From: Phenylobacterium sp.
GTDB taxonomy: Bacteria; Pseudomonadota; Alphaproteobacteria; Caulobacterales; Caulobacteraceae
NCBI GenBank assembly: GCA_040391295.1
Contig: JBEBYB010000006.1
Span: forward strand, 16-64,015
Reading direction: 5' to 3'
DNA: 64,000 nucleotides
Part shown: positions 1 through 64,000 of the stretch, one piece after another
Position numbering within the stretch: the first letter of the stretch is position 1
How the letters are laid out: every line of letters starts with the position of its first letter
Translations under genes and position numbers: made by a program
The notes under the pieces: model-generated
What the model saw: the letters and a program-made list of their open reading frames with translations, nothing else
Database searches by the model: none
Told to the model about the DNA's origin: nothing

Positions 1-140
1 AAGAGCCGCCGCGGGTCCCCTCGACCTTCGTCAAGGGCTATAAGAGCATGCAGGTTCTTATCCCGCGCAAGCTTTAGGTCTACGCCCCGGCGCTCGCACC
101 AGGCGCGGAGGGCGTCGTCGCACCCTCCGGCCTCAACAGG

Positions 141-506
141 TCAGCCGCCGGTCTCGTCCACGACGATGGTCACCGTCTTGCCTCGGGACAGCGGCTCCCA
201 TCCGGCCTCGATGGCCGAGGCGATGGCTTTCGCCACGAGTTCCGGGGCGATCTGCGCGGGCTGCAATTGCGGCGTGCCGAACTTGCGCTGCGGGCCTGGC
301 GGAAACTCCATCACGGTTTCACGCTGCCCCTCCTTGTGACGCGCGGCGAGCGCCATGCCGCGCCATTCCGCGGCGTCACTGGACCACTGAGGCTGGCGAT
401 GAAGCCGCCAGACATAGGGCTCGCCGTCGACTTCGATCTCAAATTCGGGGCTATGCTTGGTTCTTGCCATGTTGGGGAGATAACCCGGAGCGCACGACCA
501 AGCCAC
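141..506 (-). CDS. hypothetical small protein (start uncertain: GTG 506 or ATG 470)
   Basis: Only coherent ORF in this stretch. The product (MARTKHSPEFEIEVDGEPYVWRLHR...) has no family I recognise. No convincing SD at either start. Confidence 0.4.
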   Translation of the reverse strand: MAWSCAPGYLPNMARTKHSPEFEIEVDGEPYVWRLHRQPQWSSDAAEWRGMALAARHKEGQRETVMEFPPGPQRKFGTPQLQPAQIAPELVAKAIASAIEAGWEPLSRGKTVTIVVDETGG

Positions 507-665
507 CCTGCCCGCGATCTTCGCGGATGCGGCACGTCAAGCTTCGGATGCGCGTCGGTCCTTCGCGTGAGCCGCCATAGGGTTTTCACCGATCTACAGC
601 GCCGGCTTCCAGGCTCAGTCTCCTCGGTGTCAATGACGCGATAGCGCGCCGACGAGGCAAGGCCC

Positions 666-1553
666 ATGCCCCTGGCTGAACTGGTTCCACTGGCCCTCAA
701 AACCAGCATTTCGGTGCTGGTGTTCACCATCGGTCTTGGGACAGCGCCCAAGGAACTGGCCTACTTCGTTCGCCACCCAGGCCAGTTGCTCCGATCCTTG
801 ATCTCGATGAACCTGGTGATGCCGGTCATCGCGGTGCTGATCGTCATCATTTTCCCGCTGCATCCCGCGGTCGAAATCACCCTGGTGGCCCTGGCGTTCT
901 CGCCGGTGCCGCCGATCCTGCCTCAAAAGCTGGTGAGGGCTGGCGGCGGCCATGCCTATGTCATGGCGCTGCTGTTCTCGGCGGCGCTCTTCTCGCTCAT
1001 CTCGATCCCCGTCGCGAGCGTCATCCTCGACGCGATCTTCCCGGAGAAGATTCGGATTCCGCTCGCCCCCCTGGCGCCGCTGATCCTGAGCACGGTCATC
1101 CTCCCGACCCTCGCCGGAATCCTGGCGCGCGTCATCGCGCCGAAACTGGCCGCTCGCATCGCCGCGCCCTTGGCGGTCGCCGCCACGGTGCTGCTGCTCG
1201 TCGCCGCGGTTCTGATCATCATCAAGGCCGGCCCGATGATCCTCGCCCAGATCGGCAACGGCACGTTCGCGGCCCTGGCAGCCTTCGTGATCGCGGGTCT
1301 GCTGACGGGGCACCTCATCGGCGGTCCGACCGCCGGGGACCGCTCGGTTCTCGCCCTGGCCACCGCCTCCCGGCACCCGGGCATCGCGATCGCGATCGGC
1401 CATCTCGTCCACCCGACCGAGAAGGCCGTTCCAGCCGCCGTCATGCTCTATCTGCTGATCAGCATCGCGATCAGCGTGCCCTATGTCATGTGGCGCAAAC
1501 ACGCATTTGACGAGGCCGCGGCCAAGGCCCCGCAACCGCCCATGGCGTCATGA
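666..1553 (+). CDS. bile acid:Na+ symporter (BASS/SBF-like) family membrane transporter
   Basis: 295-aa polytopic hydrophobic protein. Its helix pattern and length resemble the SBF-like sodium-dependent transporter family. The antisense 301-aa ORF is an Arg/Asp/Gly-rich shadow. Confidence 0.7.
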   Translation: MPLAELVPLALKTSISVLVFTIGLGTAPKELAYFVRHPGQLLRSLISMNLVMPVIAVLIVIIFPLHPAVEITLVALAFSPVPPILPQKLVRAGGGHAYVMALLFSAALFSLISIPVASVILDAIFPEKIRIPLAPLAPLILSTVILPTLAGILARVIAPKLAARIAAPLAVAATVLLLVAAVLIIIKAGPMILAQIGNGTFAALAAFVIAGLLTGHLIGGPTAGDRSVLALATASRHPGIAIAIGHLVHPTEKAVPAAVMLYLLISIAISVPYVMWRKHAFDEAAAKAPQPPMAS

Positions 1554-1582
1554 GGGTTCACCCACCCTGGGGAACCCTCATG
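1549..1582. terminator. strong hairpin between convergent genes (bidirectional terminator candidate)
   Basis: CATGAGGGTTC (1549-1559) pairs with GAACCCTCATG (1572-1582), with an inner CCC/GGG extension. It lies between the stops at 1553 (+) and 1590 (-). No clear U-tract. Confidence 0.45.
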
Positions 1583-1589
1583 GCAGCCA

Positions 1590-3398
1590 TCAGCGGAAGG
1601 CCAGACCTTCGAAGTCGCCCGACGTCCGCCAGGCTTCGAGGTATTTGAAATAGGCCGTCGCCCCGGCCGGGTAGCCGACATTCAATCGCGCGGCCGGGCC
1701 AGGATCCTGACCCTCGTTGTTGTAGTAGCCCGGCGTGCAGTCCGGCGCGCCGGTCATGCGGCCCGGCGCCGTCAGCAGCAATTGAACCCAGGCCTCCTGG
1801 GCCTCCGGCGTCACCTCGACCTGGCGCGCGCCGGCGTCCAGCGCGTGCTTGATCGTCACGGCGATGGTCCTGCCCGCCTCGGTCAGGTTGTGCGGCACGT
1901 TGGAGATCAGGTTCGCGCCCTGGGTCGGCTGGACGAAGAAGGCGTTCGGGAAGCCGTGAACATGGATGCCATGCTTGGAGCGCATACCCTCGGCCCAGGC
2001 GTCGGTGAGCGTCAGGCCGTCGCGGCCGGTCAGTTCGAAACCCGCCCGGCGCTTGTACTCGGTCCCGACCTCGAAGCCCGAGGCGTAGATGATGCAGTCG
2101 ACCTCGTACTCGACGCCGCCGACGACGATCCCTTTTTCAGTGATCTTCTCGACGCCCTGCCCGTCGGTGTCGACCAGTTGGGTTCCGGGGGTGTTGAAAG
2201 CCTGCAGGTAGGCGTCGTGGAAGCATGGCCGCTTGCAGAGCTGGCGATACCAGGCCTTCAGCTTCTGGGCCGCCTCGTCATCCTCGACGATGGCGTCCAC
2301 GCGGGCGCGGATCTCCTCCATCTTCTCGAAGTCGGAATCCTCATAAGCCGCCAGCATCTTCTGGGGGGTCAGGCCCTCCCGCGGCAGTTGCGAGATCTTG
2401 GCGCGGATCCGCCGGGAAAGATCGGTCCAGCCGTCCTGGACCAAGTCCACCTCGGCATTGCCGCCCGCCTGGTTGGCGGTGAAGTTCTCGAGCCAGCGCT
2501 GCTGCCAGCCGGGCGTCGCGACGCCCGCGAACCAGTCGGGATCGATCGGCGCATTGGCGCGCACATCGACCGAGGACGGGGTCCGCTGCACCACGTAGAG
2601 CGCCTGGCAGGCCTTGGCCAGGTGAGGCACGGCCTGGACCGAGGTGGCGCCGGTGCCGATGATCGCCACCCGCTTGTCGGCGAGCTTCTCCATAAGCGCG
2701 CCCTTGGGGTCGCCGCCGGTGTAGTCGTAGTCCCAACGGCTGGTGTGGAACGAGTGACCCTTGAAGGACTCGATGCCCGGAATGCCCGGCAGCTTGGGCA
2801 CGTGCAACGGGCCGGTTCCCAGGCCGATGAAGCTGGCGGTGAACCGGTCGCCGCGATTGGTCGAGATCACCCAGCGGGATTTGGCCTCGTCCCAGCTCAG
2901 GTCCTGGACCTCGGTATGGAAGAGGGCGTTTTCATAGAGGCCGTATTGCGTACCGATCCGCTGGCACTGCGCCAGGATCTCCGGCGCGTGCGCGTACTTC
3001 TCGGTCGGCATGTGCCCGGTTTCTTCGAGCAGCGGCATGTAGATCATCGAGGCGGTGTCGCACTGGGCGCCTGGATAGCGGTTCCAGTACCAGGTGCCGC
3101 CGAAGTCGCCGCCCTTTTCGATGATCCGAACGTCGGTCACCCCGGCCTCGACCAGCCGTGCGCCGGTGACGAGGCCCGCAAACCCGCCGCCGATAAAGGC
3201 GAAGGTGACATGATCGGTCTTCGGCTCGCGCTCGACCAGCGGCGTGTAAGGATCGTCGAGGTAATGGGCCAGCCGACCCTTCACTTCGAGATACTGCGCA
3301 TTGCCATCGGTCCGGAGCCGCTTGTCGCGCTCCTCGATGTATTTGGCGAGCAGCGCCTTCTTGTCGATCGGCGGCTTAACAGCCTCGGTCGTCGTCAT
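1590..3398 (-). CDS. Baeyer-Villiger (flavin-containing) monooxygenase
   Basis: 602 aa. Contains an N-terminal GGGFAGL Rossmann motif, GGTWYWNRYPG, the BVMO fingerprint FKGHSFHTSRWD (FxGxxxHxxxW[P/D]) and a second dinucleotide motif IIGTGATSVQ. Confidence 0.9.
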   Translation of the reverse strand: MTTTEAVKPPIDKKALLAKYIEERDKRLRTDGNAQYLEVKGRLAHYLDDPYTPLVEREPKTDHVTFAFIGGGFAGLVTGARLVEAGVTDVRIIEKGGDFGGTWYWNRYPGAQCDTASMIYMPLLEETGHMPTEKYAHAPEILAQCQRIGTQYGLYENALFHTEVQDLSWDEAKSRWVISTNRGDRFTASFIGLGTGPLHVPKLPGIPGIESFKGHSFHTSRWDYDYTGGDPKGALMEKLADKRVAIIGTGATSVQAVPHLAKACQALYVVQRTPSSVDVRANAPIDPDWFAGVATPGWQQRWLENFTANQAGGNAEVDLVQDGWTDLSRRIRAKISQLPREGLTPQKMLAAYEDSDFEKMEEIRARVDAIVEDDEAAQKLKAWYRQLCKRPCFHDAYLQAFNTPGTQLVDTDGQGVEKITEKGIVVGGVEYEVDCIIYASGFEVGTEYKRRAGFELTGRDGLTLTDAWAEGMRSKHGIHVHGFPNAFFVQPTQGANLISNVPHNLTEAGRTIAVTIKHALDAGARQVEVTPEAQEAWVQLLLTAPGRMTGAPDCTPGYYNNEGQDPGPAARLNVGYPAGATAYFKYLEAWRTSGDFEGLAFR

Positions 3399-3526
3399 TC
3401 AAAAGACCTCAATCAAATGGAGAGGTCCAAACTGGCGCCCTCTCGTCCGTCGCAACAATAATTCGAAGTTATAGTATGGAGCACCGCAGCGCCACTGGTC
3501 TGGCGAACGCTGCGGCCTTCGTATGT

Positions 3527-4690
3527 TCAGGTTCGCGTCAGGCCCGCCGCCCGCAGGTCGGCGATGGTCGGATAACCGTCGACGGCCATCAGCAGATCGG
3601 CCTCGGCCAGGATGCTCTTCAGCACATGGGCCACGCCGTCCGCGCCGCCCAGCGCCATGCCATAGGCGTAGGGGCGCCCGATGCCGACCGCGGCGGCTCC
3701 CAGGGCCAGGGCCTTAACGACATCGCTGCCGGACCGCACCCCGGAATCAAAGAGCACGGGTGTACTGCCTGAGGCCTCGACCACCCCGCCCAGCATATCA
3801 ATCGCCGCCAGGCCGCCATTGGCCTGGCGCCCGCCGTGGTTGGAGCAATAGATGCCGTCCACCCCGCCATCGACGGCCCGCCGCGCGTCGTCGGGATGGC
3901 AAATGCCCTTCAGGATCAACGGCAGTTTGGTCAGGGAGCGCAGCCAAGGGAGGTCGGCCCAGGTCAGCGGCTTGCCGAAGATCCGGCCCCATTGGCCGAC
4001 GGCGGCTGCGCCGTCTTCCTCAGGCAGCTTGGCCAGCAGCGAGCGGAAATGCGGATCTGAGAAGTAATTGGCGAGCGCGTGGCCGCGCAGCTGCGGGAAG
4101 TTGGCGTCGTTGAGATCGCGCGGCCGCCAACCGGTGACCCAGGTGTCGAGGGTGACGACGATGCCCTTGAAACCCGACGCCTCGGCGCGGCGCACCAGGC
4201 TCTCGGCCAGGTCCTTGTCCTTCGGGGTATAGAGCTGGAAGAAGCCCGGCGTGTCGCCCATCGCCGCGGCGACGTCTTCCATCGGATCATTGGTCAGGGT
4301 CGAGGCCACCATCGGCACGCCGGTGGCCGCCGCCGCCCGGGCCGTGGCGATGTCGCCATGGCCGTCCTGGGCGCAGAGCCCGATCACCCCGATCGGCGCC
4401 ATGAAGATCGGGCTCGGCAACTTGAGGCCGAAGAGTTCGACGGAGAGGTCGCGCGTCGTGCAGTCGACCATCATCCGCGGGGTCAGGCCCAGGCGCTTGA
4501 AAGCCTCGGCGTTGTGGTCCTGGGTGAACTCGTCGCCGCATCCGCCCTGGACGTAAGACAGCACCGACGGCGGCATGGCGGCGGTCGCCCGCTGCTCCAG
4601 GGTCTTGAAGTCGACCGGCAGGTTCGGCCGCACGCCTTGCAGGCCCTTGAAGTAGATTTCGTTCTGATACGAACCGAAGTCGGGCATCAA
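3527..4690 (-). CDS. FMN-dependent alpha-hydroxy-acid oxidising enzyme, lactate 2-monooxygenase-like
   Basis: 387 aa. The N-terminus ([10 protein letters not shown]...[13 protein letters not shown]) closely resembles my recollection of mycobacterial lactate 2-monooxygenase. Carries the SNHGGRQ active-site motif. Confidence 0.88.
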
Positions 4691-4724
4691 ACTCTCTTTC
4701 GAAGCAGCGTGGGATCGTCGGCGG

Positions 4725-5513
4725 CTAGTCGCGGAAGCTGGGGTCGATCCGGTCGAGTTTGCGCAGCAAGGCCGGCCAGGCGAGACCTTCGGCCAGACGC
4801 TTCATGCCCGGCGCGGCGGTCTGGCTTTCGACCTTTTCGGCCACGCCCTGGTTCGGTTCATGCAGGCCGGCGCGGCCGGCGCTGAGCATCAGGACCTGCG
4901 CCTCGCAGGCGCGCTCCAGATAGTACATGCGCAGGAAGGCCTGGGCGACGCTCTCGCCGACCGTCAGGGTTCCGTGGTTGCGCAGGATCATTGCGTTCTT
5001 GGTCCCGAGATCGGCGACCAGGCGCTCGCGCTCGTCCAGGTCCGTCGCGATGCCCTCGAAGTCATGATAGGCGACGTCGTGCATCGCGATCATGGCCGTC
5101 TGGGTATGAGGCAGCAACCCCTCGGCCATGGCCGAAACCGCCTGGCCGTGCGGCGTATGCAGGTGCAGCACGGCATGGGCGTCGTCGCGGCCCATATGGA
5201 CCGCCGAATGGATCACGAAGCCGGCCTTGTTCACCGGCTGGCGGACATCCATCACCCGGTTGCCCTCCACATCGATCTTCACCAGCGACGAGGCGGTGAT
5301 CTCATCGAACATGTGGGTGTAGGGATTGATCAGGAAATGGTGCTCAGGTCCGGGCACGCGGGCCGAGAGATGCGTGAAGATCAGGTCGTCCCAGCCATAG
5401 TAGGCGACCAGACGGTAGGCGGCGGCGAGATCGACGCGCAGCGCCCACTCATCTTCCGACACCTGCTCTCGGATCGTCGGGCCGCTGGTCGCAATCGCGC
5501 TCATCGCATTCAT
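4725..5513 (-). CDS. class II aldolase/adducin family protein
   Basis: The start was moved to ATG 5513, which has GGAGA 6 nt upstream on the minus strand. His-rich metal site HSAVHMG...HLHTPHG. Family-typical length of about 260 aa. Confidence 0.85.
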
Positions 5514-5559
5514 GGCTCGTCTCCAGGTTAGACGTGGATCGTGGCACGCGACCGGGAGC

Positions 5560-5585
5560 AAGATTGTCGCCTAATTGACAATCTT
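5560..5585. promoter_or_regulatory. perfect inverted repeat AAGATTGTC-N8-GACAATCTT (candidate Crp/Fnr-family operator)
   Basis: 9/9 complementary arms at 5560-5568 and 5577-5585. It sits in the 83-bp divergent spacer between the aldolase start (5513) and the crp-family start (5597). Confidence 0.5.
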
Positions 5586-5596
5586 CGCCTGCCAGG

Positions 5597-6274
5597 ATGA
5601 TTGGCCAGATGACGACTGCCCCGCATCCGGCTCCAGACGCCCCTCCCTGGTTTTCCACGCTTCACGTGGCGCGCCAAGCCGCATTGCTGGAGCGTGCGCG
5701 GCCCAGCACCGTTCAGGCCGGGGCGCGTGTCTACGGTCTGGGCGACCCGCCCGATGGCCTCTGGAGCGTGGTCGAAGGCGAGGTGCGCCTGGTTTCCTAC
5801 CCGGCGATCGGCCTGGAGTCGGTGGCCATGATCGTAGGGCCAGGTTCATGGTTCGGGGAACTGTCCGTCGTCGACGGCGGCCCGCGCCCGCACGACGCGG
5901 TGGCGGTGCGTCCCACGCGCCTGTTACACGTTCCCCTCGCCGCCTTCGAACATCTCGCCAAAGTCCATCCCCTCCTCTATCGCGACCTTGGCGTACTGGT
6001 TTGCGGACGACAACGCGCGGCCCTCACCTTCATGGCCCAGAGCATCGCCCAGCCGGTGTCCGTGCGGTTGGCCCGCGTCCTTGGCGCCGCCGCGCGGGCG
6101 GCGGGCCCCGACGCCTTGCGGATGCGGCAAGAGGACCTTGCCGCCATGATCGGGGTGTCGCGCCAGACCATCAATAAGGAACTCAAGCGCTTGGAACGCG
6201 CCGGGATGGTCGAGCTTTCCTACGGCAAGATCGCCGTGCGCGAACCCCAGGCGCTCCGCGCGATCGGTCAGTGA
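5597..6274 (+). CDS. Crp/Fnr family transcriptional regulator
   Basis: 225 aa. cNMP-binding-type beta-roll (GSWFGELSVVDGGPRPHDAVA) and a C-terminal HTH (RQEDLAAMIGVSRQTINKELKRLERAG). Confidence 0.85.
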   Translation: MIGQMTTAPHPAPDAPPWFSTLHVARQAALLERARPSTVQAGARVYGLGDPPDGLWSVVEGEVRLVSYPAIGLESVAMIVGPGSWFGELSVVDGGPRPHDAVAVRPTRLLHVPLAAFEHLAKVHPLLYRDLGVLVCGRQRAALTFMAQSIAQPVSVRLARVLGAAARAAGPDALRMRQEDLAAMIGVSRQTINKELKRLERAGMVELSYGKIAVREPQALRAIGQ

Positions 6275-7128
6275 GACGCAACCGCCGCCTTGGCGTCCGC
6301 GGCGAGATAGCGATCGAACACGGCCGGCGGCTGGGTTTTGAACGAGGCCTTTAGCTGCTCCATCGGCGTCTGCGCTTCACGCACCCCGCCCTTGTTCGGG
6401 CGGTCGATGTCGAGAATGAGCAGCAGCGAGAGCGTCAACAGGGCCAACATGAAGGCGGCCGCGCCCCGGCCGCGGTTTCCGACAAAGACGTATCCGAGCA
6501 CGCCCGCGGTCACGATCAGATAGACAAACAAGACGAAGAACACCTCGGCCGGGACGCGGGCCAGGCGGGCGGTTTTCCGGGCGGCGTCCAGGTCGATGAC
6601 GTTGTTCACGCTGTCCACGAAGGTACTGGAGAAATCCAGGTCCTTGATGGTCACGAAGGCCGAGGCGGTGGCCGCCCAGAGGTCAGTGAGCATCCGGTCG
6701 TTCGCGGCCAACAGCGGCGGAACACGATCGGGCGGCGCCTGGCCCAACAAGATCCGATTATCGGTATAGTTCACCAGCAGACGGCCTATCCGCGTGCGGT
6801 GCGGTTCCTGGAGCAACTGGGCTCGCAGATAGGCGGTGCCGATCGCATTGGCCTCCTCCAGCACCAGCGCGCGTCGCATCTCGAACCGGTCGACCGCCAG
6901 CGAGAAGGTGAAGCCCATCAGCAGGGCGAGCAGGCCCAGAACCGCAGAGACGACATAGCCTTCCAAGCCGCCCTCGCCTCCCCTGGACCCCGAAGGGTCG
7001 CGGCGATCATTCCAGCTCCGCAACGCGATCCCGCCGGCCACAGCCAAGGTCATCAGGATCAAAATCCCGCCGCCCAACAGCAGGAGCGGCGAGTTGTTCA
7101 ACCAGTCGTGCAGGGTGTGCCAAACCAT
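6268..7128 (-). CDS. DUF4239-like (bestrophin-like) membrane protein
   Basis: Start set at ATG 7128 because GGAGG lies 5 nt upstream; the upstream ATG 7140 supplies that SD. TM helices at both ends flank a soluble helical middle, which matches my memory of DUF4239. Confidence 0.65.
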   Translation of the reverse strand: MVWHTLHDWLNNSPLLLLGGGILILMTLAVAGGIALRSWNDRRDPSGSRGGEGGLEGYVVSAVLGLLALLMGFTFSLAVDRFEMRRALVLEEANAIGTAYLRAQLLQEPHRTRIGRLLVNYTDNRILLGQAPPDRVPPLLAANDRMLTDLWAATASAFVTIKDLDFSSTFVDSVNNVIDLDAARKTARLARVPAEVFFVLFVYLIVTAGVLGYVFVGNRGRGAAAFMLALLTLSLLLILDIDRPNKGGVREAQTPMEQLKASFKTQPPAVFDRYLAADAKAAVASH

Positions 7129-7411
7129 GGGAGCCTCCATGGTCAGGCTCCGGCGACGCCGCCCGGCGGTACATCGGTAAAAACCCCTAGGCCCGAAGCG
7201 AAATGCCCGGCGTTGGCGCTTGAGTCCCCCGATTGACGGCAGAGATAATTGAGGCCCAACCTTCAGAGCAGCAGCGTACCGGGCGTGCCCTCTGGTTGGA
7301 GAGATACATTGCTCTTCAGTATCGCCGACATCCTCGTCGCTCTACCTCAGACCGCGCCCGGCCCGACGGCGCAATTTGCAATACAGCAACGCTAGGCGAG
7401 GGCCCCACGCT

Positions 7412-8530
7412 ATGGGGAATATCCCCGACTTAGCGGACGAACAGACACCAGACAGCCCGCCCCCGCCGGCAGCGAACCCTATCCGCCGCCTGACCTTCAT
7501 CGTGCTGGCGTTCGGCGCCGCCCTGTTCGTCTACAGCCTGTTTGCCGACCGCCTGACCCCCTACACCGACCAGGCGACCGTGCAGGCCTATGTCGTTCGC
7601 CTCGCCCCGGACATCAGTGGCCGGGTCAAGAGCGTGAACATCGCCGACAATCAGGCCGCCAAGCCGGGCCAGGTTCTCTTCACCCTCGACCCGGAACGCT
7701 ACCAGATCGCGGTGGAGTCCGCCGAAGCCCAACTCGCGACCGCCGGCCTCAATGTCGGCGCCTCGACCGCCGGGCTAGCGGCCAGCGAGGCCGCCCTCGC
7801 GCAAGCGCAAGCCAATCTCGCCAACGCCCGCCGGCAGAGCAAGCGAACCTTCGATCTCGTCAAAAGGGGCTTCCAAACCAGATCCCAAAGCGACCAGGCC
7901 CAGGCCACCCTCGGCACGGCGATCGCCAGCGCCGATCAAGCCTTGGCCGAGGTCGAGCGAGCCCGGCAGAGCCTCGGCCCTCGCGGAGCCGCCAATCCGC
8001 AGGTGCGACAAGCCCAGGCGACGCTCCGCAAGGCGCGGCGCGATCTGGCCGACACCGTCGTTCGGGCGCCCTCGGACGGCGTCATCACCAATCGGCAGCT
8101 CGCCACCGGCCAGTATGTGAGCGCCGGCCAGCCGGTGATGACCTTCTTCGACAGCGGGGCCATCTGGGTCGACTCCGAGATGGAGGAAAATGCGCTTGAA
8201 CACATCAAGGTGGGCGATCCGGTGGGCATCGCCCTCGATATCCGGCCGGGCCGTGTCTATCGCGGCAAGGTCGAGAGTATCGGATGGGGCGTCGACAGCC
8301 AGGAGGTCGACTCGCAGACCGGCCTGCCGACGATCAGGAACGATTCGGGTTGGGTTCGCGAACCCCAGAGGTTCGCGGTGCGCGTTCGCTTCGATCCCGA
8401 CGATCGGCCCAAGGGGATACGGGTCGGCTCTCAGGCCAATGTCGTCGTCTACACCGGCGCCAGCCCCCTGACCGACGCCATCGGACGGCTTTGGATCGGC
8501 GTGGTGTCCTATCTCAGCTACCTGACCTGA
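7412..8530 (+). CDS. HlyD-family periplasmic adaptor (membrane fusion protein)
   Basis: N-terminal TM anchor, a long Ala/Gln-rich coiled coil and C-terminal beta-barrel segments. AaeA/EmrA-like architecture. Confidence 0.85.
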   Translation: MGNIPDLADEQTPDSPPPPAANPIRRLTFIVLAFGAALFVYSLFADRLTPYTDQATVQAYVVRLAPDISGRVKSVNIADNQAAKPGQVLFTLDPERYQIAVESAEAQLATAGLNVGASTAGLAASEAALAQAQANLANARRQSKRTFDLVKRGFQTRSQSDQAQATLGTAIASADQALAEVERARQSLGPRGAANPQVRQAQATLRKARRDLADTVVRAPSDGVITNRQLATGQYVSAGQPVMTFFDSGAIWVDSEMEENALEHIKVGDPVGIALDIRPGRVYRGKVESIGWGVDSQEVDSQTGLPTIRNDSGWVREPQRFAVRVRFDPDDRPKGIRVGSQANVVVYTGASPLTDAIGRLWIGVVSYLSYLT

Positions 8531-8531
8531 G

Positions 8532-9563
8532 ATGATAAAGGCGCCCGATCTCAGGCGCGCAGGCAGCCTCACGGCGGCGGATCGAATGGTGCTGCGCCTA
8601 GCCTTCGCAGCGACGTTCGGCTTCGCCATCGCCGCGCTGCGCGATTGGGAGTTCAGCTTCCTCGCCCCGATGCTGGCGGTCCAGATCCTGGCCGCGACCT
8701 CGGCATGTCCCAGCTTCCGGCAGGGAGCGACCATCCCGCTGGTGATTTTCCTCGCCACCAGCATCGCGCTCGGCGTCTCGACCTTGCTGATGGGGGCGCC
8801 GGTCGTGCTGCTCGCCGTGGTCGGCCTCGTGATCTGCTGGACCTTCTATGGTCAAAGGCGAGGCGCACCGGCGATCGTGGTGCTGCTGATCCAGATCGCC
8901 TTCTGCTGCGTGCCGTTGATCTCGACCATATCGCTCGATATCGCGCGGGACTTCTCCGACTTCCTGCTCTGGAGCAGCATCGCGGCGATCTTCACGGTGT
9001 GGGTCGCCTATGCGCTGTTTCCGGCGCCGCCCGGCGCCCAAGCGGCCGGCGCCCCCGCGCCGACGGCCCTACCTCCTGCTCGCGCCGCCCAGGTGGCCGT
9101 CTCCGACGCCTTCGTCCTTCTTCCCCTGCTGGTGACGTTCATCGTCCGGGGCGACATCAACAACATCGTCATCCTGATGATCACGATCAATCTGCTGCGC
9201 GAGATCGAACTCGTCGGCAGTCGCCGTCTGGCGCTCGCCATCCTGCTGGCCAACCTGTTGGGCGGCGTGCTGGCGGTCCTCGCCCATCAGTTCATCCTGC
9301 TATCCGGCAGCCTTTTGCTCTTCCTTCTGACCGTATTGCTAGCCGGGCTGTGGTTCGGCGGTCGACTGGTTCGCGGCGGGGCGACGGCGCCGGTCTATGC
9401 CCTGGCGTTCGGAACCTTCCTGCTTATTCTGGGCCTTGCGATCACCCCTCTGCCCGGCGGCTCCGACGAACTGTTCACGGTTCGAATGTCGAAGATTGTC
9501 CTGGCCAGCCTCTACGCTATCGGCGCGCTCAGCCTGGTGGCCCGGCTACGCCTGCGACTCTAG
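8532..9563 (+). CDS. DUF2955 / FUSC(AaeB)-like inner-membrane protein
   Basis: 343-aa polytopic protein starting 1 nt after the HlyD stop. The pairing with an HlyD gene is typical of the DUF2955 family as I recall it. Confidence 0.65.
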   Translation: MIKAPDLRRAGSLTAADRMVLRLAFAATFGFAIAALRDWEFSFLAPMLAVQILAATSACPSFRQGATIPLVIFLATSIALGVSTLLMGAPVVLLAVVGLVICWTFYGQRRGAPAIVVLLIQIAFCCVPLISTISLDIARDFSDFLLWSSIAAIFTVWVAYALFPAPPGAQAAGAPAPTALPPARAAQVAVSDAFVLLPLLVTFIVRGDINNIVILMITINLLREIELVGSRRLALAILLANLLGGVLAVLAHQFILLSGSLLLFLLTVLLAGLWFGGRLVRGGATAPVYALAFGTFLLILGLAITPLPGGSDELFTVRMSKIVLASLYAIGALSLVARLRLRL

Positions 9564-9640
9564 CCCGCACTGGAGATCCCGAGCGGGCTAGGACGTGGGC
9601 GCGGCCGCCGACGCGACGCTCCGAACCGATCCAGGCCGGT

Positions 9641-9657
9641 CCTTATAACTGCCTTAT
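9641..9657 (+). promoter_or_regulatory. direct repeat CCTTAT-N5-CCTTAT (candidate KdpE/OmpR-family box)
   Basis: CCTTAT occurs at 9641-9646 and 9652-9657 (11-bp phasing), about 90 bp upstream of the first kdp-operon ORF. Confidence 0.3.
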
Positions 9658-9742
9658 GCGCCGCCCCTGCGACTCGTCTCGAAACCTGACGAACCGCGGC
9701 GCCATCCTCCGAGCCTGACCATAAGGCTATGGAGACATCACC

Positions 9743-9826
9743 GTGGCGGACCTCATCTTTCTCGGCCTAGGCGCGGGGGCGTTCATGCTCTTCGCGGCCT
9801 TCGCCATCGGCCTACGGCGGCTCTGA
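9743..9826 (+). CDS. 27-aa hydrophobic peptide ORF preceding kdpF
   Basis: GTG start with GGAG (9731-9734) 8 nt upstream. Product (M/V)ADLIFLGLGAGAFMLFAAFAIGLRRL is a single TM helix. Its stop lies 2 nt before the kdpF ATG. Too short for the ORF track. Confidence 0.4.
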   Translation: MADLIFLGLGAGAFMLFAAFAIGLRRL

Positions 9827-9828
9827 CG

Positions 9829-9915
9829 ATGCTCGTGGACCTGCTCTGGGCCGGCGGCGCGATCGCCCTGGCCGTCTACATGCTCGCGGCGCTGCTGCGC
9901 CCTGACCGCTTCTGA
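9829..9915 (+). CDS. kdpF: K+-transporting ATPase subunit F
   Basis: 28-aa peptide MLVDLLWAGGAIALAVYMLAALLRPDRF with the KdpF-typical C-terminus (LLRP[ED][RK]F). It ends 12 nt upstream of kdpA. Confidence 0.8.
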   Translation: MLVDLLWAGGAIALAVYMLAALLRPDRF

Positions 9916-9927
9916 CGGATTCCTGAA

Positions 9928-11637
9928 ATGACTTGGCAAGGATGGGCGGAGATCGCCCTGACGCTGGCCGTGGCCATAGGGCTCGGCTGGCCGCTCGGCG
10001 TCTATATGTCCCGAGTTTGGAATGGCGAACGGACCTGGCTCGACCCGGTGTTGGGGCCTGCGGAACGGCTGGTCTATGCCGGCTGCGGCGTCGATGCGAC
10101 CAAGAGCCAGACCTGGTTCTCCTATGCGGCGGCCTTGCTCGCCTTCAACGCGGTCGGCTTCTTCCTGGTCTACGCGATTATCCGGCTGCAGGGCGTCCTG
10201 CCGCTGAACCCGCAAGGGTTCGCAGGCGTGTCCGAGCACCTGGCCTTCAACACCGCCGTCAGCTTCGCGACCAACACCAACTGGCAGTCCTACGGCGGTG
10301 AAAGCACCATGTCGCACTTCAGCCAGATGGCGGCGCTAACGGTGCAGAACTTCGTCTCGGCGGCCACCGGCGCGACCATCGCCGCGGCCTTGGCGCGCGG
10401 CTTCCTCGCGCACCGCGGCGAAGGCGTCGGCAACTTCTGGGCCGACCTCGTGCGGACCACCCTCTACGTCCTGCTGCCCTGCGCCATCGTCCTGGCCTTG
10501 GTGCTGGCGGCGCTCGGCGTGCCCCAGACCCTCCAGGCCTCGGCCATGGCCACCACGGTCGAGGGCGCCGAGCAGAAACTGTCGCTGTTCGCGGTCGCCA
10601 GCCAATTGGCCATCAAGCAGCTGGGCATCAACGGCGGCGGCATCTTCAACGTCAACTCGGCCCACCCGTTCGAGAACCCCAGCCCGCTCACCAACTTCCT
10701 TACCGCCGTCTCGATCAACGTGCTCGGCTGGGCCGCCTTCTTCGCCTTTGGTCGTTCGGCCCTGGCCGGCAAGGACATCCGCGCCCTGGTGATGGCCGCA
10801 GCCCTCCTGCTTTCGGCCGGCGCGGCCGGCATCTACCTGGCCGAAACCCAGCCCGCCCCCGCGCTCGTCGCCGCCGGCGTCGACGCCAGCCAGAACATGG
10901 AAGGCAAGGAAGTCCGCTTCGGCGCCGCCGCCACAGCCGCCTGGGCGGCCCAGACCACGGGCGCCTCGAACGGCTCGGTCAACGGCATGCACGGCAGCTT
11001 CATGCCGCTCGGCGGCGGGATCGCGATGTTCCTGATGATGCTGGGCGAGATCCTGCCGGGCGGCATCGGCTCGGGGATCGCCGTGATGGTGATCATGGCC
11101 CTGCTGGCGGTGTTCATCGCCGGCCTGATGGTCGGCCGGACCCCTGAGTATCTCGGCAAGAAGGTCGAGGCCAAGGAGATCAAGCTGGCCATGCTGGCCG
11201 TCCTGGTCGTTCCGCTGTCGATGCTGGGCTTCTCGGCCATCGCCGCGGTCTTGCCCACCGCGCTGGAGGGGCTTCTCAACCACGGCCCCCACGGCTTGTC
11301 TGAGATCCTCTACGCCTATGTCTCCACGACGGCGAACAACGGCTCGGCCTTCGCCGGCTTGACCGCCAACGCCCCCTGGTGGAACACCACCCTGGGCCTA
11401 GCCATGCTCATGGGCCGCTTCGTGCCGATCATCGCGATCCTGGCCATCGCCGGATCGTTGGTCGCCAAGCCGAAACTCGCCCCCTCCGCAGGGACCCTGC
11501 CCACCGACAGCGGCCAATTCGTCGGCCTGCTGGTGGGCGTGATCCTGATCCTGGGCGGCCTGCAATTCTTCCCTGCCCTCGCCCTAGGCCCGATCGTCGA
11601 GCACTTCCAAGTGCTGACGACGCTGGCCGCACGCTGA
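9928..11637 (+). CDS. kdpA: K+-transporting ATPase subunit A
   Basis: 569 aa, clearly KdpA throughout (MTWQGWAEI..., [10 protein letters not shown], selectivity-filter-like repeats). Confidence 0.97.
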
Positions 11638-11656
11638 TCCTTCGAGGCATCCGACA

Positions 11657-13726
11657 ATGACCGCGTCTTACGTTCCGCAAGGCGAAAACCGCCGCAAGGC
11701 GTCCACCCTGGCGACAAGCCTGTCGCCGGCCATGCTCGGCCGCGCCGCTCGCGACGCCGTGGTGAAGCTCGACCCACGCAAGCTGACCGGCAATCCGGTG
11801 ATCTTCGCGACCTGGATCGTCGCGCTGCTGGCCTCGGCCTCCACGGTCGCCGCGATCACGGCCGGCCGCGACTGGGGCTTTGAAATCCAGATCGCGCTCT
11901 GGCTCTGGGCCACGGTGCTGTTCGCCAATCTGGCCGAGAGCGTCGCCGAGGGCCGGGGCAAGGCCGCCGCCGACTCGCTGCGCGCCACCCGCGTCACCAC
12001 CAAGGCCAAGCTGATCATCGATCCGGTCACCGGAACCATCGTCCCCACCCCGGCCCATAAGCTGGGGGTCGGGGAGATCGTCCTGGTCGAGGCCGGCGAC
12101 GTGATCCCCGCCGACGGCGAGATCATCGAGGGCGTCGCTTCGGTCAACGAGGCGGCCATCACCGGCGAAAGCGCCCCGGTGATCCGTGAAAGCGGCGGCG
12201 ACCGCTCGGCCGTCACCGGCGGCACCACGGTGGTCTCCGACTGGCTGAAGATCCGCATCACCTCGGAGGCCGGCAACACCTTCCTCGACCGCATGATCGC
12301 CATGGTCGAGGGCGCCGACCGCCGCAAGACGCCGAACGAGATCGCCCTGGCCGTCCTGCTGGCCGGCCTGACCCTGATCTTCCTGATCGCGGTCGCCACC
12401 CTGCTCGGTCTCGGCAAGTATTCCGGCGTCATCCTGCCGCCGATGGTGCTCGGCGCGCTGTTCATCACCCTGATCCCGACGACCATCGGCGGGCTGCTCT
12501 CGGCGGTCGGCATCGCCGGCATGGACCGGCTGCTGAAGGTCAATGTGCTCGCCACCTCGGGCCGCGCGGTCGAGGCCGCCGGCGACGTCGACACCCTGTT
12601 GCTCGACAAGACCGGCACCATCACCTTCGGCAACCGCATGGCCACCGAGGTGATCGCCGCTCCCGGCGTCCGCCAGGAGATCGCCCTGCGCGCCACCCTG
12701 ATGGCGTCCCTGGGCGACCTGACGCCCGAGGGCCGCTCCATCGTCGACCTGGCTCGCAGCCAGGGCCTGGAGCTGGAGGCGCCCGAGGGCGGAACCCTGA
12801 TCCCGTTCAGCGCCGCCACCCGCCAGTCGGGCCTGGACGCCGACGGCCAGTCCTGGCGCAAGGGGGCGGTGGACGCGGTGATCCGCAGCCTGGACCTCAG
12901 GCCCGAACAGGTCCCGGCCGACCTGTCGGCGGCGGTGGACCGCATCGCTCGCTCGGGCGGCACGCCGCTGGCGGTCAGCGAGAACGGGGTCCTGGTCGGG
13001 GTCATTCACCTGAAGGACGTGGTGAAGCCCAATGTGAAGGAACGGTTCGCCGACCTGCGCCGGATGGGCCTGCGCACGGTGATGATCACCGGCGACAATC
13101 CCGTGACCGCCGCCGCCATCGCCTCCGAGGCCGGGGTCGACGACTTCCTCGCCGAGGCGACGCCTGAGGACAAGCTGCGCCTGATCCGCGAGGAACAGGC
13201 CAAGGGCCGCCTGGTCGCCATGTGCGGCGACGGGGCCAACGACGCCCCGGCCCTGGCGCAATCGGACGTCGGGGTGGCGATGCAAACCGGCGCTCAGGCC
13301 GCCCGCGAGGCCGGCAATATGGTCGATCTGGACAGCGACCCGACCAAGGTCATCGAGATCGTCGAGGTCGGTAAGCAGATGCTGATCACCCGCGGCGCGC
13401 TGACCACCTTCTCGATCGCCAACGACGTGGCCAAGTACTTCGCCATCATCCCGGCGATGTTCGTGACCGCCCTGCCGGCGCTCGGCGCGCTCAATGTGAT
13501 GAACCTGCACAGCCCAGAAAGCGCGATCCTCTCGGCGGTGATCTTCAACGCCCTGGTCATCGTGGCGCTGATCCCGCTGGCCCTGCGCGGCGTGCGCTAC
13601 CGGGCCGTCGGCGCGGCCAAGCTCCTGTCGCGCAACCTGTTGATCTACGGCCTGGGCGGGCTGATCGCGCCGTTCATCGGCATCAAGCTGATCGACATCG
13701 TCGTCTCCGGCCTTGGGCTTGCCTGA
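11657..13726 (+). CDS. kdpB: K+-transporting P-type ATPase subunit B
   Basis: 689 aa. P-type ATPase motifs DKTGTIT, MITGDN and [10 protein letters not shown]. Confidence 0.97.
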
Positions 13727-13806
13727 TGATTATGCGTGAACTTCTCATCTCGGGCGGGCTGATCGCCCTCCTCTTCGCCTGCGCCCTCCTCGGCCGCGCC
13801 TTCTAG
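13726..13806 (+). CDS. 26-aa hydrophobic micro-ORF overlapping the kdpB stop
   Basis: ATG 13726 overlaps the kdpB TGA (TGATG). Product [26 protein letters not shown] is a single TM helix. Not in the ORF track because of its size. Confidence 0.35.
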   Translation: MIMRELLISGGLIALLFACALLGRAF

Positions 13807-13815
13807 GAAGCCGCC

Positions 13816-14550
13816 ATGCCCGCATTCGGCACACAAAAAGAACCTTCCAGGACCTCTCTCATGACTCAGTACCGCGTGTTCCCGATCACCGTCGCCGCCA
13901 TGATCGCCATGACGGCGGGCCAGGCGACGGCCCAGGACCTCGACGTTTCCTTCAACCTCGGCGCCGCCACCGACTATGTCTGGCGCGGCGTCAGCCAGAC
14001 CGACGAGAACCCGCAGTTATCGGCAGGGATCGATACGACTGTCGGAAGCCTGGGCTACGCCGGGGCCTGGATCTCGAACGTCGACTTTGGCGACGGCACG
14101 GACGCCGAGTTCGACCTCTATGCCGGGGTCAGGCCGCAGGTCGGGCCGGTCATTCTCGACCTCGCCGTCCTCTATTACGGCTACATCAACCAGCCGCCTG
14201 GTCCCGAGCAGGACTTTGTCGAACTGAAGTTGGCGGGTTCGATGCCGATCGGCCGGGCCACGCTCGGCGCGGCGGTGTTCTATTCCGACGACTTCTTCGG
14301 CAAGACCGGCCCGGCGACCTATGTCGAACTCAACGGCTCGATCCCGGTCGCCGAAAAGGTCTCGATCTCGGGCGCCGTGGGCCGTCAGAACGTCGACTAT
14401 GACGGCGACTATACGACCTGGAACCTCGGTGCGAGCTACGCCCTCAACGACGTTGTCGGCTTCGATCTTCGCTATCACGACACCGACGAACACGGCTTCG
14501 GCGACCTCTATGGCAGCCGGATCGCTCTCGGCGTCAAGGCCGTCTTCTAG
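13816..14550 (+). CDS. TIGR02001-type outer-membrane beta-barrel protein (porin-like) embedded in the kdp operon
   Basis: AGGAAG SD (13805-13810) 5 nt before the ATG. Signal peptide ...MTAGQATAQD, then TDYVWRGVSQTD...GAWISNVDF...EFDLYAG and a terminal Phe. This matches the proteobacterial TIGR02001 family from memory. Alternative start at ATG 13861. Confidence 0.85.
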   Translation: MPAFGTQKEPSRTSLMTQYRVFPITVAAMIAMTAGQATAQDLDVSFNLGAATDYVWRGVSQTDENPQLSAGIDTTVGSLGYAGAWISNVDFGDGTDAEFDLYAGVRPQVGPVILDLAVLYYGYINQPPGPEQDFVELKLAGSMPIGRATLGAAVFYSDDFFGKTGPATYVELNGSIPVAEKVSISGAVGRQNVDYDGDYTTWNLGASYALNDVVGFDLRYHDTDEHGFGDLYGSRIALGVKAVF

Positions 14551-14562
14551 GAGATTTGCGCC

Positions 14563-15153
14563 ATGCTTTCGCTTATCCGCCCCGCCGTCGTATCGATGGC
14601 CTTCTTCACCCTGCTGCTGGGTATAGCCTATCCGATGCTGATCACCGGCGTCGCCCAGGCCGCCTTTCCAAACCAGGCGAACGGCAGTCTCGCCGTCGTC
14701 GGCGGCAAGGTCGTGGGGTCTGAGCTGATCGGCCAGAACTTCACCAAGGCCGAGTACCTGCACCCCCGTCCGTCGGCCGCCGGCGCCAAGGGCTATGACG
14801 CGTCGGCCTCGTCCGGCTCCAACCTTGGCCCCCTGAACGAAGACCTCGCCAAACGGGTCCAGGATAGCGCCCTCGCCATTCGCGCCGAAGACGGGCGAGG
14901 CATGATTCCCGCCGACGCCGTCACCGCCTCCGGCTCGGGGCTCGACCCGCACATCTCGCCGGAATACGCCGCGCTCCAGGCCGAGCGCGTCGCCAAGGCC
15001 AGAGGTGTCGAACCGCGCCTGGTCCGTGAGTTGTTCGCCGCCCACGTCGAGGGCCGCGTCTTCGGCGTCCTCGGCCAACCGCGGGTGAACGTATTGGAGA
15101 CCAACCTCGCCCTCGACGCCCGCTATCCGTTGCGCCAACCTCGCGCCTCATGA
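14563..15153 (+). CDS. kdpC: K+-transporting ATPase subunit C
   Basis: 196 aa with an N-terminal TM anchor and the SGSGLDPHISP motif typical of KdpC. Confidence 0.95.
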   Translation: MLSLIRPAVVSMAFFTLLLGIAYPMLITGVAQAAFPNQANGSLAVVGGKVVGSELIGQNFTKAEYLHPRPSAAGAKGYDASASSGSNLGPLNEDLAKRVQDSALAIRAEDGRGMIPADAVTASGSGLDPHISPEYAALQAERVAKARGVEPRLVRELFAAHVEGRVFGVLGQPRVNVLETNLALDARYPLRQPRAS

Positions 15154-17828
15154 GCCCGGACGAACCTCGCCGACCCGATCCGGACGCCCTGCTGGCCGCG
15201 ACCGCCAGACCGGGGCGCGGGCGGCTGAAGGTCTTCCTCGGCATGTCGCCCGGGGTGGGAAAGACCTTCGAGATGCTGCGCGCCGCTCGCCGCCGAAAGG
15301 CGGAGGGCGGCGACGTTGTTGTCGGGGTGGTCGAGACCCATGGCCGGCGCGAGACCCAATCGTTGCTGCGCGGCCTGGAGGTCATGGCGCGCCGGCCGAT
15401 CGACTATCGCGAGCGCACGCTGCTGGAGTTCGATCTCGACGGCGCGCTCGAGCGTAAGCCGGCCTTGCTGCTGGTCGACGAATACGCCCACTCCAACGCC
15501 CCAGGCTCACGCCATCCCAAGCGCTGGCAGGACGTGGAGGAGATCCTGGCGGCCGGGATCGATGTCTGGACCACGCTCAACGTCCAGCATCTGGAGAGCC
15601 TGCGCGAGGTGGTCTGGAAGATCACCGGCGTGCGCCAGCGCGAGACGGTTCCGGACTCGGCCCTCTCGCGCGCCGACGAAATCGAACTGATCGACATTAC
15701 GCCCTCCGAGCTTCGCGAGCGGATGGCCGAGGGCAAGGTCTATATCGGCGACACCGCCCGGATCGCCGCCGAGCGGTTCTTCAAGCCTGAGAACCTGACG
15801 GCCCTGCGCGAACTGGCCCTGCGCCGCGCGGCCCAGACCGTCGACGACCAGTTGCTGGGCGCGATGAAGCGGGCCGGGGTCGAGGGCCCCTGGGCGGCGG
15901 GCGAGCGGATCCTGGTCCTTCTGGGCCCTGACGCCTCCGCCGGGGCCCTGGTGCGGACCGGCCGGCGGTTGTCGGATATGATGATGGAAGCGCCGTGGTT
16001 CGTGGCCCACGTCGAGCGCCCCAATGCCCCGCCCGTCCCAGCCTTGGACCAGGCCCGTCTCAACGAAGCCCTCAAGCTGGCCGAACAACTCGGCGGCGTC
16101 ACGGTGATGCTGACCGGCGACGATCTGGTGAGCAGCGTTCTCGACTATGCCCGGCGCAACAACGTCACCCAGATCGTGGTCGGCAAGTCGGCGCGGCCGC
16201 GTTTCAATCCGTTCCGCCGCTCTCTGGTTCACGCCCTGCTGGAAGAGGCGCGGGGCGCGGCCCTGCACGTCGTCACCGAAGGGGCCGAAGCCGAAGCCCC
16301 GCCTCCTCGCCCCCGCACGCCGTTCAGGTCCTGGCCTTGGGCCGGCCACGCCGGCGCCATCGCCCTGGTCAGCGTCGCCACGCTGTTGTCGAGCGCCACG
16401 TTCCAGGTCGCCGAGACCGCCAACCTGGCCATGATCTTCATGCTCAGCGTGCTGGTCAGCGGCCTGGCCTTCGGGCTCTGGCCGGCTCTGACCGCTGCAA
16501 CGCTGTGCGCCCTCGCCTACAATTTCTTCTTCCTGGAGCCGCGCCTGACCGTGCGGATCGGTCATCCGGCCGACGTGCTGACCTTCGCTGTGTTCTTCGC
16601 CGTGGCTTTGACGACCGGCTGGCTGACCGGCCGGATTCGCGATCAGGCGCGCGCGGTGTCCCGCCGGGCTTCGGCGGTGTCGTCGCTGCTGGCCGCCAGC
16701 CGCCGGCTATCCTCGGCCGCCAAACAGGACACCGCGGCCCAGGCCCTGGCCGAACAACTCGCCGCGGCGACCAGCGGCGCGGCCGTAGTCCTGACCCCCG
16801 AGCGCGACGATCTGGCGCTGACCGCCGCCTCCCCGCCCCTCGACGTGCTGGCGCCCGGCGACATGGCCGCCGCCCGTTGGGCCTGGGAAAAGGGCGAGCC
16901 GGCCGGCGCCGGCACCGGGACCCTGCCCAACTCGGCCTGGACTTTCCGGCCGCTGCAGGGGGTCAAGGCCCGCGCCGGCGTGGCTGGGGTCGAGCTGAAG
17001 GCGCTGGCCGCCGAGGACAATGAGCGTTTCGTCAGCGCCCTGCTCGATCAGGGTGCGGTGGCGCTGGAACGCGCCGAATTCGCCGCCCAGGCCGCCGACA
17101 CCGAGGCTTTGCGCCGTACCGACCGCCTGCGCGGGGCCTTGCTCAACTCAGTCAGTCACGACCTGCGCACGCCGCTGTCCACGGTGCTCGGCTCGGTCAC
17201 CACCCTGCTCGACTACGGCAAGTCCCTCGACAGCCGGGTGCAGCGCGATTTGCTGGTCTCCATCCAGGAGGAAGCCGAGCGCCTGAACCGCTATGTCGGC
17301 GACCTGTTGGACATGACCCGGCTGGAGGGCGGCGCCCTGGTCACCCGCCGTGACTGGGTCGATATCCGCGATGTCCTGCGCGCGGCGGTGGACCGCGTGA
17401 AACGGCGGCTGGACAAGCGCACCGTGGCGCGCGACTTCCCCGCCGAGTTGTCGATGGTCAAGGCTGATCCGTCGCTGCTGGAGCAGGCCCTTGTGAACAT
17501 CCTGGAGAACGCCGTCGCCTATAGCCCGGACGGATCGGCCATCGAGGTCGCAGCCTATGAGGACCGCGGCAATGTGGTGATCTCCATCGAGGACGAAGGG
17601 CGGGGCATCCCGACCCCGGAGCTAGAGCGGGTGTTCGAGAAATTCCGCCGGATGGAAGAAGCCACCGATCGGGGCAAGGGCGCGGGCCTGGGCCTGGCCA
17701 TCGCCAAGGGTTTCGTCGAGGCCATGGGCGGGCGGATCGCCGCCGCCAGCCCCATCCACGAAGGCCGCGGGACCCGCATCCTGATCAGCCTGCCCAAGGA
17801 AACGCTCATGCCGGGGCACATGCTGTGA
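15150..17828 (+). CDS. kdpD: sensor histidine kinase KdpD
   Basis: 892 aa. N-terminal KdpD domain with GVGKT, a Usp-like region, four TM helices, the H-box SHDLRTPL and HATPase G-boxes. 4-nt overlap with kdpC. Confidence 0.95.
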   Translation: MSPDEPRRPDPDALLAATARPGRGRLKVFLGMSPGVGKTFEMLRAARRRKAEGGDVVVGVVETHGRRETQSLLRGLEVMARRPIDYRERTLLEFDLDGALERKPALLLVDEYAHSNAPGSRHPKRWQDVEEILAAGIDVWTTLNVQHLESLREVVWKITGVRQRETVPDSALSRADEIELIDITPSELRERMAEGKVYIGDTARIAAERFFKPENLTALRELALRRAAQTVDDQLLGAMKRAGVEGPWAAGERILVLLGPDASAGALVRTGRRLSDMMMEAPWFVAHVERPNAPPVPALDQARLNEALKLAEQLGGVTVMLTGDDLVSSVLDYARRNNVTQIVVGKSARPRFNPFRRSLVHALLEEARGAALHVVTEGAEAEAPPPRPRTPFRSWPWAGHAGAIALVSVATLLSSATFQVAETANLAMIFMLSVLVSGLAFGLWPALTAATLCALAYNFFFLEPRLTVRIGHPADVLTFAVFFAVALTTGWLTGRIRDQARAVSRRASAVSSLLAASRRLSSAAKQDTAAQALAEQLAAATSGAAVVLTPERDDLALTAASPPLDVLAPGDMAAARWAWEKGEPAGAGTGTLPNSAWTFRPLQGVKARAGVAGVELKALAAEDNERFVSALLDQGAVALERAEFAAQAADTEALRRTDRLRGALLNSVSHDLRTPLSTVLGSVTTLLDYGKSLDSRVQRDLLVSIQEEAERLNRYVGDLLDMTRLEGGALVTRRDWVDIRDVLRAAVDRVKRRLDKRTVARDFPAELSMVKADPSLLEQALVNILENAVAYSPDGSAIEVAAYEDRGNVVISIEDEGRGIPTPELERVFEKFRRMEEATDRGKGAGLGLAIAKGFVEAMGGRIAAASPIHEGRGTRILISLPKETLMPGHML

Positions 17829-18514
17829 GCGCCAACCGCCCCCGCATCCTGGTCATCGACGACGAGCCGCAGATCCACCGGTTCCTGCAGCCCGCCCTGG
17901 AAGCGGCGGGCTACGAGCCGATCCGCGCCGACACCGCCGCCGAGGGCTTGAAGGAAATCGCCCGCAAGGCGCCCGACGCCGTGGTGCTCGACCTCGGCCT
18001 GCCCGACTTCGACGGCAAGGAAGCGCTGACCCGCGCGCGGGCCTTTTATGACGGCCCCATCATCGTGCTCTCGGCCCGCGACAAGGAAACCGAGAAGATC
18101 GACACCCTCGATCTCGGCGCCGACGACTATGTGGAAAAGCCGTTCGGCGTCGGCGAACTGCTGGCCCGGCTGCGGGTGGCCCTGCGTCATCGCCTGCGCC
18201 AGAAGGGCGCCGAGCCCATCGTCACCGCCGGCGACCTGACCATCGACTTCATCAAGCGGCTGGTGACCAGAAGCGGCCAAGCGATCCGCCTCTCGCCGAA
18301 GGAATACGACCTGCTGGCCCTGTTGGTGGAAGGCAGCGGCAAGGTCTGCACCCATCGGCAACTTCTCACCGCGGTATGGGGTCCCGCCCATGTCGAGGAT
18401 GTCCAGTACCTGCGGGTCGTCGTGGCGCAGATCAGGCAGAAGATCGAACCGGACGCCGCCGCTCCAATTCTGATCGGCACCGAGCCCGGGGTCGGTTATC
18501 GGTGGCTTGGCTAA
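17825..18514 (+). CDS. kdpE: response regulator KdpE (OmpR family)
   Basis: 229 aa. Receiver domain (VVLDLGLPDFDG) plus a winged-helix C-terminus. 4-nt overlap with kdpD. Confidence 0.95.
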   Translation: MSANRPRILVIDDEPQIHRFLQPALEAAGYEPIRADTAAEGLKEIARKAPDAVVLDLGLPDFDGKEALTRARAFYDGPIIVLSARDKETEKIDTLDLGADDYVEKPFGVGELLARLRVALRHRLRQKGAEPIVTAGDLTIDFIKRLVTRSGQAIRLSPKEYDLLALLVEGSGKVCTHRQLLTAVWGPAHVEDVQYLRVVVAQIRQKIEPDAAAPILIGTEPGVGYRWLG

Positions 18515-18581
18515 GATCTTGCTACTTCATCGGGCCCTGGTCGGCCGCATTCTGAACAACCTTCGCGGTTTGGTTCCCGCC

Positions 18582-19310
18582 ATGTCGATATCGTCCCTGC
18601 GCCAGCTTATCGTGGCGTTCGTTCTCGCCGCGTTTTGCATCGGCGCCAGCGCCCAGGCCCAGAACTCTCCGGCTGCGCAACGCGTGCTCGACCGGGCGCG
18701 TGCGGTGTCGGGCGGCTCCGGCTGGAACCTGCTGCGCGGCCTGCACGAGGTGGGTAAGGACGGCGGCCAGTCCTATGAGCAGTGGGTTGATCCGCTGCGC
18801 TATGGCGCACGCACCGAAACCATGACCGCCGAAGGCAAGCACGTTCAAGCCTACAATGGCGCGGCCGAATGGCGGATCCTCGCCAATGGCGTGATCACCG
18901 GCTCCGTCGATCCGGCGGTCGTGGCGCGGGTTCGCTCCGACGCCTTCTTCGCCGCCTACGCCTATTTCTATCCCAGCCGTTTTGACCTGCGCAGCGTTCA
19001 CCTGGGCGTGCGGCAAAGCCAAGGTCGCTCGTTCGAGGTGCTGCGTATCCAGCCCGCGGGAGGGAAACCACGCGAGCTTTGGTTCGATCGCGGTACAGGT
19101 CTGCTCGGCTTGGTCGTGGACGACGTTAGCGGCTCGGCCATGACCACGGAACTGTCCGACTATCGCAAGATCGGCCCTGTGCTCGTTCCGTTCAGGTCCA
19201 AGACCGTCGGCGGCGAGCTGGCCCGGCCCCAGGAGCGGTTGGTGGAACGCATCGACTTCATCCCAGCCGACCGCAGCAAGTTCAGCCTACCGCCGCCCAG
19301 GACGCCGTGA
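18582..19310 (+). CDS. secreted hypothetical protein
   Basis: Start chosen at ATG 18582, which gives the signal peptide MSISSLRQLIVAFVLAAFCIGASAQAQ. No recognisable family. Confidence 0.55.
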   Translation: MSISSLRQLIVAFVLAAFCIGASAQAQNSPAAQRVLDRARAVSGGSGWNLLRGLHEVGKDGGQSYEQWVDPLRYGARTETMTAEGKHVQAYNGAAEWRILANGVITGSVDPAVVARVRSDAFFAAYAYFYPSRFDLRSVHLGVRQSQGRSFEVLRIQPAGGKPRELWFDRGTGLLGLVVDDVSGSAMTTELSDYRKIGPVLVPFRSKTVGGELARPQERLVERIDFIPADRSKFSLPPPRTP

Positions 19311-19334
19311 AGCTGGGCCGTCTGCACGTAGGCC

Positions 19335-20777
19335 ATGGAACACCAAACACCCACGGTTTACGAATGGAGCATGGCCGATCACCCTGACCACCAACCGACT
19401 CGCATCCTAGTCCCGGCCGGCGCGCTGGGATCCGGCGTCCGCGCCGATGAACTAGAGGCGGGTCTGGCGCTCGCTCCCCACGCCATCGCCTTGGACGCCG
19501 GTTCGACCGACAGCGGCCCCGCCTATCTGGCCAGCGGAACGTCGAAATACAGCCGCCAAGCGGTGAAGCGCGACCTGGGCCTGCTGATGAGCGCGCGCCA
19601 GAAGGCCGGGATTCCGCTGCTGATCGGATCGTGCGGCACCTCTGGCTGCGACATGGCGCTCGACTGGACGCTCGATATCGTCGTCGAACTGGCGCGGGAA
19701 CAGAGATCGTCGCCGCGCATCGCCGTCCTCTATTCAGAACAGGACAAGGCGCTGCTCAAAGCCAAGGTCGCCGCCGGCGCGGTCCGCCCGCTCGCGCCGA
19801 TGGGCGCTCTGGACGACGCCGCACTCGACGCCTGTACTCACATCGTCGCCCTGCTGGGACCCGAGCCCTACATCACCGCCGTGGAACAGGGGGCCGACAT
19901 CGTACTGGGTGGCCGGACGACCGACACTGCGGTGCTGGCCGCCGTGGCCCTGATGCGCGGCGAACACGTTGGCGCGGCCTGGCACGCCGCCAAGATCGCC
20001 GAGTGCGGCGGGCTGTGCACGCTCAACCCCACCAGTCCGGGGGTGATGATGAGCGTCGATCGCGAGGGTTTCAGCATCTTCCCGTTGTCGCCCGCCAACG
20101 GCTGCACGCCTCAGACCGTCTCGGCCCATATGCTCTACGAGAACAGCGACCCCTTCCGCCTCGTTGAGCCAGGCGGCGTGCTTGACGTGACCGACGCTCA
20201 CTATGTAGCGCTGGATGAGCGCAGCGTCCGGGTCACGGGCTCACGTTGGGAGCCGGCCCCCTACACCATGAAGCTGGAAGGGGCCGGCGGCGGGCCGTTC
20301 CAGACCGTCATGTTGGTCGGCATCGAGGACCCGGCGGTGCTGGTCGACGTGGACGGCTTCCTCGCCCGCATGTCCCACGCGCTTAGACGCAAGGTCGAGC
20401 GCACCTTAGGCGCGCAGGTGCAGGGCGCCGACATCTCGCTGCGCCCCTATGGCTGGAACGCGGTCTCCGGCCGGACCCCGCCTGAAGGCACGAGGCCGCC
20501 GCGCGAGATCGGGTTGCTGTTCGTGGCCACGGCGGCAACCCAGGCCCTGGCCACAGAGATCGCCAAGGTCTGCAATCCGATGTTCTTCCACTTCCCGGTC
20601 CGCGAGGGCAAGGAACTCCCCAGCTACGCCTTCCCCTTCTCGCCGGCTGAAATCGAGCGGGGTCAGGTGTTCGAGTTCCACCTCAACCATGTGGTCGAGA
20701 CGGCCTCCCCGTTCGAGTTGATGCGAACGCGGTGGGTGGACGTCGCCACTCAGACCGGAGCCCTGGCCGATGCCTAA
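19335..20777 (+). CDS. DUF1446 (AtuA-like) family protein, assignment tentative
   Basis: 480 aa. Assigned mainly from its size and its overlapping DUF4387 partner gene. The N-terminal motif differs from the DUF1446 sequences I remember. Confidence 0.6.
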   Translation: MEHQTPTVYEWSMADHPDHQPTRILVPAGALGSGVRADELEAGLALAPHAIALDAGSTDSGPAYLASGTSKYSRQAVKRDLGLLMSARQKAGIPLLIGSCGTSGCDMALDWTLDIVVELAREQRSSPRIAVLYSEQDKALLKAKVAAGAVRPLAPMGALDDAALDACTHIVALLGPEPYITAVEQGADIVLGGRTTDTAVLAAVALMRGEHVGAAWHAAKIAECGGLCTLNPTSPGVMMSVDREGFSIFPLSPANGCTPQTVSAHMLYENSDPFRLVEPGGVLDVTDAHYVALDERSVRVTGSRWEPAPYTMKLEGAGGGPFQTVMLVGIEDPAVLVDVDGFLARMSHALRRKVERTLGAQVQGADISLRPYGWNAVSGRTPPEGTRPPREIGLLFVATAATQALATEIAKVCNPMFFHFPVREGKELPSYAFPFSPAEIERGQVFEFHLNHVVETASPFELMRTRWVDVATQTGALADA

Positions 20778-21078
20778 GCTGAATGACGTCTGCCGCTATG
20801 TGCGTTCCAAGAACGCAGGACCATTCTGGGTGACGATCGATCTCTTCTTCGATGGTCCCGAGGCCTATGCGCGGCACAGCGATGATCCGGCGATTTCAGC
20901 CGACGCCGTGGCCGCGCTCTACGGGGTCGAGACGAAGGATGTCCGGCGCTTCAAGGTCGATACCCTGAACGTCGTCAAGATCTCGATCCCCCGCAGCCAG
21001 CCGCAAGGCGGAGTGCTCGAACGCGACATGCACAGCGGCCAGCAGTTCGTCCCGATGCTCGACATCGTGCTCAGATAG
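20770..21078 (+). CDS. DUF4387 family protein
   Basis: 102 aa. VRSKNAGPFWVTIDLFF and HSGQQFVPMLDI match the remembered DUF4387 signature (IRSKNAGPF...GAQQH.PLL). 8-nt overlap with the upstream gene. Confidence 0.72.
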   Translation: MPKLNDVCRYVRSKNAGPFWVTIDLFFDGPEAYARHSDDPAISADAVAALYGVETKDVRRFKVDTLNVVKISIPRSQPQGGVLERDMHSGQQFVPMLDIVLR

Positions 21079-21120
21079 CCAGGACCACGGCGGGCCCCCT
21101 CGCCTTCGACATGTTCCGCC

Positions 21121-21159
21121 CAAAAGAAAGCGGCCTGGGGGTACGCACCCCAGGCCGCT
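21121..21159 (-). terminator. intrinsic terminator of aceA
   Basis: 12-bp stem AGCGGCCTGGGG (21129-21140) / CCCCAGGCCGCT (21148-21159). On the minus strand it is followed by TTCTTTTG (21128-21121). Confidence 0.7.
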
Positions 21160-21188
21160 CTGTCGTTCTAGTCGATGGTCAGTTCGAT

Positions 21189-22781
21189 TTAGGCGAACTG
21201 GTTCATCGTGTTGTGCGCGCCGCCGGCCTTCAGGGCCGCTTCACCGGCGAAGTATTCCTTGTGGTCGTCACCCATGTCGGAGCCCGACATGTTCTGGTGC
21301 TTCACGCAGGCGATACCCTCGCGGATTTCCTTGCGCTGGACGCCCTTCACGTAGCCGAGCATGCCTTGCGAACCGAAGTATTCCTTCGCCAGGTTGTCGG
21401 TCGACAGCGCGGCCGTGTGATAGGTCGGCAGCGTGATCAGGTGGTGGAAGATGCCAGCGCGCTTGGCGCCGTCAGCCTGGAAGGTGCGGATGCGCTCGTC
21501 GGCTTCGTCGGCCAGATCGGTGCCGTCGTAGTCAACGCTCATCAGCTTGTCGCGGTCATAGGCCGAGACGTCCTTGCCCGCCGCCTGGTAGGCGTCGAAC
21601 ACCTGCTGGCGGAAGTTCAGGGTCCAGTTGAAGGACGGCGAGTTGTTGTAGACCAGCTTGGCGTCCGGGATCACTTCGCGAACGCGATCCATCATGCCGG
21701 CGATCTGCTCGACGTGCGGCTTTTCGGTTTCGATCCACAGCAGGTCGGCGCCGTTTTGCAGCGAGGTGATGCTGTCCAGGACGCAACGGTCTTCGCCGGT
21801 GCCTTCACGGAACTGGAAGAGGTTCGACGGCAGACGCTTCGGACGCAGCAGCTTGCCGGCGCGGTTGATGATCACGTCGCCGTTCTTCAGGTCGGCCGGC
21901 GAGATTTCTTCGCAATCCAGGAAGCTGTTGTACTGGTCGCCCAGGTCGCCCGGAGTGTGGCTGACGGCGATCTGCTTGGTCAGGCCGGCGCCCAGCGAGT
22001 CGGTGCGGGTGACGATGATGCCGTTCTCGACGCCCAGCTCGAGGAAGGCGTAGCGGCAAGCGCGCACCTTGGCGAGGAAGTCGTCATGCGGAACGGTGAC
22101 CTTGCCGTCCTGGTGGCCGCACTGCTTTTCGTCGGACACCTGGTTTTCGATCTGCAGGGCGCAGGCGCCGGCTTCGATCATCTTCTTGGCCAGCAGGTAG
22201 GTCGCTTCGGCGTTACCGAAACCGGCGTCGATGTCGGCGATGACCGGAACGACGTGGGTTTGATAGTTGTCGACGGCTTCGAGGAGCTTAGCTTCCTTGG
22301 CCTTGTCGCCAGCTTCGCGGGCGGCGTCGATGTCGCGGAACATGCCGCCGAGCTCACGGGCGTCAGCCTGACGCAGGAAGGTGTACAGCTCTTCGATCAG
22401 GGCCGGCACGGAGGTCTTCTCGTGCATCGACTGGTCCGGCAGCGGGCCGAATTCCGAACGCAGGGCGGCGACCATCCAGCCCGACAGGTAGAGGTAGCGG
22501 CGATCGGTGGTGCCGAAGTGCTTCTTGATCGAGATCAACTTTTGTTGGCCGATGAAGCCGTGCCAGCAGCCCAGCGACTGAGTGTACTTGGACGTGTCGG
22601 CGTCATAGCCGGCCATGTCCTTGCGCATGATGTCGGCGGTGTAGCGCGCGATTTCCAGGCCGGTCTTGAAACGGTTCTGGAGACGCATGCGAGCCACGGA
22701 CTCGGCGTCGATGCCGCTCCAGGGGCCCTTCTTGCTCTCAATGAGCTGGCTCATCTGAATGATGTGGTCTTGATACGACAT
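21189..22781 (-). CDS. aceA: isocitrate lyase (long, ~530-aa form)
   Basis: 530 aa with an MSYQDHI... N-terminus, the catalytic loop variant SDEKQCGHQDGK (KKCGH-type) and overall ICL-family sequence. Confidence 0.96.
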   Translation of the reverse strand: MSYQDHIIQMSQLIESKKGPWSGIDAESVARMRLQNRFKTGLEIARYTADIMRKDMAGYDADTSKYTQSLGCWHGFIGQQKLISIKKHFGTTDRRYLYLSGWMVAALRSEFGPLPDQSMHEKTSVPALIEELYTFLRQADARELGGMFRDIDAAREAGDKAKEAKLLEAVDNYQTHVVPVIADIDAGFGNAEATYLLAKKMIEAGACALQIENQVSDEKQCGHQDGKVTVPHDDFLAKVRACRYAFLELGVENGIIVTRTDSLGAGLTKQIAVSHTPGDLGDQYNSFLDCEEISPADLKNGDVIINRAGKLLRPKRLPSNLFQFREGTGEDRCVLDSITSLQNGADLLWIETEKPHVEQIAGMMDRVREVIPDAKLVYNNSPSFNWTLNFRQQVFDAYQAAGKDVSAYDRDKLMSVDYDGTDLADEADERIRTFQADGAKRAGIFHHLITLPTYHTAALSTDNLAKEYFGSQGMLGYVKGVQRKEIREGIACVKHQNMSGSDMGDDHKEYFAGEAALKAGGAHNTMNQFA

Positions 22782-22886
22782 GTGCCTCTTCCGCTTTCGG
22801 CCGGGGGAAACTGAGGGCCCGGTACTTGGCTGGCGACGTACAGCGCGATTTGCGGCGTGTGGAGTCGGTGCGAGGTGCGGATGTCA

Positions 22887-22930
22887 AACTTTACACACAT
22901 CCCTTGTGGTGATGTAAGAACTCTACACAC
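22887..22930 (+). promoter_or_regulatory. 12-nt direct repeat AACTyTACACAC x2 in the aceA / regulator divergent spacer
   Basis: AACTTTACACAC (22887-22898) and AACTCTACACAC (22919-22930), 32 bp apart, in a locally AT-richer stretch. Confidence 0.35.
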
Positions 22931-22944
22931 TACGGAGTCTAGAA

Positions 22945-24363
22945 ATGCTGCCGGAACGCCGCCTCTATGTGGGGCCGAGCCTTAGACGGCTTCGTCGCGA
23001 CCACGGCCTCACCCAGGCCGACATGGCCGCCGACCTCGACGTCTCGGCGTCCTACATCGCCCTACTGGAACGCAATCATCGCCCGCTCAGCGCCGAGATG
23101 CTGCTGCGCCTGTCCCAGACCTACAAGATGGACATGGCGGCCTTGGCCGGCGACGGCGGCTCGGACGAAGCCGTCCGCCTGCAGGCGATCCTGAAGGACC
23201 CGATGTTCACCGACATCGACCTCCCCGCCCTGGAGACCGCCGACGTCACCACCAACTTCCCCGGGATCACCGAAGCCCTGCTGCGGCTCTACACGGCCTA
23301 TCAGGAGGAGCAGTTGGCGCTGGCCGACCGAGGCGCCGAGGCGCTGGCGACGGGCGGGCGGGGCTCGGACGCCCCGGACCCGGTCGCCGAGTCGCGGCGG
23401 TTTCTGGCCGCCCGGCGCAACAGCTTCCCCAGCCTGGACGACGCCGCCGAACGGCTGGCCCAGGCCGTCAGCAACCATGACAACATCGTCGGCTACCTGA
23501 AGGCGCGTCACAACCTGCGGGTCCGGCGCCTGCCGTCGAACGTGATGGTCGGCTCGATCCGCAGGCTCGACCGACACCGTAAGGAAATCCTGCTGGACGA
23601 CGGCCTGGACACCGCCAGCCAACTCTTCCAGCTGGCGCTGCAACTCGCCTATCTGGAGATGCGCGACGACATCGACTCGGTCGCCGACGAGGGCACGTTC
23701 GCGACCGAGAGCGGCGAGCGCCTGACCCGGCGCGCCCTGGCCAGCTACGCCGCCGCCGCCCTGTTGATGCCCTACACCGCCTTCGCCAAGGCGGCCGAGG
23801 CGCGGCGTTACGACGTCGAGGCCCTGGGGCGCCAGTTCAGCGCCAGCTTCGAGCAGACCGCCCACCGGCTGACCACCCTGCAGAAGCCTGGCCAGGAACG
23901 CGTGCCGTTCTTCTTCATCCGGGTCGATCCGGCCGGCAACGTCTCCAAGCGGCTCGACGGCGCGGGCTTCCCGTTCGCCCGCCACGGCGGCGGCTGCCCG
24001 CTGTGGTCGGTGCACCAGGCGTTCAAGACCCCGCGCGAGATCGTCACCCAGTGGCTGGAGCTGCCGGACGGCCAGCGGTTCTTCTCGATCGCCCGCACGG
24101 TGACGGCCGGCGGCGGGGCTTACGGCGCGCTGAAGGTGGAGCGCGCCATCGCGCTCGGCTGCGCGGCCGAGCATGCTCACCGCCTGATCTACACCCAGGA
24201 TCGCCCAGGGTTCGGGCCGGAGACCGCGACCCCGATCGGTGTCACCTGCCGGCTCTGTCACCGCACCGAATGCACCGCCCGATCGGCCCCCCCGATCGGC
24301 CGCCAGATCCTCTCCGACGACATCCGCCGCACCAGTGCGCCGTTCGGGTTTTCGGACAGCTGA
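22945..24363 (+). CDS. XRE-HTH / ImmA-like short-chain fatty acyl-CoA regulator family protein (ScfR/RamB/PrpR-like)
   Basis: 472 aa. N-terminal XRE HTH (LRRLRRDHGLTQADMAADLDVSASYIALLERNHRP), a central DUF955-like region and a C-terminal Cys cluster (GGGCPLW...CRLCHRTEC). Sits between aceA and glcB. Confidence 0.82.
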   Translation: MLPERRLYVGPSLRRLRRDHGLTQADMAADLDVSASYIALLERNHRPLSAEMLLRLSQTYKMDMAALAGDGGSDEAVRLQAILKDPMFTDIDLPALETADVTTNFPGITEALLRLYTAYQEEQLALADRGAEALATGGRGSDAPDPVAESRRFLAARRNSFPSLDDAAERLAQAVSNHDNIVGYLKARHNLRVRRLPSNVMVGSIRRLDRHRKEILLDDGLDTASQLFQLALQLAYLEMRDDIDSVADEGTFATESGERLTRRALASYAAAALLMPYTAFAKAAEARRYDVEALGRQFSASFEQTAHRLTTLQKPGQERVPFFFIRVDPAGNVSKRLDGAGFPFARHGGGCPLWSVHQAFKTPREIVTQWLELPDGQRFFSIARTVTAGGGAYGALKVERAIALGCAAEHAHRLIYTQDRPGFGPETATPIGVTCRLCHRTECTARSAPPIGRQILSDDIRRTSAPFGFSDS

Positions 24364-24512
24364 CCGTCGCGAAACAGACGGGGCCGAACTCGCCTGACGC
24401 AGATTAGGGGCTTCAAAGCGACGCGCTTCCGTGCAGTAAAGCCCCCTGCACGATTGGTCCGTCGCCGGCGCGGCGGGCTGTAGGACGCTTTTATTGAGAG
24501 CCCAGTACGCAA

Positions 24513-26663
24513 ATGGACATCAGCAACGCCCTCACGGTCGACAACATCCTGCACGCCTTTGTGGAGGGCGAACTGCTGCCGGGAACCGGTGTAGATCCCG
24601 CCGCATTCTGGGCGGCGCTGGAGCAGATCCTGGCGGATTTCACGCCGCGCAACACCGAGCTGTTGGCCAAGCGTGATAGCTTGCAAACTCAAATAGATGC
24701 GTGGTGGAGTGAACGTCGCGGCCGCCCGGTGGATGTGGCTGAGCAGATCGCCTTCCTCCGTGAAATCGGCTATCTTCTGCCTGAACCCGCGGCCTTCCAG
24801 ATTACGACGACGAACGTCGACCCGGAGATCGCAAAGCTGGCCGGACCGCAGCTCGTCGTGCCAGTTTCGAACGGCCGGTTTGCCCTGAACGCGGCGAACG
24901 CGCGCTGGGGCAGCCTCTATGACGCGCTCTATGGCACCGACGCCCTGGCTCCGCCGACCGGCGCCAAGGGCTATGACACCGAGCGCGGCGACAAGGTCAT
25001 CGCTTTTGCGCGCGCCTTCCTCGACCGCGTCGCGCCGCTCTCGACCGGCTCCCACGTGGACGCGACCTCCTACACCGTGGTGAACAGCGCGCTCGTCGTC
25101 GCCCTGAGCAATGGCCGGAGCGCGACCCTCGCGACCCCGGCCCAGTTCATCGGCTGGCGCGGCGGCGCGGAAGCCCCTGACGGCGTCCTGCTGCGTCACA
25201 ACAGCCTGCATCTCGAGATCCAGATCGACCGTCAGCATTCGATCGGCAAGGACGACGCCGCCGGCGTCGCCGACGTGCTGGTCGAGGCGGCGCTCACCAC
25301 TATCCAGGACTGCGAAGACTCGGTCGCGGCGGTGGACGCTGAGGATAAGGCCGGCGTCTATCGCAACTGGCTGGGCCTGATGCGCGGCGACCTCTCGGCC
25401 AGCTTCGCCAAGGGCGGCCGCACCGAGACTCGCCGCCTGGACGATGATCGGCGCTACAGCGCCGCGAGCGGCGGCGACCTGACACTACGCGGGCGCAGCC
25501 TGATGCTGGTGCGCAATGTCGGCCACCACATGACGACGGACGCCGTGCGCTACAACGGCCAGCCGGTCTTCGAGACCGCCGTCGACGCCCTGATCACCGT
25601 CACCGCCGCGCTGCATGACCTGAAGGGCGGCCGCCTCAACAGTCCGGCCGGCTCGGTCTATGTCGTGAAGCCGAAGATGCACGGCCCTGACGAAGTCGCC
25701 CTGGCCGTGCGCCTGTTCGACCTGGTCGAGGACGCGCTGGGCCTGGAGCGCAACACCGTCAAGCTCGGCGTGATGGATGAAGAGCGCCGCACCAGCGCCA
25801 ACCTGGCGGCCTGCATCCACGCCGCGCGGGACCGGATCGTGTTCATCAACACCGGCTTCCTCGACCGCACCGGCGACGAGATTCACACCGCCATGGAAGC
25901 CGGCCCGATCGTTCGCAAGGACGCCATCAAGGCCGAGCCCTGGCTGCCGGCCTATGAGAAGCGCAACGTCGAGATCGGCCTGGCCGCCGGCTTCCCCGGC
26001 CGCGCCCAGATCGGCAAGGGCATGTGGGCGGCGCCCGACATGATGCAGGCCATGATGGCCGCCAAGATCGGCCACCCCAAGGCCGGCGCCAACACCGCCT
26101 GGGTCCCCTCGCCCACCGCCGCCGTGCTGCACGCGCTGCATTACCACGAAGTCGACGTGCCGGCGCTTCAGGCGTCGATGAGCACGGCCGGCGCCACCGG
26201 CCTGGACGACCTGCTCACCCCGCCGCTGGCCCATTCGAACTGGAACGCCGCCGACATCCAGGAAGAGCTGAACAACAACGCCCAGGGCATCCTTGGCTAT
26301 GTGGTCCGCTGGATCGACCAGGGCGTCGGCTGTTCGAAGGTCCCGGACATCCACGATGTGGGCCTGATGGAGGACCGCGCGACCCTGCGGATCTCCAGCC
26401 AGCACATCGCCAACTGGCTGCACCACGGGATCTGCACCGAAGAACAGGTCCGCGAAACCTTCGGCCGCATGGCCAAGGTCGTCGACGGCCAGAACGCCAG
26501 CGATCCGCTCTACCAGACGATGGCGACCGATCCGGCCGCCAGCATCGCCTATCAAGCCGCGCTGGAACTGGTCTTCGAGGGCCGGGCGCAGCCGAACGGC
26601 TATACCGAGCACATCCTGCAGCGCCGGCGTCGCGACCGTAAGGCCGAACTCGCCGCCGGCTGA
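24513..26663 (+). CDS. glcB: malate synthase G
   Basis: 716 aa. Full-length similarity to GlcB as recalled, with a typical MSG length. Confidence 0.95.
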
Positions 26664-26907
26664 GGCCGGGACGCGCGCGCGTCGGAGCGCGCCCGTCGCC
26701 AACCGGGCATCCAAGTGTCGCCGCGAAGTGACAATCAGTTACCGAAATGCAAGCCAGGCGATCATTCTGGCCAAGAAATGTATTGGCTGACGGTCCGAAC
26801 CGGTCCTACCATCCTTTCAGAACGCTGCGTCGCGGTAGGCAAGCCTGCTTTTATTGGCCCTCGTCTGCGCATCCGCGAGAGAACGGCGTCTGTGGAAGGA
26901 AGCCGTT

Positions 26908-28689
26908 GTGCAGCGCACCAGTACCGAGGGGCCTGACTACTTTCATAAAGTTGTCGATTGCCAGTGGGCATGTCCTGCCCACACGCCGGTTCCAGAATAT
27001 ATACGCCTGATCGCCGAAGGCCGATACTCCGACGCCTACATGGTCAACTGGAAGTCGAACGTCTTTCCGGGGATTCTCGGGCGGACCTGCGACCGCCCTT
27101 GCGAACCCGCCTGCCGGCGCGGCCGGGTTGAAGACGAGCCGGTCGCCATCTGCCGGTTGAAGCGCGTCGCCGCCGACAACAAGGGCGACATCACGGCCAG
27201 GCTGCCCGCGCCGCTGGCGGTGTCGAACGGCAAGCGGATCGCCCTGGTGGGCGCCGGCCCGGCTTCTCTCACCGTCGCCCGCGACCTCGCCCCTCTGGGG
27301 TACGAACTGACCCTGTTCGACGGCGAGACCAAGTCCGGCGGTATGATCCGCAGCCAGATCCCCCGCTTCCGCCTACCCGAAGAAGTCATCGACGAGGAGG
27401 TCGGCTACATCACCGGCCTGGGGATGGAGGTCCGGCTGGGCGAACGCATCGACAGCCTGAAAGCCCTGCTGGCCGAGGGCTATGACGCCGTCTTCGTCGG
27501 CTCCGGCGCGCCGCGCGGCCGCGACCTGGACCTGCCGGGCCGGCAGGAGGCCGCAGCCAATATCCACATCGGCATCGACTGGCTCTCCAACGTCTCGTTC
27601 GAACACGTCGACAAGATCGGCAAGCGGGTCATCGTGCTCGGCGGCGGCAACACCGCCATGGACTGCTGCCGGACCTCGCGCCGGCTGGGCGGCGAGGACG
27701 TCAAGGTCATCGTCCGTTCCGGCTTCGAGGAAATGAAAGCCTCGCCTTGGGAAAAGGAAGACGCGATCCACGAGGATATCCCGATCCTCAACTATCTGGT
27801 CCCTAAGGCCTTCACCCACGAAAACGGCAAACTGACCGGCGTCACCTTCCAGAAGGTCCGCCCCGAGTTCGACGACAAGGGGCGGCGCAAGCTGGTCCCG
27901 TCAGGCGAACCCGACCAGCATTTCGAATGCGACGACATCCTGATCGCGGTTGGGCAGGAGAACGCCTTCCCTTGGATCGAGCGGGACATCGGCCTGCAGT
28001 TCGACGAATGGGGCATGCCCCAGGTCGATCCCCTCTCCTTCCAGTCCACGGCGTCGAACGTCTTTTTCGGGGGCGACGCGGCCTTTGGCCCGAAGAACAT
28101 CATCTGGGCCGTGGCGCACGGCCACGATGCGGCGATCTCCATCGACCAGTTCTGCAAAGGCGAGGACGTGGCCATACGCCCGCCGCCCATGACCACCCTG
28201 GTCAGCCAGAAGATGGGCATCCACGAGTGGAGCTATGACAACGATCCGGCCAATGACGGCCGCTACAAGGTGCCGCTGCGCGGCAAGGCCGAGGCGCTGA
28301 AGGATGTGCGGCTTGAGGTCGAACTCGGCTTCGCCCGTGAGATGGCCTACCGCGAGACCCAGCGCTGCCTCAACTGCGACGTCCAGACCGTGTTCGCCGA
28401 GGCCGCCTGCATCGAGTGCGACGCCTGCGTCGATATCTGCCCGGTGGACTGCATCACCTTCACGCCAAACGGCGACGAGGAGGACCTGCGCAGTCGCCTC
28501 AGCGCCCCGGCGCTCAACGCCGATCAGGCCCTGATGGTCTCGGGAGAACTCAAGACCGGCCGGGTGATGGTGAAGGACGAGGACGTCTGCCTGCACTGCG
28601 GCCTCTGCGCCGAGCGTTGCCCGACCGGGGCCTGGGACATGCAGAAGTTCCTGTTGGAAATGACCCACGCGGGGGGATCATGCCGCTAG
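26908..28689 (+). CDS. GltD-like NAD(P)H-dependent Fe-S flavoprotein fused to a 2x[4Fe-4S] ferredoxin domain
   Basis: GTG 26908 is preceded by GGAAGGAAG (the track's TTG 26854 is an alternative). N-terminal Cys cluster, VGAGPASL and VLGGGNTAMD dinucleotide folds. C-terminal CIECDACVDICP and CLHCGLCAERCP. Confidence 0.85.
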   Translation: MQRTSTEGPDYFHKVVDCQWACPAHTPVPEYIRLIAEGRYSDAYMVNWKSNVFPGILGRTCDRPCEPACRRGRVEDEPVAICRLKRVAADNKGDITARLPAPLAVSNGKRIALVGAGPASLTVARDLAPLGYELTLFDGETKSGGMIRSQIPRFRLPEEVIDEEVGYITGLGMEVRLGERIDSLKALLAEGYDAVFVGSGAPRGRDLDLPGRQEAAANIHIGIDWLSNVSFEHVDKIGKRVIVLGGGNTAMDCCRTSRRLGGEDVKVIVRSGFEEMKASPWEKEDAIHEDIPILNYLVPKAFTHENGKLTGVTFQKVRPEFDDKGRRKLVPSGEPDQHFECDDILIAVGQENAFPWIERDIGLQFDEWGMPQVDPLSFQSTASNVFFGGDAAFGPKNIIWAVAHGHDAAISIDQFCKGEDVAIRPPPMTTLVSQKMGIHEWSYDNDPANDGRYKVPLRGKAEALKDVRLEVELGFAREMAYRETQRCLNCDVQTVFAEAACIECDACVDICPVDCITFTPNGDEEDLRSRLSAPALNADQALMVSGELKTGRVMVKDEDVCLHCGLCAERCPTGAWDMQKFLLEMTHAGGSCR

Positions 28690-30506
28690 AGGCGCTCAAC
28701 GACTTCGTCGTCAAGTTCGCGAACGTAAACGGGTCTGGATCGGCGAGCGCCAACGGCATGTTCGCCAAGGCGATCCTGCGGATGGGGGTGCCGGTCGCGG
28801 CCCGCAACATCTTCCCGTCGAACATCCAGGGCCTGCCCACCTGGTTCGAGGTGCGGATCACCGAGGCCGGTCACCTGGGCCGCCGGGGCGGCGTGGACCT
28901 GATGGTCGCGATGAACCCGCAGACCTGGGATCGCGACGTCGCCGAGATCGAGCCGGGCGGCTACCTCTTCTACGACTCCACGAAACCGCTGCCGCCGTCC
29001 AAGTTCCGCGACGACATCACCGTGGTCGGCGTGCCGCTGACCGCCATATGCAACGCGGCCTACCAACTGCCGCGCGAGCGACAGCTGTTCAAGAACATCA
29101 TCTATGTCGGCGCGCTCGCCGCCCTGCTGGACATCGAGCTCGGCGTTATCGAGACCCTGCTGGCCGAACAGTTCGCCGGTCGAGATCGGCTGATCGCCGC
29201 CAACATCGCGGCCCTGCATATGGGCCGCGACTACGTCGCCGAAAACCTTAAACCTCTGCGCCTGCGCGTTCGCCGCGCCGACCAGATCGGCGACCGGATC
29301 TATGTGGAGGGCAACGCCGCCGCCGCCCTGGGCGCCGTCTATGGCGGAGCTAGCGTCTGCGCCTGGTATCCGATCACGCCCTCGACCTCGCTGGCCGAAG
29401 CCTTCACCGGCTATTGCGAGGACCTGCGCATCGAGCCCGGCACCGACAAGGCCCGTTACGCCATCGTCCAGGCCGAGGACGAGATCGCGTCCATAGGCAT
29501 CGTCATCGGCGCCGGCTGGAACGGCGCGCGAGCGTTCACCGCCACGTCCGGCCCCGGCATCTCACTGATGACCGAGTTCATCGGCCTCTCCTATTTCGCT
29601 GAAATTCCGGCGGTGATCTTCGACGTTCAGCGCGGGGGTCCCTCGACCGGCATGCCGACCCGGACCCAGCAGGCCGACCTGCTCGCGGCCGCCTATGCCG
29701 GGCACGGAGACTCCAAGCACCCGCTGCTGCTGCCGGCCGACCCGGGCGAGTGCTTTGAGATGGGCAGCCTGGCCTTCGATCTCGCCGACCGGCTGCAGAC
29801 CACGATCTTCGTCATGCTCGACCTCGATATCGGCATGAACGAGTGGCTGACCAAGCCCTTCGAATGGGACGATGAGCGCAAGCTCGATCGCGGCAAGGTC
29901 ATGACCTATGACGACCTTGAGGCCGGGCGCGACTTTGGCCGGTATCTGGAGGTCGACGGCGACGGTATCGCCTACCGCACCTATCCCGGCACCCACCCGA
30001 CCAAGGGCGGCTATTTCACCCGCGGCACCTCGCGCAATCCTTACGCCCGCTACAGTGAGGAGGGCTCGGTCTATGTCGGCAACATGGAGCGGCTGCTGCG
30101 CAAGTTCGACACCGCGCGCAGTCTGGTCCCCGCCCCCATCCGCCGCGACGCCAAACGCGCCACCCGCGACGGGGTGATCTTCTTCGGCTCCAGCACCCCG
30201 GCCGTCCACGAGGCGCTGGACGACCTGGAGCACCGCGGCCTGCACCTCGACGCCCTGCGTGTCCGCGCCTTCCCCTTCCCCGACGAGGTGTTCGCCTTCA
30301 TCGCCGCCCACGACCGAATCTTCGTGATCGAACAGAACCGTGACGGTCAACTCCGCTCGCTGCTGATCAACGAGGGCGACGTCGATCCATCGCGCCTCAC
30401 CGCCGTCCTGCACTACGACGGCACCCCGATCACCGCCCGCTTCATCGCCAGCACGGTGCAAGGGTTGATGGCCGACCGGACGCCGATCCACGAGGCCGCC
30501 GAATGA
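28680..30506 (+). CDS. korA: 2-oxoacid:ferredoxin (acceptor) oxidoreductase alpha subunit (gamma-alpha fusion)
   Basis: True start ATG 28680 (MPLEALNDFVVKFANVNGSGS...) overlaps the upstream stop by 10 nt. Substrate specificity (2-oxoglutarate versus pyruvate) cannot be told from the sequence. Confidence 0.88.
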   Translation: MPLEALNDFVVKFANVNGSGSASANGMFAKAILRMGVPVAARNIFPSNIQGLPTWFEVRITEAGHLGRRGGVDLMVAMNPQTWDRDVAEIEPGGYLFYDSTKPLPPSKFRDDITVVGVPLTAICNAAYQLPRERQLFKNIIYVGALAALLDIELGVIETLLAEQFAGRDRLIAANIAALHMGRDYVAENLKPLRLRVRRADQIGDRIYVEGNAAAALGAVYGGASVCAWYPITPSTSLAEAFTGYCEDLRIEPGTDKARYAIVQAEDEIASIGIVIGAGWNGARAFTATSGPGISLMTEFIGLSYFAEIPAVIFDVQRGGPSTGMPTRTQQADLLAAAYAGHGDSKHPLLLPADPGECFEMGSLAFDLADRLQTTIFVMLDLDIGMNEWLTKPFEWDDERKLDRGKVMTYDDLEAGRDFGRYLEVDGDGIAYRTYPGTHPTKGGYFTRGTSRNPYARYSEEGSVYVGNMERLLRKFDTARSLVPAPIRRDAKRATRDGVIFFGSSTPAVHEALDDLEHRGLHLDALRVRAFPFPDEVFAFIAAHDRIFVIEQNRDGQLRSLLINEGDVDPSRLTAVLHYDGTPITARFIASTVQGLMADRTPIHEAAE

Positions 30507-31558
30507 CCTACATCACCAAGCCCCAGCTGCATCACCCTCTACTTAAGCCCAACGCGCTGGGCTTCACCCGGCGCGACTACGAGGGTTCGGTCTCCACCCT
30601 CTGCGCCGGCTGCGGCCACGACTCGATCTCGGCCGCGATCATCCAGGCCTGCTACGAACTGGACCTGCCGCCGCACCGGATCGCCAAGCTGTCGGGGATC
30701 GGCTGCTCGTCAAAGACCCCGGACTATTTCCTCGGCAACTCCCACGGCTTCAACACCGTGCACGGCCGCATGCCCTCAGTGCTGACCGGCGCCAACCTCG
30801 CCAATCGCGACCTGATCTATCTGGGCGTCTCGGGCGACGGGGACTCGGCCTCGATCGGGCTTGGCCAGTTCGCCCACTCGATCCGGCGCGGCGTGAACAT
30901 GCTCTACATCGTCGAGAACAACGGGGTTTACGGCCTGACCAAGGGCCAGTTCTCCGCGACGTCGGACAAGGGTTCGAAGTCCAAGAAGGGCGTGATCAAC
31001 CACGACGCCGGCATCGACCTGGTCAGCCTGGCGCTGCAAATGGGCGCCACCTTCGTGGCCCGCTCGTTCTCCGGCGACAAGGCCCAGCTCGTCCCGCTGA
31101 TCAAGGCGGCGCTGAGCCATCGCGGCGCGGCCTTCATCGACTGCGTTAGCCCCTGCGTGCAGTTCAACAACCACGCCGGCTCCACCAAGTCCTACGACTA
31201 TGTCCGCGAGCACAACGAGGCGGTGAACCAGATGGACGTCATCCCACATCGCGACACCATCACCGTCGACTACCGGCCAGGCGAGACCGTACCGGTCACC
31301 CAGCACGACGGCTCCATCCTGCAACTGCACAAGCTGGCCGAGCACTACGATCCTTCCGACCGCGTCGGAGCGCTCGCCTATCTCCAGTCCCGCCAGGCGC
31401 TCGGCGAGATCGTCACCGGCCTGCTATTCCTGGATCCCGAGGCCCGCGACCTGCATGAAAACCTCGGCACGGTCGAGGCCCCGCTCAACACCCTCACCGA
31501 GCGCGAGTTGACGCCTGGGGCCGCGGCGCTCGCCAGGGTCAACGCAGCCTTGCGCTAG
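30503..31558 (+). CDS. korB: 2-oxoacid:ferredoxin oxidoreductase beta subunit (TPP-binding)
   Basis: 351 aa with the CAGCGH cluster ligands and the GDGD TPP motif. 4-nt overlap with korA. Confidence 0.9.
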   Translation: MTYITKPQLHHPLLKPNALGFTRRDYEGSVSTLCAGCGHDSISAAIIQACYELDLPPHRIAKLSGIGCSSKTPDYFLGNSHGFNTVHGRMPSVLTGANLANRDLIYLGVSGDGDSASIGLGQFAHSIRRGVNMLYIVENNGVYGLTKGQFSATSDKGSKSKKGVINHDAGIDLVSLALQMGATFVARSFSGDKAQLVPLIKAALSHRGAAFIDCVSPCVQFNNHAGSTKSYDYVREHNEAVNQMDVIPHRDTITVDYRPGETVPVTQHDGSILQLHKLAEHYDPSDRVGALAYLQSRQALGEIVTGLLFLDPEARDLHENLGTVEAPLNTLTERELTPGAAALARVNAALR

Positions 31559-31614
31559 TCGCGCGAAACGGGCCCAACCGGCCGTAACCTGACCGTCTAC
31601 TCCCGTCGCCCAGC

Positions 31615-32997
31615 GTGGGAGGCAGGGGTTTGACCGGATGGCTTGACCGTCCGGCCGCTGGAAGTGTGCGTCAACGGGAGGCTCCCGTCTTGACCGACTT
31701 TGACCACAAACTCGCACCGCACGAAGTTCGCAGGATCGCCGCCGACGCTTTCGTGTTCGGCTTTCCGCTCGTCTTGGTCGATCTGGTTCGGCGCGCCCAC
31801 CCGGTCGGCGCCAATCAGGTCCTGCACCTGCCCGACGACGCCGCCGACGTGGCGCCCGGGCTTGGCGGCGGCGATCCTCGTCTGGTGCAGTCCAGCGCCT
31901 GGATCGACCTGTCGGCTGGCCCGATGGTCGTCATGCTGCCCCCGGTGGGCAAACGGCGCCTGACCCTAACCCTGGTCGACGCCTGGGGAGACGCGGTGCC
32001 CGGTCTTAAGGTGCTGCAGGATCACGTCGAGGGCCAAAGCCTGATCATCGCCGGCCCCCGGCGGCGGGACGAACTCAAGCCTAGCCTGACGGTGCTACGG
32101 GCCGCGACCGACGCCGTGTGGCTGGTCACCCGACTGGCGGCGGACAGCATCGCCGACCGCGAGGCGGCCCACGCCCTCCTCGCCGGCCAGCGGATCAAAT
32201 CCTACGATGAGGCCAACCCGCCACCGACCTTCGCGCCGCCGATCCTGGAGCCGCCGGCAAGGGCCTCGATCGAAGCGATCGCCAACCTGCCGCCTGAGAT
32301 ATTCCTTCATCGCCTGGCGGTGCTGCTCGCACGTCACCCCCATGCGCGAACGGAGGGCGACCTTAAGGCCTTGGAGCAGGTCGGCGTGACGCCGGGCCGG
32401 CCCTACGTCCCGCCGCCGCATGACAGCAAGGAATACCAGGCTGTCGTCCGCGGGCTGGCCGATGGGCTCGCCAGAATCAAACATGCCGCCAAGCCCGCGC
32501 ACCCGGTTGGCGGTTGGGGTCTGTTGTACGCCCCCGCTCCACACTTCGGCCCTCTGGACCGCGCCGGCGCGGCGATGGCGGGTCTTGGTGCTCCGGCCCC
32601 TGACAGCATCATGCATCTGATCTGCGAGACCGATCACGACGGTCGGCCCCTCAGCGGCGCCGAGCGCTACGAATGCCGTTTTGCGCCAGACGGACAGCCC
32701 CCTGTCGAGGCTTTCTGGTCGTTGTCGCTCCACAACCGTCCGCCACACGGCGAACTTCTGCTGCATCGCTACGCCCTTGGCGACCATGATCGGTTGCAGC
32801 CGGAACCCAATGGGGAGTTGGCCTTGCTGATCCAGCATACGCCGCCCTCGTCAGGCCTGGCCGCCAACTGGCTTCCCTCGCCCTCCGGGGAGTTCGCCGT
32901 CGTTCTCCGGCTGCATGGTCCCCGGGGGCCGGCGCTGGACGGCACCTGGGCTCCCCCACCGCTCCGCCGTGTTGAGGCCGCCGCCAGGCGAGCCTAG
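31615..32997 (+). CDS. DUF1254/DUF1214 domain protein (start uncertain)
   Basis: FVFGFPLV... motif near the N-terminus and a C-terminal YECRF...PPVEAFWSLSL segment. Both are typical of the DUF1254+DUF1214 architecture as recalled. Confidence 0.7.
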   Translation: MGGRGLTGWLDRPAAGSVRQREAPVLTDFDHKLAPHEVRRIAADAFVFGFPLVLVDLVRRAHPVGANQVLHLPDDAADVAPGLGGGDPRLVQSSAWIDLSAGPMVVMLPPVGKRRLTLTLVDAWGDAVPGLKVLQDHVEGQSLIIAGPRRRDELKPSLTVLRAATDAVWLVTRLAADSIADREAAHALLAGQRIKSYDEANPPPTFAPPILEPPARASIEAIANLPPEIFLHRLAVLLARHPHARTEGDLKALEQVGVTPGRPYVPPPHDSKEYQAVVRGLADGLARIKHAAKPAHPVGGWGLLYAPAPHFGPLDRAGAAMAGLGAPAPDSIMHLICETDHDGRPLSGAERYECRFAPDGQPPVEAFWSLSLHNRPPHGELLLHRYALGDHDRLQPEPNGELALLIQHTPPSSGLAANWLPSPSGEFAVVLRLHGPRGPALDGTWAPPPLRRVEAAARRA

Positions 32998-33369
32998 GGT
33001 CAATCGCCGCGCCCACTCGGGCGAAGACCTGATCGTCAGGCCCGCGAAGCGGACTTTCATTATTCGGACCCGGCGCAGCGCCCCCCGTAGCGCCGGGCGG
33101 ATCGGGCGACGCCTGATCTCTCCTCGACCCGGCCCCGCGCGCGCATGGCGTGGGGCCACCTTCGTCTCAACAGGCCAGGTGATGCAGTTTCCACCGCCTC
33201 TTCACGCGACCTCAAAGGCCCCTGGCGCGGCGCTGCTCGCGCTTGGCCCGCCCATGCGGCGCGGGGTGGAAGCCCATGGGCGACTCTATAGGACCGCCTG
33301 CTGGACCGAAGACCTGCGCGCGACCGAGCCCGCGCAGGAGCGCCATGTCCTCGATCTTCGGATTTGACC

Positions 33370-34980
33370 TTAGTTTACGCGCCGAGCCCGCCCTGCCCAA
33401 TACGGCTCCCGCAACTCCCGCCGCAGGATTTTGCCCGAGGCATTGCGGGGCAGGACCTCGATGAAGTCGATGCTCTTGGGGGACTTGAACGCTGCAATGC
33501 GTGAACGTGCGAAGGCGATGATACCCTCAGGATCGGGCGTCGTCCCAGGCTTCAAGACCACAATAGCCTTCACAGCTTCGCCCCAGACGTCGTCGGGCAC
33601 CCCGATCACCGCGACCTCGGCCACGTCCGGGTGTCCGTAGACCGCGCTCTCCACCTCGGCCGGATAGATATTTTCAGCGCCGGAGATGATCATGTCCTTC
33701 ACCCGGTCATGGATGAAGAGATAGCCGTCCTCGTCCAGATAGCCGGCGTCGCCCGTCCGCAACCACCCGTCGTCGCCGACCGTGGCGGCCGTGGCCTCGG
33801 GCAAGCGCCAATAGCCCGCCATGTTGGAGACCGAGCGCACCGCCACCTCGCCGACCGTGTTGGGCGGCAGGCTTGTCCCAGCCTCGTCGACGACCTTCAG
33901 CTCGACACCGGGCATCGGCAGGCCGGCGGCGCGCATTCGCGGCGCCCCGTTCGGATCGTGGTCCTCCGGCGGCAGATAGACGATGGTGCCGCAGGTCTCG
34001 GTCATCCCGTACTGCTGGCAGAAGCCGCAGCCGAAGATCTCCATGCACTCGCGCAGCAGATCCAGCGGGATCGGGCTGGCACCATAGAGGATGTATTTGA
34101 GGCGGCTGTAGTCAACCTCCCGCGCGCGCGGCTGACGCACCACGATTTGCAGCGCCGCCGGCACCATGAACATCTTGGAGATACCGTCCCGCTCGATGAA
34201 ATCGAGCACTTTGGTCGGGTCGAACTCGCGCGCCACCACGCCCTTGGCGCCATTGACCAGCCCGACAATCCCCCAGCCCGTGCCGCCGATGTGCCCAACG
34301 GGCATGGCCACCAGGCTGATGTCGTCCGGCCCCCAGCGGTTCCACGCCATCTCGGCCTCGGCCGCCTTGCGGCGCCCGCCCAGGATGTTCAGGTGGCTCA
34401 GCATCGCCCCTTTCGGCCGCCCGGTCGTACCCGATGTATAAAGTTGGACGGCGACCTCGTGCTCATCGAGGGGCCATTGCGGGTCCTGCGCCGACTGAGC
34501 GTCGCGCCAGGCTTCAAAACTCGGCCAGCCGGGCGGCCCCGGCTCCATAGCCACGATCTTCACGCCTGGGAGTTCGGGGGCGATCTGGATCGCGCAATTC
34601 ACGACCTCGGGACCAACGAACAGCATCTTCGCCTCGGCGTCGCCGGCGATGTAGGCGACCTCCGGCGGTGCGAGACGCCACCCGATCGGGGCCATCACCA
34701 CCCCGATCTTGGTCGCGCCGAACAGCAGCTCGAAATAGTGGTCGCTGTTCTTGCCCAGATAGGCGATGCGGTCGCCCTTCTTGAGCCCCTCGGCGAGCAG
34801 GGCTTGGGCCGCCTGGTTGGTCCGCCGGTCGAACTCGGCGAAGCTGGTTTCTCGTCCCTCGAACACCAGCGCCGTCGCCGCAGGCCGCCGCTGGGCGTGA
34901 TAACGCGGCACGTCGGCCAAGGTCCTCATGGCCTCGAAGTCGATGGTCTGGTCGGGTTGTTCTGTCGTGGCCAATGCCAT
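33370..34980 (-). CDS. acyl-CoA synthetase (AMP-forming, long/medium-chain fatty-acid CoA ligase-like)
   Basis: Start at ATG 34980 (MALATTEQ...). AMP-binding motif YTSGTTGRPKGA and C-terminal GKILRREL. Confidence 0.9.
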   Translation of the reverse strand: MALATTEQPDQTIDFEAMRTLADVPRYHAQRRPAATALVFEGRETSFAEFDRRTNQAAQALLAEGLKKGDRIAYLGKNSDHYFELLFGATKIGVVMAPIGWRLAPPEVAYIAGDAEAKMLFVGPEVVNCAIQIAPELPGVKIVAMEPGPPGWPSFEAWRDAQSAQDPQWPLDEHEVAVQLYTSGTTGRPKGAMLSHLNILGGRRKAAEAEMAWNRWGPDDISLVAMPVGHIGGTGWGIVGLVNGAKGVVAREFDPTKVLDFIERDGISKMFMVPAALQIVVRQPRAREVDYSRLKYILYGASPIPLDLLRECMEIFGCGFCQQYGMTETCGTIVYLPPEDHDPNGAPRMRAAGLPMPGVELKVVDEAGTSLPPNTVGEVAVRSVSNMAGYWRLPEATAATVGDDGWLRTGDAGYLDEDGYLFIHDRVKDMIISGAENIYPAEVESAVYGHPDVAEVAVIGVPDDVWGEAVKAIVVLKPGTTPDPEGIIAFARSRIAAFKSPKSIDFIEVLPRNASGKILRRELREPYWAGRARRVN

Positions 34981-34993
34981 CAGGCGTCCCTTC

Positions 34994-36178
34994 TCAAAGG
35001 CCCAACACCAGGCGGGCGATGATGTCCCGCTGGATCTCGTTCGAGCCGCCATAGATCGTGGCGGCTCGGTCGTTCAGGTATCGCGGCATGGCCGTCAAAG
35101 CGCCTGCCGGTCCTATGGGCGGAACGTTCGAACCTGGCTGCCGGGCGTCGGGTTGGTCGGCCCCGCCGTAGAATCCCGCCGTTTCCAGCGCCAGTTCATC
35201 GACCATCTGCAGGGCCTCGGCCCCCTGCGCCTTCAGCATCGAGGACGCAGGTCCAGGATTGGCCCCGGACGCCAGGGCGGCCAGGGTTCGCTGCTCGGCG
35301 ATTTCGATGGCGGTCACCGCGATCTCCGCCGCCATCAGCTTGGCGCGGAAGGCCGCCTCGGTCAGGAGCCCAGCCTCCCAGGCTAGGTCGCGCACCCGTT
35401 CAAGCATGACCTGGAGCCCCGGCGCCGAACTGCCGCCCCGCTCGAACTCCAGCAAGTATTTGGCGACCGTCCAGCCCTTGTTCTCTTCGCCGACCCGGCC
35501 GGAGACCGGGACCCGAACATCTTCGAAGAACACTTCGTTGACCTCGTGCTCGCCGGCCAGGGTGATGATCGGGCGAACACGAATGCCCGGCGTGGACATG
35601 TCCAGCAGCAAGAAGGTGATCCCCGCCTGCGGTTTGCCGGTGGTGTCGGTCCGGACCAGGCAGAACATGCGGTTGGCCCAATGGGCGTGGGTGGTCCACA
35701 GCTTGGAGCCCGACAGCACGTAGTCGTCGCCGTCGCGCACCGCCCGCAGCCCGAGCGCCGCCAGGTCCGAGCCGGCCTGAGGCTCCGAATAGCCCTGGCA
35801 CCAATAGTCCTCGCCCGAGAGGATCCGTGGCAGGTAGTGCGCCTTCTGCTCGGGCGTGCCGAAGCCCATGATCACCGGTCCGACCATCCGCAGGCCCATG
35901 GGCGCGAGGCCCGGCGCCCCGGCCCGCGCGCACTCGGCGGCGAAGATATGCCGCTGCATCACATCCCAGCCTGGCCCGCCGTATTCGACGGGCCAACTGG
36001 GCGCGGCCCAACCCCTGGCATGCAGGATCTTCTGCCAGGGCAGGCTGTGGCGCTTGTCGGTGAAGACGCTGGTCGCCCGGCGCCCGACCTCACGCAGTTC
36101 CGGGGTCAGCGAGGCGTCGAGGAAGGCGCGCACCTCGTCGCGAAACGCCAACTCCTCATTTGTGAGATCGAGGTTCAC
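34994..36178 (-). CDS. acyl-CoA dehydrogenase
   Basis: 394 aa. ACAD fold motifs (YWCQGYSEPQAGSDLA, GSKLWTT, IYGGSNEIQRDI). 13-bp gap to the ligase gene. Confidence 0.9.
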   Translation of the reverse strand: MNLDLTNEELAFRDEVRAFLDASLTPELREVGRRATSVFTDKRHSLPWQKILHARGWAAPSWPVEYGGPGWDVMQRHIFAAECARAGAPGLAPMGLRMVGPVIMGFGTPEQKAHYLPRILSGEDYWCQGYSEPQAGSDLAALGLRAVRDGDDYVLSGSKLWTTHAHWANRMFCLVRTDTTGKPQAGITFLLLDMSTPGIRVRPIITLAGEHEVNEVFFEDVRVPVSGRVGEENKGWTVAKYLLEFERGGSSAPGLQVMLERVRDLAWEAGLLTEAAFRAKLMAAEIAVTAIEIAEQRTLAALASGANPGPASSMLKAQGAEALQMVDELALETAGFYGGADQPDARQPGSNVPPIGPAGALTAMPRYLNDRAATIYGGSNEIQRDIIARLVLGL

Positions 36179-36188
36179 CGGCCGCCCC

Positions 36189-38555
36189 CTAGAACTTAGC
36201 CCTCAAGGTGAGGCCATAGGTCCGCGGCGGGGCCAGGAAGGTGGCGAATGTCCCGGTCTGCAGCGGCTGGTCCACGACCACCTGGTGATAGTCCTCGTTG
36301 GTCAGGTTCTGCGACCACAGTTCAGCCGACCAGCGCTTGTCGGGCGAGCCCAGCACGACCCGTGCATTGACCAGGGTCATCGGCTTCTGAGACTTCAGCG
36401 GATCGAGGTTCGAACCGGTGTTGTACTCCGAGGTGTACTTGGCCGAGATGCTGGCGCGGAACTCCAGATTATCGCTGATCGGGGTCTCATAGCTGACCGT
36501 CCCGGCGCCCGACCACAGCGGGGCGTATGACAGGCGGGTGTTCGGCAGGCGCGGTGAAACGCCGGGCGGTGGGACAAAGTCCCCGAACTGGGTTTCAGCG
36601 TAGGTCACCCCGCCGGTGAAGCTGAGGCCCTTGAGCGGCGTGCGCCACATCAGGTCGAAGTCGACCCCGCGCGAGACGACTTCCGGGATCGAGGCCACCA
36701 GCCAGCTGATCCCCGTATAGGTGTTGAGCTGGAAATCCTCAAAGGTCTGGTGGAAGATCGTGGCGTTGGCCACCAGCCCGTAACCAAGCGTGTTGGTCTT
36801 CACGCCAAGTTCGTAGCTGGTCACCGTCTCGGCCGGGAAACTGGTGTCCGGGTCGATCACCCCGATGGCGCGGCGCGAGCGATCCAGATTGAAGCCGCCG
36901 CTCTTGAAGCCCTCGGCGTAGGACGCATAGGCCATGATCCCCTCGTTGAACCGGTAGGCGGCCTTCAACGTACCGCCCCAACGGCCCTCGCCCTGCTTCT
37001 GGTGGGTGGTCGCATTGTCAAAGGCGGGGTCGGAGTGCGGCGCGCAGAGCGCGGAGCGAGCTTGCGGCGGAATCGGCCGGGCGATGGCCGCCGCGCAGGC
37101 CGCCGCGGGAACCGAGTTGGTGTAGTGGCTGTCGACGGTCTTCTCATCGTCGGAGTAGCGCAGGCCCAGCGTCAGCTCGAGGGCGTCAGTCACCTTCCAG
37201 CTGTTGTTGGTGAACAGCGCCCAGCCCTTGGAGCTGTGGTCGAAGCTGTCGCGCGGCCCCTGGCCGGCCGGGAAGTTCGTGCCGGGCGGCAGGCCCGTCA
37301 GCGCCGAGACCAAGGTCGGATTGGCTCCCTGCGAGAGCAGAAGGCTGAAATATGGCTCATAGGCGCTGCCGAACGTTGTGGCGGACCGGGCCCGCAAGGC
37401 TTCGTCGGAATAGAAGAAGCCGACCAGCCAGTTCACCTTCTCGGTCGCACCCGCCAGCCGCAGTTCCTGCGACAGCGTCTTGATCTGGCTGAAACTCGAA
37501 CCGTCGGTGTCGCGATACCAGATGTCGGCCGAGGAGAAATCGATGTCCGAGCCGTTCTCGGCCCGCCACTCGCGATAGGCGGTGATCGAGGTCAGCGAGA
37601 TATTCTCGTTGATGTCCCAGTCGAGCTGAGCCGAAACGCCCCGGTCGCTGATCTTGGAGCCCATGTCGCGGTTGGCGTTCGCCACGCGGTCAAAGGGATT
37701 GGGCGGGCGGATCACGCCATTGTCGGCGGCCAGGGCGTCAACCAGCGGCGCGGTTGGACCCGCGACGGTGACGAAGTTGACGCAGCAGTGCTCGTCACGC
37801 TCTGACAGGTCAGCCAACACCTTCACGACCACGGCGTCGGTGGGGGCGATCAGCAACTGGCCCCGCACGGTGTAGTAGTTCTGGTCGGTGTCGTCCGTCC
37901 GCGTCCGGGGTCCCGCGCCGACCAGGACGTCGGCGAAGCCGTCACGCTCGCGCTTGGCGACATAGAGGCGGCCAGCCATCAGATCGCCGGCGATCGGGCC
38001 GGTCACGCTGGCCGACAGGCCACGCGCGCCGTAGTTGCCGAAGGTCAGCTCGGCGTCGGCCCCGAACTCAAATGACGGCGGCTTGGTGATGACGTTGATG
38101 ACGCCGGCCGAGGTGTTCTTGCCAAACAGCGTGCCCTGCGGACCCTTCAGGATTTCGACCCGTTCGAGCTCGCCAAGATCGCCGAAGGCGACGCTGCTGC
38201 GCGAGCGATAGACGCCGTCGATGACCGTGCCGACCGACGATTCCAGGCCCGGATTGTCGCCGATGGTGCCGACACCGCGGATTCGCGCGGAGGTCTGAGC
38301 CTCGCTGGTCGATGAGGTGACACTGAGGCCGGGAGCCAGGACCTGAAGATCCTTGATGTCGCGAACGCCGGCGTCCTGCAACTGGCGCTGCGGCAACGTC
38401 GTGACGACGACGGGCACGTCTTGCAGATTCTGCTCGCGTTTCTGGGCGGTGACCACCAGTTCGGCGACCATGCCGGCATCCTGGGCGACAGCTGGCCCCG
38501 CCGCGCAGGCAGCCGCCAAAATCGCCCATGAGGCGTTGCGCATCATATGTTTCAT
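36189..38555 (-). CDS. TonB-dependent receptor
   Basis: Start at ATG 38555, preceded by GGGAGGGA. Signal peptide ...AAGPAVAQD, a plug domain, a 22-strand-type barrel and a C-terminal ...LTLRAKF. 10-bp gap to the ACAD gene. Confidence 0.9.
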   Translation of the reverse strand: MKHMMRNASWAILAAACAAGPAVAQDAGMVAELVVTAQKREQNLQDVPVVVTTLPQRQLQDAGVRDIKDLQVLAPGLSVTSSTSEAQTSARIRGVGTIGDNPGLESSVGTVIDGVYRSRSSVAFGDLGELERVEILKGPQGTLFGKNTSAGVINVITKPPSFEFGADAELTFGNYGARGLSASVTGPIAGDLMAGRLYVAKRERDGFADVLVGAGPRTRTDDTDQNYYTVRGQLLIAPTDAVVVKVLADLSERDEHCCVNFVTVAGPTAPLVDALAADNGVIRPPNPFDRVANANRDMGSKISDRGVSAQLDWDINENISLTSITAYREWRAENGSDIDFSSADIWYRDTDGSSFSQIKTLSQELRLAGATEKVNWLVGFFYSDEALRARSATTFGSAYEPYFSLLLSQGANPTLVSALTGLPPGTNFPAGQGPRDSFDHSSKGWALFTNNSWKVTDALELTLGLRYSDDEKTVDSHYTNSVPAAACAAAIARPIPPQARSALCAPHSDPAFDNATTHQKQGEGRWGGTLKAAYRFNEGIMAYASYAEGFKSGGFNLDRSRRAIGVIDPDTSFPAETVTSYELGVKTNTLGYGLVANATIFHQTFEDFQLNTYTGISWLVASIPEVVSRGVDFDLMWRTPLKGLSFTGGVTYAETQFGDFVPPPGVSPRLPNTRLSYAPLWSGAGTVSYETPISDNLEFRASISAKYTSEYNTGSNLDPLKSQKPMTLVNARVVLGSPDKRWSAELWSQNLTNEDYHQVVVDQPLQTGTFATFLAPPRTYGLTLRAKF

Positions 38556-38704
38556 CGTCCCTCCCAGCGCCGCCCTTGATTGGCGGCTTGTTATGTCGCG
38601 GCGATCTTGCGCCACGCTGCACCGATGGTTGCGCAACCCCGTCGGGAACGACAAGCTAGCGAAAGTGATAGGATCGCCTCCGCGATCAGGAGATTGGCCG
38701 GCGC

Positions 38705-39475
38705 ATGACGAGCACGACAGCCCAGGTCGAGCAGGAACTGGTCCAGGCCCTGGCCGTCCGGGTCCGTGACGAGGGCCTGAAGATCGGCCTGCCCTACATC
38801 GCCGTCAGCGCCGATGTCGGCGACCCCGAACCGATGCTCGGCGCCGATGGGCGACCGCTTGCCGAAACCCTTTTCGAATGGCTGGATCCCGGCCTGCATT
38901 ATTGGAAAGATCGCGGTTTCGCCCTCCGCTCGTCTTTTGTTTTCGGGGCCCGCTACACGGCCGAACCGTTCTTTTTCGCAGACGGCCGGTTCGGGACGTG
39001 GCGGCCCGCCGCACGCCTTGAACGGATTGAGGTCGCGCAAGCGTCCGAGCGCCCCGTCGGCACCGCGATCGTGGCGCCGGCCCACTTGCCGGGCGGGATT
39101 ATCGGCGCGGTGGTGTGGGCTTCACCCGACGCCTTCGACATCCGCCCGACGTTCGCGCGCGAGGCGGCTGGCCTTCATGCCCTCACCTTGAAGATGCTCG
39201 CCGCCTACCATGACCTCGGCGTCGCGGCCGCCTCCGCGGAGGTCCGGCTGACCCGGCGCGAGATCCAGTGTCTGAAGTGGGCCGCCGACGGCAAGACCGA
39301 CGCCGACATCGGGGAGATCATGAAGATCTCGACGCCGACCGTTCGGTTCCACATGCGCAATGCGGCCGACAAGATGGGCGTCGCCGGGCGCTCGCAAGCC
39401 GTCCATCATGCAACCACCCTGGGTTACATCGGCGAACGCAAGACTCGGTCGCGGACCTCGCTGGCCGCCGAGTGA
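38705..39475 (+). CDS. LuxR-family transcriptional regulator (no cognate luxI in window)
   Basis: C-terminal LuxR/GerE HTH (LTRREIQCLKWAADGKTDADIGEIMKISTPTVRFHM). The N-terminal ~170 aa has autoinducer-binding-domain length, but I could not find the canonical W/Y/D/P signature. Confidence 0.82.
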   Translation: MTSTTAQVEQELVQALAVRVRDEGLKIGLPYIAVSADVGDPEPMLGADGRPLAETLFEWLDPGLHYWKDRGFALRSSFVFGARYTAEPFFFADGRFGTWRPAARLERIEVAQASERPVGTAIVAPAHLPGGIIGAVVWASPDAFDIRPTFAREAAGLHALTLKMLAAYHDLGVAAASAEVRLTRREIQCLKWAADGKTDADIGEIMKISTPTVRFHMRNAADKMGVAGRSQAVHHATTLGYIGERKTRSRTSLAAE

Positions 39476-39483
39476 TCAAGGTT

Positions 39484-39509
39484 GACCCGGCGCCATAAGG
39501 CGCCGGGTC
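39484..39509. terminator. 11-bp GC hairpin between convergent luxR-family and czcA genes
   Basis: GACCCGGCGCC (39484-39494), loop ATAA, GGCGCCGGGTC (39499-39509). Confidence 0.55.
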
Positions 39510-39518
39510 TCAGGCTTC

Positions 39519-42500
39519 CTATTCGGCCGGGGCCAAGACCGGCCCGGCGTCCACGCGGCGCCAACGCGCCGCGATCTCCAGCACGACCTGGGTGATCGCC
39601 GGCAGCACCAGCAAGGTCAGGGCGGTCGCGGTGATCAGGCCGCCGATCACCACCATGGCCAGAGGCTTCTGCACCTCTGCTCCGGTTCCTGTGGCCACGG
39701 CCATCGGAATGAAGCCGATGGCCGGCACCATGCCCGTCATCACGACCGGCCGGACCTTCTCCATCGCCCCCTCGATAATCGCTTGGCCGAGCGCCACGCC
39801 CTCAGCCAGACGCTGGCGGATGCTGGTCATCACGACGAGGCCGTTCAGGACGGCCACCCCCGCCAGCACGATGAAGCCGACGGCGGCCGAGACCGAAAAG
39901 TTGATCCCCGACATCGCCAGGGCGAAGACGCCCCCGCTGAGCCCCAGAGGTACGGCGATGAACACCGCAAGCGCCGGAGCAAAGCCGCCAAGCGCCAGAT
40001 AGAGCAGCGCGAAGACCGCCGCAAAGCAGATCGGCACGACGATCGCCAACCGCTGGGAGGCGGCCTGCAGGTTCTGGAACTGACCGCCCCACTCGATCCA
40101 GGTGCCCGGCGGCAAGGCCACGGACTCGACCTTCGGACGCGCCTGCGTGACGAAGGAGCCCACGTCGCGGCCCCGAACATTGGCCTGGACGACCACGCGG
40201 CGCTTGCCGCCTTCCCGGCTGATCTGGTTCAGCCCCTCGGCGTGGTTGAAGCGCGCCAACTGGCTGAGCGGCACCGACCGACGAACCTGACCTGGTTCTT
40301 GCGGCAGCATGACCGGGAGCGCCCCCAGGGCGTCCAGGTCATTGCGACTGGCCTGGGGAACCCTCACGACGACGTCGAACCGACGGTCGCCTTCGAACAA
40401 CAGGCCGGCCTCGCGTCCGGCCATGGCGGCGGCGACGGTGTCGGCCACCTCCTCCACCGTCAGCCCGAACCGCCCGATCGCCGCGCGATCGAACTGCACG
40501 TCGAGGGTCGGGGCGCCGGTCACCTGCTCGACCCGAACGTCGGCTGCGCCTGGCGTCGATTGCAGCGCCGCCGCGATACGGGCGCCGGTGGCGCTCATCT
40601 GGTCGAGGTCGTCGCCATAGATCTTCACCGCGACATCGCCGCGAACACCGCCGATCAGTTCGTTGAAGCGCAGTTCGATCGGCTGGCTGAGCTCATAGCC
40701 CTGGCCGATCAGCGCGTTGGCCTTGGCCTCGACGCGGGCGATCACGTCCTCCTTGGTGTTGACGCCCTTCGGCCACGCCTTCTGCGGTTTGAGCATCACG
40801 AAGCCGTCGGAGATGTTCGGCGGCATCGGATCGGTGGCGACCTCGGCCGTGCCGGTCTTGGAGAACATATAGTCCACCTCCGGCAGGCTGGTGATCGCCC
40901 GTTCGACGCCCCGCTGCATTCGCACGGACTGTTCGAGCGAGGTCGATGGAACCCTCTGCGAGGCCAGGGCCAGATTCTGCTCATCGAGTTGGGGCATGAA
41001 CTCCTGCCCCAGGAAGGTGAAGGTCGCCCCGGCCAGGACGAAGACGCCCGCCGCCGCGCCGATGAAGGGCCATGGCCGCGCTACCGTCTGGCGCAGGACC
41101 GGTTCGTAGTGCTGCTTGATCCTGGCGATGGCCCAGACCTCTTTCTCGGCGACCTTGCCCCGGATGAGCAGAGCGATCATCGCCGGCACGAAGGTCAGCG
41201 ACAGTACAAAGGCCGCCGCCAGGGCCAACATCAGAGTGATGGCCATCGGCGCGAAGGTCTTGCCCTCAACGCCGGTGAACGTCAGCAGCGGCGCGAAGAC
41301 CAGGAAGATGATCCCCTGGCCATAGACCGTAGGCCGGATCATCTCCTGCGAGGCCAGCATGGTCTCTTCCAGCCGCTCACCCAGGTCGAGCAACCTGCCC
41401 TCGCGATGCTGACGCTCGGCCAGTCGGCGCAGACAGTTCTCGATGATGATCACCGCCCCGTCGACGATCAGGCCGAAATCGAGCGCCCCCAGGCTCATCA
41501 GGTTGCCCGAGACCCCCAGCACGTTCATCCCCATCCCGGTCATCAAGAACGAGATCGGAATGATCAGCACGGCGATCAGCGCGGCGCGGACGTTGCCGAG
41601 CAGGAAGAACAGCGCGATGGCGACCAGCAGGGCGCCCTCGAAGAGGTTTCGCTGCACGGTCGCAATCGTGGCGTTGACCAGCTTCGAACGGTCTAGGGCC
41701 GGCGTAACCTTCACCCCGACCGGCAACGATTTTTCGATGGTCTCCAGCTTCTCGCCGACCGCCTTGGCGACGGTGCGGCTGTTCTCGCCGATCAGCATCA
41801 GGGCGGTGCCGATCACCACCTCGTGGCCGTCCATACTGGCCGCGCCGGTCCGCAATTCGCCGCCGATCCTGACGGCGGCCACATCCCTGACCCGTACTGG
41901 AACCCCGCCGCGGGTGGCGATGACCGCGTCGGATATCTCGTTGATCGAACGAATGCGGGCGTCGGCGCGGACAAGATAGGCTTCGCCGCCCCGCTCCAGG
42001 AAGTTGGCCCCGACCGAGAGGTTCGCAGCTTCCAAAGCCTTGGCCAGTTCGGAGAACGAAACGCCGTAGGCGCTGAGCTTCACCGGATCGGGCTCGACCA
42101 GATAGTGCTTCTGGAATCCGCCGATCGAGTCGATGCCGGCCACGCCGGGCACGGTCCGCAGCTGGGGACTGATGATCCAGTCCTGCACCGTCCGCAGATA
42201 GGCGCTGCGCGCGATGTCGTCGGTGAGCCGCTCGCCCTCCGGAGTGAGGAAGCTGCCGTCCGACTGCCAGCCGGTCTGGCCGTCCTTGACCGGCGCGCCC
42301 TTCCCACCCGGATTGGCGAAGTCGACGGTGTACATGAAGACTTCGCCCAGCCCGGTGGTGACCGGACCGATCTGTGGCTGCACGCCCTCGGGCAGTTCAT
42401 CACGCGCCTGGGCCAGTCGTTCGCTGACCTGCTGGCGGGCGAAGTAGAGATCGACGTCGTCCTTGAAGACCGCCGTCACCTGCGAGAACCCATTGCGCGA

Positions 42501-42755
42501 CACCGAGCGCGTGGACTCCAGTCCGGGGATGCCGGCCAGCGCCGTCTCCACCGGGAAGGTCACCCGCTTCTCGATCTCGATGGGCGAGAGGCTCGGATCA
42601 GTGGTGTTGATCTGCACCTGGTTGTTGGTGATGTCGGGCACGGCGTCGATCGGCAGTTTCGACAGTTGCCAGACCCCGATCCCGGACAGAATCGCGATGA
42701 TGAAGATGACCGCCCAGCGCGCCCGGACGGATAGGGCCATGAGACCTGAGATCAT
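39519..42755 (-). CDS. czcA: CusA/CzcA-family heavy-metal efflux RND pump
   Basis: 1078 aa. HME-RND family sequence throughout, with 12 TM helices and two large periplasmic loops. Confidence 0.95.
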   Translation of the reverse strand: MISGLMALSVRARWAVIFIIAILSGIGVWQLSKLPIDAVPDITNNQVQINTTDPSLSPIEIEKRVTFPVETALAGIPGLESTRSVSRNGFSQVTAVFKDDVDLYFARQQVSERLAQARDELPEGVQPQIGPVTTGLGEVFMYTVDFANPGGKGAPVKDGQTGWQSDGSFLTPEGERLTDDIARSAYLRTVQDWIISPQLRTVPGVAGIDSIGGFQKHYLVEPDPVKLSAYGVSFSELAKALEAANLSVGANFLERGGEAYLVRADARIRSINEISDAVIATRGGVPVRVRDVAAVRIGGELRTGAASMDGHEVVIGTALMLIGENSRTVAKAVGEKLETIEKSLPVGVKVTPALDRSKLVNATIATVQRNLFEGALLVAIALFFLLGNVRAALIAVLIIPISFLMTGMGMNVLGVSGNLMSLGALDFGLIVDGAVIIIENCLRRLAERQHREGRLLDLGERLEETMLASQEMIRPTVYGQGIIFLVFAPLLTFTGVEGKTFAPMAITLMLALAAAFVLSLTFVPAMIALLIRGKVAEKEVWAIARIKQHYEPVLRQTVARPWPFIGAAAGVFVLAGATFTFLGQEFMPQLDEQNLALASQRVPSTSLEQSVRMQRGVERAITSLPEVDYMFSKTGTAEVATDPMPPNISDGFVMLKPQKAWPKGVNTKEDVIARVEAKANALIGQGYELSQPIELRFNELIGGVRGDVAVKIYGDDLDQMSATGARIAAALQSTPGAADVRVEQVTGAPTLDVQFDRAAIGRFGLTVEEVADTVAAAMAGREAGLLFEGDRRFDVVVRVPQASRNDLDALGALPVMLPQEPGQVRRSVPLSQLARFNHAEGLNQISREGGKRRVVVQANVRGRDVGSFVTQARPKVESVALPPGTWIEWGGQFQNLQAASQRLAIVVPICFAAVFALLYLALGGFAPALAVFIAVPLGLSGGVFALAMSGINFSVSAAVGFIVLAGVAVLNGLVVMTSIRQRLAEGVALGQAIIEGAMEKVRPVVMTGMVPAIGFIPMAVATGTGAEVQKPLAMVVIGGLITATALTLLVLPAITQVVLEIAARWRRVDAGPVLAPAE

Positions 42756-42757
42756 GA

Positions 42758-43927
42758 CTAGTGCGCCTCGCCTTCGCCCTTGCCCAACTCAGCCTTGAGC
42801 AGGAAGGCGTTGCGGGCCGCGATGGACTGACCGCCCGTCAGGCCGCTGACGACCTCGGCTCGGCCGGCGCCGCGTTGGCCGATGGTCACTGGCCGCGCCT
42901 CGAAGCCTTTGGCGGTTCGCACGAAGACCACGTCACGGCCTCCAAGGCTCTGCACCGCCTCGTCCGGAACCACGATGGCCTTGGAGGCGGCCGCCGCGGT
43001 TGGAATGATCCGAGCCCGGACCGGCTGTCCCGGCTGCAGGCCGTCGGGCGATACATCCACGATCGCGGCCGCCGCCCGCGTCTCGGGGTTGAGGCCCGGG
43101 GTGATCGAGCGGACCTTGCCCTCAAGCGTGCGGCCATCGGCGGTTTCGACAACCACCCGGTCGCCGGGCGCGATCCTCGGCGCGTCCATGCCGCTGATCG
43201 AGGCCTCGACGTGAACCAACTTCGGATCGGTGATGCGGAACAGCTCGGTTTCAGGCTGGACGAAGGCGCCCAGGCTCAAGGACGTCGCCGTGACCCGTCC
43301 GGAGATCGGACTGGCGACGACGACGCCGCGACCATCGGCGGTGACGTTCGCCGCTCCGGCGGCGACCTGCGCACGGCGCGCCTCAGCATTGGCGGCCGCA
43401 GCCTCGGCCTGCGCCAGCTCATAGTCCTGGCGGGCGGAGACACGTTGCTCGAACAGACGGCGTTCGCGGGCTAGCGTCGTCTGGGCCAGAGTGGCGCGAG
43501 CCGAGGCGACGGTGCGGTCCGCGGCGATCTGCGCGGCCTCCCGGCTTTCGACGACAGCGAGGGCCTCCCCGGCCCGAACGGGATCGCCAAGCCGCTTGAA
43601 GATCTGCGTCACCGCGCCTGCGGCCCGGGCCGTCAGCACCGCTTCACCGCCCGGCGTCGCGGCGACAGCGCCTTGCGCCAGGACCTCGCCCGCAAAGCCG
43701 CCGACCGACACCGGCTGAACCAGGATTCCGGCGGCGGCGATCGCTTCAGGCGTCATCTCAAGAACTTCGGCTTCGCCTTCCGTGTGCTCATCTTCCGCAT
43801 GTTCGCCCGCCACGGCGGCGGTAGCGCCGATCCCGGCGGTTATCTTGGCCAGACCAAACCCTCCGACGCCCGCGATCAGGATCGCCGCCGCAGCGCCGCC
43901 ATAGAGACGGGACTTGTCTTTATTCAC
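42758..43927 (-). CDS. czcB: efflux RND periplasmic adaptor (CzcB-like)
   Basis: 389 aa. TM anchor, a His/Glu-rich stretch (GEHAEDEHTEGEAE), a coiled-coil hairpin and a beta-barrel. Confidence 0.9.
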   Translation of the reverse strand: MNKDKSRLYGGAAAAILIAGVGGFGLAKITAGIGATAAVAGEHAEDEHTEGEAEVLEMTPEAIAAAGILVQPVSVGGFAGEVLAQGAVAATPGGEAVLTARAAGAVTQIFKRLGDPVRAGEALAVVESREAAQIAADRTVASARATLAQTTLARERRLFEQRVSARQDYELAQAEAAAANAEARRAQVAAGAANVTADGRGVVVASPISGRVTATSLSLGAFVQPETELFRITDPKLVHVEASISGMDAPRIAPGDRVVVETADGRTLEGKVRSITPGLNPETRAAAAIVDVSPDGLQPGQPVRARIIPTAAAASKAIVVPDEAVQSLGGRDVVFVRTAKGFEARPVTIGQRGAGRAEVVSGLTGGQSIAARNAFLLKAELGKGEGEAH

Positions 43928-45186
43928 GGTTGTTCTCCGAACGGAGCGCGGCCTTGCAGCCGTGCGAGGGCGGCCTGGGCGCTCAAGCGCTCCACGGCTG
44001 CGTCCAGGGTCTGGGCGCGCGCGTCAGCGAGCGCGCGGCGGGCGTTTAGCAACTCGACCAGGGCCAGCTTGCCGGCCTCATATCCGATGCGGGTCAGGCG
44101 ATAGGCCTCGTCGGCCGTGCGCTCGCCTTCGCGGGCCGCGAGCAGCCGGCTGTCGGTCGCGTCGATACGTGCGACACCGGCCATGGCCTGCGCCTGGGCG
44201 TCCAACCTGGCGGCTTCCAGGCGCGCCTCGGCCGCGCTCAGCTCGGCCTGGGCTGCGCTGATATTGCCGCGATTGCGATCGAACAGCGGGAACGGCGCCG
44301 AGAGCCCGGCGACCATGGCCGTGGAGTCGTCCTCCTGGAATTTGCGAAACCCGACCGAGACCGACAGATCCGGCGTCGCCAGGGCCTGTTCGACCCTGAT
44401 CCTTCGGGCCGCAGCCTCGCGATCAGCCTGGGCCGCCAGATAGCTGGGGCTCGCCAAGGGGTCGGGCGCGGCGCCCGAAACGCTACGGTCAGCTTGCGCC
44501 AACAAGCCGGCGGGAATCGAGCTGATCGGGCTCGACGCGCCCGAGAGCGCGGTCAGGCCGCCAAAGGCCGTGGCGCGGGCGGCGCGCGCTTCGGCCAGGT
44601 CGGCGCGCGCGGCCTGGACGCCCGCCAGCGCCTGGACCCGGCGCAGGTCGGCCTCGCGGCCAGCCTCGACCAGCGCGCGCGCCACCCGGGCGTCGTCCTC
44701 GGCCAGGCTCAGCGCTTCGGTGGCGAGTTGGACGCGCCGGTCCGCCGCTTCGGCCCCGGCATAGGCGATGGCCAGGTCATAGGCGAACTGAGCGCCGGCC
44801 TCGGCGGCCCGGAGCCTGGCGGCTTCAACCTCGGCTCGGCCCACGGCGACGCGGGCCGGCCGCTTGCCGCCCAGTTCCAGGGTCTGTTCGACCGAGGCGG
44901 TCACCTCGGCGAGGTTCGAACCCTTGTAGGGGCCCGAACCGGAGAAGTTCTCAATTTCAACGCCGATAGTCGGATTGAGGCGCGCTCCGGCCTGGCGGGC
45001 CAGGCCGGTCGCCCGAGCGACCTCGGCGCGGGCCTCGGCCAAGCGCGGCGCGGCGGTCTGCGCCTGCCGGAGCAGTTCGGAATAAGGTGGCGCGGGATCG
45101 GCCAAGGCCGCGCCGCCGCTAAGCGCGACAGCCGATACGCCGATCAAAGCCGCACGAAGCAGCCCGCGGCTATGGTGGGAAGTCAT
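43924..45186 (-). CDS. czcC: TolC-family outer-membrane factor (CzcC-like)
   Basis: 420 aa. Signal peptide and two Ala/Leu-rich TolC repeats. 4-nt overlap with czcB. Confidence 0.88.
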   Translation of the reverse strand: MTSHHSRGLLRAALIGVSAVALSGGAALADPAPPYSELLRQAQTAAPRLAEARAEVARATGLARQAGARLNPTIGVEIENFSGSGPYKGSNLAEVTASVEQTLELGGKRPARVAVGRAEVEAARLRAAEAGAQFAYDLAIAYAGAEAADRRVQLATEALSLAEDDARVARALVEAGREADLRRVQALAGVQAARADLAEARAARATAFGGLTALSGASSPISSIPAGLLAQADRSVSGAAPDPLASPSYLAAQADREAAARRIRVEQALATPDLSVSVGFRKFQEDDSTAMVAGLSAPFPLFDRNRGNISAAQAELSAAEARLEAARLDAQAQAMAGVARIDATDSRLLAAREGERTADEAYRLTRIGYEAGKLALVELLNARRALADARAQTLDAAVERLSAQAALARLQGRAPFGEQP

Positions 45187-45237
45187 GAAAATCCTCGCGT
45201 GATGACGGATGAGACGCGCAGGCGCGCGTGCGGTCCG

Positions 45238-45603
45238 TCAGCCGCGAGGAGGTCGTTCCAGGCCCGAAGGCGCCAAGGACGCGTGCCGCGAGGGCGGCGG
45301 CGTCAGATGGGCCTCGCCGGAGGTCGTAAGATGCATGCCAGCGGCAAATGCAGCCGCACCAAACCCGACCCCGTGGTGACAATGCCCGTGCGGGCAGACC
45401 GCGGCGGCCCCGCCTGAATGGTTGTCGTCCTGATGATCGCGGACCGAGAGCACCATGTCATGGGGCGCCCCGGTCACCGCGACCGCGCCGCTATCTTCCT
45501 TGCAGAGAAAGGCGTCGAAGGTCGGGCCGGCCAATAGGGTCGCGAGCAGGCAGACGGTCACCAGACCGCCAAGCTTGCGCCACCATGTTTCGAAACCCGA
45601 CAT
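45238..45603 (-). CDS. small membrane-anchored Cys/His-rich protein
   Basis: 121 aa. N-terminal hydrophobic anchor (LGGLVTVCLLATLLAG) and motif C70-P-H-G-H-C-H-H. Sits between the CDF and czcC genes, 8 bp after the CDF stop. Confidence 0.6.
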   Translation of the reverse strand: MSGFETWWRKLGGLVTVCLLATLLAGPTFDAFLCKEDSGAVAVTGAPHDMVLSVRDHQDDNHSGGAAAVCPHGHCHHGVGFGAAAFAAGMHLTTSGEAHLTPPPSRHASLAPSGLERPPRG

Positions 45604-45611
45604 CGACGCCT

Positions 45612-46331
45612 CTATAGCTGCGCGTGTGGCGAGCGGGAATGCGTTACAAAATCACGGTTTTCAGACGGCGCCTTGGCCTCCCCAAGCTCCTGCCGCGCTT
45701 GCACGGTGATTTGCCAGGCCGAGCGGAGGAAGACCCCCGCCAGGAAAACCCCGACCACGAGGTCAGGCCAGCGCGATCCGGTCACCGCGACCGCCACACC
45801 CGTCGCCGCGACCGCCAGGCACTGAATCATGTCGTTGCGCGTGCAGAGCCAGACCGAGCGCACATTAGCGTCGCCGTTCCGATAGCGGATCAGCAGCAGG
45901 GCGGCGAGCAGGTTGGCGGCGGCCCCGAACAGACCCAGCCCGGAGATCACGCCCGCTTCCGGCATGGCTCCGCTCACCGCGCGCCAGATTGCGAACCCCA
46001 AAATCCCCGCCGCCATGAGCGCCAAACTGCCGCTCTTGATCAGGGCCGCGCCGGCCCGCACCTGCACGCTTTTGCCGATGGCCCAGAGGCTTAGCGCGTA
46101 GGTCGCCGCGTCGGCCGCGAAATCCAGGGTGTTGGCTGTCAGCGATGCCGAGCCGGCCATCAGGCCGCCGACCGCGACAACAGCGAAGCCTACGAGGTTG
46201 ATCGCGATGACGCCCATCAGGGCGCGGCGATAACCGACGGACGCCCCGTCGAAAACCACCGTGTGACCGCAACAGCCTCCACCGGCGGACGACTCGGACG
46301 CTGTGTTTTCAGATGAGGAGCAGCTGGACAT
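45612..46331 (-). CDS. czcD: cation diffusion facilitator (CzcD-like) transporter
   Basis: Six TM helices, with a Cys/Ser-rich N-terminus (SSCSSSEN...GGGCCGH). The start is moved to ATG 46331 because ATG 46346 lies inside the predicted MerR-type promoter. Confidence 0.85.
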   Translation of the reverse strand: MSSCSSSENTASESSAGGGCCGHTVVFDGASVGYRRALMGVIAINLVGFAVVAVGGLMAGSASLTANTLDFAADAATYALSLWAIGKSVQVRAGAALIKSGSLALMAAGILGFAIWRAVSGAMPEAGVISGLGLFGAAANLLAALLLIRYRNGDANVRSVWLCTRNDMIQCLAVAATGVAVAVTGSRWPDLVVGVFLAGVFLRSAWQITVQARQELGEAKAPSENRDFVTHSRSPHAQL

Positions 46332-46344
46332 GTCGCCACCTTGC

Positions 46345-46365
46345 ATCCTCTAGCCACTAGAGGAT
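46345..46365. promoter_or_regulatory. MerR-family operator: perfect 9-3-9 inverted repeat ATCCTCTAG-CCA-CTAGAGGAT
   Basis: On the minus strand it reads TTGATC-[19 bp containing the dyad]-CAAGGT. On the plus strand it reads TTGCAT-[19 bp]-CAAGCG. This is the long-spacer geometry of MerR-type promoters, and the dyad resembles CadR/ZntR operators as recalled. Confidence 0.7.
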
Positions 46366-46404
46366 CAAGCGCCTATTTTCAGCGCCCGAACAGGACGCCA
46401 TCCC

Positions 46405-46848
46405 ATGCAAGCCCTCTCCATCGGCGCCCTCGCCAAGGCGACGGACGTCAAGGTCACTACGATCCGCTTCTACGAGCAGATCGGCCTGCTGCCGCAGCCG
46501 CTGCGGGGTTCCAACGATCGCCGGATCTACGACGAGCAGACCTTGAGCCGCCTGGCCTTCATCAAGCATGCTCGCCAGCTCGGCTTTGCGGTCGACGCCA
46601 TCCGCACCCTGCTGCAGCTCTCCGACAACCCAGACCAGTCTTGCGAGCAGGCCAACATCCTCGCCGCCGAACAACTGGCCGCCGTCGACAGCAAGATTTC
46701 CAGGCTGCAGGCCCTGCGCGGCGAACTCCAAAGGGTCGTGTCCGCGGCCTGCCAGGGCAGGGTCTCCGATTGCCGGGTGATCGAGGTGCTGAGCGACCAT
46801 AATCACTGTGCGGCCGACCACGACGCGCCGGCCGCCCTCGCCTCTTAG
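46405..46848 (+). CDS. MerR-family heavy-metal-responsive transcriptional regulator
   Basis: 147 aa. N-terminal HTH IGALAKATDVKVTTIRFYEQIGLL, a dimerisation helix and C-terminal Cys/His ligands (CQGRVSDC...HNHC). Confidence 0.9.
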   Translation: MQALSIGALAKATDVKVTTIRFYEQIGLLPQPLRGSNDRRIYDEQTLSRLAFIKHARQLGFAVDAIRTLLQLSDNPDQSCEQANILAAEQLAAVDSKISRLQALRGELQRVVSAACQGRVSDCRVIEVLSDHNHCAADHDAPAALAS

Positions 46849-48278
46849 GTCCGCGCGTAGTCGTCCTCGAAACGGACGATGTCATCCTCGCCGAGATAGC
46901 CGCCCGATTGAACCTCGATCACGCTGAGCGGCTGGTCTCCGGGATTGGCCAACCGGTGGCGCGCGCCCTGCGGGATGAAAACGGACTCATTGGCCCGGAC
47001 CAGGACTTCCTCGTCCCCGATGGTGGCCAGGGCGACGCCGCTGACGACCACCCAATGTTCGGCGCGATGGGCGTGGCTCTGCAGCGACAGCTTGCAGCCC
47101 GGCGCGACGGTGATCCGCTTGACCTGAAAACCCTCGCCGCTGACGACGCTCTCATACCAGCCCCACGGCCGGCGCACCTGCCGCGCCTGAGTGGCCGGCT
47201 CGCGGCCGGCGGCGCGCAGCAGTTCGACGATACGCCCCACATCTTGTTCCGAGCCGCGATCAGCGACCAGCACGGCGTCCGGAGTCGCCACCACGATCAG
47301 GTCACGGACCCCCAGCGTGGCCACCAGCGGCCCCTCGCTGCGGACATAGGAGTTGGTCGTCGCCTCGGCGAAGGCCTCGCCGATCAGCACGTTCCCGTCA
47401 GCGGTCTTCTCGCCAAACGCCCAGAGCGCCGACCAGGCCCCGACGTCGGTCCAATCGAACTGGGCCTTGACCACTATCAGCCGGTCGGTCCGCTCGGTCA
47501 GGGCGTGGTCCAGGGAAATCGAGGGTCCGGCCTCGAAGGCGGCTTCGTCCAACCGTACAAAGTCCAGGTCGCGCCGCGCGTCCTCCAGCGCTCGTTTCGC
47601 CGCCAGCAGAACGCCCGGTTCATGGCGTTCCAATTCGTCGATCACCAACTGAGCCGGCGCCAGCAACAGGCCGCTGTTCCAGAGGTGCCCGCCGCCTTTC
47701 AGCATCGCCTCTGCGGTGATCGGGCTGGGCTTTTCGATAAACTGCTCGACGCGATAGGCGTCGGGGTCGCTCTCCAACGCCGCCCCTGGCCGGATGTAGC
47801 CGTAATCAGGGATCGGCGAAGTCGGGACAACACCGAACAGCACCACAAAGCCGCGCGCCGCGATCCCCGCGGCCTGGTCCACCGCCGCCAGGAATTTGGC
47901 GGTGTCGCGCACGACATGGTCGGCCGGCATGACCAGGATCAACGCCGCTGGGTCCAGATCGCGGGCGAGCAAGGCCGCCACCGCAGTCGGCGCGGCGGTG
48001 TTGCGGCCGGTCGGCTCCAAGGCGATGAGCGGCTCCTTCGCCCCGATCAGGCGAAGCTGCTCGGCGATCGTAAAGCGGTGTTCGGCGTTAGCGACGACGA
48101 TCAGCGGCTCAAACCGTGCCGGGTCCGACACCCGCGCGGCGGCCGATTGGAGCAGCGTCAGGTCTTCCGTCAGCGACAACAATTGCTTTGGATGGCTCTC
48201 GCGCGACGCCGGCCACAGCCGTGCGCCCGTCCCGCCCGAGAGCAGCACCGGGAAGATCCTGGAACCACGCGTGCTCAC
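46845..48278 (-). CDS. manC: mannose-1-phosphate guanylyltransferase / mannose-6-phosphate isomerase
   Basis: 477 aa. N-terminal LSGGTGARLWP and a C-terminal cupin (QSHAHRAEHWVVVSG). Confidence 0.92.
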   Translation of the reverse strand: MSTRGSRIFPVLLSGGTGARLWPASRESHPKQLLSLTEDLTLLQSAAARVSDPARFEPLIVVANAEHRFTIAEQLRLIGAKEPLIALEPTGRNTAAPTAVAALLARDLDPAALILVMPADHVVRDTAKFLAAVDQAAGIAARGFVVLFGVVPTSPIPDYGYIRPGAALESDPDAYRVEQFIEKPSPITAEAMLKGGGHLWNSGLLLAPAQLVIDELERHEPGVLLAAKRALEDARRDLDFVRLDEAAFEAGPSISLDHALTERTDRLIVVKAQFDWTDVGAWSALWAFGEKTADGNVLIGEAFAEATTNSYVRSEGPLVATLGVRDLIVVATPDAVLVADRGSEQDVGRIVELLRAAGREPATQARQVRRPWGWYESVVSGEGFQVKRITVAPGCKLSLQSHAHRAEHWVVVSGVALATIGDEEVLVRANESVFIPQGARHRLANPGDQPLSVIEVQSGGYLGEDDIVRFEDDYART

Positions 48279-48460
48279 GAAAACCCTCTTCTCGACCGCG
48301 CCGATTCAAGGGCGCGCGCCAGCCTATGGCACGGCTGAGGCAAGAACACGCCCTGACGAATGCCGAGCCGCGGCCTATTTGATCGTTGTGTTGATGGTCA
48401 AGCGGCGCCCCGCTCGCTAGCCTTGGCCCGAAGCTTCTGGGCGTCGGAGAGGAATTTCAA

Positions 48461-49216
48461 ATGAATCGCATCCCGGCCGCGATAGCCGCCGCACTCCTCG
48501 CCTTGGCCATTTCCAGCGCTGTGCAAGCCGAACCGGTCGACGTCGTCGTGCGGGCGCTCAGCAAGGACGCCAAGTTCATCGGCGACGGCATGGGCGGCGT
48601 TCAGGTCACCCTCACCGACGCTGTCACCGGCCACGAACTGGCCAAGGGGCTGATCACCGGCACGACCGGCGACACCCAGAGGATCATGGTCGCCCCGCGC
48701 CAACGCGGCGCCGTCCTCTCCACGCCCGACGCCGCCGCGTTCCGGACGACGCTAAACCTGGATCGCCCGACCCTGGTCAAGGTCGAGGCCGTGGGTCCTC
48801 TCGGCAAACCTCACGCCCAGATCACCGTCACGTCCATGAAGTGGCTGCTGCCCGGCCAACCGCTGACCGGCGACGGCTGGCTGCTGGAGTTTCCCGGCCT
48901 CGTCGTCGAGCCGGCCTGGAGCGTCGAGGCCGGCGGCCTGAAGATCGACGCCAAGGTCACCTTGATGTGCGGTTGCCCGATCGAGCCCGGCGGCCTCTGG
49001 GACGCCGCCAAGTACGACGTGCAAGCGACCCTGTTGAACGGCGGCGAAACTCTCTCCACCACCACGCTCGCCTACGCCGGAAAGCCGTCGACCTTCGCCG
49101 GAAGACTGCCGGCGCCGAAGGCTGGCGCCTATCGCTTGCGCGTCATCGCGACCAACCCCGAGACCGGGAACACCGGCGTGGTGGAGCAGCCTGTAAGCGT
49201 CACACAGGGACGATGA
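48461..49216 (+). CDS. secreted hypothetical protein
   Basis: Signal peptide [23 protein letters not shown]. No recognisable family. Confidence 0.55.
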
Positions 49217-49265
49217 TCGGACTTCCAGGACCAGCGCCCCTCGCCTTCGGTCTTGGAGCGCCTAT

Positions 49266-50288
49266 ATGGCGCTGATGGTTGATCTCTCGGTTCTAGACTT
49301 GTCGCCCATCGTCGAAGGCGGCGATGCGGCCCAATCCCTCCGCAACACCCGTGACTTGGCGCAACACGCCGAGCGGCTCGGCTACCGTCGCTATTGGCTG
49401 GCCGAGCACCACAACATGACCGGGGTGGCGAGCGCCGCCACCGCCGTGGTCATCGGCCATGTCGCGGGCGGCACCTCGACGATCCGCGTCGGCGCCGGCG
49501 GCGTGATGCTGCCGAATCACGCGCCGCTGGTGATCGCCGAGCAGTTCGGGACCTTGGCCGCGCTCTATCCGGGCCGCATAGACCTGGGCCTTGGCCGCGC
49601 GCCAGGTTCGGATCAGGCGACGGCGCGCGCGTTACGTCGCAACCTCGCGGGCGACATCGACCAGTTCCCGCGCGATGTCATCGAGTTGATGGACTACTTC
49701 AAGCCGGCGCAGCCGGGCCAACAGATCCAGGCGGTGCCGGGGGCTGGTCTCGACGTCGATTTCTGGATCCTGGGCTCCAGCACCTATGGCGCGCAGCTCG
49801 CCGCAGCGCTCGGCCTGCCCTATGCCTTCGCCTCGCACTTCGCGCCCAGCCAGCTTGAGAGCGCGCTAGCCATTTATCGCAGCCAGTTCCGGCCCTCCGA
49901 GCATCTGGCCAAGCCCTATGTGATGCTGGGCGTCAACGTCACCGCGGCCGAGACCGACGAAGAGGCCGAACGGCTCTTCACCTCGCTGAAGCAGGCCTTC
50001 ATCAATCTGGGTCAGGGACGTCCGGGTCCGTTGCCGCGCCCCGTCGATGATCCGCATCGTCAATTGGATGAGATCGGCGGCCCGATGCTGCGCCAGAGCC
50101 TGAGCTGTTCGATTGTCGGTTCGGCCGAGCGCGTTCGCCAAGGTCTGGCGGACTTCGTCAAGCGCACTGGCGCCGATGAACTGATGGTCACCGCGCAGAT
50201 CTACGACCACGCCGCGCGGGTCCGATCGTTCGAGATTACCGCCCAGGCGCGCGATGAACTCGCGCGCCTGGCGGCCGTACCAGCTTAG
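49266..50288 (+). CDS. LLM-class (luciferase-like) flavin-dependent oxidoreductase
   Basis: 340 aa. [11 protein letters not shown] and [12 protein letters not shown] motifs typical of the YhbW-like LLM family. Confidence 0.88.
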
Positions 50289-50461
50289 GAGTTGTCTTCG
50301 GTCGGGGCTTCCGGACCGTTCTTCTTGATGGACTCGATCGCCTTCTGGGCGCTGGCCTTGGACGTATAGCCCTCGGTCGCGAAGATCACTTCGCTATTGT
50401 ACTTGAAGCGAACCCGAAACTCGCCAGCCTTGTCTTTGTAGATTTCAAACTTATGCGCCAC
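50285..50461 (-). CDS. DUF1508 (YegP-like) small protein
   Basis: Not in the ORF track (58 aa, GTG start 50461 with GGAGA 6 nt upstream). Product (M)[48 protein letters not shown]... matches the YegP repeat. Confidence 0.75.
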
Positions 50462-50651
50462 TGATCGTCTCCATTGGACCGTTGAACTATCTCACCCGCC
50501 CCGGGGCGCAGACTTGGGCGCCGCCCGGCCCGGGTCAAGCCCGGTCCGCTCGGGCGCCGCCACACTACGGTCACGCTCCGACGAGACTTTGCAAGCTTGG
50601 AAATCGCTTCCCATCTAAGGGCCATCTGTCCCCCTGGACCTGGAGATCGCC

Positions 50652-51155
50652 ATGCGCGCCTTGCTTCTCGCCACCTTCGCGACCCTGGCGTTAGCCGGGT
50701 CCGCCAACGCCGCCGATCCGCTGTCCACCGTCTCGAGCGTTGAGGTTAAACTCAGCCCCGAACTCCAGAAGAAGGCCGTCGAGGACTACGGCGTCCGGGA
50801 CGTCCAGCGCCTGGCCGACGAGTTGAAGAAGGACGTCGAACGCGAACTGCGGCGAACAGGCGTGCTGGCCGGCGGCCGGGTCGAGCTGACGCTCGTCGAT
50901 GCACAGCCGAACCGGCCGACTTTCAAACAACTCGGCGACCGACCAGGCCTCTCCATGGAGAGCTTCGGCGTCGGCGGCGCGGCCATAGAGGGCCAGGCGA
51001 TCTCGGTCGACGGCCACGTCACGCCGGTTCGCTACAATTGGTACGAAAGCGACATCCGCCAGGCCCGCGCCTCCACGACCTGGTCGGACGCCGAGCGCGC
51101 CATCGATCGGTTCGCGTTCCAGCTCGGCCGCGGCGACGCCTACGCGCGCCGATAA
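50652..51155 (+). CDS. secreted hypothetical protein
   Basis: Signal peptide MRALLLATFATLALAGSANA. No recognisable family. Confidence 0.5.
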   Translation: MRALLLATFATLALAGSANAADPLSTVSSVEVKLSPELQKKAVEDYGVRDVQRLADELKKDVERELRRTGVLAGGRVELTLVDAQPNRPTFKQLGDRPGLSMESFGVGGAAIEGQAISVDGHVTPVRYNWYESDIRQARASTTWSDAERAIDRFAFQLGRGDAYARR

Positions 51156-51249
51156 CGCCGATAGGCCTTGCCTCACAGAACGCCGCGCTGTCTGATCCAC
51201 GCCGCCCACCGGAGCGTTTGTAAGCCGGGCGTATTAGGGGAAGAGTGAG

Positions 51250-52674
51250 ATGACCGCGCAGGCGGACCGGCGTTCCAACTGGACTTTGGCGGCGCTCGCC
51301 GCCCCTTGTCTCCCGCTGGCGGGCCTGGGCCTGCCGCTCGTGGTCTATCTTCCCGAATATTACACGAATCAGCTGGGCCTCAGCCTGGCCTCGGTCGGCG
51401 CGGCCTTCGGGGCGGTGCGCCTGCTCGACATGGCCTTCGACCCCTATATCGGCGGCGTGATGGACCGCACCCGTTCGCGCTTCGGGCGGTTCAAGCTGTG
51501 GTTCGCCATCAGCGCGCCGATCCTGATGCTGGCCTCCTACATGTTGTTCATGGCCAAGCCCGGGGTCAGCAGCCTCTACCTCTGGCTCTGGCTGCTGGTG
51601 GTCTATGCCGGCGTCTCGATCGCCGGCCTGTCGCAGCTGGCCTGGGCCGCGGTGCTCTCGCCGCAGTACGACCAGCGATCAAGAATCTATGGCTGGTGGC
51701 AGGCTGGCAACGTGGTCGGCATGATCCTGGTGCTCACCCTTCCGGCCCTGCTCCCCCTACTGGGCTTCAAGGGGCACGGCTCGGGCGTGCAGGCCATGGG
51801 CTGGTTCATCGTCATCCTGATGCCCATCACGGTCGCGCTCGCCCTGTGGAAGGTGCCTGAGCCGCAGGTGGTCTCCGAGGTCAAGAAATCCGGCTTCCGA
51901 GAATATCTTGCGCTCTTCAAGCGCCCATCGGTGGTCCGCATTCTGGTCGCCGATCTGTTGATCGGCACCGGCCCGGCGATCACCGGCGCGCTGTTCTTCT
52001 TCTTTTTCGGCCGGGTGAAGGGCTTCAGCCACGCCGAGGCCAGCCTGCTGCTGCTGATCTACTTCATCGGCGGCCTGGTCGGCGCGCCGCTGTGGACGTG
52101 GCTTTCGTACAAGATCTCCAAGCACAAGGCCTTGGCCGTCTCCGGCGTCGTCTATGCGGGCCTGACCATGTGCTCGCTGATGATCCCGCAGGGCGCGATG
52201 ATCCCGGCTGCCGTCCTGATGTTCATGATCGGCGTTCCCTTCGCCGCCGGCGCTTTTCTGCTCCGCGCCATGATGGCCGATATTGGCGATGAAGAGCGGC
52301 TGGCCAGCGGCGTCGACCGCACCGGCCTGCTCTATGCGATCCTCTCCGGCACGGTGAAGATCGGTTCGGCCGCGGCGATCTTCATCACCTTCCCCCTCCT
52401 TCAGTTGATGGGTTTCGACCCCAAGGGCCAGGGCGTCGACACCGGCCTGCAAGGTCTGGCGATCCTCTTCGCTGCGGTCCCGGCGGCCATGTCGATCATC
52501 GCCAGCTTCATCGTCTGGGGCTTCCCGCTGACCGCTGAACGCCATGCCGAGATTCGCGCGGGCCTGGCGGCGCGCGATATGAAGGAGCCCGGCCTCGCCG
52601 AGGCCGCGCCCGAAATGGGCTCCGCCCCCCTGCTGACCAAAGAAATCAATGCCGCTGTCCGCCCCGCCGAATGA
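51250..52674 (+). CDS. MFS/GPH-family (glycoside-pentoside-hexuronide:cation symporter-like) transporter
   Basis: 474 aa with 12 TM helices. GPH signature DPYIGGVMDRTRSRFGRFK after TM2. Confidence 0.82.
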   Translation: MTAQADRRSNWTLAALAAPCLPLAGLGLPLVVYLPEYYTNQLGLSLASVGAAFGAVRLLDMAFDPYIGGVMDRTRSRFGRFKLWFAISAPILMLASYMLFMAKPGVSSLYLWLWLLVVYAGVSIAGLSQLAWAAVLSPQYDQRSRIYGWWQAGNVVGMILVLTLPALLPLLGFKGHGSGVQAMGWFIVILMPITVALALWKVPEPQVVSEVKKSGFREYLALFKRPSVVRILVADLLIGTGPAITGALFFFFFGRVKGFSHAEASLLLLIYFIGGLVGAPLWTWLSYKISKHKALAVSGVVYAGLTMCSLMIPQGAMIPAAVLMFMIGVPFAAGAFLLRAMMADIGDEERLASGVDRTGLLYAILSGTVKIGSAAAIFITFPLLQLMGFDPKGQGVDTGLQGLAILFAAVPAAMSIIASFIVWGFPLTAERHAEIRAGLAARDMKEPGLAEAAPEMGSAPLLTKEINAAVRPAE

Positions 52675-53464
52675 CGAGAAGCCCATCGACCGACTGATCG
52701 CCATCATGGCGAGGTTGCGCGACCCACAGACCGGTTGCGCCTGGGATCTGGAACAGACCTTCGCGACCATCGCGCCCTATACGGTCGAGGAAGCCTATGA
52801 GGTCGCCGACGCCATCGAGCGCGGCGATCTCTCCGACCTGCGCGAGGAACTGGGCGATCTGCTGCTGCAGGTCGTCTTCCATAGCCGGATGGGCGAGGAG
52901 CAAGGCGCCTTCGCCTTCGACGACGTGGCCAACGCCATTTCCGAGAAGATGATCCGCCGCCATCCGCACGTCTTCGGCCCCGAGAGCCAGCGCACCAGCG
53001 CCGAACAGACCCAGGCCTGGGAAGTCATCAAGGCCCAGGAGCGGGCGACCAAGGGCAAGAACAAGAGCTTGCTGGACGACGTCCCGACCGGTCTGCCTGC
53101 CCTGACCCGAGCGGTGAAGCTGACCGCGCGCGCCGCCCGCGTCGGCTTCGACTGGCCCGACGTCTCCCTTATCTTCGACAAGCTGCGCGAGGAGACCGCC
53201 GAGTTGGAAGCCGAGATCGCGGCTGACGACAAGGCCAAGATGCGCGATGAGCTGGGCGACATCCTGTTTGTCTGCGCCAATCTGGCTCGTAAGCTCGACA
53301 TCGAGCCGGAGGACGCCCTGCGCTCCACCAACGCCAAGTTCGCGCGGCGCTTTCAGTTCATCGAGGCCGAGCTGGCCGCCGGCGGCAAGACGCCAGGCGA
53401 CTCCGATCTGGCCGAGATGGATGCGCTGTGGGACGCGGCGAAGGCGGCTGAGAAAGCCGGCTAA
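52649..53464 (+). CDS. mazG: nucleoside triphosphate pyrophosphohydrolase MazG
   Basis: 271 aa. Two MazG EExxE-type domains (EEAYEVADAIE; ELGDILF). Confidence 0.92.
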   Translation: MPLSAPPNDEKPIDRLIAIMARLRDPQTGCAWDLEQTFATIAPYTVEEAYEVADAIERGDLSDLREELGDLLLQVVFHSRMGEEQGAFAFDDVANAISEKMIRRHPHVFGPESQRTSAEQTQAWEVIKAQERATKGKNKSLLDDVPTGLPALTRAVKLTARAARVGFDWPDVSLIFDKLREETAELEAEIAADDKAKMRDELGDILFVCANLARKLDIEPEDALRSTNAKFARRFQFIEAELAAGGKTPGDSDLAEMDALWDAAKAAEKAG

Positions 53465-53479
53465 CGCACCACCCGATGG

Positions 53480-53515
53480 TCGTCATGGCTGGAGGTGATC
53501 CCAACCATGACGAGC
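53480..53515. repeat. short palindromic repeat element (mini copy) sharing termini with 61092-61203
   Basis: TCGTCATGGC (53480-53489) ... ATGACGAGCTA (53507-53517 region). A 9-bp stem TCGTCATGG/CCATGACGA. Lies between the convergent mazG and hflX genes. Confidence 0.6.
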
Positions 53516-53526
53516 TATCGAGGGGC

Positions 53527-54843
53527 CTATAGCGGGCTCAGATCAACCTTCGGGAACAGTTGCTCGAACTGCCCCAGGGCTTGCGGCTCCAGGCGAACGG
53601 CGAGCCGCACACCGCCTTCGTCATCTTCGATCCGGTCCAGCACCCGGCCATGCCGGTAGAGCCAGGCCACCGCCGCGCCCTGGGCCGGCGTCGCATAGAC
53701 CGAGACCGGCGGCGCATCGTCCACCAGGCGAGCGACGGCTTCGAGCAGGGCCTCGCAGCCCTCCCCGCTGACCGCCGACACCAGGACCGCCGGCGGGTTC
53801 GAACGCCGCGCGTCGCCCTGCAGATGCTCGCGGGTTTCCTCGTCGACCAGGTCGGCCTTGTTCCAGACCTCGACGAAATTGCGGTCGGCGACCTCGATCC
53901 CCAGGCGTGACAGCACGGCGCGCACGTCGGCGGCCTCTGCGTCGCTGTTTTCGCTGGCGATGTCGCGGACATGCAAGATGACGTCGGCCTCCTTCACCTC
54001 CTCAAGGGTGGCGCGGAACGACTCGACCAGTTCGTGCGGCAGATCGGAGATGAAGCCCACCGTGTCCGACAGGATCGCCGGCCGGCCGTCAGGCAAGTTC
54101 AGCATTCGCAGCGTCGGATCGAGCGTAGCGAACAGCATGTCCTCGGCCACCACCTCGGCGTTGGTCAGCCGGTTGAACAGCGTCGACTTGCCGGCGTTGG
54201 TGTAGCCGACCAGGGCCACGGCCGGGAACGGGTGGCGCTGGCGCGCGCCACGCTGGAGGTTGCGCGTGCGGCGCACCTCGACCAACTCGCGCTTCAGCTT
54301 GCTGATCTTCTCGGCCAACAGCCGACGGTCGGTTTCGATCTGGGTTTCGCCAGGACCGCCCATCACCCCGAAACCGCCGCGTTGGCGTTCAAGGTGGGTC
54401 CAGGTGCGAACCAGGCGCGAGCGCTCGTAGGAGAGCCTGGCCAGTTCGACCTGCAGGATGCCTTCGCGGGTCCGGGCGCGGCGGGCGAAGATCTCGAGGA
54501 TCATGCCGGTACGGTCCATCACCTTGACCTGCCAGGCCTTCTCCAGATTGCGCTGCTGGACGGGCGTCAGGGCGTCATCGACGACGGCGACATCCACGTC
54601 GAGCTGGAAGCAAAGCTCCCCGATCTCGATGACCTTGCCGCTGCCGAACAGGGTGGCGGGGGTGCGTTTGCGCAACGGCGCGGTGATCGCGTCGCGGATT
54701 TCGAGATCAAGGGCCTCGGCGAGCCCCACGGCCTCGTCCAAGCGCGCCTTGGCGCTCCGGGGCGAGCCGCGGGCGTCACGCTCGGGATGGATGACAAGCG
54801 CCTTTTGAGCCGGCGCTTCACGGTCGATCAACTTCGAGGTCAA
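53527..54843 (-). CDS. hflX: GTPase HflX
   Basis: 438 aa. G-motifs [14 protein letters not shown] and NKAD. TTG start overlapping the hfq stop. Confidence 0.95.
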
Positions 54844-55091
54844 TCCGCCTCGTCTTCCGCAGGCTCATACAACTGAACAGGTTGAGCCGGCATGATGGTG
54901 GAGATAGCGTGCTTGTAGACCAGTTGCGACTGGCCGTCCCGGCGCAGCAGCACACAGAAATTGTCGAACCAGCTCACGACGCCCTGAAGCTTGACGCCGT
55001 TCACAAGGAAGATGGTCAGCGGCGTCTTCGATTTACGGACGCTGTTCAGGAACGTGTCCTGAAGGTTTTGTTTCTTTTCATTGTTGGACAT
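54840..55091 (-). CDS. hfq: RNA chaperone Hfq
   Basis: Start at ATG 55091. The 83-aa product ...[58 protein letters not shown] carries the Sm1/Sm2 motifs. Confidence 0.97.
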
Positions 55092-55191
55092 GGCTTGTCG
55101 CCCTTTGTTCTGGTTCGGGGGGTAAGACACCCCCCACACACACGAGTGAGGCTAGACCGACCCGCATCACGGGCGCAATCGCGCCTGTCAG

Positions 55192-56055
55192 TCAGATGGC
55201 CGTGGCCCTCGCCCGCTCGATATAGAGGCGCCGGAGCTTCATCGCCACCGGTCCGACCACGCCATCCCCAACAGGTTTGTCGTCGACGGCGATCACGGGC
55301 AGCACCAGACTGCCGGCGCCGGTGATGAAAGCCTCCTTGGCGGCCAGCGCTTCGGCCGCGGTGAAGGGCCGCTCATCGACCTTCACGCCCTCGTCCCGGA
55401 GCACGTCCAGCAAGGTGTAGCGGGTGACGCCCCGCAGTATGTTGGCGTTGGTGTCGCGGGTCCGCAGCGTGCCGTCGGCGTCCACGATCCAGGCGTTCGA
55501 GGATGATCCTTCGGTGACGAAGCCGAGGTCATCGACGAACCAAGCCTCGGCCGCGCCACGCTCCTTGGCCGCCTGCTTGGCGAGCGCGTTCGGCAACAGG
55601 CCGACGGTCTTTATGTCGCACCGGCCCCAGCGGTTCTCCGGCGTGGTGATGACCTTTACGCCCTTCGCGGCCTTGGCCTCGGTCGCGACGCGATCGACGG
55701 CCGACACCGTGATCACGATGCTCGGCGCCACCGGCTCATCGGGGAAGGCGTGGCCGCGAGTCGCGACCCCGCGTCCGACCTGCAGATAGACTAGGCCTTC
55801 GCGGACGCGGTTCTGACGCACGGCCTCGCGTAGCACGATGGTCAGCGCCTCGCGGCTCATCGGCATCGGAATGCGCAGTTCGCCAAGGCTGCGCTCGAGA
55901 CGCGCGAAATGTCCCTCCGGGTCGGCCAGCTTGCCGCCGAAAAGGGCCCAGACCTCATAGACCGCGTCGGCCAGTTGATAGCCGCGGTCCTCGATGTGGA
56001 CCACAGCCTGGTCGTGCCGAACGAACTGGCCGTTCACATAGGCGATACGCCCCAA
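55192..56055 (-). CDS. dat: D-amino-acid (class IV) aminotransferase
   Basis: 287 aa, fold-type IV aminotransferase sequence. Starts 1 nt after the ntrX stop. Confidence 0.85.
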   Translation of the reverse strand: MGRIAYVNGQFVRHDQAVVHIEDRGYQLADAVYEVWALFGGKLADPEGHFARLERSLGELRIPMPMSREALTIVLREAVRQNRVREGLVYLQVGRGVATRGHAFPDEPVAPSIVITVSAVDRVATEAKAAKGVKVITTPENRWGRCDIKTVGLLPNALAKQAAKERGAAEAWFVDDLGFVTEGSSSNAWIVDADGTLRTRDTNANILRGVTRYTLLDVLRDEGVKVDERPFTAAEALAAKEAFITGAGSLVLPVIAVDDKPVGDGVVGPVAMKLRRLYIERARATAI

Positions 56056-56056
56056 C

Positions 56057-57451
56057 TTACGCGTCCTCTTCTTCCAACGGCCGGGCGCCCGAGAGGCCCA
56101 GCGACTTGAGTTTGCGGTGCAGCGCCGAACGCTCCATGCCGATGAAGGCCGCCGTCCGCGAGATATTGCCCGAGAAGCGCAGCATCTGAGCGTTCAGGTA
56201 CTCGCGCTCGAACACCTCGCGCGCCTCGCGCAGCGGCAGGGCGATGATCTTCTCCGCGCCCAGGTTCGAGGGTTGGTCGGAGATCGCGGCGTCGCCCGGC
56301 AGCATGTCGGCGGTGATCGCCTCGCTGGGATCGCCGGCCGCCAGGATCAGCATTCGCTCCACATTGTTGCGAAGCTGGCTGAGATTACCCGGCCAGGCGC
56401 GAACCTGCAGCGTCGCCAAGGCGTCGTCGGCCAGCCGGCGGCGCGACATGCCGGTCGCCTCGCAAATCCGGGTGATGAAGTACTCGATTAGCTCTGGGAT
56501 ATCCTCGCGGCGCTCGGCTAGGCCCGGGACGCTCACCGGCACCACGTTCAGGCGGTGGAACAGATCCTCGCGGAAGCGGCCGGCGGTGATCTCCTCACGC
56601 AGGTCGCGGCAGGTGGACGAGACCACCCGGACATCGACCTGGACGTCGGCGTCGCCGCCCACCCGCCGGAAGCGTTGCTCGACCAGGACCCGCAGGATGC
56701 GGCTCTGGGTTTCACGCGGCATGTCGGCAACTTCGTCCAGATAGAGCGTGCCGCCGTGGGCGCGCTCGAACACGCCGATCTTGGCCGGCCGGCCGCCCTC
56801 AAGCTCTTCGCCGAACAGTTCGGAGTCGACCCGTTCGGGCGTCATGCCCGCGGCGCTGATCGCCACGAACTCGTTGCGGGCGCGCGGACTAGCGCCATGG
56901 ATCAACCGCGCCACCGTCTCCTTGCCCGATCCGGGAGGCCCTGCGATCAGCACCCGGCTGTTGGCCGAGGCCAGCTTGCCGATCAGGCCGCGCAGTTGCT
57001 GGGTGACGACCGACTTGCCGATCAGGCCGTCCGGCTGGATCGTCTGAGCCCGCAGCCGCCGGTTCTCGCGCTTCAGGTTGCTGGTCTCCAGCGCCCGCTC
57101 GACGCAAAGCAACAGCCGGTCGGATTTGAACGGCTTTTCGAGAAACTCATAGGCGCCGCGCTTGATGGCGCTGACGGCGGTTTCGATATTGCCGTGGCCC
57201 GAAATCATGATCACCGGAATGTCGGCGTCGAGTTCCTTGACCAAGTCAAGCAACTCCAAACCGTCCATCCCACCGCCCTGCATCCAGATATCGAGGATCA
57301 GCAGGGCCGGTTTACGCGACTTCACGGCCGCCAAGGCGCTTTCGGAGTCGTTCGCCGTGCGCACCGCATAGCCTTCGTCCGACAGGATGCCGGCCACCAA
57401 CTCGCGGATATCAGCCTCGTCGTCGACCACAAGAACGTCAGCCGCCATCAT
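56057..57451 (-). CDS. ntrX: response regulator NtrX (REC-AAA+-HTH)
   Basis: 464 aa. Receiver domain, Walker A GPPGSGKE and a C-terminal Fis-type HTH. No GAFTGA loop. Confidence 0.92.
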   Translation of the reverse strand: MMAADVLVVDDEADIRELVAGILSDEGYAVRTANDSESALAAVKSRKPALLILDIWMQGGGMDGLELLDLVKELDADIPVIMISGHGNIETAVSAIKRGAYEFLEKPFKSDRLLLCVERALETSNLKRENRRLRAQTIQPDGLIGKSVVTQQLRGLIGKLASANSRVLIAGPPGSGKETVARLIHGASPRARNEFVAISAAGMTPERVDSELFGEELEGGRPAKIGVFERAHGGTLYLDEVADMPRETQSRILRVLVEQRFRRVGGDADVQVDVRVVSSTCRDLREEITAGRFREDLFHRLNVVPVSVPGLAERREDIPELIEYFITRICEATGMSRRRLADDALATLQVRAWPGNLSQLRNNVERMLILAAGDPSEAITADMLPGDAAISDQPSNLGAEKIIALPLREAREVFEREYLNAQMLRFSGNISRTAAFIGMERSALHRKLKSLGLSGARPLEEEDA

Positions 57452-59688
57452 ATCACTCCTGCGTCTTGAGCCGCGCCAGGCGCCAGCTCGGTGTCGGGCA
57501 AGGCTTTCGCCTTGTCCGCCGTCGGTAGTTTCAAGATCGCCCGAGCGCCCTGCCCCTGAACCGCATCGGTCAGAATCAGTTCGCCCCCATGATCTTCGAG
57601 GATACGTTTCACGATGGCCAAACCCAGCCCCGTGCCTTTTTCCCGGGTGGTCACATAGGGCTCGGTCAGGCGATCGCGGTCCTTATCGGGCAAGCCCACC
57701 CCGTTGTCCTCGACCTCGATCTGCACGCCCTGTTCGTCGCAGATCAGACGCGTGACGATCCTGCCCTTCGGCTTGGGCGAGACCGCGGTCCGGGCCGAGA
57801 CCGCCTCGGCGGCGTTCTTCAGCACATTGGTCAGGGCCTGGGTCAGCATGCGGCCGTCGGCGATCACGGTCGCTTCCGGCACCGGATCGGCCAGTTCGAC
57901 AGAGATGCCGGGACTCGCCACGCGCTGGGCGAACACGGCGGCCCGGACCAGCTCAGCGCCGTCCTGCGCGGCGAACTTGGGCGCGGGCATACGGGCGAAG
58001 GACGAGAACTCGTCCACCATCCGGCCGATCCCGTCGACCTGCCGCACGATGGTGTCCGTGCAACGATCGAAGATTTCCAGGTCTTCATCCGCCACGTCCT
58101 TGCGGAACTTGCGCCGCAGACGCTCGGCCGACAGCTGGATGGGCGTCAGCGGGTTCTTGATCTCATGGGCGATCCGCCGCGCCACGTCGCGCCAGGCGGC
58201 GTTCCGCTGGGCCGAGACCAGGCGGGTGATGTCGTCGAAGGTCAGCACCAACCCGCCTTCAGAGCGGCTGGCCCGGACCCGCAGCCGATGCGTCTCGCGA
58301 GAGCGGACGACGTCCACTTCCTCCTCGGCCTCACCGGCGATATCGCCATGCTCGGCGATGATCACCAGTTCAGGCGCAACCTCCGAGAGCTTGCGGCCAT
58401 GAACCTGGCCAGAGACCAGGCCCAACAACGCGGCGGCCTGGCGATTGATCGCCGAGACCCGGCCGTCGGCGTCCAGGCCGATAACCCCGGCCGACACTTC
58501 CGACAGCACCGTCTCGATAAACTGCCGACGCTCCTCGGCCTCGTCGCCGGCCCGCTTCAACGCTTCTTGTTGAGCCTGAAGATCGTGCGTCATACTATTG
58601 AAAGCACGGGACAAGACCGCCAATTCCTCGGGGTCACGATCCGCGTCGACCCTGACGTTCAAGTCTCCGCTCGCAACACGCCCGGCGGCGACCACCAGAC
58701 GCCCGACCGGCGCCGAAATAGCGCTGGCCGCGCCCATGCCGAGCCATACCGCGCCGACCAGAACCAGCATGGCGGTTTCCATGTAGGAAAGCGCAAAAAC
58801 GCGTTGAATTCGTTGTCGACTTTCGGCCGCCTCGCGATAGGCGGTGACCGAGTTCGAAGCGTCTTGAAGCTGGCTGACGATCCCCTGCTGGACCGGTCGG
58901 GTGATATAGAGATAGGCGTCCGGATAGGCCGACAGCTTGTAGAGCGCCCGCGTCAGGTCGGTGGAGACATAGATCACCGCGTCCTCGTCCGCGGCCGCGA
59001 AACTCGCCAGCGGCGGCGCCAGGAATTTCGGCGCATCGACCGCCTCGGCCCGCGCCAGAATGCGACCCTCGCGGTCGATCAGATAGGCGGCCGGAAAGGC
59101 GTGATAGGAGGCCTGTAAGCCCAGGAAGTGACCGAAGGTGACGGGACTGGCCTGCAGCGCCGGCGCCGCACGGTTCAGATCCTGCGCCATCAGGAACACG
59201 TGCTCTTCAACGAACCGCGTCTGGTCCTCGACATAGGAGCGCATCACCGTCGCGGCGTTCTCCACCACCGTCTGCACCCGCTCGGAGAACCAGTTCTCGA
59301 CGCCTCGATTGACCAGCACCGTATAGAACAGCGCCACGACCATCGCGGGCGCGACCGCCGCCAGGGCGAACAGGGTCACGAATCGAAGATGGAGCCGCGC
59401 CGCCGGATCGCTCGAGCGCGCCTTCAGCATCCCCATGATCCGGAAGCCGACCTGGGCGGCCAGCGCCAGGATCAGCACCAGATTGAACGCCAGAATCGCC
59501 AGGATATTCTTGGAGGCCGGGGCCAGGGGGCCGGTCTCGGGCGGCGAGGCCGCCAGCGAAATCGCCACCGCCGTCAGCAGCGCAGCCAGCGCATATCCGC
59601 CGCCGAGCACATAGCGCGACTGCAACGCCCGCCATATCCGCGCGGCGGGCTCCACTTCAGTTCCGCCATCGTGAACTTGGGACGCCAT
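57448..59688 (-). CDS. ntrY: sensor histidine kinase NtrY
   Basis: 746 aa. Multiple N-terminal TM helices, HAMP, PAS, H-box [12 protein letters not shown] and an HATPase domain. 4-nt overlap with ntrX. Confidence 0.92.
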   Translation of the reverse strand: MASQVHDGGTEVEPAARIWRALQSRYVLGGGYALAALLTAVAISLAASPPETGPLAPASKNILAILAFNLVLILALAAQVGFRIMGMLKARSSDPAARLHLRFVTLFALAAVAPAMVVALFYTVLVNRGVENWFSERVQTVVENAATVMRSYVEDQTRFVEEHVFLMAQDLNRAAPALQASPVTFGHFLGLQASYHAFPAAYLIDREGRILARAEAVDAPKFLAPPLASFAAADEDAVIYVSTDLTRALYKLSAYPDAYLYITRPVQQGIVSQLQDASNSVTAYREAAESRQRIQRVFALSYMETAMLVLVGAVWLGMGAASAISAPVGRLVVAAGRVASGDLNVRVDADRDPEELAVLSRAFNSMTHDLQAQQEALKRAGDEAEERRQFIETVLSEVSAGVIGLDADGRVSAINRQAAALLGLVSGQVHGRKLSEVAPELVIIAEHGDIAGEAEEEVDVVRSRETHRLRVRASRSEGGLVLTFDDITRLVSAQRNAAWRDVARRIAHEIKNPLTPIQLSAERLRRKFRKDVADEDLEIFDRCTDTIVRQVDGIGRMVDEFSSFARMPAPKFAAQDGAELVRAAVFAQRVASPGISVELADPVPEATVIADGRMLTQALTNVLKNAAEAVSARTAVSPKPKGRIVTRLICDEQGVQIEVEDNGVGLPDKDRDRLTEPYVTTREKGTGLGLAIVKRILEDHGGELILTDAVQGQGARAILKLPTADKAKALPDTELAPGAAQDAGVI

Positions 59689-59766
59689 GATCGGGTGACC
59701 CTAGCGAAAACCGTGACCAGAATTCAACAGAGATGTGGCGCAGAAGCGTCAGTGAAACCAGATGTG

Positions 59767-59901
59767 ATGACAAGCCGGTTTTGGCGCGCTATCTATGAGG
59801 GGATGATCCCCTCGGCCAGCCAATATTCGTTTTGGTATTTTAGCTATTCCGATGCCGCTGGCGGAGGAAGGGGATCGCACGACAGGACCGTCCTGTCGTA
59901 G
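59767..59901 (+). CDS. candidate aromatic-amino-acid leader peptide (44 aa; alternative in-frame start ATG 59803 gives 32 aa)
   Basis: MTSRFWRAIYEGMIPSASQYSFWYFSYSDAAGGGRGSHDRTVLS. Codons 59824-59847 read TAT TCG TTT TGG TAT TTT AGC TAT. In the track it is buried in a 257-aa shadow ORF. Confidence 0.5.
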   Translation: MTSRFWRAIYEGMIPSASQYSFWYFSYSDAAGGGRGSHDRTVLS

Positions 59902-59942
59902 TCCGAGACCCAACAGCCGCCAGTCACCTGGCGGCTTTTTTT
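59797..59942 (+). promoter_or_regulatory. candidate transcription attenuator (alternative antiterminator/terminator structures) of the DAHP synthase gene
   Basis: CTGGCGG occurs at 59858-59864 and again at 59928-59934, and both copies are complementary to CCGCCAG at 59917-59923. GCCAGC 59815-59820 is complementary to GCTGGC 59857-59862. Local hairpins at 59797-59813 and 59879-59899. Confidence 0.55.
59915..59942 (+). terminator. intrinsic terminator 35 nt upstream of the aroG-type start codon
   Basis: Stem AGCCGCCAG (59915-59923) / CTGGCGGCT (59928-59936), loop TCAC, followed by seven consecutive T (59936-59942). Confidence 0.85.
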
Positions 59943-59977
59943 ATGCCGCCGCGTGACGCTTTTCCTGGAGCGCACCC

Positions 59978-61078
59978 GTGCCAGACCTAACCGACGACCT
60001 TCGCATCCTAGACATCAAGCCCCTCGACACGCCGGCCGAGGTGATGGCTTGCCTGCCGGCCGGCGCGACCGCTTCAGCGACCGTGGCCAGCGCCCGGCTC
60101 GCGATGCATGGCATCCTTCATGGCCAGGACGATCGCCTGATCGTCGTGATCGGCCCTTGTTCGATCCACGACCCCGTCGCGGCGATGGACTATGCGCGGC
60201 GCCTGGCCGCCCAGCGCGCCCGGTTCACCGGGACGCTCGAGATCGTCATGCGGGTCTATTTCGAGAAGCCCCGCACCACGGTCGGCTGGAAGGGCTTGAT
60301 CAATGACCCGCACCTGGACGGCACCTTCCGCATCGACGAGGGCCTGCCCCTGGCGCGCAAGCTGCTGATCGAGGTGGGCGAGCTTGGCCTGCCGGCCGCG
60401 GTGGAATTCCTGGACGTCATCACGCCGCAGTACATGGCCGACCTGGTCAGCTGGGGCGCGATCGGCGCGCGAACCACCGAGAGCCAGATCCACCGAGAGA
60501 TGGCGTCCGGCCTCTCCTGCCCGGTCGGTTTCAAGAACGGCACGGACGGGAACCTGCGCATCGCCGTCGACGCCGTCAAAGCCGCCAGCCAGCCGCACCA
60601 TTTCCTGGCGGTCGGCAAGGATGGCCGCGCCTCGATTGCGGCCACCCGAGGTAATGTCGACAGCCACGTCGTCCTGCGCGGCGGCAAGACCCCGAACTAT
60701 GACGCCGCCGGCGTCGCCGCAGCCTGCGCCGAACTCGCTTCCAGCGGGCTGCCGCAGAACCTGGTCATCGATGTCAGTCACGCCAACAGCCTCAAGAAGC
60801 CGGAGAACCAGCCGGCCGTCGCCCGTGACGTCGCCAGTCAGGTCGCGGCTGGCGACCAGCGCATCGTCGGAGTGATGATCGAAAGCCATCTGGTCGCCGG
60901 CCGCCAGGACCTCGTAGCCGGCCAAGCGCTGACCTACGGTCAGAGCATCACCGACGGCTGCATCGACTGGGACACCTCGGTCGAGGTGCTGGAGGAACTG
61001 GCCATGGCGGTCGAGGCTCGTCGACGAGCCAAAGTCGGCATCGCGACCACGACGACGGCTAAGATCGGCACCGTCTAG
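59978..61078 (+). CDS. aroG: 3-deoxy-7-phosphoheptulonate (DAHP) synthase, class I
   Basis: 366 aa, GTG start with GGAG at 59967-59970. Class I-alpha sequence (GPCSIHD, KPRTTVGWKGL, IGARTTESQ, VMIESH). The feedback specificity (F/Y/W) cannot be told from the sequence. Confidence 0.92.
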   Translation: MPDLTDDLRILDIKPLDTPAEVMACLPAGATASATVASARLAMHGILHGQDDRLIVVIGPCSIHDPVAAMDYARRLAAQRARFTGTLEIVMRVYFEKPRTTVGWKGLINDPHLDGTFRIDEGLPLARKLLIEVGELGLPAAVEFLDVITPQYMADLVSWGAIGARTTESQIHREMASGLSCPVGFKNGTDGNLRIAVDAVKAASQPHHFLAVGKDGRASIAATRGNVDSHVVLRGGKTPNYDAAGVAAACAELASSGLPQNLVIDVSHANSLKKPENQPAVARDVASQVAAGDQRIVGVMIESHLVAGRQDLVAGQALTYGQSITDGCIDWDTSVEVLEELAMAVEARRRAKVGIATTTTAKIGTV

Positions 61079-61091
61079 CTCCCCCCATAGT

Positions 61092-61203
61092 TCGTCATGG
61101 CCGACCTCTTGTGTCGGCCATCCATAGACACCAAGGTCGACGACTTGCCTGAGCGGTCCGCGTGTATGGATCACCGGGACAATAGCCCGGTGATGACGAG
61201 CTA
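61092..61203. repeat. ~112-bp palindromic repeat element with two internal 9-bp hairpins
   Basis: Termini TCGTCATGGC (61092-61101) and ATGACGAGCTA (61193-61203), which are inverted and shared with the copy at 53480-53517. Internal hairpins at 61097-61121 and 61170-61194. CCATAG direct repeat at 61085-61090 and 61122-61127. Confidence 0.6.
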
Positions 61204-61229
61204 GAATGTGTCAGGGCCGCTGCTCGAAC

Positions 61230-62660
61230 CTAGCGGCGGCCCCGGCTCATCTCGACCCCGAGGTCCTGGATCTTCTTGCGCAGGGTGTTGCGGTTGAGGC
61301 CCAGGATCTCGGCGGCGCGGACCTGATTGCCGCGGGTGGCCGTAAGGGTGAGCTGGATGAGAGGGCGCTCCACCTCCTCCAACACCCGATCATAGAGGCC
61401 GATCGGCGGTATCCCGTCGGGCTGCTCGGCGAAGTAGCCGCCCAGGTGGCGCTCGACCAGGGCGGCCAAGGTGACCGGCCCCTCCTGCCCGGGGATCACC
61501 GGCTGATGGTCGGCCAGTTCGCGCTCGACGATCCGGGCGCTGATCAGGTCCTCGGCATAGAGCGCGCAGATCCGGCGGATCAGGTTCTCCAACTCGCGCA
61601 CGTTGCCGGGCCAGGCGTGCAGCTTCAGGCGCTCCAGCGCCGCGGCGTCGATGGTCTTGGACGGCAGCCCCTCGCGGTTGGCGCGCAGCAGGAAGGCCCG
61701 CGCCAGGTCCGGAATGTCGTCGGTGCGGTCACGCAGCGGCGGCAGGCGCAGCGGCGCGACATTGAGGCGGAAGAACAGGTCCTCGCGGAACAGGCCCTGC
61801 TGAATCAAGGCCCGCAAATCGCGATTGGTCGCCGCGATGACCCGCACATTCGGCGGCCGGCCGGTCCGGGGATTGATCGACTGCTCCGATCCGTCGATCA
61901 CCCGCAGCAGGCGGGTCTGGGCGTCCAGCGGCATGTCGCCGATTTCGTCCAGAAACAGAGTGCCGCCGTCGGCGTCCACCAACTTGCCGTAGTCGCCGTC
62001 GTCGCGGCCGAACAGTTCGGCCTCGACCCGTTCGCGTGGCACCGCGGCCAGGTTGATCACCACGAACTTGCCGTCCTTGCGACGGCCCATGTCGTGCAGG
62101 GCGCGCGCGACCAACTCCTTGCCGGTTCCGCTCTCCCCCAGGATCAGCACCGTCAGGTCCGCGCCGACCAGCCGGGCGATCGTGCGATAGACGTCCTGCA
62201 TCGGCCCCGAGCGGCCGATCAGCGGCAAGCGTTCGTCGCGCACCGCGCGAGCCTGGGCCTTCGAGGCCTCGGCGTCGGCCGGCCGCGACAGGGCCCGGCG
62301 CGCAGCGGCGGTCATGTCGTCCAGATCGAAGGGCTTGGAGATGTATTCGAAGGCGCCGACCTCGGCGGCGCTGACCGCCGTCAGCAAGGTGTTCTGCGCG
62401 CTCATCACGATGACCGGCAGCTTGGGCCGCTCCTTACGGATGCGCGGCAGCACGTCGAACACGTTTTCGTCGGGCATCACCACGTCGGTGACGACCAGAT
62501 CGCCCTCCCCGTCCGACACCCATTTCAGGAGGGTGGTGGCGTTGCCGGTGGCGCGGACCTGGTAGCCCAGCCGGGTGAAGGCCTGGCTCAACACCAGCCG
62601 GATCGAGGCGTCGTCATCGGCGATCAGGATTTTCTTGCTGGCGTTGGCGGTAGCATTCAT
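61230..62660 (-). CDS. ntrC: response regulator NtrC (REC-AAA+-HTH), GAFTGA-less
   Basis: 476 aa. Receiver domain, Walker A GESGTGKE and a C-terminal Fis HTH ([22 protein letters not shown]). The loop between ELFG and GGTLFLDE is short and lacks GAFTGA. Confidence 0.93.
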
Positions 62661-63778
62661 GCCGGCATATCCTCTTCAGACGCGATCGGCAGCAGCACGC
62701 GGAAGGTGGTGCGGCCAGGTTCAGATTCGAAATCGATCAGGCCGCCGTGGCCGGCCACGAGCTTGGCCACCAGCGCCAGGCCAAGACCGGCCCCATGACT
62801 CTTGGTGCTGACAAACGGCTGAAACAGGCTTTCGCGAATGTGGGCCGGAACCCCGGGACCATTATCCTGGACTCTGATCTCCAGCGGCGCGCCCCGCAGG
62901 ACTTGCCCCTTGGCGGCGCGGACCTTCACCCCGTGGCGATAGGCGGTGCGAACCGTGATCGCCCCCCGGCCGTCGCCGCGTGAATGAGCCGCCTCGGCGG
63001 CGTTCTTCACCAGATTCAGGAAGATCTGGATCAATTGATCCTCGTCCCCCAGCGCCGGCGGCAGAGAAGGGTCGTAATGGTCGCTGAGTTGCAGGCCGTC
63101 GGCGACGCCGTTGGCCGCCAAGGCCTTCACCCGGTCGAGGACCAAGTGGATGTTGACCGGCCGGCAATCGGGCGGCGCGTCGTCGGAGAAGGCCTCCATC
63201 CGGTCCACCAGGCGGCGGACGCGGTCGGTCTCGTCGACGATCAACTGAGCCAGCGGCGCGTCTTCAGCCCCGGCGCTCGACTTCAGCAACTGGGCGGCGC
63301 CGCGAATCCCGGCCAGCGGGTTCTTGATCTCGTGAGCCAGCATATGGCCCAGGCCGACGATGGTCCGCAGGCCGGCCTGCTCGGCGCCGGTCCGCTCGCC
63401 GCCCAGCGCGCGCCCCTTGACGTGAAGCGTGAGCAGGATCGAACCGTCGCCCAACGGAGCGGCCGCGCCGTCCGCCTCGAACGAGGGGTGACCAAACAGG
63501 CTGATCTCCACGCCGCGCTCGCGGACCCTGACGCCTTCTTCCACGGCGCGGTCCAGCAAGGACACAAGGGCCGAGCCCGGCGGCAGGGCGGCGGCGAACC
63601 GCCCGCGCATCAGCAGGCCGAGCCCCTGGCCGAACAGGGCTTCGGCCGCCTCATTGACCGCCACCAGCGCCCCGCTCGGATCAACCACCAACGCCGGTTC
63701 CGGCGAGAGGTCGAAGGCCGCGGCCTTCAGCGCCTCGAGTATGGCGTCCGACGGAAGCGCGCGGTTCTGGTTGTTCAT
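62657..63778 (-). CDS. ntrB: sensor histidine kinase NtrB
   Basis: Start at ATG 63778 ([11 protein letters not shown]...). PAS domain, H-box [12 protein letters not shown] and an HATPase domain. 4-nt overlap with ntrC. Confidence 0.92.
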
Positions 63779-64000
63779 GCCGCCAGCTTCGCATCGGGAT
63801 TGCGCCACAGCGCCGTCAAGCCGGCCTCGACCTCGCCGGCATCGTCCAGGCGGCACAGGGCCGATCGGGCGGCGCGCCGGGCCTGCGCGTCGCCAGGCCA
63901 GGGGGCGTTCTCGACATAGGCCGCCAGATGCTTGCGGAAGATGCGCAGGCCGAGGCGGTCGCCGTAGAACTTCAGGCTGTCGCGGAAATGGTCCAGAGCG
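63775..64000 (-). CDS. dusB: tRNA-dihydrouridine synthase DusB (NifR3), 3' end only (runs off window)
   Basis: Hand translation gives ...LDHFRDSLKFYGDRLGLRIFRKHLAAYVENAP...[11 protein letters not shown]. The stop overlaps the ntrB ATG (ATGA). Position upstream of ntrBC is conserved in Alphaproteobacteria. Confidence 0.78.
   Translation of the reverse strand, partial: ALDHFRDSLKFYGDRLGLRIFRKHLAAYVENAPWPGDAQARRAARSALCRLDDAGEVEAGLTALWRNPDAKLAA

Follow-up and report, generated by a model that had tools for sequence, protein, structure and literature searches.

A candidate ribosome-mediated attenuator with an aromatic-codon leader ORF upstream of DAHP synthase genes in Phenylobacterium and other proteobacteria

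We analysed the region upstream of a DAHP synthase gene in a 64,000-nucleotide stretch of DNA from Phenylobacterium sp. (contig JBEBYB010000006.1; this whole stretch is called the window below). The gene product matched PF00793 (E 7e-93) and TIGR00034 (aroFGH, 519 bits) and was 74–95% identical to Phenylobacterium proteins. Upstream of the gene lie a putative promoter, a mini-ORF rich in aromatic codons and an intrinsic terminator (Table 1). As described in a first-pass annotation of this DNA, 35 nt containing a GGAG separate the T-run of the terminator from the GTG start codon at 59978. Relatives retain both the GGAG and the start column, and a promoter scan found no promoter-like site between the U-tract and the GTG.

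Table 1. Features of the DAHP synthase leader region (window coordinates)
Feature	Position	Strand	Basis
Putative -35 box ATGACA	59767..59772	+	conserved motif position
Putative -10 box (CTATCT / TATCTA; TATCTA at 59790-95)	59789..59795	+	motif position
Leader mini-ORF, 32 codons + TAG, peptide MIPSASQYSFWYFSYSDAAGGGRGSHDRTVLS*	59803..59901	+	conserved ATG; homologues; covariance model
Segment 1 (CCUC-G-GCCAGC), candidate anti-antiterminator, predicted to pair with segment 2 if ribosome-free	59810..59820	+	MFE of free leader; duplex energy
Candidate regulatory codon run TAT TCG TTT TGG TAT TTT AGC TAT (Y S F W Y F S Y)	59824..59847	+	read directly; conserved in related loci
Segment 2 (G-CUGGCGG-AGG); core 59858-59864 repeats terminator 3' arm; can pair with segment 1 or 3	59857..59867	+	covariation, RNAalifold
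Antiterminator apical stem: GGG/CCC base + perfect hairpin CGACAGGAC-c-GUCCUGUCG (59880-59898)	59870..59911	+	folds
Segment 3: terminator 5' arm AGCCGCCAG; CCGCCAG (59917-23) is the antiterminator 3' strand	59915..59923	+	terminator scan, pairing analyses
Segment 4: terminator 3' arm CUGGCGGCU (59928-36) + U7 tract (59936-42)	59928..59942	+	terminator scan
Shine-Dalgarno GGAG of DAHP synthase gene	59967..59970	+	conserved as GGAGCGCAC in close relatives
Class I (AroF/G/H-type) DAHP synthase gene, 366 aa	59978..61078	+	PF00793, TIGR00034

The mini-ORF starts with ATG at 59803 and stops with TAG at 59899-59901. Six of the eight codons in the run that had caught attention in the first-pass annotation are indeed Phe, Trp or Tyr codons. 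The GC content of the run is 30%, against 67% for the genome. The earlier impression that TTT is the minor Phe codon was borne out by counting 54 TTT and 510 TTC in 35 high-GC3 ORFs of the window. In 62 leaders, this rare codon is strongly preferred: 77% of the Phe codons were TTT as compared with 12% in the adjacent aroG genes. Aromatic residues made up 27% of the leader peptides and 4.5% of AroG, an approximately six-fold enrichment, and Phe, Tyr and Trp were all present in 54 leaders. Segment 2 follows the last aromatic codon at a fixed distance (median, 9 nt; 62 leaders). When we scored the best upstream 8-codon window, most of 80 related loci had 6–8 aromatic codons, whereas the reverse strand had 2–5.

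Close relatives were gathered via homologous DAHP synthase proteins and then the contigs encoding them. The same layout was found upstream of aroG-type DAHP synthase genes at ≈ 55 of 90 loci examined. These belong to three classes, the alpha-, beta- and gamma-proteobacteria; the element is thus not specific to the Alphaproteobacteria. The anticipated conservation of the mini-ORF upstream of aroG orthologues was found at these ≈ 55 loci, each with an ATG-to-stop mini-ORF containing the aromatic run. The mini-ORF of the window is homologous to ORFs of 17–33 aa at the other loci. By exact-sequence look-up, the leader ORF was named only 'hypothetical protein' in public databases; in one relative (L088), a 27-aa mini-ORF is annotated as a gene. 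Scans of seven leader peptides against NCBIfam and Pfam matched no family.

A longer version of the ORF, starting at ATG 59767, had been considered as well. This start is unlikely. ATG 59803 is identical in all 11 Caulobacteraceae compared, while the part upstream of it is not conserved as coding and its GATGACA and GCTAT motifs behave as promoter boxes. GATGACA or GGTGACA is kept in the upstream regions of Caulobacteraceae and Bradyrhizobium/Mesorhizobium, and the following 16–17 nt vary in sequence and length with no coding-like conservation. In one relative, the -35 position reads GTGACA, without an ATG. ATG 59767 is therefore most likely part of a -35 box rather than a start codon. The putative promoter would consist of ATGACA (59767-72), 17 nt and TATCTA (59790-95), its -10 box ending 7–8 nt upstream of ATG 59803. 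A box of the CTAT(A/C)(T/A) type ends 8–10 nt before the leader ATG at alphaproteobacterial, Xanthomonadales and Comamonadaceae loci. The putative -10 box (59789-59795) was not called by the consensus promoter scan because the rule of the scan demands T at hexamer position 6. Judging from motif position, and with ATG 59767 placed in the -35 box, the mini-ORF is probably leaderless or nearly so. The likely promoter and the evidence for a start at 59803 had both been overlooked in the first-pass annotation. A hairpin around the ATG (GAGGGGA-tga-TCCCCTC, 59797-59813) was left out of the proposed device since it is not conserved in the closest relatives and would be cut by the inferred transcription start.

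We built an independent covariance model of the proteobacterial aroG leader (R1), with no Caulobacteraceae sequence in it. R1 matched the window at 59803-59941 over model positions 1–138 of 138 (87 bits, E 4.3e-20), beginning precisely at the proposed start codon. Ten Caulobacteraceae loci scored 62–92 bits. Together, the aromatic enrichment in relatives and the R1 match (E 4e-20) show that the observation is more than chance. R1 matched the window a second time at 35044-35066 (16.7 bits); as this site is just a GCCGCC hairpin and lacks a T-run, the match was taken as chance. As expected beforehand, the leader was absent from Rfam. Scanned permissively, the region in the window had sub-threshold, terminator-driven matches only (isrD, Phe_leader and suhB), and a scan of 16 related loci at gathering thresholds gave nothing on the leader. 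Rfam matches elsewhere in those 16 loci were limited to two glycine riboswitch aptamers and one tRNA. The aroG leader has no family in Rfam 15, NCBIfam or Pfam.

The terminator consists of AGCCGCCAG (59915-23), a TCAC loop, CTGGCGGCT (59928-36) and a T7 run to 59942. Its 9-bp stem is GC-rich and was the sole site reported by the terminator scan in 1 kb, in agreement with the initial description of a textbook intrinsic terminator. In 62 aligned leaders, 95.7% of the terminator cells were paired. Four pairs showed compensatory change (44 cells); none of 500 shuffles was as high, although shuffle controls overstate the significance because the leader sequences are related. The heptamer CTGGCGG of the 3' arm is present in a second copy at 59858-64, which can pair with CCGCCAG (59917-23) and, as proposed in the first-pass annotation, preclude the terminator. 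This 2:3 helix was paired in 91.5% of the cells across the 62 leaders (slid controls, 16–58%). Three of its pairs showed compensatory changes, namely UA to CG (7 sequences), CG to GC or AU (3) and GC to AU (1, L047); because the GGCGG/CCGCC core is invariant, this covariation rests on two outer pairs and on single sequences at one core pair. In L047, the G-to-A change of the antiterminator recurs in the terminator 3' arm. Both the 2:3 and the 3:4 pairing have thus been maintained through compensatory changes, the pattern that had been looked for. The 2:3 helix is short in the window (7 bp). It was also predicted by RNAalifold from the Caulobacteraceae subset, and the minimum free energy (MFE) structure of the RNA preceding segment 4 closed with it in 60 of 62 leaders.

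The GGCGG core is read in three different frames (42, 17 and 3 of the 62 leaders), giving LAE, GG and AVE, respectively. Its retention in all three frames argues for a constraint on the RNA. This bears on the possibility that the product of the mini-ORF is a functional, aromatic-rich micropeptide, that the hairpin is its leaky terminator, and that aroG is merely co-transcribed with no amino acid being sensed. Conservation of the peptide sequence is seen in the N-terminal half, aromatic run included, and the ORF is sometimes annotated as a gene in public databases, always as a 'hypothetical protein'. The C-terminal half, however, is conserved as RNA and not as peptide, and the duplicated terminator arm covaries with the terminator itself. 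Further, rare TTT codons have been selected, the peptides range in length from 17 to 33 aa, and the mini-ORF accompanies a DAHP synthase gene in every case, in whatever gene neighbourhood. We therefore regard a micropeptide without a sensing role as highly improbable.

A hairpin over the stop codon (59880-59898) was overlooked in the first-pass annotation. It ends at the stop codon and forms the top of the antiterminator. Relatives keep this apical hairpin with differing sequences (GACAG/CUGUC, GUGAC/GUCAU, GUGACC/GGUCAU and UGGCU/AGCCA).

GCCAGC (59815-20) is complementary to GCUGGC (59857-62), and it had been suggested to sequester the antiterminator strand when no ribosome is stalled. In the window, the pairing is clear and longer than noted, extending over 59810-59820 : 59857-59867 with 10 bp around one G·G mismatch. 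The duplex energy was -17.5 kcal/mol (z = -2.45 versus shuffles), and the 1:2 pairing appeared in the MFE structure of the free window leader. It is not clear-cut in all lineages: z was below -1.5 in 22 of 62 leaders, with clear pairing in the window, Burkholderia and Bradyrhizobium, but weak or no pairing in Oxalobacteraceae and Comamonadaceae. At the same position, the relative L084 has CGCCGCC/GGCGGCG.

In constrained folds, the two conformations of the window RNA were nearly iso-energetic (-43.6 versus -43.3 kcal/mol), so that the order of events would decide the outcome; the median gap in the family was 3.2 kcal/mol in favour of the terminator. When a ribosome mask was applied to the full window transcript, every equilibrium fold kept the terminator. 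Taken alone, these folds would speak against antitermination; given the near-equal energies of the two states, as in trp, antitermination must be kinetic if it occurs. In the lineage of the window, the stop codon lies 34 nt beyond segment 2, and a ribosome at the stop would leave segment 2 uncovered; termination would therefore rely on melting of the apical stem and re-formation of the 1:2 pairing.

Alternative pairings alone do not tell what tips the balance. A protein or small molecule that binds the leader RNA, in a TRAP-like or riboswitch-like manner, might set the choice with the ORF being incidental, and the conserved purine-rich (GGAGGAAGGGG) and pyrimidine-rich tracts that flank the switch would fit such a ligand. 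Yet neither the ATG nor the in-frame stop varies, the aromatic codons are six-fold enriched, and their spacing to segment 2 is fixed. We also found no complex conserved fold beyond the hairpins and no Rfam riboswitch match. Control by such a ligand is accordingly very unlikely. The conserved ORF, the compensatory pairing, the fixed spacing, the three-frame GGCGG and the TTT preference instead support the reading of the first-pass annotation, and the element is very probably a four-segment ribosome-mediated transcription attenuator that controls the DAHP synthase gene.

From the observed sequence elements and their conservation, pairing, covariation, spacing and codon bias, we infer a transcription start, a stalling step and a read-through response as follows. 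Transcription would start at or within ≈ 2 nt of ATG 59803, driven by ATGACA-17 nt-TATCTA, and the 32-codon mini-ORF would be translated as a leaderless message. With Phe-, Trp- and Tyr-tRNAs well charged, the ribosome would cross the aromatic run and segment 2 (59857-67) and, before reaching TAG 59899, melt the 59870-59911 stem. Segment 3 (59915-23) would then be free for segment 4 (59928-36), and RNA polymerase would terminate in U7. If any of the three charged tRNAs were scarce, the ribosome would stall inside 59824-59847 and cover segment 1, while segment 2 would stay free ≈ 10 nt downstream. Segment 2 would pair with segment 3 on its emergence, stacked on the 59870-59911 stem, thereby blocking the terminator and allowing polymerase to read into aroG. 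With no ribosome loaded, segments 1 and 2 would pair and the terminator would form. The choice between the conformations would be kinetic, as in trp.

To our knowledge, control of the first committed step of aromatic biosynthesis is mostly poorly documented in non-enteric proteobacteria. If the attenuator is real, it gives a concrete answer on DAHP synthase control for the alphaproteobacterial genera Bradyrhizobium, Mesorhizobium, Devosia and Phenylobacterium, and likewise for Burkholderia/Paraburkholderia, Janthinobacterium, Variovorax, Xanthomonas and Stenotrophomonas. The genera with the leader include soil, plant-associated and opportunistic ones. It would be a rare instance of three amino acid signals integrated by one attenuator and may be a natural example of a leaderless regulatory ORF. 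The leader is also a candidate for a new Rfam family, and it could give a name to dozens of 'hypothetical' mini-ORFs. In strain engineering, deletion of the leader should deregulate DAHP synthase, and the leader could serve as a compact aromatic amino acid sensor. The broadest form of the proposal is an undescribed pan-proteobacterial RNA family in which one probably leaderless mini-ORF reads Phe-, Tyr- and Trp-tRNA charging, gates entry into the shikimate pathway and replaces the TyrR/TrpR logic of E. coli across much of the alpha-, beta- and gamma-proteobacteria; here we consider the case evenly balanced. There is a hint in the near-invariant CCGCC/GGCGG core and the TTTAGCTA motif of an ancient origin or of horizontal spread with aroG, and possibly of a second role for the terminated RNA.

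Such a role could be the main one: the terminated RNA or the peptide might act in trans on other aromatic-pathway genes, with control of aroG in cis being secondary. Trans functions have been documented for sRNAs and peptides that derive from alphaproteobacterial attenuators, rnTrpL/peTrpL of Sinorhizobium being the precedent (PMC6614838 and PMC7298713), and the run (TTTAGCTA) and the core are more conserved in nucleotide sequence than pairing alone would demand. On the other hand, nothing that we found points to a target, and cis control accounts for the strict position upstream of aroG. We consider a predominantly trans-acting element unlikely; it adds to the explanation by attenuation rather than replacing it.

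Full-text literature, searched also for the peptide strings, yielded no description of the proteobacterial aroG leader, although an earlier prediction may be contained in Vitreschak et al. 2004, Panina et al. 2001 or Merino & Yanofsky 2005. The first-pass annotation knew of no described leader or Rfam family for aroG-type genes in Alphaproteobacteria. Control of DAHP synthase by an aromatic leader peptide has nevertheless been described before, the only counterpart found being aroR-aroF of Corynebacterium glutamicum. This attenuator was predicted in PMC4046766 and shown experimentally (Neshat et al. 2014, cited in PMC11802643). Phe limitation stalls the ribosome and increases read-through, whereas Tyr availability is reportedly without effect. 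By description, aroR-aroF resembles our leader in having an aromatic leader peptide before the DAHP synthase gene, in its logic and in the pathway step that it controls. It differs in belonging to an actinobacterium and in having a short Phe-Tyr-Phe run with no Trp codon. The proteobacterial aroG leader has 5–8 aromatic codons, usually covering Phe, Tyr and Trp alike, and its CCGCC/GGCGG core hardly varies.

The pheL (Phe_leader, RF01859) and pheST leaders of E. coli are likewise leader-peptide attenuators with Phe runs, an intrinsic terminator and alternative pairings. Phe_leader was the nearest Rfam model by score, matching the window with the terminator only (18.5 bits, E 2.3; gathering threshold, 55). 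These leaders differ in that they are gammaproteobacterial, respond to Phe alone and regulate chorismate mutase/prephenate dehydratase or PheRS. In trpL of E. coli, four segments form the 1:2, 2:3 and 3:4 pairings, the terminator equals or exceeds the antiterminator in stability, which makes the choice kinetic, and the regulatory codons lie ≈ 10–15 nt upstream of segment 2. The aroG leader resembles trpL in its proposed four-segment design, its proposed kinetic choice and the position of the regulatory codons shortly before segment 2. In contrast, trpL has two Trp codons only and a Shine-Dalgarno-led ORF, as against the probable leaderless start here; moreover, TrpR repression is layered on it, and it controls a terminal branch, not the common entry step. 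Repression of E. coli aroF, aroG and aroH by TyrR and TrpR performs the same task of matching DAHP synthase to the aromatic supply, but does so with protein repressors at promoters and with three isoenzyme genes, one amino acid each. For the aroG leader, we propose that one RNA device couples three tRNA pools to one gene.

The leader lies in the 289-bp gap between an ntrY-like sensor kinase gene and a divergently oriented class I DAHP synthase gene (aroG), whose product has its nearest relatives in Phenylobacterium (74-95% identity in a protein homologue search); this assigns the window to the Caulobacteraceae. On re-reading the sequence, we found every coordinate of the first-pass annotation to be correct, including the second CTGGCGG heptamer at 59858-59864, the match of GCCAGC (59815-59820) to GCTGGC (59857-59862) and the 35 nt, with GGAG inside, between the T-run and the GTG at 59978. 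The terminator is the sole terminator-like site in the scanned kilobase. The GC content of the aromatic run is 30%, versus 67% for the window, and TTT is, as had been judged by eye, the minor Phe codon (54 TTT versus 510 TTC in 35 high-GC3 ORFs).

Features of the aroG leader region in the window
Feature	Position	Strand	Basis or detail
ntrY-like sensor kinase	57448-59688	minus	
Putative -35 box ATGACA	59767-59772	plus	conserved box, geometry
Putative -10 box TATCTA	59790-59795	plus	17 nt after -35; conserved box, geometry
Aromatic run TAT TCG TTT TGG TAT TTT AGC TAT	59824-59847	plus	
Leader ORF stop TAG	59899-59901	plus	
Terminator AGCCGCCAG/TCAC/CTGGCGGCT + T7	59915-59942	plus	
Class I DAHP synthase gene	59978-61078	plus	PF00793 E 7e-93; TIGR00034 519 bits

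Among the matches listed, 80 related loci encode DAHP synthases of 59-72% identity in alpha-, beta- and gamma-proteobacteria. Within 400 nt upstream, most have a stretch of eight codons of which 6-8 are aromatic, situated ≈ 150-260 nt ahead of the gene; the best stretches on the reverse strand of the same 80 loci hold only 2-5. Each conserved run lies inside an ATG-to-stop ORF of 17-33 codons that is followed by an intrinsic terminator (for example MITVATSYFWYFSYDSSLAAGGSRSI in Bradyrhizobium, MSAKFYFYFFWHLRPLADREGC in Paraburkholderia, MNANRSFYFWYYGFPMPLAEEGVRSP in Xanthomonas and MTRSAATYSFWYFSYPMLAEAGTRLN in Devosia). The mini-ORF is therefore kept upstream of DAHP synthase genes in three proteobacterial classes, a wider range than the Alphaproteobacteria alone. 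All ten additional loci taken from Caulobacteraceae, Phenylobacterium among them (71-93% identity), carry the leader as well. Since it is present with or without ntrY-ntrC flanks, it is tied to the DAHP synthase gene and not to the neighbourhood.

Phenylobacterium (window 57448-63856 and loci L081, L082, L083, L084, L086 and L090) has the leader-aroG unit between ntrC and ntrY, where it appears to split an ntrB-ntrC/ntrY gene set; a beta-lactamase-family or SDR gene sometimes accompanies the insert. In the other Caulobacteraceae loci (L085, L087, L088 and L089), the unit lies in unrelated gene contexts. A leader of the same kind (MANPVRCFSYFWFSYFACEGRGLPARGFETTSE) directly follows a tRNA gene in L063 (1302-1468 and 1113-1186), a MAG labelled Chloroflexota. 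Its terminator stem differs (GGCGCGGGGC/GCCCCGCGCU), and it belongs either to a lineage in which the element has diverged or to a contig that was mis-binned. The tandem glycine riboswitch downstream of aroG in Stenotrophomonas maltophilia (L031, 3474-3680, minus strand; aptamers of 45.5 and 40.1 bits) is unrelated to the leader.

A covariance model (R1) was built from 49 leaders, excluding the window and every Caulobacteraceae sequence. In the window, R1 aligned full-length (138 of 138 positions) to 59803-59941 (87 bits, E 4.3e-20), and on the ten Caulobacteraceae loci it scored 62-92 bits. Further copies were recovered 470 nt upstream of the gene in L026 (Undibacterium) and in two loci clipped by contig ends (L013 and L061). 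The Undibacterium leader (MKQVVFFFFFYFSYSRPKAVGRR, within 894-1500) has five consecutive Phe codons and no Trp; the ≈ 470-nt gap to aroG contains two ≈ 40-nt repeat copies (..tctctgtg/atgtct.tgtg.tgagattttggtttt..), and a weak minus-strand match (999-1144, 35 bits) has its terminator in common with the leader. A CCGCC/GGCGG hairpin at 35044-35066 of the window (GAGCCGCCATAGATCGTGGCGGCTC, 16.7 bits) has no T-run, lies apparently within coding sequence and is probably a chance match.

We then aligned 62 leaders from ATG to U-tract. In these related sequences the central five GGCGG/CCGCC pairs are almost invariant, so that the weight of the pairing statistics falls on few positions: the terminator was paired in 95.7% of cells, with four of nine pairs changed on both sides (44 cells), and the proposed antiterminator, 59858-59864 with 59917-59923 (segments 2 and 3), in 91.5%. 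None of 500 shuffles reached the observed terminator score, and slid controls gave 17-59% for the terminator and 16-58% for the antiterminator. Three antiterminator pairs showed compensatory change: UA to CG in seven sequences, CG to GC or AU in three, and GC to AU in one. The arm CCGCCGG and the upstream copy CCGGCGG occur in the same lineages; L047, whose arm is CCGCU, has AGCGG twice, in the 3' arm and in the upstream copy; and two Caulobacteraceae loci (L084 and L085) have GCGGCGG facing CCGCCGC, which differs from the window by a double change. Both alternative pairings thus show compensatory changes, which the first-pass annotation had proposed to look for. RNAalifold, applied to the segment 2-segment 3 region alone from 11 Caulobacteraceae, predicted exactly this helix, and the minimum-energy structure of the RNA preceding segment 4 (the terminator 3' arm) closed with it in 60 of 62 leaders. 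Another stem forms inside this helix, at 59870-59911 in the window; it includes a perfect hairpin (59880-59898) retained in relatives with different sequences. This apical hairpin, overlooked before, completes the antiterminator.

The free window leader folds 59810-59820 (segment 1) onto 59857-59867, with 10 bp and one G.G mismatch (-17.5 kcal/mol, z = -2.45). A CCGCC(A)-like segment in codons 2-6 pairs likewise in Burkholderia (UCCGCCA/UGGCGGA), Bradyrhizobium and L084. No convincing partner was seen in Oxalobacteraceae and Comamonadaceae, and z was below -1.5 in just 22 of 62 leaders. The predicted pairing that would sequester the antiterminator strand is thus clear in the window but not universal across the family.

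Across the family, the GGCGG core falls in any of three frames (42, 17 and 3 leaders) and is read as L-A-E, G-G or A-V-E. In leaders, 27% of codons specify aromatic residues, versus 4.5% in aroG. TTT accounts for 77% of Phe codons in leaders and 12% in the adjacent aroG (Fisher p 2e-56, kinship ignored), and TAT for 57% versus 33% of Tyr codons. Phe, Tyr and Trp are all present in 54 of 62 leaders; the eight without Trp are five of Oxalobacteraceae type (FFTAYFYF, FYFYFHF and similar) and three from metagenome bins labelled Paucimonas, Burkholderiales and Proteobacteria (L001, L033 and L037). This pattern argues that selection acts on the RNA and the codons, not on the peptide.

Two start codons had been considered. 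Across the aligned upstream regions of 11 Caulobacteraceae, ATG 59803 was invariant. ATG 59767 belongs to a conserved GATGACA box (GTGACA in one relative); the next 16-17 nt vary freely in both sequence and length, and a GCTAT box beyond them is again conserved. The pair recurs in Rhizobiales as (G/A)TGACA, ≈ 16-17 nt and CTAT(A/C)(T/A); the second box is TGnTATCAA or CTACAT in Xanthomonadales and Comamonadaceae, and in all three groups it ends 8-10 nt upstream of the leader ATG. Burkholderia and Oxalobacteraceae have instead a TATAAA/TATAGT box ≈ 30-38 nt upstream of that ATG. From their geometry, the window boxes would place the transcription start at ≈ 59801-59803, which makes the mini-ORF probably leaderless, or nearly so. 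The shorter version of the ORF is therefore favoured, with MIPSASQYSFWYFSYSDAAGGGRGSHDRTVLS as its most likely product; the extra TTT TGG and TAT of the longer one are probably untranslated. A perfect 7-bp inverted repeat (GAGGGGA-tga-TCCCCTC, 59797-59813) surrounds ATG 59803; it is not kept in the closest relatives, and the inferred transcription start would cut into it. Upstream of the putative promoter, a block at 59711-59752 of the divergent intergenic region (CCGTGACCAGAATTCAACAGAGATGTGGCGCAGAAGCGTCA) is strongly conserved among Phenylobacterium loci that retain the adjacent ntrY. This block, which shows imperfect CTGTG...CAACAG symmetry in relatives, may be an ntrY promoter or operator.

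Constrained folds of the window from segment 2 to the U-tract put the two states almost level, at -43.6 kcal/mol for the antiterminator versus -43.3 kcal/mol for the terminator; the family median favoured the terminator by 3.2 kcal/mol. In masked folds of the window RNA at equilibrium, the terminator was present in all. It follows that antitermination has to pre-empt the terminator kinetically, as in the trp attenuator of E. coli. Between the last aromatic codon and segment 2 the spacing varies little (median 9 nt; window 10 nt), and stalling at most of the run's codons would place the ribosome over segment 1 with segment 2 left free. The median distance from segment 2 to the stop codon is 20 nt. 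In the window lineage the distance is 34 nt and the stop is located at the base of the apical hairpin; termination there would probably need the ribosome to melt this hairpin and the 1:2 duplex to re-form behind it. Given the conserved ORF, the covarying alternative pairings, the fixed spacing and the codon bias, ribosome-mediated attenuation, as originally proposed, is very probably the mechanism and the best supported one.

As anticipated, Rfam 15 contains no family for this leader: the best window matches were sub-threshold and covered the terminator only (Phe_leader, 18.5 bits, where the gathering score is 55), and scans of 16 related loci at gathering thresholds returned nothing on the leader. 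No NCBIfam or Pfam model matched the leader peptides, which, where databases list them at all, are recorded as 'hypothetical protein'. A full-text literature search that included peptide strings, with older attenuator surveys outside its scope, found no proteobacterial DAHP synthase leader; an earlier in-silico prediction may exist in Vitreschak et al. 2004, Panina et al. 2001 or Merino & Yanofsky 2005. A RegPrecise-based survey gives His, Leu, Thr and Trp, plus Ile/Val and Phe, as the known amino-acid attenuator motifs, and a proteobacterial regulon survey discusses only TyrR and TrpR for aroF/G/H. For aroF/aroH of enterics and Shewanella, leaders were hinted at in older work, with no leader peptide defined. 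Judged by sequence conservation, the aroG leader is a new, widespread, strongly conserved and unannotated proteobacterial family. The proposed mechanism is textbook; the value lies in the family itself, which would integrate three amino-acid signals at the entry point of the pathway. The sole described counterpart that we found is aroR-aroF of Corynebacterium glutamicum, where, according to two reports (PMC11802643; predicted in PMC4046766), Phe-Tyr-Phe occurs in the leader peptide and Phe limitation raises read-through: a functional precedent in an actinobacterium.
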